Below, piece after piece: positions 1 to 64,000 of a DNA stretch of 64,000 nucleotides; the stretch's first letter is position 1, and every line of letters begins with the position of its first letter. Both the position numbers and the translations under genes were made by a program. Source of the stretch: a virus (lineage: Duplodnaviria; Caudoviricetes); IMG/VR virus record IMGVR_UViG_3300042402_003952; one strand, written 5' to 3'. The notes under the pieces are model-generated. The model had not been told where the DNA came from, did no database searches, and worked only from the letters and a program-made list of their open reading frames with translations.

Positions 1-226
1 TGAGTAAATCTCCATTAGTTTATACTCCTTCTCATTATACTTCTCTTCATTCTCTCACTCCACCACAAACAATTCCTTGCGTTTCTCCTAATACCACAAA
101 GTTGGTTCATACTGCTCAACCTAATGACCCAAAGCCTTATTTTGATACTTATGGTGGAGTGAAAGCAGAACCTTATAAAGATGTGAGTATAAGTTGGTAT
201 GGAGGTTATAGGGACCATTTGGGATT

Positions 227-517
227 ATGAACGAAACACTCAATAAGAACCTCACACTCATTCAAGAGGTTGCTACAAAGGCACTTGAAGAACTCAAGAA
301 TTCCACAGAACGATTTGGTGGTGTAAATTATGCTGACCTACGAGTAGTGGATGTATGGGTGAAGTATAGTATTCACGAAGAAGATTTGGAGTATGGTGTG
401 TTGATTGAAGAATGCTCACCAACTGCTTATGATTTACAGGATTATATGTTAGAATACTTGAAAGATAATCTACCTAATAATTTGGGGTGGAGCATTTATG
501 TGGAGTTGGATTGGTAG
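227..517 (+). CDS. hypothetical phage protein
   Basis: 96-aa ORF, ATG start, same strand as neighbours. Confidence 0.7.
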   Translation: MNETLNKNLTLIQEVATKALEELKNSTERFGGVNYADLRVVDVWVKYSIHEEDLEYGVLIEECSPTAYDLQDYMLEYLKDNLPNNLGWSIYVELDW

Positions 518-525
518 GAAGTTCT

Positions 526-533
526 TATAAATA
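526..533 (+). promoter_or_regulatory. T4-type late promoter TATAAATA
   Basis: exact TATAAATA, intergenic. Confidence 0.65.
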
Positions 534-573
534 AGAGTGTCTGTTGAAATCGCAAATCTCTACGGACAAGATT

Positions 574-597
574 AGGTGCTCTTTTGGGCACCTTTTC
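574..597 (+). terminator. intrinsic terminator-like hairpin
   Basis: AGGTGCTC-TTTT-GGGCACCT followed by TTTT. Confidence 0.7.
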
Positions 598-610
598 TAT
601 TATGAACTTT

Positions 611-618
611 TATAAATA
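611..618 (+). promoter_or_regulatory. T4-type late promoter TATAAATA for the endonuclease gene
   Basis: exact TATAAATA 25 nt upstream of ATG 644. Confidence 0.75.
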
Positions 619-643
619 GTAATGCGATTTCAACAAGATAGAA

Positions 644-1465
644 ATGACTTACCAAAGTCCAAGAATATACACATACAAAATTACTTTTGAAGAAGTTCCA
701 TATTACTATTATGGAGTTCATAAGGAAAAATACTTCAACGAAGAATACTGGGGTTCTCCTACAACAAACAAGTGGTGTTGGGAACTTTATACTCCAAAGA
801 AACAAATACTTCAATTTTTTGATTATACGGATGAAGGTTGGTTGAAAGCACAAGAAATTGAAGAAAGATTGATAAAACCATTTTTCAATACTGATAAATG
901 GTGTTTGAATGAAAGTTGTGGTGGTAAAATATCTCTAAAAGTTTTGCGTGAAAGTGGAAATAAATGCTATGAACTTGGTTTAGGAGTTCATTCACTAACC
1001 AAAGAGCAAAGAAGTGAAAATGGTAAAAGAACTGGTAAAATTTCTGGAAAAAAAGGAGGTGAAAGAACATATGAACTTGGTGTTGGAGTTCACGGAAGAA
1101 CAAAAGAACAGATGAGTGAAGATGGGAAACAAGGAGGAAAAAAATCATACGAACTTAAAATAGGAATACACGGAAGAACTAAAGAACAGATGGTTGAAAA
1201 TGGTAGAAAGTGTGGAAATAGAACATATGAACTTGGAATTGGAATACACGGACAAAGCAAAGAAAAAATGACGGAAAATGGAAGAAGAGGTGGAAAAATA
1301 GGAGGTAAATTAGGTTCTAAAGAAGATAAAAGTAAAGCAGCAAAAAAGGCAAATTCTCAAAGGTGGATGTGTCTTGAAACTGGATATGTTTCAAACTCTG
1401 GAGGACTTTCTAACTACCAAAAGAAAAGAGATATAGACACCTCTAAACGAGTTAGAGTATCATAA
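644..1465 (+). CDS. free-standing GIY-YIG-like (Seg-type) homing endonuclease with C-terminal tandem repeats
   Basis: N-terminal RIYTYKITF..YYYYGVH..EEYWGS, E..LI and W-CLNE resemble phage GIY-YIG domains; four ~26-aa YELG.G.HG..KE...ENG repeats. Confidence 0.7.
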   Translation: MTYQSPRIYTYKITFEEVPYYYYGVHKEKYFNEEYWGSPTTNKWCWELYTPKKQILQFFDYTDEGWLKAQEIEERLIKPFFNTDKWCLNESCGGKISLKVLRESGNKCYELGLGVHSLTKEQRSENGKRTGKISGKKGGERTYELGVGVHGRTKEQMSEDGKQGGKKSYELKIGIHGRTKEQMVENGRKCGNRTYELGIGIHGQSKEKMTENGRRGGKIGGKLGSKEDKSKAAKKANSQRWMCLETGYVSNSGGLSNYQKKRDIDTSKRVRVS

Positions 1466-1523
1466 GGACACTTTACAAACTGGAACAAGGTGCCTTTACT
1501 GGGCACCTTTTTTATTGTATAAT
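1465..1523 (+). promoter_or_regulatory. early promoter element copy 1 (palindrome + internal hairpin + TATAAT)
   Basis: AGGACA-N10-TGGAAC, 31 nt, TATAAT; hairpin AGGTGCC/GGCACCT+T-run inside. Confidence 0.75.
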
Positions 1524-1545
1524 GACTCTATGATTAATCACTTAA

Positions 1546-1968
1546 ATGAACAACGATTGGAAACCAACAAACTGGGAACCAAGGAAGCAACATCCAGAAG
1601 AAGTCGCAAATGGACTTCGTAATGCTTTTAGACAAGCAATCAAAGATGGTGTGATGGATGCTACTCCTTACTTGAAACAAATGGAACCTAAAATTGAAAT
1701 TGACCCTTCACTTATTCTCAAATCTGGTGATTGTATTTACTATCACGGAATAAAGTATCAAAAAGTAGAACAACCCAAAAGTTTTGAAAATAAACTTTGG
1801 GACTTGCTAAAAACTAAACTGAATGATACTCTTGATTGTGGTGAACTGACTGATAGTGTTATGGATTTGATTAAAGACAATATTCCAGAACCTATGGAGA
1901 ATAAGTTTCATTCTGAAATCATTCAAGGTTATAATACGGCAATTAAAGAAGTAAAGGAGAGGTTCTGA
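1546..1968 (+). CDS. hypothetical protein (KYQKVE / GYN-x-x paralog family)
   Basis: 140-aa ORF directly after early promoter. Confidence 0.7.
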   Translation: MNNDWKPTNWEPRKQHPEEVANGLRNAFRQAIKDGVMDATPYLKQMEPKIEIDPSLILKSGDCIYYHGIKYQKVEQPKSFENKLWDLLKTKLNDTLDCGELTDSVMDLIKDNIPEPMENKFHSEIIQGYNTAIKEVKERF

Positions 1969-2429
1969 TGACTAAAGAAATTGAACTTCTAAAACAAGAA
2001 ATCAAAATGCTTCAATCTAAACTCTCATTTCTTGATGAACTGGAAAAAACAAAATCACCAGTAGAAGAAGCATACAAAGATTGGTGGGGACAATATCCTC
2101 AATTAGAAACTGATTCCGAGTATGATGAAATGAGGTGGCAGGGTTTCCAAGCAGGTTTTCATTTTGCTTATGAGGAGCAGGTAAAAGAAGATGATTGTAA
2201 TGATAAATCTCTTCCTAAAATGACCCTTGAAAACAAGGGTGAGTTTGAGGTTGTTTCTTATAATGATAAGATTTATTATCGTCTGGAATATTCAACTGCT
2301 ATTTTTTGGTATATGAGAAAAGAGGATGATAATGGTGCAATTCTCCTAAAACAGATTGCTGATGGTGAAACTCATCGTCTGCTTGAAGGTGTTTGGTTTA
2401 ATGATGTGAAGAAGGGGAAGTATGACTAA
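1968..2429 (+). CDS. hypothetical protein (KSP-EEAYK module)
   Basis: 153-aa ORF, stop/start overlap. Confidence 0.7.
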   Translation: MTKEIELLKQEIKMLQSKLSFLDELEKTKSPVEEAYKDWWGQYPQLETDSEYDEMRWQGFQAGFHFAYEEQVKEDDCNDKSLPKMTLENKGEFEVVSYNDKIYYRLEYSTAIFWYMRKEDDNGAILLKQIADGETHRLLEGVWFNDVKKGKYD

Positions 2430-2569
2430 CACTCAAAAAATTCAATCTGAAATTGATGAATTACATAAAAAGTTTGATGTTCTTCAATCACAATCTGCGA
2501 CTTTAAGTGAATTGAATAGTGTGCGAAGACAGTTAAATATTGCTTATGAAATGTTGAGGAAGAACTGAA

Positions 2570-2875
2570 ATGACTAACCCAGAAATCATCGTAGAACGAA
2601 AAAAATATGGAAGTTCTGCTATGGATTATACTATGAGAGTTTATCAAAAACTTGATGAAGAAACCATAATGATTGATGGTGTGAAGTATCAAAAAGTAGA
2701 AGAACCAAAACCACCGACACTTTATGAAATGTTTTACAATAAAGGTTTAGTATCAATTTGTGATACTGTTTGTGATATTGTTGCCGATTGGTTGCCTGAT
2801 GAAGATGATGGTGATGATAGATATGCTTGTGGTTGGAATGATTGTGTTGAAAAGTTGAAGTTGAGGTTAAAATGA
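2570..2875 (+). CDS. hypothetical protein (KYQKVE / GWNDC paralog family)
   Basis: 101-aa ORF, overlaps next gene. Confidence 0.7.
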   Translation: MTNPEIIVERKKYGSSAMDYTMRVYQKLDEETIMIDGVKYQKVEEPKPPTLYEMFYNKGLVSICDTVCDIVADWLPDEDDGDDRYACGWNDCVEKLKLRLK

Positions 2876-3450
2876 CTGAACCATTAAATCATAAACTTGA
2901 TATAAGTAAAATCAAAACACTCACAGATGTAAAGAATGTCTTTGAGTGCATGAATTTGTATTCTAATGCGAGTGAAGACAACGAACAGTATGAACTCATT
3001 AAAGAATACTTCACAATTCCAAACGAAGCACAAGAACTTGTCGGATTTAAACTACCACGCAAGTCATTAGAAGAAATCCAACAAGAATTTGATGAGAAGT
3101 TTGATAGATTGATTGATATAGTAAAAAATGATTATTGGATGTCTTATGATTGGGTGAGAGCAAAACAAAAGTATGAAGACTTCTGCAATCAACAAGATAG
3201 TGATTTTAAGTATGCCCGTGAGACTGGATTTTTCCCACCTAAACTTACAGGAACATCAGATTACTCTAAACTTACTGCGATTGGTAGTAGTAATATTACT
3301 TCCAGTTTTGTAATCAAAGAAGGTGGTAAAGAAGTTGGATATTATACCTTTGGTAATGGATATTTGAAGTATTGTATGGATAAGAAACCGACTGCGATTG
3401 TTCGTTTCTTTATGAATAAACTTTTAGATTTCCGTTGGGTGGACACTTGA
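2872..3450 (+). CDS. hypothetical protein
   Basis: 192-aa ORF, ATGA coupling. Confidence 0.7.
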   Translation: MTEPLNHKLDISKIKTLTDVKNVFECMNLYSNASEDNEQYELIKEYFTIPNEAQELVGFKLPRKSLEEIQQEFDEKFDRLIDIVKNDYWMSYDWVRAKQKYEDFCNQQDSDFKYARETGFFPPKLTGTSDYSKLTAIGSSNITSSFVIKEGGKEVGYYTFGNGYLKYCMDKKPTAIVRFFMNKLLDFRWVDT

Positions 3451-3498
3451 AGAACTGGCACAGGAGCATCCCACAGGTGCTCCTTTTGGTCTTATAAT
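3440..3498 (+). promoter_or_regulatory. early promoter element copy 2
   Basis: TGGACA-N10-TGGCAC, 31 nt (contains GGAGCA/TGCTCC hairpin+T-run), TATAAT. Confidence 0.8.
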
Positions 3499-3521
3499 AC
3501 TCTCATACACACAGACACCTG

Positions 3522-3713
3522 ATGATTGACTTCTCTCAAAAACGATTTGTTGATTTGGGTCAAACACTTTATACAGAGTGGTTGAAAACTTGTTCTAATA
3601 TGCAAAGTGCTACAGAACAGGAACGACGAGAAGTGTTCAAGTTTGGTGCTGAACTTGCATTTGAAGCAGCAGAAGAGTTTGCTAAAGTATTCCATAATCA
3701 AGAGGAGAACTGA
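3522..3713 (+). CDS. hypothetical protein
   Basis: 63-aa ORF after promoter. Confidence 0.65.
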   Translation: MIDFSQKRFVDLGQTLYTEWLKTCSNMQSATEQERREVFKFGAELAFEAAEEFAKVFHNQEEN

Positions 3714-3714
3714 A

Positions 3715-4041
3715 ATGACTATCAAAACAACTGAACTTCTCAAACTCTTTACCAAAGCAAAACAACTTGATTTAAGTGTTGAGGTTTATGAGGACAAAGA
3801 TGATGATTATGTAATTCGCATTTACGAAATGTTCCGTTCAGAAGGATTTGATGAAAAAATGTTCATCACTCAAAAGGGTGAGAGCAACTGGAATAAGGCA
3901 TCATACACTATTGATGGTATGATGGATATTCTTGATGAACAGTTGGAAGAAAAACGACAAGAGAAAATCAAAGAACAAAAACGACAAGAACTTCTTGCTC
4001 GTTTGACTGATGAAGAAAAGGAGTTGCTTGGAGTAAAATGA
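3715..4041 (+). CDS. hypothetical protein (start re-assigned to ATG 3715)
   Basis: MTIKTTELL start follows GAGGAG-like SD and the upstream stop. Confidence 0.65.
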   Translation: MTIKTTELLKLFTKAKQLDLSVEVYEDKDDDYVIRIYEMFRSEGFDEKMFITQKGESNWNKASYTIDGMMDILDEQLEEKRQEKIKEQKRQELLARLTDEEKELLGVK

Positions 4042-4223
4042 CTGAACGAGTAAAATTCAAAACTATCACAAGAGTGATTGACCCAAAGACACGCATTCAT
4101 TATCTTGACGGTGTTGATGAGGATGGATACCACTGGACTGCTCAAATGACCCACCAAGAAGAACCTTGGATTATCTACAAAGAAGTTTGGAGAAAAGACC
4201 CTCAACAACCTTATGACGTTTGA
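4038..4223 (+). CDS. hypothetical protein
   Basis: 61-aa coupled ORF. Confidence 0.6.
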   Translation: MTERVKFKTITRVIDPKTRIHYLDGVDEDGYHWTAQMTHQEEPWIIYKEVWRKDPQQPYDV

Positions 4224-4479
4224 AGAAATCCTAGAAGAATACGGACAGGAAGTATTAGACACATACTACGAACTGTTCCCAGATAAGAATGTATCAAAGT
4301 TTGGTGATAGGTGTTGTGGATTTGTTGGTGAGTATCAGGATTTTGTGTTAGACTGTTATCATTCAACTGGTAGTGATGAACTGGAAACACTTGAAGACTT
4401 TATGAATGGTGTATTTCAGGAGTATTATTACTACTGCGAAAAAACAGCAACAGGATTTGTATTTTATAATGAACGATGA
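4213..4479 (+). CDS. acidic hypothetical protein, distant resemblance to the ArdA-like ORF at 30940
   Basis: acidic; ends GFVF like 30940..31347. Confidence 0.55.
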   Translation: MTFEEILEEYGQEVLDTYYELFPDKNVSKFGDRCCGFVGEYQDFVLDCYHSTGSDELETLEDFMNGVFQEYYYYCEKTATGFVFYNER

Positions 4480-5192
4480 GTGATATAATCTACTACAAAA
4501 ATGGTGAGGAAACATTTCGTATTTCTCCTTCAACTGTTGGAACCAAATGTCCTGAAACTAAACTTGAAATCAAAATGACTGAACAAAAATTCACACTTGA
4601 ACTCACACTTGACGAACTTCACATGCTTGATAAGTATGTTGAATATTGTGAAGAAACAAAAGAGTTTTTTGAAAAACTCAAGAATGCTTATCCTAAACCA
4701 AAATCACCAGCAGAGGAAGCATACAAAAAATGTTATGGGGAATATCCTTCAGGAACTCCAAGTGAAAATGCGAGGTGGGATGCTTTTCTTCGTGGTTATC
4801 AATCAACACAACCACACGCAGTTCCAGTTGATGAACCCGATTATTATGATGAAGTAGAGTGGGATGAGAAGGATAATCCTCCATATCGTATCACTGATGA
4901 AGTTGTGAATAAAATGTTGAAAAAATGGGAAGAAAATCCACCAGACTTTTTGAAGTTTGAAATGGGCAAAACTCTGGAAGATTTGATTACTCGGTGGTGG
5001 TTGGATATTCATACAGTCCATAAAGATTGGGATGTTCCAACTTATGTTGATGACCTTATAGACCAAATTCAACTTTGGTTGCCTAAAGAACAGGATAGTT
5101 CTGGAACACAAGATGTTTCTGTGATTGACCTTGTGGATGGTTATAATGACTGCCTTGAAAAAATCAAATCCAAATTGAGGAACAAAAAATGA
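4476..5192 (+). CDS. mosaic hypothetical protein (KSP-EEAYK + GYNDC modules)
   Basis: 238-aa ORF sharing modules with 1968 and 2570 ORFs. Confidence 0.7.
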   Translation: MSDIIYYKNGEETFRISPSTVGTKCPETKLEIKMTEQKFTLELTLDELHMLDKYVEYCEETKEFFEKLKNAYPKPKSPAEEAYKKCYGEYPSGTPSENARWDAFLRGYQSTQPHAVPVDEPDYYDEVEWDEKDNPPYRITDEVVNKMLKKWEENPPDFLKFEMGKTLEDLITRWWLDIHTVHKDWDVPTYVDDLIDQIQLWLPKEQDSSGTQDVSVIDLVDGYNDCLEKIKSKLRNKK

Positions 5193-5389
5193 AACTTCAC
5201 GAACGACTTACGGAATGGTATTATACTCACGATGCCGTTCAATCTGGTGATGTAATCGCAAATGAGATTGTGAATGTCGTGAAGGAATGGTTGAAAAACT
5301 ATCATAAAGAAGACACCAACAAATACGATTTTGACTATTTCAGTGGATGGGCAGATTGTATTGATATTTTAGAGAGGGATTTACGATGA
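5189..5389 (+). CDS. hypothetical protein (GWADC paralog)
   Basis: 66-aa coupled ORF. Confidence 0.65.
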   Translation: MKLHERLTEWYYTHDAVQSGDVIANEIVNVVKEWLKNYHKEDTNKYDFDYFSGWADCIDILERDLR

Positions 5390-5577
5390 CTGAACGAAAT
5401 TTTACAAAAGAACTCCTATACTCATATTATAATGATATGGAAGGTGGAGATGATGTTGAGAGCATTGATTATCGTTCTTTGATACATATCATCACCGAAC
5501 TTCATAATAGGATTGAGAAACTTGAAAGGAAGTTGGAACAACAGGAGGAGTATGCTATGGAGCAAAATGAACAATGA
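5386..5577 (+). CDS. hypothetical protein
   Basis: 63-aa coupled ORF. Confidence 0.6.
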   Translation: MTERNFTKELLYSYYNDMEGGDDVESIDYRSLIHIITELHNRIEKLERKLEQQEEYAMEQNEQ

Positions 5578-5739
5578 GAATTGAAATCACTTACACACCA
5601 CATCCAACAAAAGGATATACTGCTACTATCTGGGATGGTCCAGACGGAATTGATGAAGACAGTTTTGTTTGCCGTTCTCTTGGTGAATGCTTTGAGCAGA
5701 TTGTGATGTGGAGAACACTTAACGCACAACAATACAAAG

Positions 5740-5922
5740 ATGAATGAAGACATCCAAATGCCCAATGGAGATTTCCTAAAGAACTATCCAGATGTGACTC
5801 GTGTTGAAGTGATTACTGATACTGGAAGAGAGTTTGTTCGGTATGAATGCTCTAATGTTCAGGTAAGTCTTCAGGACGACGGACAAACACTTAAAGTATT
5901 TCTCTTTACGACTTATGACTGA
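5740..5922 (+). CDS. hypothetical protein
   Basis: 60-aa ORF. Confidence 0.6.
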   Translation: MNEDIQMPNGDFLKNYPDVTRVEVITDTGREFVRYECSNVQVSLQDDGQTLKVFLFTTYD

Positions 5923-6097
5923 CGAACAAATTGATACGATGTTAAAAATGCATAGGTATCTTATTCATTGTGAGATGAGTTATTTGGTTGATAAAACATT
6001 GAACCAAGATGACCGTGCTGCCGAACTTCAAGAAAAATTCAACGATACAAAATGGGATGACTTTGCCAAATGGTTGAAGAAGATTAGAGATGAGTGA
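5915..6097 (+). CDS. hypothetical protein
   Basis: 60-aa coupled ORF. Confidence 0.6.
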   Translation: MTDEQIDTMLKMHRYLIHCEMSYLVDKTLNQDDRAAELQEKFNDTKWDDFAKWLKKIRDE

Positions 6098-6686
6098 TTA
6101 TTCCTGGTTAGAACCAATAGAGAAACGCACAAGAGAAATAAGAGAAGAAACCCAGAGAATCAAAGATGAAACTGAAAAAATGAAACAGGAAACTCATAAT
6201 CTTCCAGTTCCTGATGATGCCCCTTGGTTGAACTTATCACAAGAGGAAGTAGAAGAACTCCGCAACAAAAAACACGAACTCACTGAATACGGCAAACAGA
6301 GGTTGAAAGAACTTATGAGCAAACCTATTCAAGCAAAAGTATCTGAAGAAGATTACCAAAAAGTTCTAGAACTTATGAATAACCAAGAACCTTATGATGC
6401 TGATAAGTTTGCGGACGAAGAACGCAAACAACGCAGTGATACTGTTCTAGCACGATATAATGCTTTCTATAATGATGAGGTTTCTGGTATGCCCCACGGA
6501 ATGGTGTTAAGTATGGAACATCTCCAATGTATTACATTAGAATGTATGATTGATGCTCTACGTTGTGAGAATATGAATGTTGAATACAATGCTATTGCGA
6601 TTGATGACATTAAGAATTTGATTGAAGGATTGTATCGGCAGAGTAATGAGTTTCTTGAACGAGTGGGGAAGAACAATGAGCGATAA
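6090..6686 (+). CDS. hypothetical coiled-coil protein
   Basis: 198-aa ORF. Confidence 0.65.
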   Translation: MSDYSWLEPIEKRTREIREETQRIKDETEKMKQETHNLPVPDDAPWLNLSQEEVEELRNKKHELTEYGKQRLKELMSKPIQAKVSEEDYQKVLELMNNQEPYDADKFADEERKQRSDTVLARYNAFYNDEVSGMPHGMVLSMEHLQCITLECMIDALRCENMNVEYNAIAIDDIKNLIEGLYRQSNEFLERVGKNNER

Positions 6687-6978
6687 ACCATTCTATCGTT
6701 TTTTTGCGATTGATTATTTTGCCACTGGTGAGGGTAGATCGTATTGGTTGCAAATTTGTCGTAACTATCAACCAGTTGATGATAGAGATCGTCAGTTTGA
6801 ACGATTTGCAAAGTTTGTACCTGATGATCATTACTTGCGTGGTTGTGATGAACTTACAGAAGAAGAGTTCATGGAGAAGTATGCTAAACTTATTCCAGAA
6901 CATGTAAAAGTTCAAGTACATCGTCGTGATCAACCTGCATTCACATGGCAAGCACACCTACACGTTAATTACTCATGA
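6676..6978 (+). CDS. hypothetical protein (start re-assigned to ATG 6676)
   Basis: MSDKPFYRFF start avoids a long overlap. Confidence 0.6.
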   Translation: MSDKPFYRFFAIDYFATGEGRSYWLQICRNYQPVDDRDRQFERFAKFVPDDHYLRGCDELTEEEFMEKYAKLIPEHVKVQVHRRDQPAFTWQAHLHVNYS

Positions 6979-7241
6979 ACATCAAATTCAAAGGACATCA
7001 AGAAACCGACCGAGAAGTAGAACTTTCACAACAAGAACTCTTCCAACTCTTTGAGATTATGCGTAAAGAGTTTGTTGAACACATTACTTATGCTAGGTTC
7101 CGTAATTGTTATTCTCCAACTCCAACGGAGAAAAACATTATAGATTTTTGCAATTCTCATTCGGTTGATGTGGAATACGACAAAGACCGTATCGCATTCT
7201 TTTCTGCTATTCTTGATAACCTTAAGAACCCATACCAATGA
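6975..7241 (+). CDS. hypothetical protein
   Basis: 88-aa coupled ORF. Confidence 0.6.
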   Translation: MNIKFKGHQETDREVELSQQELFQLFEIMRKEFVEHITYARFRNCYSPTPTEKNIIDFCNSHSVDVEYDKDRIAFFSAILDNLKNPYQ

Positions 7242-7456
7242 AACTCTGTAAAGATTGTAAGTATTATCGTAAGGATTGGTTGGGTCATCTATTTGGAATG
7301 GGACACCGACATGATACTTGTGTATCACCAAATACTTCCACAAATCTAGTAACTGGTAATGAGAGCAGGTTCTGTGATATGCTCCGTTCTAAATCTTGGG
7401 AATCACTTGATTACTCTTGTGGTCCTGATGGTAGATTTTTTGAGGAAAAGAAATGA
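7238..7456 (+). CDS. small Cys-rich hypothetical protein
   Basis: CKDCKY..C..C..CGPDGRFFE pattern. Confidence 0.65.
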   Translation: MKLCKDCKYYRKDWLGHLFGMGHRHDTCVSPNTSTNLVTGNESRFCDMLRSKSWESLDYSCGPDGRFFEEKK

Positions 7457-7635
7457 AATGGATTAAGAATCCAGACGAGATTGTACTGGAGGATGTGAAG
7501 ATGGTTCATTATGAGACAATGGAAGAAGGTCGTGCTGTGTGGTTGGGAATCTATCTTAACAACGGTCAAATATTTCACTTAAACATTGGTGGGGATAATC
7601 TTTATATTAATTATAGTGAGGAGACACCTGACTAA
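7453..7635 (+). CDS. hypothetical protein
   Basis: 60-aa coupled ORF. Confidence 0.6.
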   Translation: MKWIKNPDEIVLEDVKMVHYETMEEGRAVWLGIYLNNGQIFHLNIGGDNLYINYSEETPD

Positions 7636-7678
7636 CTGGCACAAGGATACTCCAGAAAGGACTTGGATGCCCTATAAT
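7621..7678 (+). promoter_or_regulatory. early promoter element copy 3
   Basis: GAGACA-N10-TGGCAC, 30 nt, TATAAT. Confidence 0.8.
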
Positions 7679-7700
7679 GGTTTTATAAACCCAGAGACCA

Positions 7701-8000
7701 ATGAACCCCCTACAAAGATACAAGAACTACACCCGCAAGCAGTATAATCGTTATTGTTATGATGGTGATTTTGAACCTCACTTCAGGTGGAACCCATTTG
7801 ATACAAATAACGATTGGGTATATGATAATGAGAAGTGGAGACACTTTATCTGGGGATTTCAAAATATAGCAAATGCTTGGGAGGCGTGGTCTTATTGGAT
7901 GAGAGATAAGAAGTATTCTTATAAACTTCCTTATGCGATGTGGAGTGAGATGAATGATGGATGGATGTATATGTATGAGTATTCTTGGGCGAAGAAATGA
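7701..8000 (+). CDS. Trp-rich hypothetical protein
   Basis: 99-aa ORF after promoter. Confidence 0.65.
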   Translation: MNPLQRYKNYTRKQYNRYCYDGDFEPHFRWNPFDTNNDWVYDNEKWRHFIWGFQNIANAWEAWSYWMRDKKYSYKLPYAMWSEMNDGWMYMYEYSWAKK

Positions 8001-8338
8001 ACTTTCATAAATTAATCATATCAAATAGATTTCTTCGTTACACTTCATTCTGGTGGTGGTACAGGTTAATCTCACATCAAGGATTTCGTTTTGATGATTA
8101 TCATGTATGGGGAGAGTTTTGGAGTTCTCTAAATGGTGGGTGGTTAGATATGAATTACCAATGGGAGTTTGAGAAATTCTGGGGTAAGGGAGCAAAACCC
8201 GAAAGGATTGTTCTACCAAAAAAAGATTTTGATGCCCTAGTAGAAAGACTCAACCAACCACCAGACCCTAAAGTAGTTGAAAGATTAAAAGAGATTATGA
8301 AAAAACCGGCACCTTGGGATAATGACAGAGAAATCTAA
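7997..8338 (+). CDS. hypothetical protein
   Basis: MNFHKL start couples with upstream stop. Confidence 0.6.
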   Translation: MNFHKLIISNRFLRYTSFWWWYRLISHQGFRFDDYHVWGEFWSSLNGGWLDMNYQWEFEKFWGKGAKPERIVLPKKDFDALVERLNQPPDPKVVERLKEIMKKPAPWDNDREI

Positions 8339-8498
8339 AATCTTCTACAACATCTGGAAGTGTGCTTATCAGCGCCGATATTTGTATAGGGGAACACCAA
8401 GAGAACAGAGAGAACATACTACAATTCGTATGTGCCTAGATATGAAAGACGTAAAGTTCTACCAGTTTGATTCAGAAAAACCGCGATACTTAACATGA
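8322..8498 (+). CDS. small hypothetical protein (below ORF-track cutoff)
   Basis: MTEKSKIFYNIWKCAYQRRY...KPRYLT, 58 aa, hand translated. Confidence 0.6.
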   Translation: MTEKSKIFYNIWKCAYQRRYLYRGTPREQREHTTIRMCLDMKDVKFYQFDSEKPRYLT

Positions 8499-8881
8499 TA
8501 TTCTCAAGACCTCTCCTAGGAACAAATACCAATAAAGTTAAAATGAGTTGGTGGGATTATTGGGTTGGTCACTGCTGGATGACTGGATGGCAAAGTATTC
8601 GCAACAATTTCATTACTTGGATGGATTTGGTATGGTTTGAAGACAATCAAAAACAATATACTCTTCTTAAAGATGATGTTCCATTTGAGCAGTGTTATAT
8701 TGAATTCTGGTTTGGATTAAATGATGACGATGTGTATCCTAAACATTTCTTGGAAAGTTTGCTTCAAATGGTTGATGATATTGAAACTGGTAAAGAAAAA
8801 GTATATCCACTTGATGAGGATTTCTTTGATAGAATGAAAGAACTTACTGATGGAGTAGAACTTAATGATGACGATCTTTGA
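8495..8881 (+). CDS. hypothetical protein
   Basis: 128-aa ORF. Confidence 0.65.
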   Translation: MIFSRPLLGTNTNKVKMSWWDYWVGHCWMTGWQSIRNNFITWMDLVWFEDNQKQYTLLKDDVPFEQCYIEFWFGLNDDDVYPKHFLESLLQMVDDIETGKEKVYPLDEDFFDRMKELTDGVELNDDDL

Positions 8882-9059
8882 TTTGGTACACGATGAACGT
8901 AGATATGGTTGGGTCGTAGATAAACGTTATGATTGGATCAATATGCTCTCAAGAATGAGAGATAATAATCCACAACGATTTGAAGAGTTTCAATACACCA
9001 ATGCTACGATTTATCATCACCTAGATAGAGTGCAACAAGAACAAAGTATCTACGATTAA
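8865..9059 (+). CDS. hypothetical protein
   Basis: 64-aa ORF. Confidence 0.6.
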   Translation: MMTIFDLVHDERRYGWVVDKRYDWINMLSRMRDNNPQRFEEFQYTNATIYHHLDRVQQEQSIYD

Positions 9060-9063
9060 CATT

Positions 9064-9447
9064 ATGGGACTTTATGATGAAATTCGTTCTTCTTACAATT
9101 TGGGGGAACAATTTACCAATGTAGAAATGCAAACCAAAGGTCTTGCTTGTGCGATGTGTCGCTATTGGATTTCTCCTGATGGATGTTTGTATGAATTGAC
9201 TTATAGAGAAACTCACGACTTTGCGGAAATTAGAGAAGATGATGAACGTTATGACTCTAAAAGATTATTTTTGAATTTTGAGTGGATTCCTACAGGAAAG
9301 CATGGTAAAGTAGAACCGTGTTATGTGACTGATTATGTTGAAGTTTATCCTTCATTATGGGAAGGGAAGTGGGAAGATTGGCCACGATGTATGATACATT
9401 TCAAACACGGAAAAGTACAAGACTTTGAGGACATTACAGGGCGATGA
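9064..9447 (+). CDS. phage hypothetical protein (MGL.D.I...QTK.L.C family)
   Basis: 127-aa ORF with a motif recalled from phage hypotheticals. Confidence 0.65.
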   Translation: MGLYDEIRSSYNLGEQFTNVEMQTKGLACAMCRYWISPDGCLYELTYRETHDFAEIREDDERYDSKRLFLNFEWIPTGKHGKVEPCYVTDYVEVYPSLWEGKWEDWPRCMIHFKHGKVQDFEDITGR

Positions 9448-9761
9448 TTAGTACAGAGTTGTTTCCATATGAGAATCATCCATATCGTTTAGAGTTTGGA
9501 GAAAAGAAAAATCCTACGATCTGTTTCTTTTCTTGTGAACAGCACCTTGACAAATACCTAGAAAGGTATAAACTAGATAAGAGAACTCTTAAAATTGATT
9601 ATCGCGATGGAAAACCCATTGACACCAGTAAAAAACGTAAGGGAAGTGTGGAACAAAAACCTAAACCAAAAAGTAAAGGAAGTTCTGGTACAAGTAAAGG
9701 ACGAAAACCCAGCGTGGATTCCTCTGGAAACACTTCTCGCACTACAAAGCGTAAAAAATGA
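9444..9761 (+). CDS. hypothetical protein with Lys/Ser-rich tail
   Basis: 105-aa coupled ORF. Confidence 0.65.
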   Translation: MISTELFPYENHPYRLEFGEKKNPTICFFSCEQHLDKYLERYKLDKRTLKIDYRDGKPIDTSKKRKGSVEQKPKPKSKGSSGTSKGRKPSVDSSGNTSRTTKRKK

Positions 9762-9899
9762 ACGAGCAAACTAAACTTATTTTTGCTCTAATGCAAATTG
9801 ATAATCTCACAAGTCTTCTAGAAGGAAATGAATATCAAGATTTTTTATACAGTAAATTAATTTCCGTAAGAATTGAACTGCAGAGGCAACTGAATCATT

Positions 9900-10115
9900 A
9901 TGGAAAAACAACTAATTGACGACGCATTTTATGTGGAAGAAAAAAAGTATGGACTATGGCAATCTCACTATCCTGATGGTAAAGGTATTATCACATCACT
10001 TACTGAAGAACAGTGTGTGAGATCAACACGCTGGTATTTAAAATCAAAACAAGAAGGCGAGTTTGACAAACTTGCTGAAAAAACTTATTCTGGAGAAGTT
10101 GGAGGAAAACTTTAA
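9900..10115 (+). CDS. conserved cyanophage-type hypothetical protein
   Basis: 71-aa ORF ending YSGEVGGKL. Confidence 0.65.
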   Translation: MEKQLIDDAFYVEEKKYGLWQSHYPDGKGIITSLTEEQCVRSTRWYLKSKQEGEFDKLAEKTYSGEVGGKL

Positions 10116-10569
10116 TGGCACTACGCACTTTTACTGACAAGAATGGCAATACTTGGGAGTGGAATGAAACGCCCGAAGTTCTGGAAGTTCTTAAAAACTT
10201 TCATGCAGGAGATTACGAAGGACCTCTCTACGCACCACATCCTGACTTGAGCAATGAAAACAAGACTAAACACTAATCAACAAATGTGGGCAAATATCTT
10301 TAAATGTTCTGTTGAAAGGTCTAACATTTATTTGAAAGAAAAAGACCTTGATAGGCACGCAAGAGAACATACCACAGTTGTATTAGCACTTCAAAAAGGA
10401 GAACAGTTTTGGAAGGAACTCCTGTAGAACAACCTTATCACGTTCTTGATCATACGACTCCTTGGTACGAATGGATGTCATATCTTGAGTGTTGTCAGAG
10501 TTTGAAGATAAAACCTAGCATGAATAGATTTCTCGCTTATAATAGATACTATAAGTCTGTTATAAAGGA

Positions 10570-10785
10570 ATGAATTTTTTACGCTGGTTGTTTTCTCCTA
10601 CAGATAAAGAAATGTGTGAAGAATCTAGCATTTATTCAATTATTCTTGATTTACAAGAAAGAATTGAAACTCTGGAAGCAGAGAATATTGAAACCACAAA
10701 TACTCTTTATGAACTCATGAATTCTATTGAAGCAGTTGATGCACGTATAGATATTCTGACTTTAGAAAAGTGGAAAGATAAATAA
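10570..10785 (+). CDS. coiled-coil hypothetical protein
   Basis: 71-aa ORF, AAGGA SD. Confidence 0.65.
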   Translation: MNFLRWLFSPTDKEMCEESSIYSIILDLQERIETLEAENIETTNTLYELMNSIEAVDARIDILTLEKWKDK

Positions 10786-10821
10786 TGATGCCTGAGTTGG
10801 TGGTTCTTTTCAGGTTGGGAT

Positions 10822-10848
10822 AAAGCACCTTAAGTTAAGGGTGCTTTT
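10822..10848 (+). terminator. intrinsic terminator-like hairpin
   Basis: AAAGCACC-TTAAGTTAAG-GGTGCTTT(T). Confidence 0.7.
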
Positions 10849-10852
10849 CCTG

Positions 10853-10860
10853 TATAAATA
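10853..10860 (+). promoter_or_regulatory. T4-type late promoter TATAAATA
   Basis: exact motif 27 nt upstream of ATG 10888. Confidence 0.75.
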
Positions 10861-10887
10861 TTAATAACCACCAACTTAAGAGCAGTT

Positions 10888-11484
10888 ATGAAAGGAGTAA
10901 TTTATTGCTACCATTGTATTCCTACGGGGAAGAAATACATTGGACAAACAAAATATGAAAGAAGGAGAAAAGAACACCATAATTATATGGTGAAAAATGG
11001 TTCTAAAAGAAAGTTTTATAACGCAATTAAAAAATATGGATGGGAAAATTTCATATATGGTATAATTGAAGAATGTGATAGTAATACATTACTTCAAAGA
11101 GAAATGTACTATATTAAAAAATATGGCACTTTTAAGTGTGGATATAACAGTACATTGGGTGGTGATGGTAAATCTGGATGGAAACACACTGAAGAGACTA
11201 AGGGAAAAATTGCTAAATCAAACACTGGGAAAAAACGCTCTGTTGAGCAAAGAAAACTTTTAAGTGAGATACATAAAAATAAACCACTTTCTTTAGAGCA
11301 CAGAAAATCTATAAGCGACGCACATAAAAAAACAGGATTTGTTCCTCCTTCACATAGGAATACGAAATGGTGGAATGATGGACAAATTTCTAAAAGATCT
11401 GTAGAATGTCCAGGTTATAATTGGAGTCCTGGAAGATTGCCCTTAGGTCCTTACTTTAATAGAAAAAAATGTACGAAGAATTAG
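10888..11484 (+). CDS. GIY-YIG homing endonuclease with NUMOD3-like DNA-binding repeats (Seg-like)
   Basis: GVIYC..KKYIGQT, FYNAIKKYG, E.YYI, GYN.T.GG, HTEETK.KI. Confidence 0.9.
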   Translation: MKGVIYCYHCIPTGKKYIGQTKYERRRKEHHNYMVKNGSKRKFYNAIKKYGWENFIYGIIEECDSNTLLQREMYYIKKYGTFKCGYNSTLGGDGKSGWKHTEETKGKIAKSNTGKKRSVEQRKLLSEIHKNKPLSLEHRKSISDAHKKTGFVPPSHRNTKWWNDGQISKRSVECPGYNWSPGRLPLGPYFNRKKCTKN

Positions 11485-11651
11485 ATGATTTTGAAAAAGC
11501 ACTTGCACACTTTGGAACAAGAGTAGATATTATTATCGCACTAGAAATGGGAGGAAAACTTGATGCTGACTCTGCTTACAAAAATATTAAATCGGAACTC
11601 AAAGAACTCAAGCGAATCCGCAAACAACTCAAAAAAGATGCGGATTTGTGA
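11469..11651 (+). CDS. conserved cyanophage hypothetical protein
   Basis: 60-aa ORF, L..FGTRV.II.ALEMGGK. Confidence 0.65.
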   Translation: MYEELDDFEKALAHFGTRVDIIIALEMGGKLDADSAYKNIKSELKELKRIRKQLKKDADL

Positions 11652-11766
11652 TAAATGTGGTGAGACTAAACCACTTGACAGAGACCATTATCAGGTTGTA
11701 AAATATTTCCGTGATGGTTTCTCCTATTACTGTCACGACTGCTCTAAACCTAAACCCAGAGATTAA
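11638..11766 (+). CDS. small zinc-finger-like protein
   Basis: MRICDKCGE...YYCHDC, two CxxC. Confidence 0.6.
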   Translation: MRICDKCGETKPLDRDHYQVVKYFRDGFSYYCHDCSKPKPRD

Positions 11767-11768
11767 TT

Positions 11769-12419
11769 ATGACTTTTGATTATAAAAAGTATTCACTTGA
11801 AAATCTTGAGAACTGGATGCACGATGCGATGTCTTCTGGTGAAGCAACACCACAGGAGATTTATGATGTGATTGTTAGTGTGGTTAAGGAAAATTATTAC
11901 ATATACAAGCAAAAAACATCTCAAGCATATGAACTTCTTGCTCTTCTAAATGGTAATGGGCAGTCATATGAAGATGTAGTAAAGGAAAAAGAATACTATG
12001 AACCTTCTATGCCACCTTGGGGACATAGTGACCTTGAGTATGGACTTGCTAATTCATTCTTAACTCAAGATCGCAATAGTAATTTTCCAAATGAAAATAC
12101 TGTATGCGATAAAGATGACCCTTCACCTGAATGTAAAGGTGCTTGGAATGATTTTTGGCAAGAACACTATTATCCAGAAGAACATAAACTTCATGTAACT
12201 GAAGATGGAGACATTTATTCAGTAAAAGATAAAGTGGTGAAATGGCGACTTCCCGTTCAAGTAGATGGACTTTCTGGTGATTGTTTTGTAGAGTTCCCTG
12301 ATGATTTGCTAGAAGCAGCAAATCTAAAAGAAGGAGAAACTGTGGAATGGATTGACCGTGGAGACGGTAGTTTTGAATTGAGAAAAGTAACTAAACCCCT
12401 AGCAATGGATGAGTGTTGA
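11769..12419 (+). CDS. hypothetical protein with C-terminal AbrB/MazE/SpoVT-like domain
   Basis: FVEFPDDLLEAANLKEGETVEW...GSFELRK. Confidence 0.7.
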   Translation: MTFDYKKYSLENLENWMHDAMSSGEATPQEIYDVIVSVVKENYYIYKQKTSQAYELLALLNGNGQSYEDVVKEKEYYEPSMPPWGHSDLEYGLANSFLTQDRNSNFPNENTVCDKDDPSPECKGAWNDFWQEHYYPEEHKLHVTEDGDIYSVKDKVVKWRLPVQVDGLSGDCFVEFPDDLLEAANLKEGETVEWIDRGDGSFELRKVTKPLAMDEC

Positions 12420-12649
12420 TTATGGCATTATCGAAGCAAACTCTTGATCATATTTTGGAAGCAGAAAGTCATCTGAGAGCAGCAATTAAATCTGCTGCTA
12501 CGAATGAAAAACCACTGGTTGTAAAACAACTTTCACAACTTCTTCTTGATATGGAACAATGTAAGAAGTTTGAGGAGATTATGGATATGCTTGAAAATCG
12601 TAAACCAGGCAGTCGTGGTAATTTTGGTTCTTTCTTTGATGAAGGTTAA
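12413..12649 (+). CDS. conserved cyanophage hypothetical protein
   Basis: 78-aa coupled ORF. Confidence 0.65.
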   Translation: MLIMALSKQTLDHILEAESHLRAAIKSAATNEKPLVVKQLSQLLLDMEQCKKFEEIMDMLENRKPGSRGNFGSFFDEG

Positions 12650-12932
12650 GTTTTGTAACGACAGTATAAATACAATCTTAAGAAACATCACATTTGACTT
12701 AAATACTGTTAGGATAAGAACATAATTGCAAAAGACCTATGACTTTACCATCAAGAAAAACAAACACTCTTACCGATGCAGAGTTTGATGAAATGATGGC
12801 ACTTAAAAATGCAATTAATTATAATCCTGCGGCAGTACACCACAAAAAGCAAGAAGAATTTACTGCATATCTGGTAAGAAGTTTGAGAGAACGTGGAGGT
12901 TGATAAATAACAGAAGGTATTTTTGTAGATAA

Positions 12933-13763
12933 ATGCTTTCTGAGGGTAGAAAAAGAGACACAGCAGCAAATGCAGTTTTAGCACTTTCATTTGCTGCAAA
13001 TGCAGCACAATCTCCTCAATCATTAGTAAGATCTGGACACGATGCTGCTCCAAGTCTCCCTTTAATGGGAGAACTGATGAGAAAGAGAAAGGAAGCAAAT
13101 AGAAATTTGGATAGTGCTAGAGTATCTGAACCAGCACGTAATCGTAAGAAAAAGACTTTTAAAGAGTTTGTAGAAGAATCAGCAATAATAAGAGAAGGAA
13201 GACATTTCTCATCTAAAGATGAGTTAATGAAGTATCACGGAGGAAAACTACCAGATGGAACCTTCATTAAAAATAGAGGAACTAAAGAAGCACCCAAGTA
13301 TGGTATTGCTTCAGTTCAATCTAGAGAAAATGAGAAGGAAAGAAGAGAAAAAAGAATTAAACAAGCAACAGGACAACTAACACCAAGAGAAAAGGCAAAA
13401 GTTGAACGTAAACGTAGATTAGCAAGAGAACGTGGAGCAGAACTTCATCACGCAACTGAAATAGAAACTTCTGGCAAAGAAATGAAGGATATGTCTCCTG
13501 GTGATGTGTTGAGACATAAGAAAAAGCAAGCACAAGAGAAGAAGTATCACGGTAATGACCCCAAAAACCTAGTTGTTGCAAATAAAGGTCCAGTTTCAAA
13601 ATTCAAACCACAACAACCAGGATTTCATCATGGTAAGTTCCATGCATTTGAAAGAGGTAATCGTGAAAAACTAGGTGATATTGGTAATGCCATCACTCCT
13701 ATGAGAGCTTTCACTACTCTTGTGAATAAAGCAAGAAGAAAAACTAGAAGAGGAGAAGATTGA
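12933..13763 (+). CDS. late basic protein with internal capsid-targeting-like motif and HNH-like C-terminus
   Basis: ATAAATA at 12903; internal KTFKEFVEES; LHH...GNDPKNL...HGKFH. Confidence 0.6.
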   Translation: MLSEGRKRDTAANAVLALSFAANAAQSPQSLVRSGHDAAPSLPLMGELMRKRKEANRNLDSARVSEPARNRKKKTFKEFVEESAIIREGRHFSSKDELMKYHGGKLPDGTFIKNRGTKEAPKYGIASVQSRENEKERREKRIKQATGQLTPREKAKVERKRRLARERGAELHHATEIETSGKEMKDMSPGDVLRHKKKQAQEKKYHGNDPKNLVVANKGPVSKFKPQQPGFHHGKFHAFERGNREKLGDIGNAITPMRAFTTLVNKARRKTRRGED

Positions 13764-13788
13764 TAAATAAAAGAAAAGTTATAAAAAG

Positions 13789-14247
13789 ATGAAAACTTTT
13801 AGAGAGTTCCTAGAAGAAGCATACCTCGTTGAGATGCGTAAAGAGGATAAACTTAAAGGAGAAACGAAAACTCCTCTCCACGTAACCACAACTTCAGGTA
13901 GAGTTGTGAAAAAACCTGGAGGCGGACTAGAAGTTAAGAAATCAACAAGAAAATCATTAACACCTAGAGCAGCAACTGGTAGAATGAAGCAGGGGATGAT
14001 TGATAGAGAAACACAACCATATGCTACTCGTATGCCTGGTGCTGCTAGACACGCACAAGGTGGTGGAGGTTCTGGAGCAGCAGCACCTGGTAGATTGAGA
14101 GGTGTTGGAAAACTAGAAAAGCAAAAAATGGAGAAAACTCCAGAAGGAGAAAGAGTAAGACCATTTAGTGCTGGTCCATCACCAGCACAAAAGGTTGCAT
14201 TGAGAAGAGCAAAAATAGCACGTTCAACTGGTGGCGGACAAAGATGA
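13789..14247 (+). CDS. putative internal head protein (capsid-targeting sequence)
   Basis: ATAAATA at 13763; N-terminus MKTFREFLEEA; highly basic. Confidence 0.7.
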   Translation: MKTFREFLEEAYLVEMRKEDKLKGETKTPLHVTTTSGRVVKKPGGGLEVKKSTRKSLTPRAATGRMKQGMIDRETQPYATRMPGAARHAQGGGGSGAAAPGRLRGVGKLEKQKMEKTPEGERVRPFSAGPSPAQKVALRRAKIARSTGGGQR

Positions 14248-15209
14248 AATCTTTTCAACAGTTTCTAGAAGAAGCATATTTCATACTAGAAAAGAAAAGA
14301 CAGTATGATGACTCGCACGGATTTGATAGGTCAAAGCATCCTGACCTAGAAGTTAAGTATGACCGACCAAGAGGAAAAGACCAAAATACTAACAGAAGCG
14401 GTTCTACAACTATTCACCATAAACCTTCCGGGGTTACTTATACTATTGGTCATTCTAAAAGGCATAGTTCCGATGATGAATACGAACATATGTATGATGC
14501 TAAATTAGGTGGAAAAGCAAGAACCGCACACGGACACAAACCCGAACATAATGTTAGGTGGGAACATAGTAAGTCTAATGACCAAGATAAGATGAGTCCA
14601 GGTGAAAAGTTAAGAACTGCAAGGAACGCAAAGAGGGTTTGGGATAAGCACGTCCAACATAGAATTCCTAGTGGGCATCTGGTATCTAATGAACCAGAAG
14701 AGAACTCAAGTGATAATAGAAGAAACCCTGATAAAAATACAAGAGCATCAATTTATAAGAAGTCTGGGTTTGGAAAAGTAGATAGTTGGGGTAAGCAGTA
14801 TTCGACAAAAATTGGAAAGAAATTTCATCCAGTACATAACGATGAAGACCTAGAAGAAGCAAAGGCACCAAAATCTGATGCTCTAGAAACGATTCAAAGA
14901 AAAACAAAAGGAAGAACACCAGGAATGAAGTATGTTGTTCATACTACAAGTTCTGGTGATATTCGTGTAGATAACATTGAAGTTCCAGAGAATCAAAGAG
15001 GCAAAGGAATTGCAAAAAGAACATTTAAAGGACTTCATAACTATGCAGATAATATTGGTAAAAATGTTTCTTTGACCCCAGTTGCAAAACCAGGGTATAA
15101 AGAAAAATTAGATAAGATGTATAGAAATCTAGGTTATCGAGACCGCACACCTTCGGATAGAATTGCTGGTGCAGATACAATGATTCGTACCCCCAAGGAG
15201 AAAAAATGA
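14244..15209 (+). CDS. putative internal head protein with C-terminal GNAT acetyltransferase domain
   Basis: MKSFQQFLEEA; internal DLEEA; IEVPENQRGKGIA and KMYRNLGY. Confidence 0.7.
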   Translation: MKSFQQFLEEAYFILEKKRQYDDSHGFDRSKHPDLEVKYDRPRGKDQNTNRSGSTTIHHKPSGVTYTIGHSKRHSSDDEYEHMYDAKLGGKARTAHGHKPEHNVRWEHSKSNDQDKMSPGEKLRTARNAKRVWDKHVQHRIPSGHLVSNEPEENSSDNRRNPDKNTRASIYKKSGFGKVDSWGKQYSTKIGKKFHPVHNDEDLEEAKAPKSDALETIQRKTKGRTPGMKYVVHTTSSGDIRVDNIEVPENQRGKGIAKRTFKGLHNYADNIGKNVSLTPVAKPGYKEKLDKMYRNLGYRDRTPSDRIAGADTMIRTPKEKK

Positions 15210-15991
15210 AAACCTTTCAAGAGTTTATTTACGAATGTTATGAACTAGAAGAAAGTTCAGGTGGTGAAAGAAGTGGTAGAAGAACCAGAGGTAAGGTAAC
15301 ACTTGCTCGTGGTCGTGGTGCTGATATGACTCGTCAAGAAAGAACTACTGCTTCTATCGCAAAGAAAGCAGGTCTTAAAGGAACTGGTAAGTATTCCACT
15401 AAAGACTTGAGAACAAAGCATAAGGATTATACAACTTATGATAGTGAAGATGAGTTAGATGATATTGGAAGCACAGAGCAAGACCATTTCATCCGCACTC
15501 ATTCTTCTCCAAGAAAAGCAGCAAAAAGTGAGAGATTGATTTCAAAGATGAAGTCAGTAACAAGACCTATAATTGGAAGACCTGGAATAACGGGTAGAAC
15601 GACTGCACATAAAACTACACCTTCAAGTGAAAGTGTAAGAAAAGTGAAAGACTTAAAAAAGAATATGACTAAAGCAGGTGCAAATAAAAGAGGTGAAGTT
15701 CACACTGTAGATATTATGCACCGTGATAGTAACCTTGGTAAGGGTGATAGGCACCAGCAAATGGAAAGGGGTAGAAACTTTATTCAAGCAGTGAAGGATA
15801 CTCCAAAGCATTTGAAAGCAGCAGGAGCAAAAAAAGGTGATGCTGTTGTCGGAAAACCAACTGCTGTTATGCCTGGTGAAGACAAGAAAACTGGTGAAGC
15901 AAAAAGAGCAAAACTTTATAAGAAAGCATTCGGCAAAAAGAGCACTGAAAAGTCCACAAAAACTGGATTGATGGTTGGTAAATCAGACTAA
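15206..15991 (+). CDS. putative internal head protein, possible degenerate GNAT C-terminus
   Basis: MKTFQEFIYE; basic; RAKLYKKAFG. Confidence 0.6.
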   Translation: MKTFQEFIYECYELEESSGGERSGRRTRGKVTLARGRGADMTRQERTTASIAKKAGLKGTGKYSTKDLRTKHKDYTTYDSEDELDDIGSTEQDHFIRTHSSPRKAAKSERLISKMKSVTRPIIGRPGITGRTTAHKTTPSSESVRKVKDLKKNMTKAGANKRGEVHTVDIMHRDSNLGKGDRHQQMERGRNFIQAVKDTPKHLKAAGAKKGDAVVGKPTAVMPGEDKKTGEAKRAKLYKKAFGKKSTEKSTKTGLMVGKSD

Positions 15992-16049
15992 AAGACACTC
16001 CTTGAACTGTCCCCGAGACCCCGCAAGGGGTCTTTTTTTGTGCTATACT
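15992..16049 (+). promoter_or_regulatory. early promoter element copy 4 with embedded terminator
   Basis: AAGACA-N10-TGTCCC, 30 nt containing GACCCC-GCAA-GGGGTC-T7, TATACT. Confidence 0.8.
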
Positions 16050-16069
16050 ACTTGAAACACACGAATCTT

Positions 16070-16477
16070 ATGGAACTTACAGTTGTAGCAATCAAACGTG
16101 AAGATGGTTTGTATCACTTTGACCATTCTCATAATGATACAGTTGAAGAACTTCTTTTGAATGGAACTGAAGAAGCAATTGATGATCATTGCTACTTCAA
16201 GACTGGAAAGTATCCGATTGAAGGTGATGAAGTTGAGATTTCTCTCTTCCTTGAAGAACCTTCTGATTATGATACTCTTCTGGTGAAAGAAGTATCCGAT
16301 GAAGAAGGCACGACTTATACTGATACGACGATGTGTCTTCCTGTTTGGTTGTGCCCTTGGTTGCAGGGATACTTTGGTGAAGTTCCTGATGAGATTTACA
16401 TTAAAGTGCGTCCAATTAACAAAGGTCTTGAGAGTTTCGTTGCTACTACTGGTATGAGAGGTTTTTTGAATAAATAA
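16070..16477 (+). CDS. DUF6717-like protein
   Basis: C-terminal WLCPWLQGYFGEVPDEIYIKV; ATG 16070 lies downstream of the promoter. Confidence 0.6.
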   Translation: MELTVVAIKREDGLYHFDHSHNDTVEELLLNGTEEAIDDHCYFKTGKYPIEGDEVEISLFLEEPSDYDTLLVKEVSDEEGTTYTDTTMCLPVWLCPWLQGYFGEVPDEIYIKVRPINKGLESFVATTGMRGFLNK

Positions 16478-16493
16478 AAGAAAAAGTAGTCAA

Positions 16494-16652
16494 ATGAAAC
16501 CAACACCAAGAGAATTGCAGGAAACTTATAAGACCTACGAGAGTGTTGTAGAGCATTTAATTTCAGAAGGTTATGCAGAGGATAAAGAATCTGCAGATAA
16601 GATTATTGAAGGTATGAGTGAAACCTGGTACAAATTTATAGTTAAAGAATGA
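16494..16652 (+). CDS. 52-aa late protein: stand-alone L..EGY...MSE.W module
   Basis: ATAAATA at 16470; hand translated ...HLISEGYAEDKESADKIIEGMSETWYKFIVKE. Confidence 0.65.
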   Translation: MKPTPRELQETYKTYESVVEHLISEGYAEDKESADKIIEGMSETWYKFIVKE

Positions 16653-16828
16653 AATTTCCTTTTGACCACATAGTAAAAGTACAAGAAAAAGAAATTTGGT
16701 TAAGATGCGAGAGTGCTAATACTGCCATGGGTATTAGCACTCTTGTAAATAAGTTTTATCCAGGATTTACTGCAAAAATATGCAGTGAAGATCACTTAAA
16801 TACACTGAAGAACCAGTTGGCGAACTGA
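16649..16828 (+). CDS. small hypothetical protein
   Basis: MKFPFDHIVK..., 59 aa, ATGA-coupled. Confidence 0.6.
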   Translation: MKFPFDHIVKVQEKEIWLRCESANTAMGISTLVNKFYPGFTAKICSEDHLNTLKNQLAN

Positions 16829-16867
16829 CCACTGACCTCACCCAGGGCACCGATCCCGTGCTATGAT
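16810..16867 (+). promoter_or_regulatory. early promoter element copy 5
   Basis: GAACCA-N10-TGACCA, 30 nt, TATGAT. Confidence 0.7.
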
Positions 16868-16890
16868 TACTAGGTAATCGAAAGAGATCA

Positions 16891-17109
16891 ATGGAAGTCC
16901 TTGAGTTCACCGATTCTTCTGCTATTGCAAAGATTCAGTTTGATGATGAGCAAAGTCAAGTTGGTGTAGCATATACTTATAAACCAGATCACTTTTATAT
17001 TTTTGGTTGCGAAGACCTAGATTATGTTCGTCTTCATATCAAAACTGTTGAGAGTGTGGGTAAGTTTATTGCTCAAATGAAAAAGGAAGGAACATTGCAG
17101 AGTATTTAA
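16891..17109 (+). CDS. KTSC-like domain protein
   Basis: DSSAI..I.F....V.V.Y...Y.F....ESVGKFI. Confidence 0.6.
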   Translation: MEVLEFTDSSAIAKIQFDDEQSQVGVAYTYKPDHFYIFGCEDLDYVRLHIKTVESVGKFIAQMKKEGTLQSI

Positions 17110-17421
17110 TGGAAGGATTTATTGTGGGGGATGGTTCTTATGCTGCCATCCCTTTTGGTGCAAAGGGATATATTATTATTCATAACGGACAACAACTTGA
17201 AAAACTATGCAGAACTGAAGCATCTGCAAAAAAATATATAAACGATCATAAAAGGGGAAAGTCTCTTGCAGAACTTCCCGTATGACGTTTATTTTATGGT
17301 ATCTCGGAGGGTTGGTAACTGCTCTCTTGTTTAACTATGCTTTACATCAACCGAATAAAGAATATGAAAAGCGGTTGAAAAAACTTGAAGAAAAACTCTA
17401 TCACAACTTTGAAAATTAATT

Positions 17422-17613
17422 ATGAAAACTACTACTGCTATTGGTATTACTTTTGGTGTAATTGTCCTTGTTGTTGCGGGACTTCTTTTTGAAGCGTGGT
17501 TGCTTGGTTTGATTCTATCTTGGTTTGGTGTTAATCTTACGATCTGGCAAACTTTTGCTATGATCTTTCTTGCTAATCTTATTTTCAAAAATACTGGAGT
17601 ATCTTCTAAATGA
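17422..17613 (+). CDS. small membrane protein
   Basis: 63 aa, two hydrophobic segments. Confidence 0.65.
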   Translation: MKTTTAIGITFGVIVLVVAGLLFEAWLLGLILSWFGVNLTIWQTFAMIFLANLIFKNTGVSSK

Positions 17614-18017
17614 AAAATCAAAATGGATTTATTGATCCTGCTGTTGCTCTGATTGCAGTTGGTGCTGTTGTCGTTGGTGGTCTCATCTTTATTGGTGGTC
17701 CCCAATACAACGTATGGCAACAATCTCTTGCTGGTAAAGCAGAACTGCAGAAGGCAGAATATACTCGTCAGGTTGCAGTTCTGGAAGCACAAGCAAAGAA
17801 AGATTCTGCACAGCAACTTGCTGATGCTGAAATCATCCGTGCTCAAGGTGTTGCCAAGGCAAACCAAATCATTGGTAATTCATTGAAAGATAATCGTGAG
17901 TATCTTCAGTATCTGTATATCACGGGCATTGAAGATGGTAGCAAGAATGGTAATGTGACCATTTATGTACCTACCGAAGGTGGTCTTCCCGTTCCTACAC
18001 TCCAAATGAACAAATGA
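17610..18017 (+). CDS. membrane-anchored SPFH/band-7-related phage protein
   Basis: N-terminal TM, then YNVWQQ...AEIIRAQGVAKANQII...YLQYL. Confidence 0.6.
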   Translation: MKNQNGFIDPAVALIAVGAVVVGGLIFIGGPQYNVWQQSLAGKAELQKAEYTRQVAVLEAQAKKDSAQQLADAEIIRAQGVAKANQIIGNSLKDNREYLQYLYITGIEDGSKNGNVTIYVPTEGGLPVPTLQMNK

Positions 18018-18227
18018 ACCGAAATCGTAAGTATGTCATCGCTGGATTGACTGTCTTTGCATTTATTCTTGGTTGGAATGTCTTTTTAATCCAACGCGAT
18101 GAGCGAATGTATGATGCTTATTATCATTCTACATCAGTAGAGAATCTAAAGAAAATACCCTCTGATAAAATCAATTGACTTTTTATCAGAGAAACTTTAT
18201 ACTATTTTTGTTAAGCAAACGAGGTTA

Positions 18228-18467
18228 ATGGCACAAAAATTTCTTTATATCGTAGATCACTTCGTAACTTTTCCACGTTCAGAATATGGAGGAGTTTGGA
18301 ACGTGATTGCAGAAGATGACGATGAATGTTTTGATTTGATTAAAGATTATGATGAGGGATTCAATGAAGAGTTTTATGTAAATCTTCGGGAAAAAGTAGT
18401 TAATGCAAGAACTTATGCTCTTGCCGAAGATGTAGAATCCACTGTTGTTGAATCCTTTACCACCTGA
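18228..18467 (+). CDS. conserved cyanophage hypothetical protein
   Basis: 79-aa ORF, GAGG SD. Confidence 0.65.
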   Translation: MAQKFLYIVDHFVTFPRSEYGGVWNVIAEDDDECFDLIKDYDEGFNEEFYVNLREKVVNARTYALAEDVESTVVESFTT

Positions 18468-18626
18468 TTATGACACATCACGTTGCACACACAAACAAAA
18501 TGATCTTTGATTTGAAAACTCAATATCAGGCACAAATCAGTCGTCTTCAAGATAAAATCAAAGACCAAGAAGAAGAAATTGCTAAACTCAAAACACTAAT
18601 TTCTCTTTTGTGTGTTGAAAAGGAAT

Positions 18627-18866
18627 ATGAAGTATGACCCTCAAGTTAATGATTTTGTGATTTGGAAACCCCACATCAAAGGGTGGGTTTATTATAAAGA
18701 TTCCGAATATCTGACTATTGAGACTAGAGTTAAACCTAAAGATAGTATAAATCTTTTAGACGCTCCATTTCACGCAAATAACAGATTACTTGTGATTTGT
18801 TATAAAAATCAATGGGGCGAATTAAACTACGTTAAGTCTCGCAAATCAATCTATGAAGAGGAGTAA
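18627..18866 (+). CDS. hypothetical protein
   Basis: MKYDPQVNDFVIW start. Confidence 0.6.
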   Translation: MKYDPQVNDFVIWKPHIKGWVYYKDSEYLTIETRVKPKDSINLLDAPFHANNRLLVICYKNQWGELNYVKSRKSIYEEE

Positions 18867-19095
18867 TCTCTGGAAACTCTGGGCACTTTCTTTAGGGGAA
18901 AAGGCAAGTGAATGCAACAAAGAGGCGGATAAAGTAGCAATTATCCGCACTCTTATGTTTCTTTCTATTTTCATCACTAACTGCTTTATTGTCTTTAATG
19001 CAGTAAGAACTCATATAATCCCAGCAGAAACTAAAGATATTAAGTGTAGTATTGAATATCCAAGGCATATGAATAAACCATTTGAATATGAGTAA
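18853..19095 (+). CDS. small membrane protein
   Basis: 80 aa with one TM segment. Confidence 0.6.
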   Translation: MKRSNLWKLWALSLGEKASECNKEADKVAIIRTLMFLSIFITNCFIVFNAVRTHIIPAETKDIKCSIEYPRHMNKPFEYE

Positions 19096-19127
19096 ATATA
19101 AATATTCTCATAGTGCTTAAAAAACAA

Positions 19128-19928
19128 ATGGATTCTAGAGACATTCAATCGTACCAAGAAGTTCATACTATTGATGAAGGTATCCGTTCTTCATTGAAGA
19201 GATTTCTTGGTAGAAAAAAGAAAGAAGCAGAAGCACCAAAACCAATGAGTAGAGGTGAAGTTCTACGTCAGAGATATAATGTTGGACCAGAAAAATCTGA
19301 TACTTCTGCAAAGAGACAAATTCTCAATCGTAGTCGTGCAAGAGCAGAAAGAGATGAAGAGAAATATGGTGGTTCCATATATACCAAAAAAGTTGCAGAT
19401 AAATCAAGAGAAGCACATAATCGTTATTTGAAAGCTGGTTATAGTAAGTATGGTGCTACACATACTGCAGGGAGTGCTCCCGAACAAGGTAGAGGTAATA
19501 AAGCAAGAAAAAGAGCAGCAGCACTCAATAAAGAAGAATTTGATTTCATCCTCTATCATCTTGTAAATGAGGGATATACAAATAATCTTAAAGGTGCAGA
19601 AGTCATTGCATCAAATATGAGTGAAGAATGGGTGGAGAGTATTGTTGAAGAACTTACTGGAGAAAGAAGAACAAGAGCATTAGAAAAAGGAGGATATTTA
19701 GCAAACAGGGTTGCTAGTGGAAAGGAAGGACAACCAGTAGAAAGAAGAAATCGTAGTGGTGATGTAACTATGAGAACAACTACAAAAGGACCAACTAAAA
19801 GAGGGGGTATTGGGTTTAAAGGAAAATCAAAATCAGATTGGTATGGTGGTGATGATACACACGGTTCTGGTAATAAATCAAGAAGAAGGAGAGGATTGGA
19901 AGTCAAAGATACAAGTGATGATTTATGA
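19128..19928 (+). CDS. late basic protein with L..EGY...MSE.W module (probable internal/processed virion protein)
   Basis: TATAAATA 19097-19104; MDSRDIQSYQEV..IDEG; YHLVNEGY...MSEEWVESIVEE. Confidence 0.65.
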   Translation: MDSRDIQSYQEVHTIDEGIRSSLKRFLGRKKKEAEAPKPMSRGEVLRQRYNVGPEKSDTSAKRQILNRSRARAERDEEKYGGSIYTKKVADKSREAHNRYLKAGYSKYGATHTAGSAPEQGRGNKARKRAAALNKEEFDFILYHLVNEGYTNNLKGAEVIASNMSEEWVESIVEELTGERRTRALEKGGYLANRVASGKEGQPVERRNRSGDVTMRTTTKGPTKRGGIGFKGKSKSDWYGGDDTHGSGNKSRRRRGLEVKDTSDDL

Positions 19929-19955
19929 GTTGAGACCACTTCCCAAACCGTCTCA

Positions 19956-19980
19956 AGGTGCTCCCGAGGCACCTTTTTTT
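19956..19980 (+). terminator. intrinsic terminator
   Basis: AGGTGC-TCCCGAG-GCACCT + T-run. Confidence 0.75.
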
Positions 19981-20025
19981 ATGAAAAACACTTTTACAAA
20001 ATAAATAATCAAAAAGTGTTTAAAA

Positions 20026-20523
20026 ATGAAAAACTTTACTCAATTTAATGAAGATATGCAATCATTAAGGAGAAATCTTGATGCCATATCAAAACAGGAT
20101 GCTCCAGCAGAAAGACTTGCACAGAGAAGAAGAATTGCTGCTGAAAGATCAAAAACTTCTGCAAGTGACTTTGTAGAAAGACAGAAAGCAAATATACAAG
20201 CACAAAAAGAAAAATATGCACAAATGAGACAAGATTATGAAGAAAGACAGGAACAATTAAGAGCAAAGAGGCAGGCAGAAAAAGAAAAAAAAGAAGCGGA
20301 AAGACAAGCAAGATTAGAAAGACAAAATCAACAGAAAGAAGAGTTGTATTTGGAGCAAACTCCAATAATGAAACCTAATCTTTATAGTCAGTTAGTTGCA
20401 AGGCGCCAGGCAGCACAAAAATCAGCACATATTAAACACGTCCATCAAGAAATAGGTGCAGAAGCAAGATCGCAAGAGGCAGCACATCAAGCAAGACTTA
20501 AAAAACTCACTGGGACACCTTGA
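20026..20523 (+). CDS. late coiled-coil protein with capsid-targeting-like N-terminus
   Basis: ATAAATA at 20001; MKNFTQFNED; charged heptads. Confidence 0.6.
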   Translation: MKNFTQFNEDMQSLRRNLDAISKQDAPAERLAQRRRIAAERSKTSASDFVERQKANIQAQKEKYAQMRQDYEERQEQLRAKRQAEKEKKEAERQARLERQNQQKEELYLEQTPIMKPNLYSQLVARRQAAQKSAHIKHVHQEIGAEARSQEAAHQARLKKLTGTP

Positions 20524-20569
20524 GAACTGGCACACTCCCCTTGCCGCGCCGCCCAATCTGGGGTATGAT
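20512..20569 (+). promoter_or_regulatory. early promoter element copy 6
   Basis: GGGACA-N10-TGGCAC; TTGCCG-17-TATGAT. Confidence 0.8.
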
Positions 20570-20933
20570 ACTTAAGTTCGGTTGGAAAAGGTCAAATGGA
20601 CGACTTCGATGATTTTCAGATTGAAGAAATCTCTGGATTTGATTTTGCAGAAGCATCCTTCGATAATTTCTTTGAAGATGATGATGAAGATAGGATTTTC
20701 AACTCCTTTTTAAAAAGTAATTACGAGTACTGATTTTTAGTTTTATTCTAATTTTCATTTTTAATTTATGACTCCCGACACGTACAATTTTACTGGTGAT
20801 GCTACAACCTTCCTTGGTGCTGTTGGTGTTATTTCGGCGTTTATTATTGTTAGCACTGCTTTCCGCAGGTTCTTCAATAGCCCTTACAATGTTCGTGTAA
20901 AGACTCAAGCAAACACTGAAACTCCTGAAATCA

Positions 20934-21122
20934 ATGACTGATACTGTTAATGTTCTCCCGCATCTCCAAGAACTTCAACAAACTTGGAGGCGACAAAATT
21001 TTAGTATGACCCAATCGCAGAAAGAAGAGTATGAAATGCTCCTTCAAGCAAGACGAGAGAGGGTAAAATACTTTTATGCGAATGGATTGGTCTCAAAGGG
21101 TCGCGCTAAAGCGGACACTTGA
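20934..21122 (+). CDS. conserved cyanophage hypothetical protein
   Basis: 62-aa ORF. Confidence 0.65.
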   Translation: MTDTVNVLPHLQELQQTWRRQNFSMTQSQKEEYEMLLQARRERVKYFYANGLVSKGRAKADT

Positions 21123-21170
21123 CGGACTGGCACACGGGCACTTGACCTACCCCAGGTTTCCTGGTATGAT
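21112..21170 (+). promoter_or_regulatory. early promoter element copy 7
   Basis: CGGACA-N10-TGGCAC; TTGACC-17-TATGAT. Confidence 0.85.
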
Positions 21171-21192
21171 ACTCTCATAAGCAACCAAACCG

Positions 21193-21378
21193 ATGGAACT
21201 CCCAAAAATTGGTGACATTAAAGTTCGAATTAGAAACAGTTCAGACGGAACTTTTATTGTTCAGGTTGATGAATTCAAAGAAAACACCTTGAGAGGTGAT
21301 TCTTATTGGCAAAATATAGTATTCAAAGAATACAAGAAAGAACAAGACGCAATTAAGTTTGCTTCCCGTTTTCAATAA
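21193..21378 (+). CDS. hypothetical protein
   Basis: 61-aa ORF after promoter. Confidence 0.6.
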   Translation: MELPKIGDIKVRIRNSSDGTFIVQVDEFKENTLRGDSYWQNIVFKEYKKEQDAIKFASRFQ

Positions 21379-21403
21379 CCTCACACAAAACAAACCCATC
21401 TTT

Positions 21404-21547
21404 ATGAAGTATTTGGTTGATCTTTACGTTGGTGGTAAGGTCTTTAAGGAAGAAGTTTATGCTAATTCCCCAAAAGATGCGCGGGAAACTGCTCAAGCAA
21501 GAAATCCGACTGCAAAAGTAGTTGGTGTTAATGTTTCTTTCAAATGA
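21404..21547 (+). CDS. small conserved cyanophage protein
   Basis: MKYLVDLYVGGKVFKEEVYA...ARNPTAKVVGVN. Confidence 0.6.
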   Translation: MKYLVDLYVGGKVFKEEVYANSPKDARETAQARNPTAKVVGVNVSFK

Positions 21548-21828
21548 GTTCAATGACTGTTGATTTTTCTAAATCAAATCTTTCCAAGATTCAACCTAAA
21601 TTAAGAACTCAAGGAGTTGTATCTGGCAATTTTGGAAAAGCAAAGGTAAAATCAGGTTCTTCTCTTAAAGAACTTGGCAATACCAATGTTAAAGTAGTTA
21701 AATGTGCTACTCAAGATGAGTATCTCACTCGTCTTTACAAAGCATTTGATGCGACTGATGATTCTAAACTGAAACAGTTTATTTACACCGAAATTCGCAA
21801 AATTCTTGTTCAAAGAGGGCAATGGTGA
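21544..21828 (+). CDS. hypothetical protein
   Basis: 94-aa coupled ORF. Confidence 0.65.
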   Translation: MSSMTVDFSKSNLSKIQPKLRTQGVVSGNFGKAKVKSGSSLKELGNTNVKVVKCATQDEYLTRLYKAFDATDDSKLKQFIYTEIRKILVQRGQW

Positions 21829-21847
21829 GTGTATAACTAATATCACT

Positions 21848-21905
21848 GTGCCACTTCTTCTAGTGGCACATAACACTTTACAAGGCACGGTCATCGTGCT
21901 ATGAT
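21848..21905 (+). promoter_or_regulatory. early promoter element copy 8
   Basis: GTGCCAC-N8-GTGGCAC; TTTACA-17-TATGAT. Confidence 0.85.
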
Positions 21906-22117
21906 GTATTCATCAAGTCAAGGAGGTTTCAATGGTGTTCAAAAATCAAAACCCAATAGATGATTACGAAGACTTTGCTCTTAAATATCTTGGTATTGAC
22001 CTTGAAGATTATGTCGAATTTATTGGGGACTATGAAGTTCAAGATGAGGAACTAGAATACTCCCTGTCTGCTTGACTTATAGACCGCTGCAGTTCGGTCT
22101 CTAAATATAAACTGTTC

Positions 22118-22188
22118 GGGGAATTAGTTAAACGGTATAACGGGTGCTTTGCAAGCACTTATTAGCAGTTCGATTCTGCTATTCTCCA
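22118..22188 (+). tRNA. trnA: tRNA-Ala(UGC)
   Basis: acceptor GGGGAAT/ATTCTCC with G3:U70; D stem GTTA/TAAC; anticodon loop TTTGCAA; T loop TTCGATT; no encoded CCA. Confidence 0.92.
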
Positions 22189-22229
22189 TTGGGAATAGTA
22201 ATTCCCAAATAGTCCATTACTATTTGTAT

Positions 22230-22454
22230 ATGTCTGACAAACTGATTGCTCTTGCTGCTGAAATCGTTGATACCAACCCTGCTGGTGCTCAACTGATTGT
22301 GAATCTGACTAATGCAGAAACTGGTGCTAAACTGATTGAAGCACTGGATAATTATGACTCCACTGTTCTTGAGAATCATACTGAACCCGTGGATTCTGAA
22401 GATGACGGTTATGTGTCTCTTACTGATGCTAAAGGTGCTGTAAATACTCTCTGA
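22230..22454 (+). CDS. hypothetical protein
   Basis: MSDKLIALAAE start downstream of the tRNA. Confidence 0.6.
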   Translation: MSDKLIALAAEIVDTNPAGAQLIVNLTNAETGAKLIEALDNYDSTVLENHTEPVDSEDDGYVSLTDAKGAVNTL

Positions 22455-22490
22455 TTATTCTTTTTCTGATTCCTTTACTTTAACTTTATT

Positions 22491-22742
22491 ATGGCACGTC
22501 GTAGCAAATCTGCTTCTCGTCAAGTGGTTGAATCTCTGAAAGACCAACTCACTGAGTATTTCCGTGAAAATGTCTTTGATGATTGTGATTATGAAAACCT
22601 GACTGGTTCTGAACTCTTTGAGGCACTGGTTGAAACATTCAAAGAACTTGAGAATGACCTCAAGGAAGAACTGAAACCCATTCAATATGTACTAAATAAA
22701 CTTGACCCAGAGGATTCTGAATCTCAAGTCCTTAACGGTTAA
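22491..22742 (+). CDS. acidic hypothetical protein
   Basis: 83-aa ORF. Confidence 0.65.
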   Translation: MARRSKSASRQVVESLKDQLTEYFRENVFDDCDYENLTGSELFEALVETFKELENDLKEELKPIQYVLNKLDPEDSESQVLNG

Positions 22743-22829
22743 TTTCTACGGGCATTAAAGGTCCAAACTTTAAGTAAGTCCCACACCCTCTATGCCTCTT
22801 AATAATGCACAAACAGGAGGGTCTCTTAT

Positions 22830-22902
22830 GGGGCAGCAGCATGACGGATCATGCACCATCCTTCTAAGATGTAAGATGGGGGTTCAAATCCCTCCTGCCC
22901 TG
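22830..22902 (+). tRNA. trnR: tRNA-Arg(UCU)
   Basis: acceptor GGGGCAG/CTGCCCT; D stem GCAT/ATGC; anticodon loop CTTCTAA; T loop TTCAAAT. Confidence 0.88.
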
Positions 22903-22919
22903 CTTTATTTTTTATTACA

Positions 22920-23690
22920 ATGAAACTCAAAGTTCTTAGTGATTTGCACCTGGAGCACTTTGTTGCTTGTCAAGTATTTGATGTTGGTGAAGGTGATGTT
23001 CTAGTTCTTGCTGGGGACATTCTTTGTGCCAAGCACTTTAAGACTGATGGATATATTCACGCAGTCTATGATAGGTTCCTGAGTGATTGCAGTAAGAACT
23101 ATGATAAAGTTCTGTATGTGATGGGAAATCATGAGCCGTATGGATACAATTATGAGGGAACAAAAAAGAAACTAAAAGAGAATCTTCCTCATAATTTCCA
23201 TCTCCTTGATAATGATACAATAACTATCAACAACTGGAACTTTATTGGTTTTACACTCTGGACTGATTTTCGTAATGAAAATGCTCTGGAAATGATGGAG
23301 GCAGAGTGCAATATGAATGATTACAAAGTCATTCGTATTGGTAGTATGTATCGTAAATTGAGAGCAGATGATACTCTTGCATTTCATAAGGAAAGCAAGA
23401 AGTATCTCCTCAAGCAACTACAAACACTGAATGAGAACGTATTTGTCATCAGTCATCACTCACCGAGTTGTCAATCGGTTCCGCAGCAATACAAGAATAA
23501 TGCAAATGGTGCTTATTGTAGTAATCTTGATGATGTTATTGTGAATCACCAACAAATCAAGTATTGGGTTCATGGACACACCCACAATCACTTTGATTAT
23601 GGTATAGAACAGTGTAGAGTGATTTGTAATCCTGGTGGTTATCCAGGTCAAGATACTGGTTTTAATCCAAACTTTGAAATTCAACTGTGA
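22920..23690 (+). CDS. calcineurin-like metallophosphoesterase
   Basis: SDLH, LAGDI, GNHE, SHH.P, HGHTH motifs. Confidence 0.9.
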   Translation: MKLKVLSDLHLEHFVACQVFDVGEGDVLVLAGDILCAKHFKTDGYIHAVYDRFLSDCSKNYDKVLYVMGNHEPYGYNYEGTKKKLKENLPHNFHLLDNDTITINNWNFIGFTLWTDFRNENALEMMEAECNMNDYKVIRIGSMYRKLRADDTLAFHKESKKYLLKQLQTLNENVFVISHHSPSCQSVPQQYKNNANGAYCSNLDDVIVNHQQIKYWVHGHTHNHFDYGIEQCRVICNPGGYPGQDTGFNPNFEIQL

Positions 23691-23941
23691 TTATGACAAT
23701 CAAACAAATCGAAAGCATTTTTTCTGAATCTGGAGTTGTAAAAGTTTCAGCAGTAATTGAGGATTCTATTTTGATGTATTCTCAAACTCTTTATGACCCT
23801 GCTGAATATGGACCTGCTATTTGTGAGGCATCATTTGAGTTAGATGAAGATGAGATTCTTCCAGACGATGAAGATAAACTTATTCAGTTTCTTGAAAATC
23901 TCAATTTGGACTGGATTTTAATAGATAGTAGTGATTACTAA
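23687..23941 (+). CDS. conserved cyanophage hypothetical protein
   Basis: 84 aa; Q..YDPAEYGPA.C. Confidence 0.65.
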   Translation: MIMTIKQIESIFSESGVVKVSAVIEDSILMYSQTLYDPAEYGPAICEASFELDEDEILPDDEDKLIQFLENLNLDWILIDSSDY

Positions 23942-24045
23942 CTAAAAAAATGAAAGACCTAACATTAGATGAAATGTTGGAAATTGCTGCTCAACGAGAA
24001 GCGGCAAATGAAGCACTACTAAAACGCCAAGAAGAGGATAGTGGG

Positions 24046-24103
24046 GGGACACTTGGGGAACCGTCCCCTGAAACCCCCACAGACCCCTCTGATGCCCTAT
24101 CAT
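24046..24103 (+). promoter_or_regulatory. early promoter element copy 9
   Basis: GGGACA-N10-CGTCCC, 30 nt, TATCAT. Confidence 0.75.
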
Positions 24104-24259
24104 AGTCCTATGAGAAATCAAGGGAATGACCACTCCAAATTGGCAACACAATTCAGGAAAAGATAAGAATACAAAAGGTTCTTGCAAGGGGAAACTCAAA
24201 GCAAGAAAGCAAGCACTTCAACACATCAAACGCAAACTCAAAGTAATCTGATGACCTAT

Positions 24260-24424
24260 CAAAATCTTTTGGAGATTCTTCAGACTCTGACTCTGGAGCA
24301 GTTGAAGTCTGATGTGTCAATTTATGATATTGCCAATGATGAGTTTTATCCGATGAATAGTTTTCATTTCTCGGACCATACAACTCAAGTTCTTGACACT
24401 GACCACCCTTACGTTTCTTTCTGA
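24260..24424 (+). CDS. small hypothetical protein
   Basis: MTYQNLLEILQTL...DHPYVSF. Confidence 0.55.
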   Translation, partial: QNLLEILQTLTLEQLKSDVSIYDIANDEFYPMNSFHFSDHTTQVLDTDHPYVSF

Positions 24425-24426
24425 TT

Positions 24427-24693
24427 ATGTATCGCAATCTTGCTAATCTCAAGCAACGGGTTGATGACCTGATTGCAACGTATGGTGAAGATGCCTATGT
24501 TGCTGCATTTGTTTTCAGTCCTGCTGATGTATTCACTATGGATGAGAACTTTGTAGAGCAATATCTTCCTGATGAAGATGCTTGTGAAGTTCTTTATGAA
24601 GTAGGAAATACTGATTACATTTATCAAGTAATTGGTGAATGTATTGATGATGAAGTTGCCCGTCTGAAACTCAAGCAAAGTATCAAAAAATGA
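24427..24693 (+). CDS. hypothetical protein
   Basis: 88-aa ORF. Confidence 0.65.
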   Translation: MYRNLANLKQRVDDLIATYGEDAYVAAFVFSPADVFTMDENFVEQYLPDEDACEVLYEVGNTDYIYQVIGECIDDEVARLKLKQSIKK

Positions 24694-25067
24694 AAGAAGT
24701 CACCATCACTGTTAAACTTCTCCTTGAGGATGACCAACCTTCTTGCGATTGGATTTATGAAAGTATCTACGAACAACTGAATCACGATGCAGGAGAATCA
24801 ATTCTTGAGTATTCTGACGATGAACCAGTGCTTTTCCGTTGGATTGACTGACTGACGAAAGCAAACCTTCAACACAATCAATTTATTTTAATGGCAAAAG
24901 CACTGACTGACGAAATGCGCCAACTTCGCGCTGATATTGTTGAGTTTGTGAATCTTGCAATCAATGAGAAACAAGATGCTTCTTTTTATACTGACGAGCA
25001 AGTAATTGAACTTAAAAAGCAAGCACAACGTATCTCTAAGTTTCTTGGTGTAGTTAAGTAGAGTGGT

Positions 25068-25125
25068 GTGCCACCTGTAGCACTGGCACATTTAACCCCC
25101 GCAGACCCCCCTGATGCCCTATAAT
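25068..25125 (+). promoter_or_regulatory. early promoter element copy 10
   Basis: GTGCCA-N10-TGGCAC, 30 nt, TATAAT. Confidence 0.85.
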
Positions 25126-25149
25126 ACAGGGACACAAGCAAAGGAGACC

Positions 25150-25392
25150 ATGACGGTTCTTGATGTTTTCCACTACACTACTTCTCGTTGGGATTGGCAC
25201 GAAGGTAATGTAAATCAAATGTGGATTCAAGAGATTGAGCAATCGGAAGATTACTACAGTTATGTTGCTGTTGCTTACAATCCTCGCAAGGATGCAACTA
25301 TGGTAATGTCTGAACCACGTTGCTATGCTGATACCTTGAACTGGGTTCGTAAGTTCTGTGGTTCTTTCTGCATTCTTCCTCAATACTGCTGA
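25150..25392 (+). CDS. hypothetical protein
   Basis: MTVLDVFHY start after AAGGAG SD. Confidence 0.65.
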   Translation: MTVLDVFHYTTSRWDWHEGNVNQMWIQEIEQSEDYYSYVAVAYNPRKDATMVMSEPRCYADTLNWVRKFCGSFCILPQYC

Positions 25393-25394
25393 TT

Positions 25395-25580
25395 ATGAGA
25401 TTTGTTGGTAATTGTATCAATTCATTTGATGAATTTGGGAATTGTATTATTCCCCAACTTCCTTTCTCCAATGTTACTGATTTCGCACAACTTGTGGAAG
25501 AAAATGATAATGTAGAGATTGGAAATTTTGTTATTCAGTATAACCAAGAAACTGACGTTCATTCATTTTTTTTCAAATGA
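25395..25580 (+). CDS. hypothetical protein
   Basis: 61-aa ORF. Confidence 0.55.
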   Translation: MRFVGNCINSFDEFGNCIIPQLPFSNVTDFAQLVEENDNVEIGNFVIQYNQETDVHSFFFK

Positions 25581-25879
25581 CTTTCACCTTCCCTCGTCTG
25601 TCTGCTGGTATCTACGAAGTACAGAAGGATTCTAACACAGTTGGATTCATTCGTAAAGTCAATGCTGGTAAGTGGATGGTTGCTGATGTTGTAGATACTC
25701 CACAAGAGGTCACAAAGACTCTCAAAGATGCAAAGGATGCTTGTATCAATCTCATCATCTTTAATGTACTTGACAAGACTTCAGATAGTGAGTATGATAC
25801 CTTTGTCCAGGATGATAAGAATAGTGTAGATAAGTTTAAGACTCTTAAGGAACCAACTCTGGACCCTATCTTATTCTGA
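25577..25879 (+). CDS. hypothetical protein
   Basis: 100-aa coupled ORF. Confidence 0.65.
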   Translation: MTFTFPRLSAGIYEVQKDSNTVGFIRKVNAGKWMVADVVDTPQEVTKTLKDAKDACINLIIFNVLDKTSDSEYDTFVQDDKNSVDKFKTLKEPTLDPILF

Positions 25880-25937
25880 GTGCCACTTGTGGAACCGTCC
25901 AGCATCTCTCCCAAACCCACGGGAGAGATGCTATACT
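25880..25937 (+). promoter_or_regulatory. early promoter element copy 11
   Basis: GTGCCA-N10-CGTCCA, 30 nt (hairpin GCATCTCTC/GAGAGATGC), TATACT. Confidence 0.8.
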
Positions 25938-25960
25938 GTATGAATACAAACGTTAATTGA

Positions 25961-27196
25961 TTGATGCTGACTCTTCTTCCTTATCAACAACGTGCTCTTG
26001 ATGCTGTGCAAAAAGCAATCAGGGGTTCTGTCTATATTCCTACTGGTGGCGGTAAGACTGTTGTGATGATGGAAGATGCTCGTCAACGTGTTCTTAACGC
26101 AAAAGAACCGATGACGTTTGTTGTTGTTGCACCTCGTATTCTGCTTGCAAATCAACTCTGCTCAGAGTTTGAAGAGTATCTCAAAGACCAGAATGTTGCT
26201 TATATTCACGTTCATAGTGGAGAAACTCATCATCAATCCACTACACGTTCAGCAGTCATTGCCGAATACAATGACACTGCAATCGGAAGTGGCAAGCATC
26301 AGTTCATTTTCACTACTTACAATTCGATTGGTCGGGTGAACGAAGCAGACATTAACATTGATGTGGTGTATTTTGATGAAGCACACCACTGTGTGAAACC
26401 TTCTAACTTTGTGGGTATTGCTCACACTTCATCAGTTGCAGATAATGCTTATTTCTTCACTGCAACTCCGAAGTTCAATAACAGCAAAGAGTCGATGAAC
26501 AATACTGATGTTTATGGCAACAACATCATCAGTATTCCTGCACAAGAATTGATTGATGCAGGTAGTATCATTCCCCCTAAAGTTGTGCCTTATGAAGCAC
26601 AAACCATTCGCACCAAAGAAAATGCACCTTTTGTAGATGCAGAAAACATTGTAGGTATTCTGTCAGAGATTTCTGATTGTGATGCTCCTAAAGTTCTTGT
26701 TGCTGCTCCTAGCACCAAAGTAATTTGGGCAATGTTCACTGAGAGTGATTTGCTGCAACAACTCAATGACATGGGTTATACCATTATGCACATCACTTCC
26801 AAGCACGGTGCTTATATTGATAAGAATAAAGTATCCCGTGAAGTTTTCTTTGAGAGGATGAATGAGTTTGGTGCAGATCCAGACAAGAAGTTCATTGTAT
26901 TTCATTACTCTATCTTGAGTGAGGGAATCAATGTCCAAGGTTTGACTCATTGCATTATGCTTCGCAATCTTCCTATGATTGAAATGTGTCAAACGATTGG
27001 TCGGGTCATCCGTATGCACAGAGAAGACCGTAAAGCAATCGCAGAAGGTAAGATGAAGGCAGGAGAGTTTGCATTTTATCGCAAACCCTTTGGTACTATT
27101 ACCATTCCCGTTAATAATAACTATGGGGATAGGATTGCTCGACAACTTCAAAGTGTGATTGACACTGTTTTTGTGAAAGGTGAAGTGGTTGTATAA
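25961..27196 (+). CDS. SF2 DEAD/DEAH-box helicase (type III Res-subunit-like)
   Basis: PTGGGKT, DEAHH, TATP, LSEGINV, QTIGRVIR. Confidence 0.9.
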   Translation: MMLTLLPYQQRALDAVQKAIRGSVYIPTGGGKTVVMMEDARQRVLNAKEPMTFVVVAPRILLANQLCSEFEEYLKDQNVAYIHVHSGETHHQSTTRSAVIAEYNDTAIGSGKHQFIFTTYNSIGRVNEADINIDVVYFDEAHHCVKPSNFVGIAHTSSVADNAYFFTATPKFNNSKESMNNTDVYGNNIISIPAQELIDAGSIIPPKVVPYEAQTIRTKENAPFVDAENIVGILSEISDCDAPKVLVAAPSTKVIWAMFTESDLLQQLNDMGYTIMHITSKHGAYIDKNKVSREVFFERMNEFGADPDKKFIVFHYSILSEGINVQGLTHCIMLRNLPMIEMCQTIGRVIRMHREDRKAIAEGKMKAGEFAFYRKPFGTITIPVNNNYGDRIARQLQSVIDTVFVKGEVVV

Positions 27197-27223
27197 ATCT
27201 CTATGTGTCCCACATAGAATACA

Positions 27224-27388
27224 ATGCCCTTCACTAAAAAGTTTCCTAAATCAGGTGAAACTAAACACATTCGAGTTCCAGTAATTTATGCTAACCTTGT
27301 ATTAGAACTAATGGAACTCTTTGAGAATAAATTTGAACCAGAAAGGGGAACACATCTTCTCAGAAAGTACATTAACAATCTCAGTTGA
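27224..27388 (+). CDS. 54-aa putative ribbon-helix-helix DNA-binding protein
   Basis: hand translated MPFTKKFPKSGETKHIRVPVIYANLVLELMELFE... Confidence 0.55.
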   Translation: MPFTKKFPKSGETKHIRVPVIYANLVLELMELFENKFEPERGTHLLRKYINNLS

Positions 27389-27403
27389 GTCCAATGTGTC
27401 TGT

Positions 27404-27461
27404 GTGCCACTTGTAGGGGTGGCACACTAAAAGAGCACAGACCCCTCTGGGGTGCTATCAT
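27404..27461 (+). promoter_or_regulatory. early promoter element copy 12
   Basis: GTGCCAC-N8-GTGGCAC, 30 nt, TATCAT. Confidence 0.85.
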
Positions 27462-27485
27462 TACAAAGTAATCGGTTGAGGAGCA

Positions 27486-27686
27486 ATGTTTAATCTGATT
27501 TCTGGTTTCACAATGGGTGAGTGTAGTGAGTTGATTACTTGTGCTTATAACTCTGCTGCTTGGTATCGCTACCTTGCACAAGATAGTGAGCAGAATCGTG
27601 ATTATTGGTTGGAGCGTGCAGAGAAATCTGAACTGCTTGCCGATAAGTTGAATGATGCCTACTCCAAGGCACTTTACGTTGCTTGA
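27486..27686 (+). CDS. hypothetical protein
   Basis: 66 aa, GAGGAG SD. Confidence 0.65.
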   Translation: MFNLISGFTMGECSELITCAYNSAAWYRYLAQDSEQNRDYWLERAEKSELLADKLNDAYSKALYVA

Positions 27687-27839
27687 TGACAACAATGACT
27701 TACACTCCAATTCAATCGAACCTTCCTTATCTGAAGGTTCCCGAAAACCGATTGAATCTTGCATTTAATTGGTATAACAGGCAGAAAGATCATCCATTGA
27801 ACTTTCCCTGTTTTGCTTATTGGATTCAACTTTGTGAAA

Positions 27840-28040
27840 ATGATGGAACTGACTACTGAAACTATGATTGACACTGTTCTGACGATGGAAGAAATCCTGA
27901 CTGAAAAGCAACTGCTTTCTCTGCGGGACATTATTTACTTCTACAAAGAGTTTCAACTGGAACTCTACAATTATCCTCAAGAGGATACTCTTTTCACTAA
28001 AACTCAACGAGAACTGTTCGACATTTTCGATATCAAATGA
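27840..28040 (+). CDS. hypothetical protein
   Basis: MMELTTETMIDTVLTMEE... Confidence 0.6.
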   Translation: MMELTTETMIDTVLTMEEILTEKQLLSLRDIIYFYKEFQLELYNYPQEDTLFTKTQRELFDIFDIK

Positions 28041-28267
28041 CTTTCATTGAAGCACTCATTGCATCTGGTTATGTCTTTGATGATGAGGACTATGATGGTT
28101 GTTATGTAAAACAGGACTCGGAAGGTTTCATTCACTGTTATCAGGAAAATGTGGAGGATGAGACTGATAAGGAGTGGAATTATGTAAAAATGACTGATGA
28201 TTTTGATGTTATCATTGAAACAACGGTCTTTGATGATGACAACTGTGTTCCCTGTGCTACATTATGA
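28037..28267 (+). CDS. acidic hypothetical protein
   Basis: 76-aa coupled ORF. Confidence 0.6.
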   Translation: MTFIEALIASGYVFDDEDYDGCYVKQDSEGFIHCYQENVEDETDKEWNYVKMTDDFDVIIETTVFDDDNCVPCATL

Positions 28268-28473
28268 CTTCTATTTCTTTCACTTCTGGTGAGTTGCTTG
28301 ATATTATCAAAGCACTTGAGTATTATGAAGATGATGCTTATTTCAATCAGGAAGATGCACAACTTGCTTCTTATTACTTGAGTATGCAAAATCAATTTCA
28401 ACGCATTTATCAAAAGTTGCAAGAATTGCCTGGAGAGGATAGAGTTGCTAATCTTGTTCTTGCTGCAAACTAA
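28264..28473 (+). CDS. hypothetical protein
   Basis: 69-aa coupled ORF. Confidence 0.6.
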   Translation: MTSISFTSGELLDIIKALEYYEDDAYFNQEDAQLASYYLSMQNQFQRIYQKLQELPGEDRVANLVLAAN

Positions 28474-28655
28474 TGAAACCTAAATTCCGTGCCGTATTAG
28501 AAATGGCAATCGAGGAAGGTGTGAGGTATGGATACAACCGTGCATTTAAGCATAATCCAGAACCTCACATTGATTCGATAACTGATACTATTGTAACTGA
28601 AATCTTTAATTCACTCGACACTTGGTTTGATGATGTCAACTGCACTGAAAACTAA
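28473..28655 (+). CDS. hypothetical protein
   Basis: 60-aa coupled ORF. Confidence 0.6.
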   Translation: MKPKFRAVLEMAIEEGVRYGYNRAFKHNPEPHIDSITDTIVTEIFNSLDTWFDDVNCTEN

Positions 28656-29058
28656 AATGAATCCCGAAGTTAAGAAAAAGTGGATTGATGCTCTGCGTTC
28701 TGGTTGGTATGATCAAGGCAGTGAGAAACTCCGCAGTGTAACTGGTTATTGTTGCCTTGGTGTTCTCTGTGATTTGTATACACAAGAAACAAAACTGGTA
28801 GGTTGGGAGTTTCGAGGTGCATTTAAGGAAGAAAATACTCAACCAACTGATTATTGGTATTTTGACGGAGAGGGTGAGTTTCTGCCTGAATCTGTAAAAG
28901 AATGGGCAGGACTTCCTGTTGGTAATCCTAGTGTCCGAGTGGATGTAACCGACAATGATGATGAAGATGATTGGTTCTATACTGATGAGATTGCCAATCT
29001 GAACGATTCGGGTTATACTTTCGATGAACTTTCTAACTTGATTGAATCTCAATTCTGA
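28627..29058 (+). CDS. widespread phage hypothetical protein (W..ALRSG.Y.Q...CCLGVLC family)
   Basis: recognisable motif. Confidence 0.7.
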   Translation: MMMSTALKTKMNPEVKKKWIDALRSGWYDQGSEKLRSVTGYCCLGVLCDLYTQETKLVGWEFRGAFKEENTQPTDYWYFDGEGEFLPESVKEWAGLPVGNPSVRVDVTDNDDEDDWFYTDEIANLNDSGYTFDELSNLIESQF

Positions 29059-29076
29059 TGAGTCCAATGATGCGAT

Positions 29077-29133
29077 GTGCCACTTGTTCTAGTGGCACAC
29101 TAAAAGAGCACAGATCCCTAAATGTGGTATTGT
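29077..29133 (+). promoter_or_regulatory. early promoter element copy 13
   Basis: GTGCCAC-N8-GTGGCAC, 29 nt, TATTGT. Confidence 0.8.
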
Positions 29134-29180
29134 ATAGGAGTGGTGAGGGATGCCGCACCACATGCTCTTTATTTTTTGCA

Positions 29181-29513
29181 ACATTGGAACTGACTAATTC
29201 TTTCCCCTCTGTTGAGTCTGCTATCAACAAACTCAAGCAGTTTAATTATATTCAGTTTGGTGCTGATGTAATCAAGTTTGCTGCAACTTTCTCTGCTATT
29301 GTTGTTGCTGCAGTTTCCTATGGTTGGACCGCATTTCAACTTTGGTGGGATGATAATGGTGAAGCAACCCAAGTCAATTTCATTCGGTTTGTTGTAAATG
29401 TAATTGACTTTGTTGCTGCGATTGTGATTGCTATTCCCAAGATTTATCGTTGGGTGAAACTGAACACCAATCGCCTGGTTGATTCTCTGTTCTTTCAGTA
29501 CATTTTTGCTTGA
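29181..29513 (+). CDS. membrane protein (start uncertain, downstream of promoter)
   Basis: two hydrophobic helices; the listed 29058 start runs through the promoter. Confidence 0.5.
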   Translation, partial: TLELTNSFPSVESAINKLKQFNYIQFGADVIKFAATFSAIVVAAVSYGWTAFQLWWDDNGEATQVNFIRFVVNVIDFVAAIVIAIPKIYRWVKLNTNRLVDSLFFQYIFA

Positions 29514-29560
29514 TTAAGCGTTCCATTTGAGAACGTTTTTTTACCTCACACCACAACAAA

Positions 29561-30139
29561 ATGAACAATCTAGATCTGATCATTGAGGCATATAATTCTG
29601 AAGTTGAAACTATCCCACAAATTCACAAAGAAGAAGGTGGCGGGAAAGCAAGGAACGCATCTGGAGTTCTTTTTGAGAATTTTACCCACAGGATTTGTTC
29701 AGATAATGGTCTTGTAGCAAAAAAGAATGATTATAAAAAAAGTAAAGAAGTACTTGGATTTGCTGTAAATAATCTTCAAGTAGATAAACACATTTATAAA
29801 AACAAAGAACTCAAAAAACTTTTAGAATTGAAGGCATATCTAGATTCTTGTTATTTGAAGCGTGCTGTGCTAGACTTTATTGAACTTTGTGAATCTCCTG
29901 ATGTTCCAAATGAAGTTGACTGTGCGATTCTATGTGGACAAGAATGTGTATCAAAGGATACTCTAAACTACTATACTGCTTATTTTAAGAGTAAAACAAA
30001 TAAAGATTTGAATATTTTTGTTGTCAATAAAGTTAAAAAACGCAACGCAAGCAAAGCGATATATATGGAACAATATATTGATGACTTTCAACTTGATATT
30101 GATGAAGTAAATAAATTTGTTGAGTGGTTAAATAAATGA
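29561..30139 (+). CDS. putative PD-(D/E)xK restriction-type endonuclease
   Basis: G..FE, QVD, LELK pattern; ATGA-coupled to an MTase. Confidence 0.5.
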   Translation: MNNLDLIIEAYNSEVETIPQIHKEEGGGKARNASGVLFENFTHRICSDNGLVAKKNDYKKSKEVLGFAVNNLQVDKHIYKNKELKKLLELKAYLDSCYLKRAVLDFIELCESPDVPNEVDCAILCGQECVSKDTLNYYTAYFKSKTNKDLNIFVVNKVKKRNASKAIYMEQYIDDFQLDIDEVNKFVEWLNK

Positions 30140-30933
30140 ATCAATTATACAATGATGATATGTTTTCTGTAATGGAAAATCTTTCAGATAACAGTATAGA
30201 CCTATTACTTACAGATTTTCCTTATGGAACTTTGAATAAAAGAAATCAATGGGATAATATAATTGATTATCCAAAGTTTTGGGATATTGCAAATAGAATC
30301 TGTAAACCATCTTGTCCAATAATTTCAACTGCTGCACAACCATTTACGACTGTTTTAATTTCTTCCAACTATAAAGACTTTAAGTACTGTATGGTTTGGG
30401 AAAAATCAAAAGCAACTGGTTATCTAAACGCAAAAAAACAACCCTTACGTGCCCACGAAGATATTGTGGTGTTTTACAAGAAACAACCAACTTACAATCC
30501 TCAAATGACACAGGGAACTCCTTATGATAAAGGAACTGCAGTCAGAGATACAGAATCTTATGGTGTTCAGACGAAAGAAGTTCACGTTAAAAATGATTCT
30601 GGATTGAGATACCCAAGAAGTGTAATTTATTTCAAAACAGCAGAAAGTGAAGGTAAGTATCACCCAACACAAAAACCTATTTCTCTTTATCAGTGGTTGA
30701 TTAAAACATTTTCAAATGAAAATGATGTTGTTCTCGATCCTTGTATGGGAAGTGGAACTACAGGAGTTGCTTGTAAAATTGAAAATAGAAAGTTTATAGG
30801 AATCGAAAAAGAGCAAAATTACTATAACATTGCTGCGGAAAGAATTAACAATACGATTGTGGGTGTGCCAGTCCAGCAAGTGGCACACTACACCCCCCAA
30901 ACGCCCCTGCTGGATGCTATGATTACGAAGTAA
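30136..30933 (+). CDS. beta-class N6-A/N4-C DNA methyltransferase
   Basis: motif IV TDFPY near N-terminus, HPTQKP, motif I DPCMGSGTTG. Confidence 0.9.
   Translation: MNQLYNDDMFSVMENLSDNSIDLLLTDFPYGTLNKRNQWDNIIDYPKFWDIANRICKPSCPIISTAAQPFTTVLISSNYKDFKYCMVWEKSKATGYLNAKKQPLRAHEDIVVFYKKQPTYNPQMTQGTPYDKGTAVRDTESYGVQTKEVHVKNDSGLRYPRSVIYFKTAESEGKYHPTQKPISLYQWLIKTFSNENDVVLDPCMGSGTTGVACKIENRKFIGIEKEQNYYNIAAERINNTIVGVPVQQVAHYTPQTPLLDAMITK
30865..30923 (+). promoter_or_regulatory. early promoter element copy 14 (inside MTase 3' end)
   Basis: GTGCCA-N10-TGGCAC, 31 nt, TATGAT. Confidence 0.8.
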
Positions 30934-30939
30934 TCAAGG

Positions 30940-31347
30940 TTGAGAGACCCAATGACTGCTACTCAAGTGGAACTGAAAACTGAAACTCAAGAACTGATTT
31001 CTGAACTTGTTGAAGATTCCTATGCTGTAGATGACATTTATGAGTTCATTGCGGAATATGGTGAGAGCAACTTTGTTGAGCATTATGAAAACTATGTTCA
31101 ATTTGGTGAATCTTACGCTTATGAAGCAGTAGATGTTTTCATTGAAGAGTTTGGTATTGATAATCTCCAATCCTTTGAAGATTCTTATCGCGGTGTGTGG
31201 GAGTCCAAAGAACACTATGCAGAAAACTTTGTGACTGATTGTTATTCTATTGACAATCCTGGTTTTATTGAGATTGATTGGGAGGCAACTTTCGATAATC
31301 TTGATTGCACCTATGTTGATGGTTTTGTTTTTGATAACCAATTCTGA
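30940..31347 (+). CDS. ArdA-like acidic antirestriction (DNA mimic) protein
   Basis: very acidic; FEDSYRGVWES.EHYAE...IDWE resembles the ArdA C-terminal motif. Confidence 0.6.
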   Translation: MRDPMTATQVELKTETQELISELVEDSYAVDDIYEFIAEYGESNFVEHYENYVQFGESYAYEAVDVFIEEFGIDNLQSFEDSYRGVWESKEHYAENFVTDCYSIDNPGFIEIDWEATFDNLDCTYVDGFVFDNQF

Positions 31348-31592
31348 TGCGACTTCAATCTAAAGATGGAAATATGGTGGTAGATTTCTACCCCATCAAA
31401 ACTCCAATGGGTGATGTATCTAAAGAGTGGTATCTAAAGATTCTCACTTTTATGGGCAAATCTCAATCCAAGAAGTTTCTCAATCGAATTGAGATGAATC
31501 TTGAGATTGAAGAATATCTTAACAACATTCCTATTCCCTATGATGTTGTTAAGTTCAATACTATTCCACAACTTGCTAATCCTTTTGAATGA
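31347..31592 (+). CDS. hypothetical protein
   Basis: 81-aa coupled ORF. Confidence 0.65.
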   Translation: MRLQSKDGNMVVDFYPIKTPMGDVSKEWYLKILTFMGKSQSKKFLNRIEMNLEIEEYLNNIPIPYDVVKFNTIPQLANPFE

Positions 31593-32002
31593 GTACTCGC
31601 TCTAGAATTGGTCTTGAACTGAAGAATAAAAGTATTCTTTCTGTCTATCATCATTGGGATGGTTATCCTGAATGGTTAGGTCGGATTCTAAAGACTCACT
31701 ACAACACTAGAGAGAAAGTTGCAGAACTGATTGATGGTGGTGATATGAGTTCTTGCTGGACTGATTCACGTTGGGATGATAGTGCTGATGGTTCTTATGG
31801 ACCACAATACTATTCTCAACGTGGAGATAATTGTCCTCCACGTCTTGATGCTGATCTCTGTGAGTATCTACTTCCAGAGGATAGTGAAGAGTACTCCTAT
31901 CTCTTCCGAAATGGTGAATGGGTATGTTATAGTATGAATCAGTTTGATGATTCTAAACTACCCAAAATTGTTGAAATTCCTTCTGCTCCTCTTTTTGTTT
32001 GA
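31589..32002 (+). CDS. widespread phage hypothetical protein (MSTR..I...Y.H.DGYP family)
   Basis: recognisable motif. Confidence 0.7.
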   Translation: MSTRSRIGLELKNKSILSVYHHWDGYPEWLGRILKTHYNTREKVAELIDGGDMSSCWTDSRWDDSADGSYGPQYYSQRGDNCPPRLDADLCEYLLPEDSEEYSYLFRNGEWVCYSMNQFDDSKLPKIVEIPSAPLFV

Positions 32003-32190
32003 TTATGTCTGAAATTAACCGCGACCAACTTGTTCAAGAATACATTGACCGTGTTCTTGATAATATGAGCACCAAGGATTTGATGCGAATTGTTGGAGAC
32101 CAACTGGAAGAGAATCTTTCTGCTTACACTGATGAAGAATTGATTGCTGAAGTTACAGATTATTATCCTGAACTTCTGGAATCTGCCTGA
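31999..32190 (+). CDS. hypothetical protein
   Basis: 63-aa ORF. Confidence 0.6.
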   Translation: MIMSEINRDQLVQEYIDRVLDNMSTKDLMRIVGDQLEENLSAYTDEELIAEVTDYYPELLESA

Positions 32191-32237
32191 TTCTCAACAG
32201 TTTCAGATGGACCGTCGATGAGACTGCGGCGGATGAC

Positions 32238-32369
32238 CTAGGGCACCTGTGACGCCAAATTGCAGGTTTTTGGGTTTTTGATGCTTCCCAAACCCCTTGC
32301 GCCGCAAGGGTTCTCGTTTGGGACTCAAATGAGTCTAGGTGCCCCTGGTGCCTTCTGCCCAAACCCTAG
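32238..32369. other. GC-rich multi-palindromic intergenic element
   Basis: nested/alternative inverted repeats, see findings. Confidence 0.7.
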
Positions 32370-32373
32370 CACT

Positions 32374-32430
32374 GTGCCAGTTGGGGGACTGACCACTAAA
32401 CCCCCTGCTGGGTCGGTTCCGTGGTATTGT
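32374..32430 (+). promoter_or_regulatory. early promoter element copy 15
   Basis: GTGCCA-N10-TGACCA, 29 nt, TATTGT. Confidence 0.75.
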
Positions 32431-32493
32431 ATATGGGTGGTGAGGGAAGGGCAACCAACTCACCCCACAAACGTCAAACTAAATCAAACTAAA

Positions 32494-32691
32494 ATGTCTG
32501 TTGATTTCTCTAAAGATGTGATGCTCGGTATGCTCCGCAAGGGTGCTACTGGTAATCAGATTCTGGACATTCTTGATGTGATTGTTCCTGATCAAACTGA
32601 ACTCACCCGTGAGCAAGTTTGTGAAGATCTTGCGATTGCTGACTGTCCCGAGAATGATGATGAGATTGAAGCATACCTTGCTGCAGTCTGA
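32494..32691 (+). CDS. hypothetical protein (true start 32494)
   Basis: MSVDFSKDVMLGML, downstream of promoter and leader hairpin. Confidence 0.65.
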   Translation: MSVDFSKDVMLGMLRKGATGNQILDILDVIVPDQTELTREQVCEDLAIADCPENDDEIEAYLAAV

Positions 32692-32702
32692 GTTTTAATT
32701 TT

Positions 32703-32723
32703 GGGGGGAGATTATTCTCCCCT
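32703..32723 (+). terminator. hairpin between CDS and tRNA
   Basis: GGGGAGA-TTAT-TCTCCCC. Confidence 0.5.
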
Positions 32724-32729
32724 CTGTGG

Positions 32730-32801
32730 GGCAATGTAGTTCAGTGGTAGAACAAGAGATTCATACCCTCTACGTCGGTGGTTCGATTCCACCCATTGCT
32801 A
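32730..32801 (+). tRNA. tRNA with CAU anticodon (elongator Met or Ile2)
   Basis: acceptor GGCAATG/CATTGCT; D stem GTTC/GAAC; loop TTCATAC; T stem GGTGG/CCACC; lacks initiator features. Confidence 0.88.
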
Positions 32802-32817
32802 CTCTATTCCTTTATTC

Positions 32818-33012
32818 TTGACTTCAATGTTCATTGCTTGTCCTGTTACATTCATTCTTGAAGATGCAGAATGGTTTGATGATGTTTTTGAAGCAACGGA
32901 ATCTGCACTTGATTGGAGTGTGGAACTCTCAGGAGAAAATGTGATTGTTTATGAAGCAATCGAAGGAAATTATGGTTATGATTTCAAACCACTTTCTTCA
33001 ATTTCTGCCTAA
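32818..33012 (+). CDS. hypothetical protein
   Basis: 64-aa ORF. Confidence 0.6.
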   Translation: MTSMFIACPVTFILEDAEWFDDVFEATESALDWSVELSGENVIVYEAIEGNYGYDFKPLSSISA

Positions 33013-33039
33013 TTTCACTCACTCACTCACTAAACTTAA

Positions 33040-33249
33040 ATGAAAGTCAAAGTTAATTCAATCGAAATTGATTTCACTGATGATGTTTGTGATTGTCCCC
33101 CTGATATGAATTATCAAAAAGGACTGATTCAATCTGTTCTTGATAGTGAGTGGATTGTTGATGATGAAGAGGAAATTGTAGATATGATTAGTGATGAAAT
33201 TGGTTGGTGCATCTATAAAATAGATTACACAACTTCACCTGAAAACTGA
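33040..33249 (+). CDS. acidic hypothetical protein
   Basis: 69-aa ORF. Confidence 0.6.
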   Translation: MKVKVNSIEIDFTDDVCDCPPDMNYQKGLIQSVLDSEWIVDDEEEIVDMISDEIGWCIYKIDYTTSPEN

Positions 33250-33274
33250 AAGAGCAAGCGAGGCACTACAAATT

Positions 33275-33595
33275 ATGAATCGTCAAATCATCAACTATCC
33301 TGAAACTCAAGAAGAATGGAATAATCTTCCTCAAGATTTTCTTGATTATCTTGATGTTTTGGATGAGGTAAAGAGTATCAAAGCAGAGCATTCAAATAAT
33401 CCGGTAGATCCACTTTATCCTAATTATGATTATGAGTGGGAACTTGATAGCAAACTTGCATTGGAGACTATTCTTTATTATTGGAATCAAGTCGATAAAG
33501 AACTTCCTTCTAACGATGAAATTCTTGATGGAATCAATGAAGGATACGCAGAGGCAGCATATGATGATTATGTAAGTTCTGCTTATTCTTATTGA
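33275..33595 (+). CDS. acidic hypothetical protein
   Basis: 106-aa ORF. Confidence 0.65.
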   Translation: MNRQIINYPETQEEWNNLPQDFLDYLDVLDEVKSIKAEHSNNPVDPLYPNYDYEWELDSKLALETILYYWNQVDKELPSNDEILDGINEGYAEAAYDDYVSSAYSY

Positions 33596-33599
33596 TGAT

Positions 33600-33656
33600 G
33601 TGCCACTTGTAGGGGTGGCACACTAAACGGGCACTGGAACTTTTTTCTGGTAGATT
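33600..33656 (+). promoter_or_regulatory. early promoter element copy 16
   Basis: GTGCCAC-N8-GTGGCAC, 29 nt, TAGATT. Confidence 0.8.
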
Positions 33657-33708
33657 AAGAGGGTGGAAGGGGTCAGTCCCACCCGAGTCCAATTCTTTAC
33701 TTCTTGTT

Positions 33709-34383
33709 ATGGATCGTTCGCAAGTTATCGCAAAGATTCAATCCATTCTGAAACTGCAGAATGGTACTGACTTTGAGGGTGAAGCATCTGCTGCTGCCCG
33801 AATGATTGATAAACTGTGCAAACAGTATGGAATCACTGTAAGCGAAGCAACTGAAACTCAAGTTCTTGATGAAGAGTTTGTTTCTTTCAAAAGAATCAAT
33901 GTTGCTCTTTCTACTCTTGCCAATGCGATTGCAACGTTCTATGATGCAAAAGCATATCTGAAGAATGGAGATACAAAGTCTCTTCAAATCATTGGTAGTG
34001 AAGCACAACAAATCCAAGTGCGACTCTATTATGATTACCTTGTTCAGGTGATGGAGAAAGAGGCAGAAGTTGCACATAAAGCAGAGAAAATCCTTTGCTC
34101 TCTGCGTGGTGATTCTGTTTCCCGTTCTTTCAAACTTAATTTCCGCAAGGCATTTGCAGATAAAGTTGCAGAACGTCTGAAGGAAATGAAACTGGCAGAG
34201 AACCGAGTTCATGATGATGCCGAAGCAGTGAGTAATAAACTCTCCACAATGCGATTTGGACGTGCCAAGAAGATGAATGGTGCAAACGGTGCTGGTGCTT
34301 ATTCTGGCGCAAACGTAGGTGCTGGTGTTTCTTTGAACCGTCAAGCATCTGGTTCTGTGACCAAACAACTCTGTGGGGTGTGA
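33709..34383 (+). CDS. DUF2786-domain protein
   Basis: N-terminal KIQSILKL....EGEA.AA...I.KL..QYGI. Confidence 0.7.
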   Translation: MDRSQVIAKIQSILKLQNGTDFEGEASAAARMIDKLCKQYGITVSEATETQVLDEEFVSFKRINVALSTLANAIATFYDAKAYLKNGDTKSLQIIGSEAQQIQVRLYYDYLVQVMEKEAEVAHKAEKILCSLRGDSVSRSFKLNFRKAFADKVAERLKEMKLAENRVHDDAEAVSNKLSTMRFGRAKKMNGANGAGAYSGANVGAGVSLNRQASGSVTKQLCGV

Positions 34384-34420
34384 GTTAATCACCCCTTTCT
34401 TTTCCTTTATTCTTGATACA

Positions 34421-34750
34421 ATGAACGCACAACTTTCGATTGATGAATGCAAAGTGATGTGGGTTGTTGGTGCCCTCGAACGTCTTGCAACTTTGGGTAT
34501 GATTGGACCTGATATTCCATTGCAACTGTCTGTTGATGCAGTGGAAGATTATATGGAGATTGATAATCACCGAAATCTGCTGTTTGAATCAGACTTTGAG
34601 ATTGTGAGTATTTTTAATGCACTTTCAAAAGATGAGTGTGTTCCTGAACCTGAACCTGAAGATGTTGATGCGATTGTAGATTTGATTTTGCAATATAAGA
34701 ACAATCGCACAGAGATTGTGAAGTTTGCACTGTCGCATCAGACTGTGTGA
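34421..34750 (+). CDS. hypothetical protein
   Basis: MNAQLSIDEC start. Confidence 0.6.
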   Translation: MNAQLSIDECKVMWVVGALERLATLGMIGPDIPLQLSVDAVEDYMEIDNHRNLLFESDFEIVSIFNALSKDECVPEPEPEDVDAIVDLILQYKNNRTEIVKFALSHQTV

Positions 34751-34765
34751 GTCCAATGATGCGAT

Positions 34766-34822
34766 GTGCCAGTTGTAGCAGTGGCACACTAAACGGGCAC
34801 TGGAACTTTTTTCTGGTAGATT
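34766..34822 (+). promoter_or_regulatory. early promoter element copy 17
   Basis: GTGCCA-N10-TGGCAC, 29 nt, TAGATT; downstream part identical to copy 16. Confidence 0.8.
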
Positions 34823-34884
34823 AAGAGGGTGGAGGGAGCGGGTCTCACCGTCCCACCCAAGTCCCATTCTTTATTTGAATTAAG

Positions 34885-35463
34885 ATGACTTCTTTCATTG
34901 TTGAAAAGCAAGGCGAAGAGATTGCTTTTGATAGCAAGTTTGAGTCTCTGAATGATGCAAAAGCATATATCAAAGATAAACTGAACTATAATAATTTCGC
35001 AATGAATCTGGTTGAGAAGAAGAAAGTGTCTGAAAAGCAAATTGCTTGGATGCACTATCTTGCAACTCAAAGTGTGATTGATTCTCAAACTCCTGTTGAG
35101 AATGGTGAGTATATCAATCTGGTGGAGAAAATGTATGATGCAGGTGCAAACCGTCGCACCAAGTTTCAAGTGCGACTGCCTGGTATTACTCTCTCCACTG
35201 TGAATAAGGGTGCAAATATCGGTTGTGTTTATGTTTTTGAGAACAACCAATATGTTGGTAAGATTACTCAAAACGGTGAGTTGAAAGGTAATGTCTCCGA
35301 AGATGTTAAAAATCTGCTAGAGGACGCTAATGACAATCTCCTGCAACTGGCAAAGATTTATGGGCACGAGACTGGTTCTTGCTCTATTTGCGGTCGCACT
35401 CTGAATGACCCTCTCTCTGTACAGATGGGAATTGGTCCTGTTTGTGAAAAGCGCCTTGCCTAG
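34885..35463 (+). CDS. protein with C-terminal DUF6011-like zinc finger
   Basis: GSCSICGRTLNDP.S...GIGPVC. Confidence 0.75.
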   Translation: MTSFIVEKQGEEIAFDSKFESLNDAKAYIKDKLNYNNFAMNLVEKKKVSEKQIAWMHYLATQSVIDSQTPVENGEYINLVEKMYDAGANRRTKFQVRLPGITLSTVNKGANIGCVYVFENNQYVGKITQNGELKGNVSEDVKNLLEDANDNLLQLAKIYGHETGSCSICGRTLNDPLSVQMGIGPVCEKRLA

Positions 35464-35499
35464 TTTCTAATTCATCTGTCCCACATAACAACAACTCCA

Positions 35500-35748
35500 A
35501 TGTTCGATCAACTCCAATTCGAAGCACACCCTATTCCTGGTGCAATTCAAGCAAGGTATAAGTTCAGCAATGAATGGAGTATTTCTGTTGTTTCTGGACT
35601 TCCTGGAAGTGGATTATATGGTAATGTGACGGATAATACATATGAAGTTGCAATCTTTCGACCCAATGGAAATATGACTGAAGATGTAATTGCTTGGAAT
35701 ACAAAAGCAGAAGTTTCTGCAATGATGAAAGTACTGGTTCAACTCTAG
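35500..35748 (+). CDS. widespread phage hypothetical protein
   Basis: F.N.W.ISVV...G.YG.....YEVAI. Confidence 0.65.
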   Translation: MFDQLQFEAHPIPGAIQARYKFSNEWSISVVSGLPGSGLYGNVTDNTYEVAIFRPNGNMTEDVIAWNTKAEVSAMMKVLVQL

Positions 35749-35780
35749 TCTTTCGACCAATTCACAATACACTTTCAAAA

Positions 35781-35963
35781 ATGACTAAAACTGAAACAAT
35801 CAAATTTTTCATCAAACAAATTGAAGGTGATTTAGAAGACCTGTCTTGGCAGATTCGAGAGGAGACAAATTATGAAGATAATTCTGTTGATGATTTGAGT
35901 GAAGAATATGATGAGAAGAAAGAACATCTAGAGAATCTCAAAATCATTCTTTCTCAACTCTGA
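35781..35963 (+). CDS. hypothetical coiled-coil protein
   Basis: MTKTETIKFF start. Confidence 0.55.
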   Translation: MTKTETIKFFIKQIEGDLEDLSWQIREETNYEDNSVDDLSEEYDEKKEHLENLKIILSQL

Positions 35964-35988
35964 CCTAAATTAACAAAAGGAAAAACCA

Positions 35989-36219
35989 ATGTCTAAAACA
36001 CAACGCAAAGGTAATTCTTCTGATTATTACCCATACCGCCGACCAAAGACATTTAATGAAATCAAGCAACTTGAAACTTTACTCCACGATAATGAGGTAG
36101 AACTTCGGAATAGGGATAAGGCAAAGATTCATAATCTTCCCACTGTTTATGATGACATTGTAAAGAGTGGATATTATGAGGATTATGATTGGAAGCATCA
36201 TTGGGATAAAGTATCATAG
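35989..36219 (+). CDS. hypothetical protein
   Basis: 76 aa, AAGGA SD. Confidence 0.65.
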   Translation: MSKTQRKGNSSDYYPYRRPKTFNEIKQLETLLHDNEVELRNRDKAKIHNLPTVYDDIVKSGYYEDYDWKHHWDKVS

Positions 36220-36244
36220 TCTCAAGGTGAGTCTCTGATACCAT

Positions 36245-36301
36245 GTGCCACCTGTAGCGCTGGCACACTAAAAGAGCACGGTGCTCAAAAGGTGCTATAT
36301 T
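36245..36301 (+). promoter_or_regulatory. early promoter element copy 18
   Basis: GTGCCA-N10-TGGCAC, 29 nt, TATATT. Confidence 0.8.
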
Positions 36302-36573
36302 AAGAGGGTGGAGGGAGCAGGGGTGCCTGTCCCACCCAAGACCCATTGTTTATTTGAATTAAGATGACTGCTGCTCAACGAATGGAAAAGCAATTCTTCA
36401 TCAGTTTCATTTCTCTTATCAATGAGGTTCAGGGTAAGACTAAACTTCCCTCTCAAGTTGTTAAGAATCGCAAGTCTGCTTGGGTAAAGCAAGTTTCCAA
36501 TCCCAAGCAAAAGAAAGATGCACTTTCTCTTGTGTAGTTCTTTCTTTCTTTCCTTCTTCTCTTTCTTCAATCA

Positions 36574-36759
36574 ATGATGAAACTCACCAAAGCACAAAAA
36601 GAAATTCTTCTCACTCTTGAGAATGGTGATGTTGTTAATAATTGGTCGCAACGTATGCGAGCACTTCAACCACTGATTGATGCTGGTATTGTTTATATCA
36701 AGGTGACGAATGATAAGAATGGAATTACAGAAGATGTAAGAGTTGCACTGGTTGATTAG
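36574..36759 (+). CDS. small hypothetical protein
   Basis: 61-aa ORF. Confidence 0.55.
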   Translation: MMKLTKAQKEILLTLENGDVVNNWSQRMRALQPLIDAGIVYIKVTNDKNGITEDVRVALVD

Positions 36760-36794
36760 TTCTTTTCTTCCTTCCTTTTTCTTTCTTAACAACA

Positions 36795-37034
36795 ATGACT
36801 CAAACTCTCACTGAAACTATCTACTCTGATGCTCTGTTCTTTCTGACTCGCTACTTTAATCAGTTTGATGAATGTGAGTTGCAAGAGTACGATGATTTGA
36901 CTGTTCAAGACATTGTTGATGTTCTTGGTTATGCAAGTTTTGAAGATCATTATCATCCTGATGTAGCATATATTTCTGATGTTCGCAAACTGAAAAGTCT
37001 GCGCGATGAAATTCATAATCGCTTCTATCAATAA
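36795..37034 (+). CDS. hypothetical protein
   Basis: 79-aa ORF. Confidence 0.6.
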   Translation: MTQTLTETIYSDALFFLTRYFNQFDECELQEYDDLTVQDIVDVLGYASFEDHYHPDVAYISDVRKLKSLRDEIHNRFYQ

Positions 37035-37279
37035 GTCTTTCTTCTCTTTCATCTGTCCCACATAAAAACAAACAATGCTGATCAAAACCACTTTCGACAT
37101 TCAAGATCGCACTCCTGTCTATGCGATTTGTAATGCAAATCATCAGTGTGGTATGATTACGACTAGCATTATCAATGCAATCAAAGCAGGACAATGTAAG
37201 TCTTTCGATGAAGTGAAAACTCTTATCAATCGCTAAATTATGACTTCGCTTCTTTAATATACCAAACGCCTTACAATCA

Positions 37280-37474
37280 TTGAACAAAGAACAACTGAAT
37301 CTTCAAGCAGAAAACACTCTTCTGCAGATGGAAAAGCGAATGATTAAACTGACGAAGAGCAAGAAGAAAAAGAATAGGTCAAATGCAAGTGCTATTTTTA
37401 TGGAATGGCAAGAAGTATTTCAACAACATAATGAATCAGTAGAACTTCTCTGGGTGCCTAATTTTTACCAATGA
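37280..37474 (+). CDS. hypothetical protein
   Basis: 64-aa ORF. Confidence 0.5.
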   Translation: MNKEQLNLQAENTLLQMEKRMIKLTKSKKKKNRSNASAIFMEWQEVFQQHNESVELLWVPNFYQ

Positions 37475-37619
37475 CTGAAATGATTTTCCGATTCACACCT
37501 GAAGAACTTGAAGTTCTGCAATCTCTGATTGGATTCTTTAATGATGTTGGTATTCCTGATGGTGTAGACCAAGAATCATATGATTCATTGTTCAACAAAG
37601 TGATGTCTAATTAAACAAA

Positions 37620-37823
37620 ATGACACTTTCATCTCAAACACTTCACAACTTGTCTGATGCACTTAAATCAGAAGTGCTTGATTATATTCGATACAATGAT
37701 CGCTATGTTTCGACAATGTATGAATTGATTTCAGATGCAATTCATGATAAACTTGGTCCAGTTGATGATGATGTTTTAACTGAACTTACTTTTATTACTT
37801 TTGATTCTCTGACATTAGAATGA
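37620..37823 (+). CDS. hypothetical protein
   Basis: 67-aa ORF. Confidence 0.6.
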   Translation: MTLSSQTLHNLSDALKSEVLDYIRYNDRYVSTMYELISDAIHDKLGPVDDDVLTELTFITFDSLTLE

Positions 37824-38032
37824 TGAAACTCTCTCAAATGATTATTCTTCAAAAACAAGATCACGGTTGTGTTTATACTCTTGATCCTGATGAGAATGAA
37901 TTGTATTATGCTCCTATCTACAAAGATAACACTGTAAATCTTTCTGAATTTGCACCTGTTGATCTTGCTGATGTAGATGATATTTACGATATACTGACTA
38001 TTCAAAAAGAACTCATCAAACTGAACAAATGA
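37820..38032 (+). CDS. hypothetical protein
   Basis: 70-aa coupled ORF. Confidence 0.6.
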   Translation: MMKLSQMIILQKQDHGCVYTLDPDENELYYAPIYKDNTVNLSEFAPVDLADVDDIYDILTIQKELIKLNK

Positions 38033-38229
38033 CTTTTATGAATGAATCTACACTGGATCTTTTCTGCCAGCACGAAGATGAAACTTATGCTGATGAATAT
38101 GCAATGGAATTTGAAAGAAAAGCAGCAGAGTTGGAGATTACTGTTGATTATTTCCTAATGGAATTTGTGTAATACCAAATAGATTTCTCTTTTGATTGCT
38201 TGATATAAAGGATGCTTTGAATCTTAATT

Positions 38230-38418
38230 ATGACATTTGACTCACTTCTTCACGATCTTGATTTCATCTACGATGCTCAAGCAGGATCCTATTTTCAGGA
38301 AGATCATCAACAAAATCTACACACCTATGCTCACATCAGAAACAATCAATGGTTATATGAAAAGTATGATACAAACGATCAAGTAATCTCTACTATTCCT
38401 TTTTACACTTATGATTGA
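38230..38418 (+). CDS. hypothetical protein
   Basis: 62-aa ORF. Confidence 0.5.
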   Translation: MTFDSLLHDLDFIYDAQAGSYFQEDHQQNLHTYAHIRNNQWLYEKYDTNDQVISTIPFYTYD

Positions 38419-38561
38419 ACTGATTCTAGCAACTACAATTACATCTATTCCATATCAAGAAAAAGTTAATCGTAGTTGTTCTTATATTGTAGGAATCCCT
38501 TATGCTTCTGATAACTTTACTGATGAAGAATGGAAAAGATTTGAGTTATGTAGGAAGTTGA

Positions 38562-39092
38562 TTAAGATTTAGGTGAAGTATTCATTACTTTACGAAGTCC
38601 ATATTGATTGATATATTGTTCCAGTGCGCTTTCAATCATATTATTCATAAATTCATAAGAGTTAGGAACTGGTAATCCTTTTCTTATGCTTGCAGAATGA
38701 ACTTCTTTTACTTTTTCTAATATAAACTTATCTATTTCAAAACCATTTACAACTGCTTTATATTCTACATTTGCTTTTTTAGTTACCCATTCTAGATTTT
38801 CTAATCTATTATCTGCACTGTTTTTATTTCGATGATTTACTTCCATTGTAATATCTTCTGTTGGAATGAAAGCAAGAGCAACTAATCTATGAACTAGAAA
38901 GTTTCTTTTTTTACCGTATTTGTCAGATAGTAATACTGCTCTATATCCACAATTTCTTTTCTTCCAACCAGGAGAAAGTATCTTTGGTTTCTTATACTTA
39001 AAAGACCATATATTTCCTTCTGTGTCTACACCATATTCAGGGTAATCTTTTAAGTATTTTGTATCTTCAAGTTTCAGTAATCTGGTTTCCAT
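38562..39092 (-). CDS. NUMOD4-HNH homing endonuclease
   Basis: YPEYGVDTEGNIWS (NUMOD4); VHRLVALAFI..VNH.N....DNRLENLEWVT. Confidence 0.9.
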   Translation of the reverse strand: METRLLKLEDTKYLKDYPEYGVDTEGNIWSFKYKKPKILSPGWKKRNCGYRAVLLSDKYGKKRNFLVHRLVALAFIPTEDITMEVNHRNKNSADNRLENLEWVTKKANVEYKAVVNGFEIDKFILEKVKEVHSASIRKGLPVPNSYEFMNNMIESALEQYINQYGLRKVMNTSPKS

Positions 39093-39209
39093 TTGATTGA
39101 GTTTACCACTAAAAGGTATATAGTGGTAAATGCTATTTAAGAAAAGGTTAATATTGAGAATTACTATGATTAGAGATTGATAAATTGATATAATGGTAGT
39201 GTTATATTG

Positions 39210-39321
39210 TTAATACCTTAAAGAATGTGAGTTCTTATGATTAATACCTTAAAGAATGTAGTTAATACCTTAAGAAACCTTAAAGAATGTAGTTAATACC
39301 TTAAGAAACCTTAAAGAATGT
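39210..39321. repeat. iteron-like tandem repeats (ACCTTAA(A)GAA x6)
   Basis: ACCTTAA at 39215, 39246, 39267, 39277, 39298, 39308. Confidence 0.9.
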
Positions 39322-39347
39322 GAGTTCTTGTCGCGGTCTTGGCCTGC

Positions 39348-39405
39348 ATTATAACACATCAGCGCTGTTTTGTCAATACCCCCAGGACACTCCAAAAATC
39401 GGCAC
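39348..39405 (-). promoter_or_regulatory. early promoter element copy 19, reverse orientation, perfect sigma70 consensus
   Basis: minus strand TTGACA-17-TATAAT; palindrome AGGACA-N10-CGGCAC 30 nt from the -10 box. Confidence 0.85.
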
Positions 39406-39918
39406 ACCACTATAAAATTATAAACACTCCCAGACACGTCTATATGCCCCTGCAAGGCACTTATAAACTCATTTAGGGGTCAGAGTACCGAAGTGCTGGT
39501 TTTTGTGATTAAATCAGCATAGGATAGAACTACAAAAACCAGCAAGAACTTGTATAAATAAACATAACAATTCAATTCATAGTGCGAATTTGAACTTTCC
39601 TACGGGGTCAAAAGTCAAATTCTACAGAAGCGAAAAGTTAATAAAACATTTGATAATTTATAGAATCAAAGTTCTCATAGGGTCTTTATAAAAACCCTCT
39701 CTCCAAAGTCAATGAAATAAAACCATTGATGGAGAAAACAAATACTGAAAGAGATTATCAAAACTGAATACTCACCGAAACCCAATAAAAGCACATAATT
39801 CCTGCTTTAGATTCTTATGCGAATTTCTAAAGATGTCAGGAAGGTTTTATACTATCAAAAATTATTTAATTATCAAGGTTTTATCAGAACTCTTTTATTC
39901 TATCACATAATCTTCTAG

Positions 39919-39947
39919 TTGACAAGTACTCATAATGTCGCTAGAGT
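39919..39947 (+). promoter_or_regulatory. sigma70-type promoter
   Basis: TTGACA-17-TAGAGT. Confidence 0.6.
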
Positions 39948-40044
39948 ATGTTTGTTGCTGTTAAAGAGAAATAATAACATCAAGAACTTAAAGACCCGTC
40001 CGAAGGACAACACGACCGAAGGGAGTGTTTCTATAAGGCACTGG

Positions 40045-40073
40045 TTGACAATTATAATAAGACCTGATAGAAT
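40045..40073 (+). promoter_or_regulatory. sigma70-type promoter directly upstream of the 72-bp array
   Basis: TTGACA-17-TAGAAT. Confidence 0.75.
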
Positions 40074-40096
40074 ATAACAATCAGAACAAACAAAAG

Positions 40097-40339
40097 TCAT
40101 TCGTGATTAGATAAGATTCGTATCATTATAAAAGACACAAGCACTAATGATAAGAATGAATCACAAAGTCATTCGTGATTAGATAAGATTCGTATAGAAA
40201 AATCATAATACTTAAGACTGGCAATAAAGAACTCATAAGTTCATTCGTGATTAGATAAGATTCGTATAGAAAATTGATAATACAACACAACTGTGAGATT
40301 ATAATCACAAAGTCATTCGTGATTAGATAAGATTCGTAT
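40097..40339. repeat. CRISPR-like array: four identical 27-nt repeats, 45-nt spacers, 72-bp period
   Basis: TCATTCGTGATTAGATAAGATTCGTAT at 40097, 40169, 40241, 40313. Confidence 0.9.
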
Positions 40340-40423
40340 AGAGATTCGATCTTATCAGAATCTCAAAGAAATCATAAGAAGAAAATATTCGTTTATATCT
40401 CAAGTTCGTTGTGGGGCAAATAC

Positions 40424-40452
40424 TTGACGGGCACTGAAAGGTCTGGTAGAAT
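40424..40452 (+). promoter_or_regulatory. sigma70-type promoter
   Basis: TTGACG-17-TAGAAT upstream of ORF 40493. Confidence 0.7.
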
Positions 40453-40492
40453 TAACCAGTAGAGTTTATTCGTTCTTTCGGTTCTTTAACTT

Positions 40493-40660
40493 ATGGCAAC
40501 TTCTTACCTTAAAGCACAAAGGAATAAGTATCGTATCACTCTGGAATTAAACGTGAATGAAGATTTTAATCCTCATCAGATTAACTGGAAGAAACTATTC
40601 GGGTTAGACAGTAAAGAATCAGTGAAGAGTTATGTAGAAGATCTCTCCGTGCCCTGGTAA
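40493..40660 (+). CDS. 55-aa conserved cyanophage-type protein (below track cutoff)
   Basis: hand translated MATSYLKAQRNKYRITLELNV.EDFNPHQINWKKLF... Confidence 0.65.
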   Translation: MATSYLKAQRNKYRITLELNVNEDFNPHQINWKKLFGLDSKESVKSYVEDLSVPW

Positions 40661-41265
40661 TTAAGAATACAATCCAACATTCCTCTGTTGTATTATACTT
40701 TCGTGGAGTAAGAAACATCGCCTGATAGATGTTTCGTTTATTATTATTACTTTGTCTGATTGTTTTTATCTTTAATGGCAACTTAATTCTTTATACTTAT
40801 TATTATTCGTCGTTAATTGGCGGCAGTTAGTATAAAGAATAGTCAGTTCTTATTAAATAAGTAGAGTTTTTTCGTGCTTAAGTAATAAGAACTTCGTTGT
40901 TTTATTCTAATAACACAGTGATTTGGTGGCAGTTAGTATAAACAACACGAATAACTAATACTTATTCGTTGTCAGTTGTTTATTCGTTATAGCAGTTATT
41001 TTATTTTATTTGTTATTGTTTATATCGGGCGTTGCCCCCGTATATAAAAACGCCCCACTACCCTAACCTACACTGTATGTCTTTTTCGACCTATCTATCA
41101 CTCTCATAAAAAAAAAATTCCATAAAAAAAAATGTCTCCAAAAAGAAAAGTAAATTGCCACGGATGGGGAATCTTCGGAGGTAAGCACAAGAAAAAGAAA
41201 AGTTGCGCAACAGGTATCTTCAGAACTCCTGCTCAAAAAAGAGCATCCTCAAAAAGAAAGAAGAG

Positions 41266-41409
41266 ATGAAAAAATCAGCACCATATTGGAATTTTTGGAG
41301 AGTGATACTTGCAGGATGGATGATCAGATACCCAAAGCAAATGAGTAGAATTTCATTAACATCTCTGGGCATTTTGATTAGTCTGATATATAATGCAATG
41401 GTAAAATAA
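41266..41409 (+). CDS. small membrane protein
   Basis: MKKSAPYWNFWRVILAGW... Confidence 0.55.
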   Translation: MKKSAPYWNFWRVILAGWMIRYPKQMSRISLTSLGILISLIYNAMVK

Positions 41410-41443
41410 CTTTATCATAAAAAAAATTTCGTAAAAATTTTTT

Positions 41444-41641
41444 ATGCAAACGGAAAAAATATATCACATCTACGCAAAAGATAAGTGTTTATTTCATTCT
41501 ATTAAAGAGGATGAATTCGAAACAACTTGGAATACCATTAACAATATGGTAGGAATTATGAAAACTGACTATATTATAGAAGACTTATCCTATGAGGAAT
41601 TGATTTTTCAGAAAGAAATGAGTTTAAACTCTTCGCATTGA
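41444..41641 (+). CDS. conserved cyanophage hypothetical protein
   Basis: 65-aa ORF. Confidence 0.65.
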   Translation: MQTEKIYHIYAKDKCLFHSIKEDEFETTWNTINNMVGIMKTDYIIEDLSYEELIFQKEMSLNSSH

Positions 41642-41690
41642 CAACTGCATATATAGACTGTTAAAATTGATCTGAAGGTTTTATTTTTTT

Positions 41691-42458
41691 ATGGCAAAAG
41701 GATTTACTGTAAAAGCAACAGCACCAACATCCAAAAAAGAAGACTGGGATATTGATGCGATTAAAGAAAGGATGCGAGGAAAGTCAATTGTATTTTGTCT
41801 TCCTGGTCGTGGGTGTTCCTTTATTTTTCTGAAGAACTTTGTGCAACTGTGCTTTGATATGGTACAGAATGGAATGAGTATTCAAATCTCTCAAGATTAT
41901 TCATCAATGGTTAATTTTGCACGTTGCAAATGTTTGGGTGCAAATGTACTTCGTGGACCAAAGCAAATTCCTTGGGATGGAAAACTGCAATATGATTATC
42001 AACTTTGGATTGACTCGGATATTGTCTTTGACACAAACAAATTCTGGCAACTTTGTGATCTTTCTCTGAGTGAAGATGGTACTGAGCGGGAAATCACTGC
42101 TGGTTGGTATGCTACAGAGGATGGGCACACAACTTCTGTCGCACACTGGTTGGAGGAAGATGATTTCCGCAAGAATGGTGGAGTGATGAATCATGAAACC
42201 GTTGAGTCTATTCAAAAACGTCGGAAACCTTTCACTGTTGATTACACTGGTTTTGGTTGGGTACTCATCAAGAATGGTGTTTTTGAAAACCTCGAATATC
42301 CTTGGTTTGCACCTAAAATGCAAGTCTTTGAGTCTGGTCAAGTTCAAGATATGTGCGGTGAAGATGTTTCATTCTGTCTTGATGCAAAAGAGGCAGGATT
42401 TGAAATCTGGTGCGATCCTCGTATCAGAGTGGGGCATGAGAAAACTCGTATTATCTGA
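41691..42458 (+). CDS. conserved cyanophage GT-A (family 2-like) glycosyltransferase-fold protein
   Basis: LWIDSDIVF (DxD), YTGFGWVLIK, GED.SFC, GHEK. Confidence 0.75.
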   Translation: MAKGFTVKATAPTSKKEDWDIDAIKERMRGKSIVFCLPGRGCSFIFLKNFVQLCFDMVQNGMSIQISQDYSSMVNFARCKCLGANVLRGPKQIPWDGKLQYDYQLWIDSDIVFDTNKFWQLCDLSLSEDGTEREITAGWYATEDGHTTSVAHWLEEDDFRKNGGVMNHETVESIQKRRKPFTVDYTGFGWVLIKNGVFENLEYPWFAPKMQVFESGQVQDMCGEDVSFCLDAKEAGFEIWCDPRIRVGHEKTRII

Positions 42459-42614
42459 TGACAAAAAAACTCTACAATCTTTTATATAAAGGTCGTAAAA
42501 TTTATACAAATCTCACTATAGATGACTGTAGTGAGATTCTTGAAGACTTCTCAGAGCGTTTCTACTCGGGAGAAGACATTGATCCAACTTTAATTGAAAT
42601 GGAGGAAATTACAA

Positions 42615-42758
42615 ATGGCTAAAGGTGGAAGTAATAAAGTACTGTTTCAACCAGGAGCACCGAAGAAGACACGTCAAGGACGTTCTCCACGTACATTGTT
42701 GAGTGCAACCTCTCGTAATGGACGTAAAAAGAAATATCGCGGACAAGGTAAAGGTTAA
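42615..42758 (+). CDS. 47-aa basic conserved cyanophage protein
   Basis: GGAGG SD; MAKGG...KKTRQG...KKYRGQGKG. Confidence 0.65.
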   Translation: MAKGGSNKVLFQPGAPKKTRQGRSPRTLLSATSRNGRKKKYRGQGKG

Positions 42759-42768
42759 TATTATAGAT

Positions 42769-42795
42769 AAGCAGGAAGTAATTCCTGCTTTTTTT
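42769..42795 (+). terminator. intrinsic terminator
   Basis: AAGCAGGAA-GTAA-TTCCTGCTT + T-run. Confidence 0.8.
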
Positions 42796-42805
42796 GTTAG
42801 GTGTT

Positions 42806-43501
42806 ATGGCATATTTAAATCACAATCTTCCAACAATTACTTGTTATATTCGCAATGAATTTCTCTACAATCATAAAAAAGGTCACGGAGAGGTAACTTT
42901 ATGCGATGTACACTCTGTAGCGTCCTTAGAGAAGCATGTACCTCTCTTTGAAGCATTTTTAGAGAATGGTGTTAACTGGACTCGTAGACCTATTCATGCA
43001 TTTTGTTGGAAATCTGATGCACCAGTTCCTCAATTAGAAGAATGCATGTGGTGGGATTGCTTTTCTCCTTATATTGATGTTCAAGTTCGTTCAAGGTTGG
43101 CTAACTTACGTGCTGAACTTATCAATTATCGAGGAGAAAAAAATGAAGGGACATATCTTTTTACGCTCGATTGGTCATGGGAGTCAAAATCTACTCTGAA
43201 TACTAACTTTAGTGAGACTCCAGAGCACAAATGTGCCCATCTTTTCAAAATGGACAATGGAAATTTCTATGCATATCCAAATAATAAGATATTATGGTAT
43301 GATGATGCATGGACTAAGAACAGAATTACCAAAAATCCAGGTTATGAAATTGATTTGACCGAATATTCTGTTGAAAATCGTCGCAAAATTGAGACCTCCG
43401 ACGATTTTATGTACGAAATCACAAATATTCGGGATAGCAACCCCGTAAAAAGTTCTGATTTAACAAATCAGGAGAAAAAAAATGACCAAACAAGTGGATA
43501 A
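42806..43501 (+). CDS. conserved cyanophage hypothetical protein
   Basis: MAYLNHNLP...; 231 aa. Confidence 0.7.
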   Translation: MAYLNHNLPTITCYIRNEFLYNHKKGHGEVTLCDVHSVASLEKHVPLFEAFLENGVNWTRRPIHAFCWKSDAPVPQLEECMWWDCFSPYIDVQVRSRLANLRAELINYRGEKNEGTYLFTLDWSWESKSTLNTNFSETPEHKCAHLFKMDNGNFYAYPNNKILWYDDAWTKNRITKNPGYEIDLTEYSVENRRKIETSDDFMYEITNIRDSNPVKSSDLTNQEKKNDQTSG

Positions 43502-43736
43502 AGACCAGAATTTTATGAAAAATGAGTGGGGAACTCAGTACTTATCTTCAGAATATGGTTGGGAAGAGAAAGTTGAGAAGCAAAAAATGCTTCGAGAGAT
43601 TGCAAGTGATGATTTAACTCCCAAAAAGCACGATTTCTTCTATCAAAATGAAATTCATTCACAAATTCGCAATGATAATGACTATGATGACTGGGAATAT
43701 GGCACTGAACCACTTTATGAATCAAAAAATCTCTAA
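43482..43736 (+). CDS. hypothetical protein
   Basis: 84-aa ORF. Confidence 0.65.
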   Translation: MTKQVDKDQNFMKNEWGTQYLSSEYGWEEKVEKQKMLREIASDDLTPKKHDFFYQNEIHSQIRNDNDYDDWEYGTEPLYESKNL

Positions 43737-43742
43737 TAAATA
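43736..43742 (+). promoter_or_regulatory. late promoter ATAAATA for the baseplate operon
   Basis: motif 21 nt upstream of gp25 ATG. Confidence 0.7.
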
Positions 43743-43763
43743 AGACAGAATTACTTATTTTTC

Positions 43764-44165
43764 ATGCCCGCTGAAAGGATAAGCAAGTCATTTAAAGATA
43801 TTAGTTTATCCTTTCAGGTTAATCCTCTGAATTATGATCTGATTGCGATTAAAAATGAGACGGCTATTGCCAGATCACTTCGCAATCTTGTTTTAACTCA
43901 ACCGGGTGAAAGATTTTTTAACCAAAATCTTGGTTCTAGGATTAATCAGTCTCTTTTTGAAATGCTTGATGAAATAAGTGCCTCTGTTATAAGAGACGAA
44001 ATCAAAAATACAATTGAAAATTATGAACCAAGAGTGAGTTTAATTGACGTTGAAGTAACTCCAAATGATGAAAATTATGAATTCAATGTAACTATTAAAT
44101 ATTACATCGTTGGTGCTGATGTATTACCTCAACAATTATCATTTGCATTACAACCAACACGATAA
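43764..44165 (+). CDS. gp25: baseplate wedge subunit gp25
   Basis: FKDISLSF..NP...AIARSLRNLVLT..GERFF...GS...YEPRV. Confidence 0.92.
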   Translation: MPAERISKSFKDISLSFQVNPLNYDLIAIKNETAIARSLRNLVLTQPGERFFNQNLGSRINQSLFEMLDEISASVIRDEIKNTIENYEPRVSLIDVEVTPNDENYEFNVTIKYYIVGADVLPQQLSFALQPTR

Positions 44166-46079
44166 ATGGCACTAGTCAACTTCACCAATCTAGATTTCGA
44201 TCAAATTAAGACTTCTCTTAGAGATTATCTAAGATCGAATTCAAATTTTACAGACTATGATTTCGAAGGATCCAATCTTTCAGTCATACTAGATGTTCTT
44301 GCATATAATACATATATTTCCTCATATAACGCTAATATGATTAGCAATGAGGTGTTTATTGATAGCGCGACTCTAAGAGAAAATGTAGTATCTCTTGCAA
44401 GAAGCATTGGATATGTTCCGAGATCCAGAACTGCATCAAAAGCCAATGTTTCTTTCTTTGTAGATACATCTACCACTACTTCCCCACAAAAACCTCTTAC
44501 ACTTACTCTTAAAAAAGGAATTGTTGCGACTTCAACCGGAACATTTAGTGGAATAAGTTACGTTTATTCAATTCCAGATGATATTACCGTTCCAGTCAAC
44601 AATGGTATTGCCGAATTTAATAATATAGACATTTATGAAGGAACATATATTACTGAGACATATACTGTAGATTCATTAACGCCTAATCAAAGATACATTT
44701 TAAATAATGAAAATGTTGATAGTTCTTTAATTAGAGTAGATGTAAGAGATGGTCAACTTGGACCAAGAAAGAAATACATTCAATCTAATAATATTTTATC
44801 AGTAAATTCTGATTCAAAAATATTCTTTATTCAAGAGATTGAAGATCAAAGATATGAGTTATTATTTGGCGATGGAATACTCGGAAGAAAACTTGTTAGT
44901 GGTGAAATAGTAGATATTTCTTACATTATAACAGGTGGAGAAACTGCAAATGGAGTATCTTCATTTACTTTCAATGGAACAATTGTTGATAATTCTTCAT
45001 TTAATATAATTAGCGGGATTTCTTTAATTACTACAAATATTGTTTCTGGTGGAGGTAGAGAAATTGAATCCGTTGATTCAATCAAAAAATATGCAACTAA
45101 AATCTATGCAGCACAAAATCGTGCCGTAACTGCAAGTGATTTTGAGGCGATTATACCTCAGATATATCCAGAGACGGAATCGGTTTCTGCTTTTGGTGGG
45201 GAAGATTTGAGTCCTCCACAATACGGAAAGGTTTTTATTACAATTAAACCAGAAAATGGATTTTTTGTTCCTAATAGTATAAAGGATTCTATCAAAGAAA
45301 AATTAAAGCAATATTCGGTTGCTGGAATTATTCCAGAAATAATGGATCTTAAGTACCTTATACTAGAGATAAACTCTACAATTTACTATAATAATAATCT
45401 AGCACCTTCATCAGAATATATTACAAGTACAGTTTCTAATAATATCAAAAAGTATGCAAATTCATCGGAGTTGAATAAGTATGGAGCAAGGTTTAAGTAT
45501 AGTAAATTCCTAAAGATTATTGATGATGGTCATGAATCAATCACGTCCAATATTACAACTGTTCAAATGAGACGCGATTTAAAACCAGAGTTAAATAGAT
45601 TAGCGACATATGAAATATGTTTTGGAAATGAATTTCACATAAAAGATCTCAGAGGATTTAATATTAAATCTTCTGGTTTTAAGATTCCTGGTGTACAAGA
45701 TACAGTTTACTTAAGTGATATTCCAAATGAAGGTAAACTTACTGGCACTATTTTTATTTTCAAATTAGATTCAATTCAGGGGTCCAAAACAATTAAAGCA
45801 AATGCAGGAACAATAGATTATGTAAAGGGCGAAATAAACTTAAGTGCAATCACAATTGAATCTACGAGTAAAGATAGTGGCGGAGAACCAATTATTGAAA
45901 TCTCTGCAATACCAGAATCAAATGATGTAATCGGACTACAAGATCTTTATTTGAATTTAAGCATTGATAATGTAACGTTAAATACTTTATCAGACAAAAT
46001 ATCTTCTGGAGAAGATCCTTCAGGGTCTACCTACACAAAAACAGCAAGCTATAGCAACGGAACAATCGTAAGAGAATAA
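44166..46079 (+). CDS. gp6: baseplate wedge subunit gp6
   Basis: LDFDQIK..L...FTDYDFEGS.L..ILDVLAYN; AQNRAVTA.DF. Confidence 0.95.
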   Translation: MALVNFTNLDFDQIKTSLRDYLRSNSNFTDYDFEGSNLSVILDVLAYNTYISSYNANMISNEVFIDSATLRENVVSLARSIGYVPRSRTASKANVSFFVDTSTTTSPQKPLTLTLKKGIVATSTGTFSGISYVYSIPDDITVPVNNGIAEFNNIDIYEGTYITETYTVDSLTPNQRYILNNENVDSSLIRVDVRDGQLGPRKKYIQSNNILSVNSDSKIFFIQEIEDQRYELLFGDGILGRKLVSGEIVDISYIITGGETANGVSSFTFNGTIVDNSSFNIISGISLITTNIVSGGGREIESVDSIKKYATKIYAAQNRAVTASDFEAIIPQIYPETESVSAFGGEDLSPPQYGKVFITIKPENGFFVPNSIKDSIKEKLKQYSVAGIIPEIMDLKYLILEINSTIYYNNNLAPSSEYITSTVSNNIKKYANSSELNKYGARFKYSKFLKIIDDGHESITSNITTVQMRRDLKPELNRLATYEICFGNEFHIKDLRGFNIKSSGFKIPGVQDTVYLSDIPNEGKLTGTIFIFKLDSIQGSKTIKANAGTIDYVKGEINLSAITIESTSKDSGGEPIIEISAIPESNDVIGLQDLYLNLSIDNVTLNTLSDKISSGEDPSGSTYTKTASYSNGTIVRE

Positions 46080-46080
46080 G

Positions 46081-49000
46081 ATGGCAGATACAAGAATTAA
46101 AATTGGTTCAATCGTACAAAATCAACTTCCCGATTTTGTACTAGAAGAATATCCTCTTGTTAGTGAATTCCTTAAGGAGTATTACAACTCTGTAGAAGGT
46201 CAAGGATCAACACTTGATATTCTTCAAAATATTGATCAATATTTAAAAGTTGATGAACTTTATAAATCAACATTTGCCAGAACAATTACTGTAAAACCAC
46301 AATCTCCACAAACTTTCTTTCAAATTAGTGGTGGTTATTCGGTAAATGATCTTATTGTCTTAAAAAATGGCACTAAATTACTGAAAGATACTGACTATTT
46401 TGCTACAGATGGATCTTCAGTAATACTAGTTACTCCTGCTGTTCCCGGTGATGTTTTAGAGTTTGTTGTAGAATCTCCATCTTCAACTATTTTGACAAGT
46501 GATGTTGAATTTGTAGACACTACAATTAACGTCGCATCTACATATGGATTTCCCGATACCAATGGAATTATCCAAATTGATTCGGAAATCATACTTTATT
46601 CATCAAAAACTTCTACTTCCTTCAAAGATTGTACTAGAGGGTTTAGCGGTATAACTTCTTATAGAGCAAGTAATCAACCAGATCAACTCGTATTTTCAAC
46701 ATCTGAAATTGCAGAACATACCTCAAAAACAACTGTTGCAAACTTAAGTTCTTTATTCTTAAAAGAATTTTTAACAAAAATAAAATCACAATTAGTTCCT
46801 GGATTTGAAAATAGAACGCTTGCAGAAGGTCTGGATGAAAGAAATTTTATTAAAAATGCAAAGAGTTTTTATTCATCAAAAGGAACTGATGATTCCTACA
46901 AATTACTTTTCAAGGCATTATTTGGACAGGAAGTAAGTGTAATTAAGCCAAGAGATTATTTACTCAAACCATCTGATGCTCAATATAGAGTTGTTAGAGA
47001 TTTGGTTGTTGAGTCTATTTCTGGAGATCCAATGGATCTTGAGAATAGGACTTTATATCAAGACCAAGTTGGAGGCTATAATAAGGCTTATGGATCTGTT
47101 ACTAAAGTTGAGAAAATTCAAAGATCCGGAAGAACCTTTTATGTCTTAAGTCTTGACTATGATTATAATAAAGATCTTACTGTTAGTGGATCTATTTACG
47201 GAAACTTTTCAATACATCCGTCTACGAAAGTAATTGCAGGAGTATCTACTAGTAGCACTGTTATTGATGCTGATTCTACTATTGGATTTCCCTCAAATGG
47301 ACAATTAGATTTTAATGTAAATGGAATTGATTATACTATTTCATATTTCAACAAAAATACTACTCAATTTTACATTACATCATCACCTTCTATTTCTATT
47401 CCAACAGGAACTGATCTAAAATTAAATCAGTATGCTTATGCTAATGTTGGTGTTTCAACTGTAAAGGTTAGAATAACTGGTGTTCTATCTGAAGTCGATT
47501 ATGACTCAAGAAACACATTAATGAAAAAAGGCGACTCACTGAGTGCGGTTTCTTTAGGATACAATCCAAAAGGTATATTAGCAAATAATTGGATTTTTAA
47601 TCTTGCTACAAAGTATAACGTCAAAACTATTAGTGGACCTAATTCTTCTAATCTAATAACAAATGTTTTTACTTACGAAGTAAGTACTTACGATCCACAT
47701 TCATTTTCACTTGGCGATAATTTAAGATTAATAAATCCAAATGGCGATAAAGATAATTATAAAGTTGTAAGTGTTAATAATGAATATTCGATTGTAGTAG
47801 AAGGAGTAAAGATTAATAATCTTACCCTGAAGTATGTAATTGAGAGGATTTTGAAAAAACCAAAATTCACCAATTACACAGATGTCAATTCATACTCTGC
47901 TAATATTCAAAATGTCTATTTAAACAATGAAGACGAAATATATGTCACATCCAATTCATTGCCAAATTATTTGGACGAAGATGTAAATACAAAGAATACT
48001 AATGTTATTTTCTCTGGAATTTTTAATGGAGAAACTTTAGATTTAAGTTCTGGAAATCCAACCAATTTACATGGATTTATCACTGGTGATGCTATTGTTT
48101 ACAGTAGAAATGCTTTTAATCCAGATGAATACTTGAATATTTCTGAAAAAACTTATTTTGTAAAAAGAGTAGATAATACTACAATAAAAATTGCAAGCAG
48201 TAAAACGGATTTATATAAAAATAAATTTGTAACTGTATCTGGAACTGCAAAAAATAATATTTTTAAAAGATTAAAATTTAATATATCACCACTATCGCAG
48301 CAAGGTTATATAAAAAAAATATCAAAACCTGTTTCTGCAGATGTAGTATCAGAGACTCCAACAGGTCCAGTTGGAATATTTGTGAATGGTGTAGAAGCTT
48401 ATAGTTATAAATCTACAGATAAAGTTTTTTATGGTGGAATTCAATCCATAAACGTCATTGGTGGCGGAGAAAATTATGATGTAATTAACACACCTACTGT
48501 ATTGGTAGAAGATAGTGTTGGTTATGGTGCATCTGCTTTTGCTCACGTTGTTGGAAAATTAGAAAAAATAGATGTAATAGATGGTGGATTTGATTATCTT
48601 GAAGATCCAATTATAACCATAACAGGTGGAAATGGATATGGAGCATATGCTAAACCTAATATGACTTCATTTAGGCATAGTGTATCATTCAATTCAATTC
48701 AAAGTTCTGGATTTGTTAATCTAACTACTAATACAATTGGTTTTTCATCTTATCATAAATTTAGAGATTATGAAAGAGTTACATATCTAACTGAGGGACA
48801 AACTGGAGTTGGCGGATTATCAACAAATGCACAGTATCATGTTTCTGTTCAAGATGCATATAATGTTAGGTTGCATAAAACTTTAGATGATGCTGTTTCT
48901 GGTATAAACACAGTAGATTTAACTTCTTATGGTGTTGGAATTCATCTAATAGAATCCACACTATCAAAGAGAAAAATATCAAATGTTAGTGTATTGAATT

Positions 49001-52000
49001 TAGGTTCTGGATATACTAATAAAAAAATTTCTTGCGCCATCTCCGGAATTCACACTTCATCAAATACTATTAAAATAATTGATCATGGTTATAAAACTGG
49101 AGAAATTGTTGTATATAATTCGACAGGTTCTGCAGTTGGCGGATTATCAAATAATCAATCATATTATATTACCGCAGTAAATAAAGATGAATTCAAATTA
49201 TCTCAAGTTGGAATTGCTACTACAAATAAAGATTTTTATTTTAAAACCAAACAGTTTATAAATCTGACTTCGGTAGGATCTTCATACCATACATTTAACT
49301 ACCCCAACATAGTTGTAAGTGTATCTGGAAAAATTGGTGTATCTACACTAACTGGACAAGATTTTAGTGCTAAACTACAACCAAGTTTTAAAGGAGAAAT
49401 TAGCAACATCTTTATTAAAGATTCTGGTGTTGGATATGGGTCTTCTGAAATCATTAATTACGAAAGACAACCAAAAATTACTTTGGGTATTGGATCAGGA
49501 GCTCAACTTTCACCCGTACTTAATGGAGGAAGAATAACAGAAGTTATAGTTCTCAATAGTGGTAATAATTATACTTCCGCACCAAAAATTGAAGTTTTGG
49601 GAATAGGAACCGGTGCAGTTTTAACTCCTATTGTAAATTCTGGTAAAATTGTTGAAGTAAAGGTTGTTAATGGCGGAGTCGGATTTAATACTACGGGAAC
49701 TTTCTTAAATATAGTTCCTTCTGGAAATGGATTCTCACACGAAGTAAAAATAAAATCTTGGACTATTAACACTGTAGAAAGATATTTAAATGATGAACAA
49801 ATTGTGGATGATGATGGTGTAGTTGAGGTCTCTTCATATACTGTAAGTGGTTCACAATATTGTCATTTATATGCACCAAGAAAGTTAAGAAGAAGTGTAT
49901 TTGGTATTGATTATGTAAATGGGAACAAAGTTTATGTACCAGATTTAAAATTAGTAAACAATAGAGAGGTAGTTTCTACCACACACTCACCTATAATTGG
50001 ATGGGCATACGATGGAAATCCAATTTACGGACCATATGGTTATAGCGAAAAAACAGGAGGATCTGTAAGAGAACTTACATCTGGATATATTTCATTGCCT
50101 TCTAGTGATAGACCAGATCCAATTTCTACTACAGGACAAAGAATATATCCAGAAGGATTTTTTGTTGAAGATTATCAATATAATGCAAGTGGAGATTTAG
50201 ATGAGCATAATGGAAGATTTTGTGTAACACCAGAGTATCCAAACGGAACTTATGCATATTTTACTACAATTAATAATGGATTAACAGAAACTGCCGGTGT
50301 CTTCAGGAATTACAAAAAACCAGTTTTCCCTTACATAGTTGGTAATACTTTTAAATCTACTCCAATTGATGTAAATTATGATAGAAACATAAACCAAAAT
50401 AATTTTAATTATACAGAATCTGGAATTTGGAGGAACACTAAACCATACAATCTAAAAAGCAATAACTCTGGATATGATTTCGTATTTGATCCATTAAAAG
50501 TTAGAAAACCAGTAGTTACTGTAAGATCAACTTCTGTTGGACAACTATCTAATGTTGGAGTTGTTACTGGAGGTTCTGGATATAAAGTAGGAGATACTAT
50601 CAATTTTAATAATACTAATTCTGGCGGGTTCAATGCTTACGGTCAAGTATCGTTTGTAAAAGGAAAAGAAATAAAATCAATTAGTTTTGCTTCTACCTAC
50701 ACTCAAGGAGTTGAATTTTATCCATATAATAATGGAAATAAACTTGTAGGATTTTCTTCATTACCACATAGTTTTATAAGCAATGATATTGTTTCAATAT
50801 CTGGTTTAAGCACTTCTGTTAAGATTTTTAATTCGTTTTTTGTAGTTGGAGTTAATACTCACACTTTAGTTCTATCAAAAGCAGTAGGAAATTCTACATC
50901 TACCGGAATTGTCACTTATTTTGATATAAATGGATCTTTAGACTTCTCATATATTAGAGAAAATGACGTTTATAAAGTTGAAAATGAAAAGGTTAAAGTT
51001 CTTTCTGTAGATGAACTTTCCTCTAGAATTAAGGTTTTAAGAGGATATGATTCAACTGTAGGAGTTTCTCATACAGCATCTACGGTTTTATATGAACAAA
51101 CAAGAAAATTTACCATAGGATTTAGAAATAATAACAGCAATTTTAACTTTAATTTTAATAGAGAACTATATTTTAATCCAACAGAGTCACTCAGTCTTGG
51201 TACGACTTCTGGAGTGGGAATCGGATCAACTTTATATTTTTCAAATCCAGGTGCTGGAATCACTAATATTTTTGTTCCGACTAAAACAATATATCTACAA
51301 TCACATTCATTAAACACTGGAGATGAGTTAATTTACTCTAGTAATGGAGGATCTCCATTCTTTGTTTCTGATGATGGCGCTTCAAGTTTCCAATTACTTG
51401 ATAATCAAGTAATTTATGTTGCAAAAGTATCTGATGATTTAATCGGTATTTCTACAAATAAAGTTGGATTGGGATCAACAGGATCATTTGTAGGAATAAA
51501 CAGCAGTATCTTAACATCAACAGTTTATTTTACAAATGTAGGATCTGGTGTTAATCACAGTTTTAAGACAAATTACTCCAATGTTCTAACTGGAGAAGTT
51601 TTAAGAAACACAGTTACTGTTGCCGCGGCTTCAACTCATGGATTAGAAAGAGGAGATAGTATTTTTATTGATTCTCTTCCAGGAATTACCACCAATGTAG
51701 TAATTAAATATAATGATGAAAACAAAAGACTTCTTGTTAACCCAAGATCTTTCACTGCATCTGCAGTAAATTTATCAGACAATAAGATATACATTGAAAA
51801 TCATGAGTATACTACAGGACAAAAAGTAGTTTATAATGCGACAACTTCAATTGGAGGTTTGGAAAATGATAAAATTTATTATATTGTGAGATATAATAAA
51901 GATTACATTAGATTATCTTCAAGTTATTACAATGCGACTAAAGAAGTTCCAGAAATTATAGACTTTACGAGTACTTCTGAAGGATCTATTTCATTAGTCA

Positions 52001-55000
52001 ATCCTAGTATTCCTATTATTCCCAATCAAACAATAAATTTTGATCTATCAGATAGATCACTTTCCTTTACAAAGAATGCTAATTTATATTCAGCATTTGA
52101 TTTTGTAATCTATTCTAATTCTAATTTTACTAAGGTTTTTGATAAAATTGAAGGATCTTCTAATTTTAGTGTAATAAAAACAGGAAAAATTGGTATTGAT
52201 TCTACTTCTTCTGTCAAATTAACTACTTCTGGCGTAGAGACAGATTTGTACTATCGTTTGGTTCCTGTTGATTTGTTCAACAACTCAACGGTTAAAAAGG
52301 AAATTATAATAGACGATGAGAATGTAGATTCTAATAACACATTAAAACTAACAAGAAGTTCATACTCTGGTTTTCATAATGTAGTTGGAGTTGGACAAAC
52401 GACTTTCACATTCAATATAATTGATTATCCAGAAAAAACATCCTACACAAGTTCTGATGGACTTTTTGAATATTTTACAGACTCTAAAACAGCAATTGGT
52501 GCAATTAGTGAAATTGATTTATTGTCCGGCGGTAAAAATTATCAGTCTTTACCCGGAATAACTTCAGTATTTTCAGAGATTGGAAGAGATGCAATTTTAA
52601 ATCCAAACACTAGTTCAATTGGAAACATTAATCGAATTGACATTGATGATATTGGATTTGATTATCCATCAGATATTACTCTGAGTCCATCTTCCAAACT
52701 ACCTCAAGTATTAAAAGTTAAACCACTTTCCACTTTTGATAACATCGGCGTTTCTTCTGTTGGAATTAACTACACATTATCTCCAAATTTAGTAGTTATT
52801 GATTCAGTTACAAATAAAGTCGTTACTGATGTTGATTTGAAATTTAATATAAAAACAAAAGAAGTTGATATTATAAAAAATACTGATGGAATTAATAATG
52901 CAACACCACGTATTGTGCCTATTAATAACTCAAATGGAGTATCCATTGACAATGTAACATTTAACAATTCCACAAAAGATGTAACTATAGAACTTGGTGT
53001 AAACTATAGTTTTGGTCAGACTTTTCCATTTAATGTTGGCGATAGAGTTCTGGTTGAAAATGTAAGTGTTGGCATAGCAACAACTGCAAAGGGATATAAC
53101 TCAAAGAATTATGATTATGCATTATTTACATTAACTTCAGTAAGTCCGCAATATGGAGGATCTGGAGCTTCTATTACATATAATCTTTCAAATTACTTAT
53201 CTGGATCAGAAATTCCCGGAACATTTAATGCAGAAAATTCTGCAGGCATCGTTGTTCCTGAAAAATACTTTCCAGTTTTTAATCCTGTATTGAAACCAGG
53301 TGCATTTATAGTAGGTGAAAAGGTTACTAGCGAATCTTATTCTGGAACTGTATTAGAGTGGAATTCTGACACAGAACAGATTAAAGTTTCTTCTTCAGAT
53401 TCATTTGATCAAGGTAAATTTATTAGAGGAGAAACTTCAAACGCCAAAGGAACTATTGGAGATGTGCAAGATTTTAATGCTGTCTATTTAATAGGCCCAT
53501 CTGCAGTAGTGAACAAGGGGTGGAATAAAGAAACTGGATTCTTAAATAATGCACTACAAGTAACTTCAGATAATAATTATTATCAGTATTTTTCATATTC
53601 TATTAAATCGAAAGTTGATTATGAAACTTGGAATGAATCTATTGGTAATTTAAACCACACAGTTGGTTTCAAAAAATTTGGTGACTTGGAAATTGAGTCT
53701 ATTGATGCATCTTTTACGGGAATATCTACTGCACAAAACGAAGGAAGTTTTATTGGCATATCAGATTTAATTCAAGAAATAGATCTAAATTGTGTTAATG
53801 ATTTTGATCTTGCTAGAGAAAAAACTATAAAAATTTCTGATAATTATATTTCAAATGAAATTATTCTCAATACAGTCTCTCTCCAAGATGAATTCCAATC
53901 ACTTGGAAATAGAGTTTTAATGATTGATGATTTCAGTGATCAGTTTTCAAATGTTCCTGCAGAAAATAACTATGCAAATGCTGATACCTTTAGACTATCT
54001 GATATAAGATCCAAAAAATATGTAACTTATGTAAGAGACAAAAGATTTACTGGTCTGAGGCAGGTCTATCTAGTTTCATTATTACATGATGGACTAGAAG
54101 GTTATTTGAGTCAATATGCAAGAGTTGAAACTAATAGAGATTTAGGATCTTTTGATTTTTCTATTTTTGGATCTGAAGGAACTTTAAGATTTTATCCATT
54201 GAACTTCTTAGTTAATGATTATGATATTAGTGTGATGTCTTATGGAATTACTGATATTATTTCTGGAATTGGAAGTACATCTCTTGGAAATATTGTTGAA
54301 TTAAAATCATCCACTGCGACTATACCATCAGGAACTTCTTCACAAACAACTATTGTTGGTATCGGATCAACATATAGAGCATCTAAAGTATTAGTAGAAC
54401 TTTCGTCCACAAATGGAGAATATTATGAATTTAACGAGTTGACTCTTATTCACGATGGAAATAATGTAAGTATTCTTGAATATGGACAACTTTCAAACGA
54501 AAGTAGAGTTAGATATGTTGGAGATGGAATAGGTTCTTACACCGCTTATATTTCTGGATCCAATATAAACTTAGATTTTACTCCAAATGTTGGATTAGGA
54601 ACAACATATATTGCCAATACAGTTAGAGTTTCTGTAGCAAGCACTATAGGAACTAATACGGGATCATTGACATTTAATACCGGTCAAGTCCAGTCCAGTT
54701 ATGTTTCAATATCATCGTCTCCCACACCAACACAAAATAAAATTTCAACTTATAGTTTAGATCATTCTGGAGCATATTATTTTGTAGTAGTTGAGGACAA
54801 AACAAATAATACATATCAAGCATCAGAGATTACAGTTGTTGATGATGATACTGATGCATATCTTGCTGAGTTTGGTATAGTTGAGTCTTCCTCTGGACTA
54901 GGTACAATGGGAGTTGGTGTTGGTGCTACAGGAACCAGTTTGTATTTTACACCAAATCCAAATATAAATGTTGATGTTAGAGTTTATCAGCACGCTATGC

Positions 55001-58000
55001 GCGTTGTTGATGTAGATAATTCTTTTGAATTCTATAGTTTGGAAAATGCAAGAATTGATTCCAAGTTTACAGGTTATCAAGGGACTTACAATTCGATTAA
55101 AAAATCATTCAACCTATATCATCAACAAAATCCTATTTTCCAAAGAGTATTTAATGCTTCAGATTCTACAATTGTAGATATTACAAAAGATACAATAAGA
55201 ATTCCTAAGCATTATTTTGTTACTGGAGAAGAATTGGCATATAGTGAAGGTGATGGATCTCCAATTGGGATTGCAACCACAACTATCACTGGAATAGGAA
55301 CAACTGATAAACTACCATCAAGTGTTTTTGTTGTTAAAGTAAATGATCTTAATATTAAATTAGCATCTTCTGCTCAAAATGCACTAAAAACAGTTCCAGA
55401 AGTGTTTAGTTTGACTTCTGTTGGTATTGGCACTACTCATAAATTAACTTCATTAAAGCAGAATGCAAAGTCTTTAATTTCTATTGATAATTTGATTCAA
55501 ACGCCAATTGTATCAACATCAACTACTACATTTCTATCGAGGTCATCTTCATTAAATGAGAATACTATTACTCTTTCTGGAATAACTTCGATATTTGGAG
55601 GAGATTTGCTTAAGGTTGATAATGAAATTATAAAGGTCAATACAGTTGGATTTGGAAGTACTAATGTTCTTCTAGTTGATAGAGGTTGGATGGGAACTGA
55701 TCCAGCAAACCATTTAAATGGATCTCTAATAACAAAAATTACTGGAAACTATAATATCATTGATAACACTATACATTTCGTAGAAGCACCTTATGGAAAC
55801 TCTCCAATAGGAACAATCACAAATAAACCAGATTCTAGAGACTATACTGGAATTACGACAAGATCCACATTTAGTGGAAGAGTTTTTTTAAGATCTGGTC
55901 TTGAAAATGGAACTCTTGATTCATATGACAAAAATTATATTTTTGATGGATTATCTGAACAATTTACTGGAATTCAAACACAATTTAAATTAACTTCAAA
56001 TAAATCTGATGTAAGTGGAATTTCTACAGGATCTATAATTCTTCTTATTAATAATATATTCCAAGAACCACAAAGACTTGGAACTATTAGCATTCAAGGT
56101 GATTATAAGATGTCCGATGGCGCCGGAATAACAACATTAGCATTCACCGGAAGTATTTCATCTACATCATATGATGTTAATACTGCAAGTATACCTAGAG
56201 GTGGAGTGATTGTTTCCGTTGCTTCTTCTCAAGGATTTGGATATCAACCGCTAGTATCTGCAGGAGGAACATCAATAGTTTCAGTTGGAGGAACAATTTC
56301 TTCAATTAGTGTTGGAAATATTGGATCTGGATATAGGGGTCAATCAAAGTATGAAATAATTACTCAAACCTCCACTTCAATTAGTGCTGGATCTACCATT
56401 ATTCCTATCAATAATTCAAATGGTGTTATTCAAAAATTGAGTTTATCTTCATCTAATACTATTAATATAGGATCTACATTCATAGACGTTCCCATAGTTG
56501 GTGTAGGAATATCACATGTATTGATAGGTAGTGGAAATACATCATCACAGGGAATCACTGCAGATTCCACAGTATTGATAAGTCTGAATTCACCAACTAT
56601 TGGGTTTGTGGATGTTGGAGTAAAAACTGCAAGCATTGGAAATGTTAATTATGAATTTATTGGATTTGCAACCATTTCTTCTGGACATGTTTCCAATAAT
56701 GTTACTATCACTAATCCAGGTTCAGGATATACTTCATCCAATCCTCCTGTAGTAGTATTTGATTCTCCATTAAGTTATTCAAATATTCCTCTAATATATG
56801 CTCCTGGATACTCGGGTATAGGAACTGCAGCAACTGTAAACATTGTTGTTGGTCAGGCATCTAGTATTACTGATTTTGAAATTAAAAATCTTGGATATGC
56901 TTATAAGGTCTCGGAGGTATTAACTGTACCTACTGGAGGATTGACTGGAATACCAACTGATCCTTCTAAACCATTTAGAAATTTTGAATTATCAATTGAT
57001 CAAGTATTTTCCGATGCGTTTTCTGCCTGGTCAGTAGGAGACCTTCAAGTAATTGATAAAATAGAAAACTTATTTAATGGAACAAGAAGAACATTCCCAA
57101 TAAAGATAAATGGAACACAAACTTCAATTAGAGCAAGAGTTGGATCAAATATTGATGTTCAAGCGACTTTATTGGTCTTTATCAATGATGTACTACAAGT
57201 TCCAGGATCTGGATATATCTTCAAAGGTGGTAGTATTATAACATTTACAGAAGCTCCAAAAGAAGGAGATAGTTGTAAGATTATATTCTATAAAGGAACC
57301 GAGTCTGTAGATGTTCTTTTTGCTGATATTTTAGAAACTATAAAAATTGGAGATGATGTAAGACTGAATAGTGATAACGTTCTACTTAAAGAAGATGACA
57401 GACTTGTTACCGAAATAGTTGCTTCTGATACCATTCAAACAAATTCATATCCGGGACCAGGATTAACTCTTGATGAAGATCTATCTAGACCACTTATTTG
57501 GTGTAGACAAACTGAGGATAAGATTATTAATGGAAAGGAAATTGGAAAGGATAGAGAGTTATATGAGCCACTCATCCAACCACTATCAAATATTATTAGT
57601 AACGTTGGTATTGGTTCAACTGAGATATTTGTACAAAGCGTAAAGATATTCTTTGATGATTCTAGAGAAAACGCAACAATACCATTCAAGACGAAGATTT
57701 TAGTAACTTCTCAGGACACTATTGTAGGTGCTTCAGCAACTGCAATAGTATCTGCCGCAGGAACAGTTTCCTCTATTTCTTTATCTAATAGTGGATCTGG
57801 ATTTACAACTACACCTTCAGTTACTATCTCAAATCCAATTGGATTTGGAACTTCTGTAGGAATAGGAAGTACTGCTTTAGCGATTTCTTCTATCACTTCT
57901 GGTATTGTTACTTCATTTACAATTACAAATCCTGGATTCGGATATACTTCATCCAAACCACCTCAAGTTTTAATTGAGTATCCAGCACTTAATTATGAGA

Positions 58001-58575
58001 AAATTGAAGATGTTACTTATGAAGGTGATTTTGGAATTATAGTTGGCATAAAAACTACCACTGTTGGTGTTGCATCCACTGGAATTGTATTTGATTTATT
58101 TGTTCCAACAGATTCTTACTTAAGAAATACTAACATTAATGTTGGAATTGCAACGACTGGTATTAGTGGTATTAAGACAGATTATTACTTTACAGTTTTC
58201 AATTCTAATATTGGATTTGGTATTACTTCTCTAGATTCCAACTCATCAATTGTTGGCGTTGGTACAACTTGTTTAGATAATGTTTATAAGGTTGCATCAG
58301 TTTCTATAGCATCTACAAGCGTTCCTGGAGTCGGCGTAACTAACGTTTCAAGAGTTGTGGTTAGTGTCTTGAATTATAATGGATTGACTGGAACTGGATT
58401 TAGTAATTTCTATGGTGAATTTAGTTGGGGCAGAATAAGTGTTCCTACAAGAAAGAATCCTACAATCTTTACAGCATATACTCGAAATGGCATATCTGGT
58501 CTTTCTACATCACCAATTGTTCAAAGATTAAATCCATTGAGATACGTTGGATATTCAACTACATTACAACAATAA
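46081..58575 (+). CDS. gp7: giant baseplate wedge initiator / structural protein (gp7-like), 4164 aa
   Basis: position between gp6 and gp8; QLPDFV.EEYP...FLK.YY, FY.SKGT..SYK.LF..LFG; repeated GxGY beta modules. Confidence 0.8.
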   Translation: MADTRIKIGSIVQNQLPDFVLEEYPLVSEFLKEYYNSVEGQGSTLDILQNIDQYLKVDELYKSTFARTITVKPQSPQTFFQISGGYSVNDLIVLKNGTKLLKDTDYFATDGSSVILVTPAVPGDVLEFVVESPSSTILTSDVEFVDTTINVASTYGFPDTNGIIQIDSEIILYSSKTSTSFKDCTRGFSGITSYRASNQPDQLVFSTSEIAEHTSKTTVANLSSLFLKEFLTKIKSQLVPGFENRTLAEGLDERNFIKNAKSFYSSKGTDDSYKLLFKALFGQEVSVIKPRDYLLKPSDAQYRVVRDLVVESISGDPMDLENRTLYQDQVGGYNKAYGSVTKVEKIQRSGRTFYVLSLDYDYNKDLTVSGSIYGNFSIHPSTKVIAGVSTSSTVIDADSTIGFPSNGQLDFNVNGIDYTISYFNKNTTQFYITSSPSISIPTGTDLKLNQYAYANVGVSTVKVRITGVLSEVDYDSRNTLMKKGDSLSAVSLGYNPKGILANNWIFNLATKYNVKTISGPNSSNLITNVFTYEVSTYDPHSFSLGDNLRLINPNGDKDNYKVVSVNNEYSIVVEGVKINNLTLKYVIERILKKPKFTNYTDVNSYSANIQNVYLNNEDEIYVTSNSLPNYLDEDVNTKNTNVIFSGIFNGETLDLSSGNPTNLHGFITGDAIVYSRNAFNPDEYLNISEKTYFVKRVDNTTIKIASSKTDLYKNKFVTVSGTAKNNIFKRLKFNISPLSQQGYIKKISKPVSADVVSETPTGPVGIFVNGVEAYSYKSTDKVFYGGIQSINVIGGGENYDVINTPTVLVEDSVGYGASAFAHVVGKLEKIDVIDGGFDYLEDPIITITGGNGYGAYAKPNMTSFRHSVSFNSIQSSGFVNLTTNTIGFSSYHKFRDYERVTYLTEGQTGVGGLSTNAQYHVSVQDAYNVRLHKTLDDAVSGINTVDLTSYGVGIHLIESTLSKRKISNVSVLNLGSGYTNKKISCAISGIHTSSNTIKIIDHGYKTGEIVVYNSTGSAVGGLSNNQSYYITAVNKDEFKLSQVGIATTNKDFYFKTKQFINLTSVGSSYHTFNYPNIVVSVSGKIGVSTLTGQDFSAKLQPSFKGEISNIFIKDSGVGYGSSEIINYERQPKITLGIGSGAQLSPVLNGGRITEVIVLNSGNNYTSAPKIEVLGIGTGAVLTPIVNSGKIVEVKVVNGGVGFNTTGTFLNIVPSGNGFSHEVKIKSWTINTVERYLNDEQIVDDDGVVEVSSYTVSGSQYCHLYAPRKLRRSVFGIDYVNGNKVYVPDLKLVNNREVVSTTHSPIIGWAYDGNPIYGPYGYSEKTGGSVRELTSGYISLPSSDRPDPISTTGQRIYPEGFFVEDYQYNASGDLDEHNGRFCVTPEYPNGTYAYFTTINNGLTETAGVFRNYKKPVFPYIVGNTFKSTPIDVNYDRNINQNNFNYTESGIWRNTKPYNLKSNNSGYDFVFDPLKVRKPVVTVRSTSVGQLSNVGVVTGGSGYKVGDTINFNNTNSGGFNAYGQVSFVKGKEIKSISFASTYTQGVEFYPYNNGNKLVGFSSLPHSFISNDIVSISGLSTSVKIFNSFFVVGVNTHTLVLSKAVGNSTSTGIVTYFDINGSLDFSYIRENDVYKVENEKVKVLSVDELSSRIKVLRGYDSTVGVSHTASTVLYEQTRKFTIGFRNNNSNFNFNFNRELYFNPTESLSLGTTSGVGIGSTLYFSNPGAGITNIFVPTKTIYLQSHSLNTGDELIYSSNGGSPFFVSDDGASSFQLLDNQVIYVAKVSDDLIGISTNKVGLGSTGSFVGINSSILTSTVYFTNVGSGVNHSFKTNYSNVLTGEVLRNTVTVAAASTHGLERGDSIFIDSLPGITTNVVIKYNDENKRLLVNPRSFTASAVNLSDNKIYIENHEYTTGQKVVYNATTSIGGLENDKIYYIVRYNKDYIRLSSSYYNATKEVPEIIDFTSTSEGSISLVNPSIPIIPNQTINFDLSDRSLSFTKNANLYSAFDFVIYSNSNFTKVFDKIEGSSNFSVIKTGKIGIDSTSSVKLTTSGVETDLYYRLVPVDLFNNSTVKKEIIIDDENVDSNNTLKLTRSSYSGFHNVVGVGQTTFTFNIIDYPEKTSYTSSDGLFEYFTDSKTAIGAISEIDLLSGGKNYQSLPGITSVFSEIGRDAILNPNTSSIGNINRIDIDDIGFDYPSDITLSPSSKLPQVLKVKPLSTFDNIGVSSVGINYTLSPNLVVIDSVTNKVVTDVDLKFNIKTKEVDIIKNTDGINNATPRIVPINNSNGVSIDNVTFNNSTKDVTIELGVNYSFGQTFPFNVGDRVLVENVSVGIATTAKGYNSKNYDYALFTLTSVSPQYGGSGASITYNLSNYLSGSEIPGTFNAENSAGIVVPEKYFPVFNPVLKPGAFIVGEKVTSESYSGTVLEWNSDTEQIKVSSSDSFDQGKFIRGETSNAKGTIGDVQDFNAVYLIGPSAVVNKGWNKETGFLNNALQVTSDNNYYQYFSYSIKSKVDYETWNESIGNLNHTVGFKKFGDLEIESIDASFTGISTAQNEGSFIGISDLIQEIDLNCVNDFDLAREKTIKISDNYISNEIILNTVSLQDEFQSLGNRVLMIDDFSDQFSNVPAENNYANADTFRLSDIRSKKYVTYVRDKRFTGLRQVYLVSLLHDGLEGYLSQYARVETNRDLGSFDFSIFGSEGTLRFYPLNFLVNDYDISVMSYGITDIISGIGSTSLGNIVELKSSTATIPSGTSSQTTIVGIGSTYRASKVLVELSSTNGEYYEFNELTLIHDGNNVSILEYGQLSNESRVRYVGDGIGSYTAYISGSNINLDFTPNVGLGTTYIANTVRVSVASTIGTNTGSLTFNTGQVQSSYVSISSSPTPTQNKISTYSLDHSGAYYFVVVEDKTNNTYQASEITVVDDDTDAYLAEFGIVESSSGLGTMGVGVGATGTSLYFTPNPNINVDVRVYQHAMRVVDVDNSFEFYSLENARIDSKFTGYQGTYNSIKKSFNLYHQQNPIFQRVFNASDSTIVDITKDTIRIPKHYFVTGEELAYSEGDGSPIGIATTTITGIGTTDKLPSSVFVVKVNDLNIKLASSAQNALKTVPEVFSLTSVGIGTTHKLTSLKQNAKSLISIDNLIQTPIVSTSTTTFLSRSSSLNENTITLSGITSIFGGDLLKVDNEIIKVNTVGFGSTNVLLVDRGWMGTDPANHLNGSLITKITGNYNIIDNTIHFVEAPYGNSPIGTITNKPDSRDYTGITTRSTFSGRVFLRSGLENGTLDSYDKNYIFDGLSEQFTGIQTQFKLTSNKSDVSGISTGSIILLINNIFQEPQRLGTISIQGDYKMSDGAGITTLAFTGSISSTSYDVNTASIPRGGVIVSVASSQGFGYQPLVSAGGTSIVSVGGTISSISVGNIGSGYRGQSKYEIITQTSTSISAGSTIIPINNSNGVIQKLSLSSSNTINIGSTFIDVPIVGVGISHVLIGSGNTSSQGITADSTVLISLNSPTIGFVDVGVKTASIGNVNYEFIGFATISSGHVSNNVTITNPGSGYTSSNPPVVVFDSPLSYSNIPLIYAPGYSGIGTAATVNIVVGQASSITDFEIKNLGYAYKVSEVLTVPTGGLTGIPTDPSKPFRNFELSIDQVFSDAFSAWSVGDLQVIDKIENLFNGTRRTFPIKINGTQTSIRARVGSNIDVQATLLVFINDVLQVPGSGYIFKGGSIITFTEAPKEGDSCKIIFYKGTESVDVLFADILETIKIGDDVRLNSDNVLLKEDDRLVTEIVASDTIQTNSYPGPGLTLDEDLSRPLIWCRQTEDKIINGKEIGKDRELYEPLIQPLSNIISNVGIGSTEIFVQSVKIFFDDSRENATIPFKTKILVTSQDTIVGASATAIVSAAGTVSSISLSNSGSGFTTTPSVTISNPIGFGTSVGIGSTALAISSITSGIVTSFTITNPGFGYTSSKPPQVLIEYPALNYEKIEDVTYEGDFGIIVGIKTTTVGVASTGIVFDLFVPTDSYLRNTNINVGIATTGISGIKTDYYFTVFNSNIGFGITSLDSNSSIVGVGTTCLDNVYKVASVSIASTSVPGVGVTNVSRVVVSVLNYNGLTGTGFSNFYGEFSWGRISVPTRKNPTIFTAYTRNGISGLSTSPIVQRLNPLRYVGYSTTLQQ

Positions 58576-58576
58576 C

Positions 58577-58584
58577 TATAAATA
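58577..58584 (+). promoter_or_regulatory. late promoter TATAAATA
   Basis: exact motif upstream of gp8. Confidence 0.8.
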
Positions 58585-58600
58585 GATAAAAAACGGTAAA

Positions 58601-60157
58601 ATGTCTGCAATTATAACTGATCAACTTAGAGTATTAAACGCAAAGAATTTTGTCGCAGCAGCTACTTCAACCACAAGTAGCTATTATACCTTTGTAGGTC
58701 TTCCAAATGCATCAAATTACGATGCAAATTGGGATTCTGTTCCTCCAGCACCAAAAGATTCTTTTGATGAACAGAATGATTACTGGGATACAATGATTGC
58801 ATTGAAGAAAATTTTGAGTAGTGATGTTCGTCAAGTGGTTAGAAAAGTCACTTGGACAACAGGAACAATTTATGATATGTATAGGCATGATATTAATAGA
58901 ACTAAAGTATCAGTACCATCAAATTCCACAAATTTATATTCAGCAAACTACTATGTAGTTAATAGTGATTATAGAGTTTATATTTGTCTTTATAATGGTG
59001 TTGATCCAGAAAATCCTAGCGGAAAACCATCTCTAGATGAGCCAACTTTTACTGATTTAGAACCAAGATCAGCGGGAGACAGCGAAGACGGTTATATATG
59101 GAAATATTTGTTTACCATTAAACCAAGTGAACTGGTAAAATTTGATTCTACTAATTTTATTCCTGTTCCTTCTGATTGGGAAACAAATTCAGATTATTCT
59201 GCAGTTAGAAATAATGCGCTAACAAGTGGTCAAATTAAAATTGTAACAGTAACTAATAGAGGCGTAGGTTTAGGAACTGCAAGTAGAACTTATACCAGAG
59301 TTCCTATTTACGGCGATGGCGCTGGAGCTGAGTGTACTATTACAGTCAATGCCGACTCAAAAGTAGGATCTGTAATAGTCACAAATGGTGGTTCTGGATA
59401 TACTTATGGAACAATTGATTTAGTTTCTGGAACTGTTCCAACTGGATCATCTAGTCCAGTTTTTGATGTTATTATTCCACCACAAAACGGACATGGATAT
59501 GACATTTATAGAGAGTTGGGTGCGTACAGAGTTTTAGTTTATTCAAGGATTGAAAATGATAATGAAAATCCAGACTTTATAACAGGAAATCAAATAGCAA
59601 GAGTTGGAATAGTACAAAATCCTTTGTCTTATAATTCAGACTCGGTTTTAAATGAGAGTAAAGCTAGTTCACTATCTGCCTTAAAATTAGTAGGAACTGG
59701 ATATAGCACCGCAAATTTTATTGCTGACAGTTTAATATCTCAAACTATTGGTGTAGGATCTACTGCAGTTGGTAGAGTAGTTTCTTATGATAAGAATACT
59801 GGAGTATTAAAGTATTGGCAAGATAGAACTTTGGTTGGATTTAATAGTGATGGATCTAAAAATCCAGATACGTTGTATGGATTTAAATTGCATAGATTTA
59901 CAGCATTTCCAGAAACAGGTGGATCATTGACAATTACAGCATCTGGAGTTAGTGGTCTTGGTATTGATACATCATTTACAGGTGTCTCTACCACAATAAA
60001 TAATAGAAAGTATTACCTTGGGCAAACATTTTTTAATGGAACCTCAAATCCAGAGGTTGAGAAGTATTCCGGTAATATAATTTATGTTGATAATAGACCT
60101 TCCATAACTAGGTCGTCTAATCAAAAAGAAGATATCAAAGTCATTTTGCAATTCTAA
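58601..60157 (+). CDS. gp8: baseplate wedge subunit gp8
   Basis: MSAIITDQLR, W..MIALKKI, YDMYR, DGYIWKYLFTI, SGNIIYVDNR. Confidence 0.92.
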   Translation: MSAIITDQLRVLNAKNFVAAATSTTSSYYTFVGLPNASNYDANWDSVPPAPKDSFDEQNDYWDTMIALKKILSSDVRQVVRKVTWTTGTIYDMYRHDINRTKVSVPSNSTNLYSANYYVVNSDYRVYICLYNGVDPENPSGKPSLDEPTFTDLEPRSAGDSEDGYIWKYLFTIKPSELVKFDSTNFIPVPSDWETNSDYSAVRNNALTSGQIKIVTVTNRGVGLGTASRTYTRVPIYGDGAGAECTITVNADSKVGSVIVTNGGSGYTYGTIDLVSGTVPTGSSSPVFDVIIPPQNGHGYDIYRELGAYRVLVYSRIENDNENPDFITGNQIARVGIVQNPLSYNSDSVLNESKASSLSALKLVGTGYSTANFIADSLISQTIGVGSTAVGRVVSYDKNTGVLKYWQDRTLVGFNSDGSKNPDTLYGFKLHRFTAFPETGGSLTITASGVSGLGIDTSFTGVSTTINNRKYYLGQTFFNGTSNPEVEKYSGNIIYVDNRPSITRSSNQKEDIKVILQF

Positions 60158-60163
60158 AGAATT

Positions 60164-63100
60164 ATGCCACAGCAAACTAACCTAAACGTATTTCCATATT
60201 TTGATGACTTTGATCGAGAAAATCAATACTATAGAGTTCTTTTTAAGCCAGGTTATCCAGTACAGGCTAGAGAACTAACAACATTACAATCAACTCTCCA
60301 AAGTCAAATAGAACAACTTGGAGATCACTTTTTTAAGGAAGGATCGGTTGTAATTCCTGGAAATATTAACTATGTTGATAATTATTATGCAGTAGAACTC
60401 CAAGAAAATTATCTTGGATCGGCAGTTTTAGATTATTTGCCATACTTGATTGGAGCAAGAATTAGAGGATCTAGTAGTGGTGTTAGAGCTCAGGTAGTTG
60501 GAATTTTAGATTTAACTAATTCGGAAAGAGGAAATAATACACTATATGTAAATTTTTTAGGATCAGATACTGCTACTAATAGTTTACAAGGTTTTGCTGC
60601 GGATGAAATTTTAATCGTAGAAGACGGAATATTTGAAACAAGTACCATAAATGAAGATAATTCAGTAATTATTCAACCCGGAGATGGATTTGCACTGACT
60701 ATAGGTGGAAATCCAAATTCAATTGCCTCTTCTGCTCACATATCTAATGGTGTTTATTATTTAAGAGGACATTTTGTAGATGTTGAAGAACAATCAATTC
60801 TTCTAGATCAATATGGAAATAAACCAAGTTATAAAGTTGGTTTAGAAGTTACAGAAACTATCGTAAATTCCGATTTTGATATTGATATTAATGACAATGC
60901 TCAGGGATTTTCAAATTATGCGGCACCAGGTGCTGACAGATTGCAGATTCAGGCAATACTTACAAAAATACCATTAGATAATACATCTTCAGAATTAACT
61001 TCTAATTTTGTACAACTTTTAGAAGTTAGAAATGGAATTTTACAACAACAGATTACCAATCCCGATTATAATATTTTTGAGAAGGAGCTAGCAAGAAGAA
61101 CATATGACGAATCTGGAAATTATTATGTAAAACCACCAACTCTTGTTGTTAATGAAACTCTAGATGATCTAAAAGGAAATAATGGTGTGTTTAGAGATGG
61201 ACAATTAACATACAATAATAATAAAGCATCTGATGAGTTAGGAACTTATGTTATATCTCCATTAAAGGCATTTGTAAGCGGATATGAAATAGATGTAGTA
61301 GGAACAACATATCTTGATTTTGAAAAACCAAGAACTACAAAATTACTAGAAGATCAAAGCGTAAATTATGTTACAGGACCAACTTATACTCTCAACAGAG
61401 TATATGGATCACCATCACTTGGAATTTCAACTTCATATGCATTAAGTTTAAGAGATCGTAGAGTAGGGTCAAACCAGACTAGTGCTGCAGGAAAAGAAAT
61501 AGGACTAGCAAGAGTATATGATTTTGCACTGGAGTCTGGATCTTATAACACTTCCACTCCAAATGCTAATGAGTGGGATATTGCTTTATATGATATTCAA
61601 ACTTATACTGAAATTTCTTTAAATGAACCAATCACACTTACTACACCAACTTATATTAAAGGAAAATCTAGTGGGGCAACTGGTTTCCTAAGATATAATG
61701 CTTCTAATTCAGGTATTATAACAGCATATAATACGAAAGGATCATTTTTAGTTGGTGAAAGATTTATATTTGATGGTATAGAAAATACAAGAGTTTCCAC
61801 TGCTCTCACTGCATATTCTACAAATGAAGTAAGATCTTTGTATGGAATAGTGGGAAGTGGATCAACATTTACTGCAGATATTAAGCAATCTGTACTAGCA
61901 AATGTTGGACAAGTAAAAATAACTGCTACTGGCGGTGGAATTAGCACTGTAACCTCCTCTGACTTTATCTTCACAGGAATTGCAACTGTTGGAGGAACTG
62001 TTGCATTTTCAAATCCAGGTCTATCGGTAAATACCTTTGCTAAAATAGAAACAGTTTCTCAGAGTTCTATTACAATTTCTGGTGTAACTACAGTTTCTGG
62101 TGTCTGTGATGGTGGACTACCTACATCTGACATTAACCCAAGTGATTTTAGAGTTTTATATTCTAATTTCCAGTCATCAATTGATAATACATTATATACA
62201 ACACTACCAAAGAGAAATATTGCTTCAGTGGACTTGACGGACTCATCATTAACCGTAAGAAATCAATATAATGTAACTATTACTACCAATTCTACGAATA
62301 CAGTTTCTGCAGAATCCACTGAAACTTTCTTACCATTTGATGAAGAAAGATATGTACTTATCACTAATTCTGGTGTTACTGAGAGTTTAAGTTCAGATAA
62401 ACTTGTATTTTCTAATGGCGGCAGAGAATTAACGATTAATGGATTACAAACTACTTCTGGAACAGGAAGATTAATTGCAACACTAAGAAAAACGAATATT
62501 AAGTCAAAAGTTAAGAATAAAAATAGAGTAAAGACAATTGTAGTTGATAAGTCTAAGTATGCTTATTCCGGTGTAGGTGCCACTACGAATAATGATGGAC
62601 TTACTTATGGAACTTATCCATATGGAACAAGAGTTCAGGACGAAGATATTTGTTTACTTGAACCAGATGTAACAATACTATATGGAATATATGAATCAAA
62701 TGATACATCTGAACCAGAACTTCCAAATCTAACACTTTCTTCAATTATCAGTCCAACAGGAAAAACTGATGATTTGTTAGTTGGCGAAGAATTTGTAGGA
62801 TCTACCAGTAGTGCAGTTGGTGTTTATGCAGAAAAACTAAATGCAACAAAAATATCATATGTGGTATTGAATTCTAATAGATTCCAAGTGGGTGAAATAA
62901 TTACATTTAAAGAATCAGGCATAACAGCTACTGTTACTGCGTTTGATGCTGGTGATAATAACATCACTGCAAATTATACTTTTGATAATGGTCAAAGAAA
63001 TACAATTTATGACTACTCTAGAATTACAAGAAAATCAAATTCAAAGGAACCAGTTAGAAAACTAAAGATTGCTTACGAATCTGCAAGTTTTTCAACTTCA

Positions 63101-64000
63101 GATACTGGAAATATTACCACTGCAGATTCATATAATCAATTTGATTATTGCGACATTCCAAGTGTAAATGGAATTAGAAACACAGATATTCTTGATATTA
63201 GACCAAGAGTTTCAAACTTTGCAGTAACTACATCGGCATTATCTCCATTTGAATTTAATGCTAGAAGTTTCACATCAAGTGGAAATTCTGCTTCTAATGT
63301 TTTAGCATCCGATGAATCTATACTGTTAAACTATTCTTATTACTTACCAAGAATTGATAAAATTTATTTAACAAAAGATGGCGTATTCCAACTAAACAAA
63401 GGAGAACCTGCAGATAATCCACAACCTCCAGTGGATATTGACGATGCATTAAATATTGCAACCATTACATTACCAGCATATCTCTGTAATGTTAATGATG
63501 CAAGTCTAAATCTTGCAGAACACAAGAGATATAGGATGAAGGATATTCATTCTCTTGAAAATAGAATCAAGAACTTAGAATATTATACTTCACTTTCTCT
63601 ATTAGAAACTGATACTTCAAATCTATTCATTAGAGATGTAAATGGTCTTAATAGATTTAAGTCAGGATTTTTTGTAGATGACTTCTCAACAACTTCTGCA
63701 CAGAAAAAAGTAACTATAGTAAAGAATAGTATTGATATTGAGAATTCTGAATTAAGACCTTCACATTATACCACAGAAGTTGACTTAATTATTGGATCCA
63801 ATTCATTAATCGGTTTAGGAGTTACTGCCAATCCACAAGCAGATCTTAGATACGTAACAGATCTTAATGGAACTAATATTGCAAAAAGCAAAGAGTTAGT
63901 AACTTTGAATTATGTTGAAGTTGAGGAAATAGTTCAACCATACGCAACTAGAATTGAAAGCGTATCTCCATTTAGAGTAGGATATTATGGAGGAACTATT
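60164..64000 (+). CDS. VrlC/DUF4815-like virion structural protein, 3'-truncated (absent from ORF track)
   Basis: MPQQTNLNVFPYFDDFD....YYRVLFKPGYPVQARELTTLQS; APGADRL and GFFVDDF seen downstream; continuity only spot-checked. Confidence 0.85.
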   Translation, partial: MPQQTNLNVFPYFDDFDRENQYYRVLFKPGYPVQARELTTLQSTLQSQIEQLGDHFFKEGSVVIPGNINYVDNYYAVELQENYLGSAVLDYLPYLIGARIRGSSSGVRAQVVGILDLTNSERGNNTLYVNFLGSDTATNSLQGFAADEILIVEDGIFETSTINEDNSVIIQPGDGFALTIGGNPNSIASSAHISNGVYYLRGHFVDVEEQSILLDQYGNKPSYKVGLEVTETIVNSDFDIDINDNAQGFSNYAAPGADRLQIQAILTKIPLDNTSSELTSNFVQLLEVRNGILQQQITNPDYNIFEKELARRTYDESGNYYVKPPTLVVNETLDDLKGNNGVFRDGQLTYNNNKASDELGTYVISPLKAFVSGYEIDVVGTTYLDFEKPRTTKLLEDQSVNYVTGPTYTLNRVYGSPSLGISTSYALSLRDRRVGSNQTSAAGKEIGLARVYDFALESGSYNTSTPNANEWDIALYDIQTYTEISLNEPITLTTPTYIKGKSSGATGFLRYNASNSGIITAYNTKGSFLVGERFIFDGIENTRVSTALTAYSTNEVRSLYGIVGSGSTFTADIKQSVLANVGQVKITATGGGISTVTSSDFIFTGIATVGGTVAFSNPGLSVNTFAKIETVSQSSITISGVTTVSGVCDGGLPTSDINPSDFRVLYSNFQSSIDNTLYTTLPKRNIASVDLTDSSLTVRNQYNVTITTNSTNTVSAESTETFLPFDEERYVLITNSGVTESLSSDKLVFSNGGRELTINGLQTTSGTGRLIATLRKTNIKSKVKNKNRVKTIVVDKSKYAYSGVGATTNNDGLTYGTYPYGTRVQDEDICLLEPDVTILYGIYESNDTSEPELPNLTLSSIISPTGKTDDLLVGEEFVGSTSSAVGVYAEKLNATKISYVVLNSNRFQVGEIITFKESGITATVTAFDAGDNNITANYTFDNGQRNTIYDYSRITRKSNSKEPVRKLKIAYESASFSTSDTGNITTADSYNQFDYCDIPSVNGIRNTDILDIRPRVSNFAVTTSALSPFEFNARSFTSSGNSASNVLASDESILLNYSYYLPRIDKIYLTKDGVFQLNKGEPADNPQPPVDIDDALNIATITLPAYLCNVNDASLNLAEHKRYRMKDIHSLENRIKNLEYYTSLSLLETDTSNLFIRDVNGLNRFKSGFFVDDFSTTSAQKKVTIVKNSIDIENSELRPSHYTTEVDLIIGSNSLIGLGVTANPQADLRYVTDLNGTNIAKSKELVTLNYVEVEEIVQPYATRIESVSPFRVGYYGGTI

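Follow-up and report, generated by a model that had tools for sequence, protein, structure and literature searches.

T4-like cyanophages count among the most abundant lake and ocean viruses; to our knowledge, their origins of replication have not been identified, nor have the factors that set the timing of their early transcription. Several described systems resemble, each in part, the repeat array reported here. In the parC/ParR system of plasmid R1, small repressors bind cooperatively to a promoter-embedded operator/centromere array; arrays of this type consist of contiguous 10–11-bp units, and their binder is encoded next door. CRISPR arrays consist of near-identical direct repeats of 23–50 nt with intervals of similar length that are acquired spacers, and they come with a cas gene nearby or a matching host repeat. 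Iteron clusters belong to plasmid and phage origins such as R6K gamma, P1 oriR and lambda ori (PMC3016281). T4 oriE likewise combines evenly spaced direct repeats with an early-mode promoter, although even there a link between the iterons and origin activity is not established (PMC3016281). The cyanobacterial DnaA-box consensus is TTTTCCACA (PMC4674748), and the only cyanophage origin mentioned in reviews is a predicted theta origin for Syn9 (PMC2984593). The literature that we searched describes neither a TTCGT array nor DnaA boxes in cyanophages.

The DNA analysed here, which we call the window, is a 64-kb stretch (64,000 nt) of a T4-like cyanomyovirus with a viral contig of ~218 kb, found in lake and freshwater metagenomes from 17 studies. 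The array sits in a 2-kb gene-poor stretch (39093–41130), the largest gene-poor region of the window, flanked by an early small-ORF cluster and the baseplate genes. It comprises the following elements.

40093–40123, + strand: core of unit 1 (AAAGTCA, then TTCGT-N12-TTCGT, then AT), exact in the window
40165–40195, + strand: core of unit 2, 94–100% identical to close relatives
40237–40267, + strand: core of unit 3, an exact repeat, 94–100% identical to close relatives
40309–40339, + strand: core of unit 4, 100% identical in five of five relatives compared
40124–40164, 40196–40236 and 40268–40308, no strand: linkers 1, 2 and 3, 41 nt each, free in sequence
40381–40411, + strand: degenerate unit 5, with a -10-like TTATAT (TATAAT in relatives)

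The original prediction described a promoter followed by four identical 27-nt repeats at a 72-bp period, with three differing 45-nt intervals and no cas genes, and this description holds throughout. Exact search finds four + strand copies of the 27-mer with no mismatches, starting at 40097, 40169, 40241 and 40313, where none is expected by chance (100 dinucleotide-preserving shuffles); Tandem Repeats Finder and a second repeat search agree on the 72-bp period; the three 45-nt intervals all differ from each other; and the promoter, TTGACA-17-TAGAAT at 40045–40073, scores 11/12. Nor did any of 27 scanned ORFs, nearly all those of at least 150 aa in the window, match a Cas family. The repeat itself resolves into a simpler motif. 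TTCGT occurs 44 times on the + strand of the window, 18 of these between 40100 and 40983, and within the array its start-to-start spacings run 17, 55, 17, 55, 17, 55, 17, 55, 17. Each unit is a bipartite TTCGT-N12-TTCGT, with two boxes 17 bp apart, inside a conserved core of about 31 nt (roughly 30) that extends from -7 to +23 relative to the first TTCGT. The degenerate fifth unit keeps the exact 72-bp register, with TTCGT at 40388 and 40405; most lineages compared end their array with a unit that reads TTCGT(G/T)TATAAT...TTCGT. The core motif is confined to this one place in the 64-kb window. A coding repeat is ruled out: the core carries stop codons (TAG, TAA) in all three + frames, the array is crossed by no long ORF, and the one ORF that reaches into it, 54 aa on the - strand, covers just a part.

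The array lies among a set of predicted transcription signals, as follows.

39799–39849, + strand: terminator-like hairpin followed by GGTTTTAT, -12.7 kcal/mol, z = -2.45
39919–39947, + strand: early-type promoter P1, TTGACA-17-TAGAGT, 10/12, preceding the array
40045–40073, + strand: leader promoter P2, TTGACA-17-TAGAAT, with TG before the -10 box
40424–40452, + strand: conserved early-type promoter of the 55-aa gene, TTGACG-17-TAGAAT, with TTCGT boxes at 40405 and 40469
40493–40660, + strand: 55-aa early gene, phrog_12516, always directly after the array

The final TTCGT spacing of the array ends 19 bp ahead of the -35 box of the 55-aa-gene promoter, and the further TTCGT at 40469 falls inside the 5' UTR of that gene. 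Relative to this promoter the last array unit lies at about -75/-58 and the extra box at about +8, and the layout of array and promoter is alike across lineages. Boxes that flank both the -35 element and the predicted transcription start are an arrangement typical of control at the DNA level. On the upstream side, the predicted start of P2 lies ~16 nt ahead of the first core. An equivalent of P2 stands at the identical distance from unit 1 in the locus L235, and similar promoters are present in L213 and L215, so that with the window an early promoter fires directly into the array in four lineages. A P1/stem-loop cassette (39860–40096) is common to the window, L213 and L215, its P2-proximal part is also found in L235, and it is missing from the closest relatives, which have a terminator hairpin and a bare TATAAT in place of P2. 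The terminator-like hairpin itself (39799–39842) ends the upstream unit and in the closest relatives directly adjoins the array. The stretch that follows P1 (39919–40040) contains two CCGAAGG mini-hairpins and a U-rich tract, resembling a promoter/stem-loop cassette.

Relatives were gathered by a search with an alignment of the 55-aa protein, which returned 80 loci. In 45 non-redundant loci the array lies directly upstream of the 55-aa gene, with 2–6 full units each and 135 distinct units altogether; the exact 27-mer with the same period is found in 18 IMG/VR contigs. Of 123 distances between adjacent units, 115 fall within 69–73 bp, the commonest being 72 bp (65 cases), and the inner TTCGT–TTCGT spacing is 17 bp in 120 of 123 units. 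Across the 135 units, information content is limited to positions -7 to +23, whereas linker identity is 0.34 both within and between genomes, about that of random AT-rich DNA. Core variants among relatives include GATTAGATAAGA, GATTAATAAGTC and TATTAGATAAGAT. All units share the orientation of the downstream 55-aa gene. In relatives with sequences of 156, 105, 71 and 33 kb the first half of the motif occurs at a single locus, and a metagenome scan with a 14-base degenerate pattern gave chance single matches only.

The comparison with close relatives separates cores from linkers. Cores 2–4 are 94–100% identical and the core of unit 1, degenerate in those relatives, 81–84%, as against 69–80% for the linkers and 80–88% for third codon positions of the 55-aa ORF. 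Linker 2 aligns with that of a relative with eight gap columns, yet measures 41 nt in both genomes, a case of compensating indels, and one relative (L017) has exactly one 72-bp unit fewer. By this pattern of substitution, the ~30-nt core is under purifying selection and the linker is free in sequence and fixed in length, a combination expected of a spatial constraint between sites on duplex DNA. At 10.5 bp per turn, a period of 69–73 bp does not amount to a whole number of turns, and it fluctuates by ±2 bp; the conserved property is therefore not strict same-face phasing. No 10–11-bp periodicity was found in linker composition either. The decayed tandem duplication that had been suggested for the units is supported: Tandem Repeats Finder aligns them to each other with 74% matches, and from their alignment they clearly derive from tandem duplication of a 72-bp segment.

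The same comparison bears on the intervals, which the original prediction had taken for possible spacers of a guide or decoy RNA array, naming spacers alignable across relatives as the result that would speak against it. They are alignable and in the same order in 13 relatives, and in all close relatives they are positional orthologues that have diverged by point mutations and length-compensated indels. The 'spacers' are inherited, not acquired, and the array is therefore not a CRISPR array. Searches for a partner of either part of the unit gave the same picture: the 23-nt core was not found, as an exact sequence, in any of 185,579 prokaryote species genomes, and blastn of 39800–40700 against 50,697 phage records, the only records searched for protospacers, returned no match.

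As for function, we put forward, as a plausible if still tentative reading of the sequence, that the array is a lattice for cooperative protein binding, one that surrounds the 55-aa gene's early promoter, intercepts transcription starting at P2 and serves as a timing switch within a control hub. The array would act as double-stranded DNA, presenting five phased bipartite sites (TTCGT-N12-TTCGT within a ~30-bp core) to a putative sequence-specific DNA-binding protein. These sites would have been born by tandem duplication of the 72-bp unit, after which only the cores and their centre-to-centre distance were retained. Since the lattice runs into the 55-aa-gene promoter and places boxes on both of its sides, cooperative occupancy would build one higher-order nucleoprotein complex enclosing the promoter, and the same complex may also block or receive transcription from P2. 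Its most likely job would be to switch the early transcription unit on or off in time. The setting would fit such a role: a gene-poor control region that in relatives also holds an origin-like module of DnaA boxes, AT-rich DNA and a backward promoter. We thus infer protein binding, cooperativity and an effect on transcription from the repeats, their conservation and spacing, their restriction to one locus, their register with the promoter and the lack of CRISPR and RNA-structure features. Points against this reading are the non-integral, variable period, the absent 10–11-bp periodicity of the linkers, the promoters that fire into the array in four lineages and the relatives' RNA contigs over units 3–5. 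The alternative offered by the original prediction, phased protein-binding sites of the origin, gains support as regards the binding sites, whereas the evidence at hand does not establish their assignment to an origin.

In kind, the array is a familiar object, an iteron or operator array, with an unusual bipartite and widely spaced geometry. It shares with parC/ParR-type arrays direct repeats on both sides of a promoter, a single occurrence per replicon and an expected cooperative wrapping of that promoter. It differs in that its units are 72 bp apart instead of contiguous, and in that the neighbouring 55-aa protein does not co-vary with it. This protein is just as conserved in phages without the array, and for that reason is unlikely to be the specificity factor. 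Its AF2 model (pLDDT 79) has almost no secondary structure, no match was found in the PDB by sequence or by fold (Foldseek), and in the Atlas it falls into unnamed viral clusters only. The protein has no recognisable fold, and given its conservation in array-free phages we dropped it as a candidate binder. Taken as a clade-wide cis element with a sharply defined 31-bp bipartite core and a fixed lattice locked to an early promoter, the array offers in that core a concrete bait for finding its binding protein.

Elsewhere in the window, a 216-aa protein (11769–12419, + strand) carries a MazE/AbrB-like domain at its C-terminus (E = 1.3e-4, slightly under the Pfam cut-off), whose placement resembles that in cyanobacterial cyAbrB regulators. 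The protein is encoded in every TTCGT-type contig that is long enough, as well as in S-SRM01 and in the genomes G016 and G017; it is absent from six marine isolates and has no sequence match in the PDB. G016, which also encodes it, has no TTCGWGAT cluster. As a binder of the array it was set aside and kept only as a weak lead.

The gene-poor region in which the array lies is built differently in different lineages. Marine relatives that have the 55-aa gene and no TTCGT array, among them the isolates S-SM2 and S-SCSM1, carry clusters of perfect DnaA boxes 200–540 bp upstream of the gene, beside a block of 88–90% AT; such boxes number 22 in 22 kb, against 3 for the reversed control. In the 1500-bp flanks of at least seven TTCGT-type loci (L196, L207, L222, L235, L240, L242 and L245), one to three perfect DnaA boxes likewise lie 0.6–1.1 kb to the left of the array, and most of these loci also have the 88–90% AT block and a backward consensus promoter. 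The whole module, with AT block, two or three boxes, short TAAATG-type repeats and backward promoter, is present in L207 (a close relative), L222 and L235. Two to three perfect DnaA boxes of the form TGTGGAAAA, spaced by 21 bp, are found 0.6–0.75 kb left of the array in L207, L222, L235, L242 and L245. This module of the relatives resembles an origin of replication. Mutual exclusion, with the TTCGT array taking the place of the DnaA boxes, is ruled out by the at least seven loci that carry both, and for the same reason the array is an additional module and not a substitute. The array and the DnaA-box/AT-rich/backward-promoter module share the control region ahead of the 55-aa gene in T4-like cyanophages; the array differs from that module in having another motif and in standing apart, 0.6–0.75 kb to its right.

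The window has neither the AT block nor the boxes: no DnaA box with up to one mismatch was found between 34907 and 43369, and the corresponding stretch holds two small ORFs and a gene for an HNH endonuclease, now the target of the retained backward promoter.

38562–39092, - strand: HNH endonuclease gene, downstream of the retained backward promoter
39376–39348, - strand: backward promoter, 12/12, now aimed at the HNH gene

In the leader of this promoter (39205–39330) lie repeats with a 31-bp period (AATACCTTAAAGAATGT...); by eye, the AATACCTTAAAGAATGT repeats resemble a 35-bp set (AATACCTTATAAATGCC...) located after the DnaA boxes of L207. Still other lineages have different repeats at the same place. 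L272 carries TTCGAGAT at a 12-bp period upstream of the 55-aa gene, one base from TTCGTGAT, and S-SRM01 (NC_070963.1, 85569–91007) has three clusters of ATCTCGACGAG within ~5.5 kb, the remainder of its 241 kb being almost free of this sequence. L252 is a further lineage with different locus-specific repeats upstream of the 55-aa gene. A single locus has in this way been rebuilt lineage by lineage, with DnaA boxes, 12-bp TTCGAGAT iterons, 72-bp TTCGT units or a homing endonuclease.

This setting makes it natural to ask whether the units are themselves iterons of a replication origin, with a phage initiator on the TTCGT pairs, activation by the flanking early promoters and unwinding nearby; the array would then be an alternative or supplement to the DnaA-box module that this phage has lost. 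This is the main rival to our reading, though we consider it rather unlikely. It is favoured by the single-copy cluster of direct repeats in the largest gene-poor region, by the DnaA boxes to the left in seven or more related loci of the TTCGT type and by the other locus-specific, iteron-like repeats that other lineages have at this very place. Like iteron origins, the array is a non-coding repeat cluster at a single locus, flanked by promoters and, in relatives, with DnaA boxes and an AT block nearby. Its period of 69–73 bp, however, contrasts with the 20–22 bp typical of iterons (~22 bp in the classical ones), and its ~30-bp core is bipartite. Furthermore, no AT-rich unwinding element adjoins the array and no DnaA boxes accompany it in the window, no initiator gene is recognised next to it, the neighbouring small ORFs matching no DNA-binding or Rep family, and in relatives the array is parted from the DnaA module by a late-type promoter unit and a terminator. 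In none of the three sequences analysed for cumulative GC skew (G002, S-SM2 and the window) does the curve turn at the locus on a genome scale; the skew rises monotonically across these genomes and is uninformative for the start of replication.

The analogy with T4 oriE leads to a similar conclusion. The baseplate genes to the right of the array are the following.

43758–44165: gp25, baseplate region
44166–46079: gp6, baseplate wedge
46081–58575, + strand: ORF of 4164 aa between gp6 and gp8, in the position of gp7 and far larger than T4 gp7

The gene for gp8 is also encoded in the window, after the 4164-aa ORF. Both the array and T4 oriE have evenly spaced repeats and an early-mode promoter a few kilobases upstream of the baseplate wedge gene 6 (3.8 kb upstream of gp6 in the window, 1.7 kb in T4), a resemblance that speaks for the iteron reading. 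The T4 repeats, however, are 12 nt in length and lie inside the coding region of gene 5 at a 24-bp period, whereas the array is intergenic; homologues of RepEA and RepEB are absent from the window (best tblastn E 0.63). The analogy is positional only, and the origin reading is weakened by the T4 iterons being coding repeats with no established link to origin activity.

A related idea joins the origin question to our preferred lattice: the lattice may be where a phage-encoded initiator or regulator assembles, each unit contributing roughly one superhelical turn of 72 bp wrapped around the early promoter; in phages that have lost the DnaA boxes, the lattice would serve as the replication origin or its enhancer. 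We regard this version as unlikely. If true, the array would be the first defined origin element of a T4-like cyanophage, with an unprecedented iteron geometry.

The array could instead act as RNA, in a leader or stand-alone transcript whose five UUCGU-N12-UUCGU modules capture an RNA-binding protein or host RNA, as a sponge or decoy would. The array may be transcribed. P2 fires into it in the window, L235, L213 and L215, all units are oriented like the downstream gene, and RNA-library contigs of relatives from two studies cover 40243–40342 (run X19) and 40255–40404 (run X20). Contigs of relatives spanning units 3–5 thus come from two metatranscriptomes, and another begins at 40472, near the 55-aa-gene promoter; in each case carried-over DNA is a possible source. 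These contigs are relatives' pieces over part of the array and the 55-aa gene, and the parts that they leave uncovered carry no weight. We sought signs of RNA structure by folding both strands, by Rfam and by hairpin tests on the 135 units. The 341-nt array folds with no excess stability (z of -0.04 for the + strand and -1.49 for the - strand), and Rfam gives nothing relevant on it at E ≤ 1. The small stems pointed out earlier do exist in the sequence, but they lack both significance and conservation: z is -0.91 for the trailing hairpin and -0.96 and +0.30 for the unit hairpins, and 6 of 135 units offer a pairing partner of the AATCAC/GTGATT type, with no enrichment relative to a reversed-arm control. 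A structured RNA was rejected on these tests. The closest relatives, moreover, have a terminator and no good promoter ahead of the array; it is hard to see what a fixed linker length would mean for a sponge RNA; some TTCGT boxes precede the -35 box and fall outside a transcript from the 55-aa gene's own promoter; and no perfect complement of the 23-nt core was found in the 185,579 species genomes. We regard an RNA role as improbable, and retain it at that level because of P2 firing into the array and the contigs of the two metatranscriptomes, whose possible origin from carried-over DNA is part of that estimate. A related proposal, one sigma-70 promoter per unit, was rejected: with the -10 hexamer sought 16–18 bp after the TAGATA of each core, matches of at least 5/6 are found in 20 of 135 units, compared with 0–24 at other linker offsets.

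Quite improbable, too, are two further readings, a functionless tandem duplication in neutral decay and a DNA decoy that soaks up a host DNA-binding protein with no local regulatory consequence. The origin of the units by duplication of a 72-bp segment and the variable copy number of 2–6 would suit such a view. Neutral decay, however, would erode cores and linkers alike, whereas in 45 loci the cores are kept and the linkers are randomised with their length held; and a pure decoy would not need the register with the promoter. That the locus is a CRISPR-like mini-array, or an RNA anti-CRISPR loaded by host Cas or another RNA-guided system, can be dismissed as extremely improbable: it shares four exact 27-nt repeats, constant 45-nt intervals, a 72-bp period and a promoter leader with CRISPR arrays, cas-less phage mini-arrays and RNA anti-CRISPRs, a geometry that alone is no evidence for a CRISPR array, but unlike theirs its intervals are vertically inherited in the same order and, at 74% matches, mutually similar within the array, its repeat is non-palindromic with no conserved hairpin, and the searches described above found no target, cas gene or host repeat.

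Several minor observations concern the surroundings of the array. To its left, a T4-late-type TATAAATA at 39551–39558 is followed by conserved hairpin-like sequences and then by the terminator-like hairpin; the stretch 39551–39849 has no ORF of 40 aa or more and could be a small late transcript of ~290 nt, and an RNA-library contig of a relative spans 39572–39839. To its right, 40660–41130 is a conserved, non-coding, T-rich stretch with extra TTCGT boxes. It contains second copies of the 55-aa-gene leader (40860–40879, corresponding to 40458–40477) and of the start of that gene (40775–40793, corresponding to 40493–40511), and GGCAGTTAGTATAAA occurs in it twice, at 40812–40839 and 40918–40945. 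The 45-aa ORF that follows (41132–41269, + strand) encodes an extremely basic peptide with many K and R residues; it has no family match, and its tblastn matches are confined to the closer relatives of the window. Finally, far from the array, an Rfam match to the abiF RNA (22786–22822, + strand; 42 bits, gathering score 37) lies directly upstream of a tRNA-Arg gene (22830–22903).
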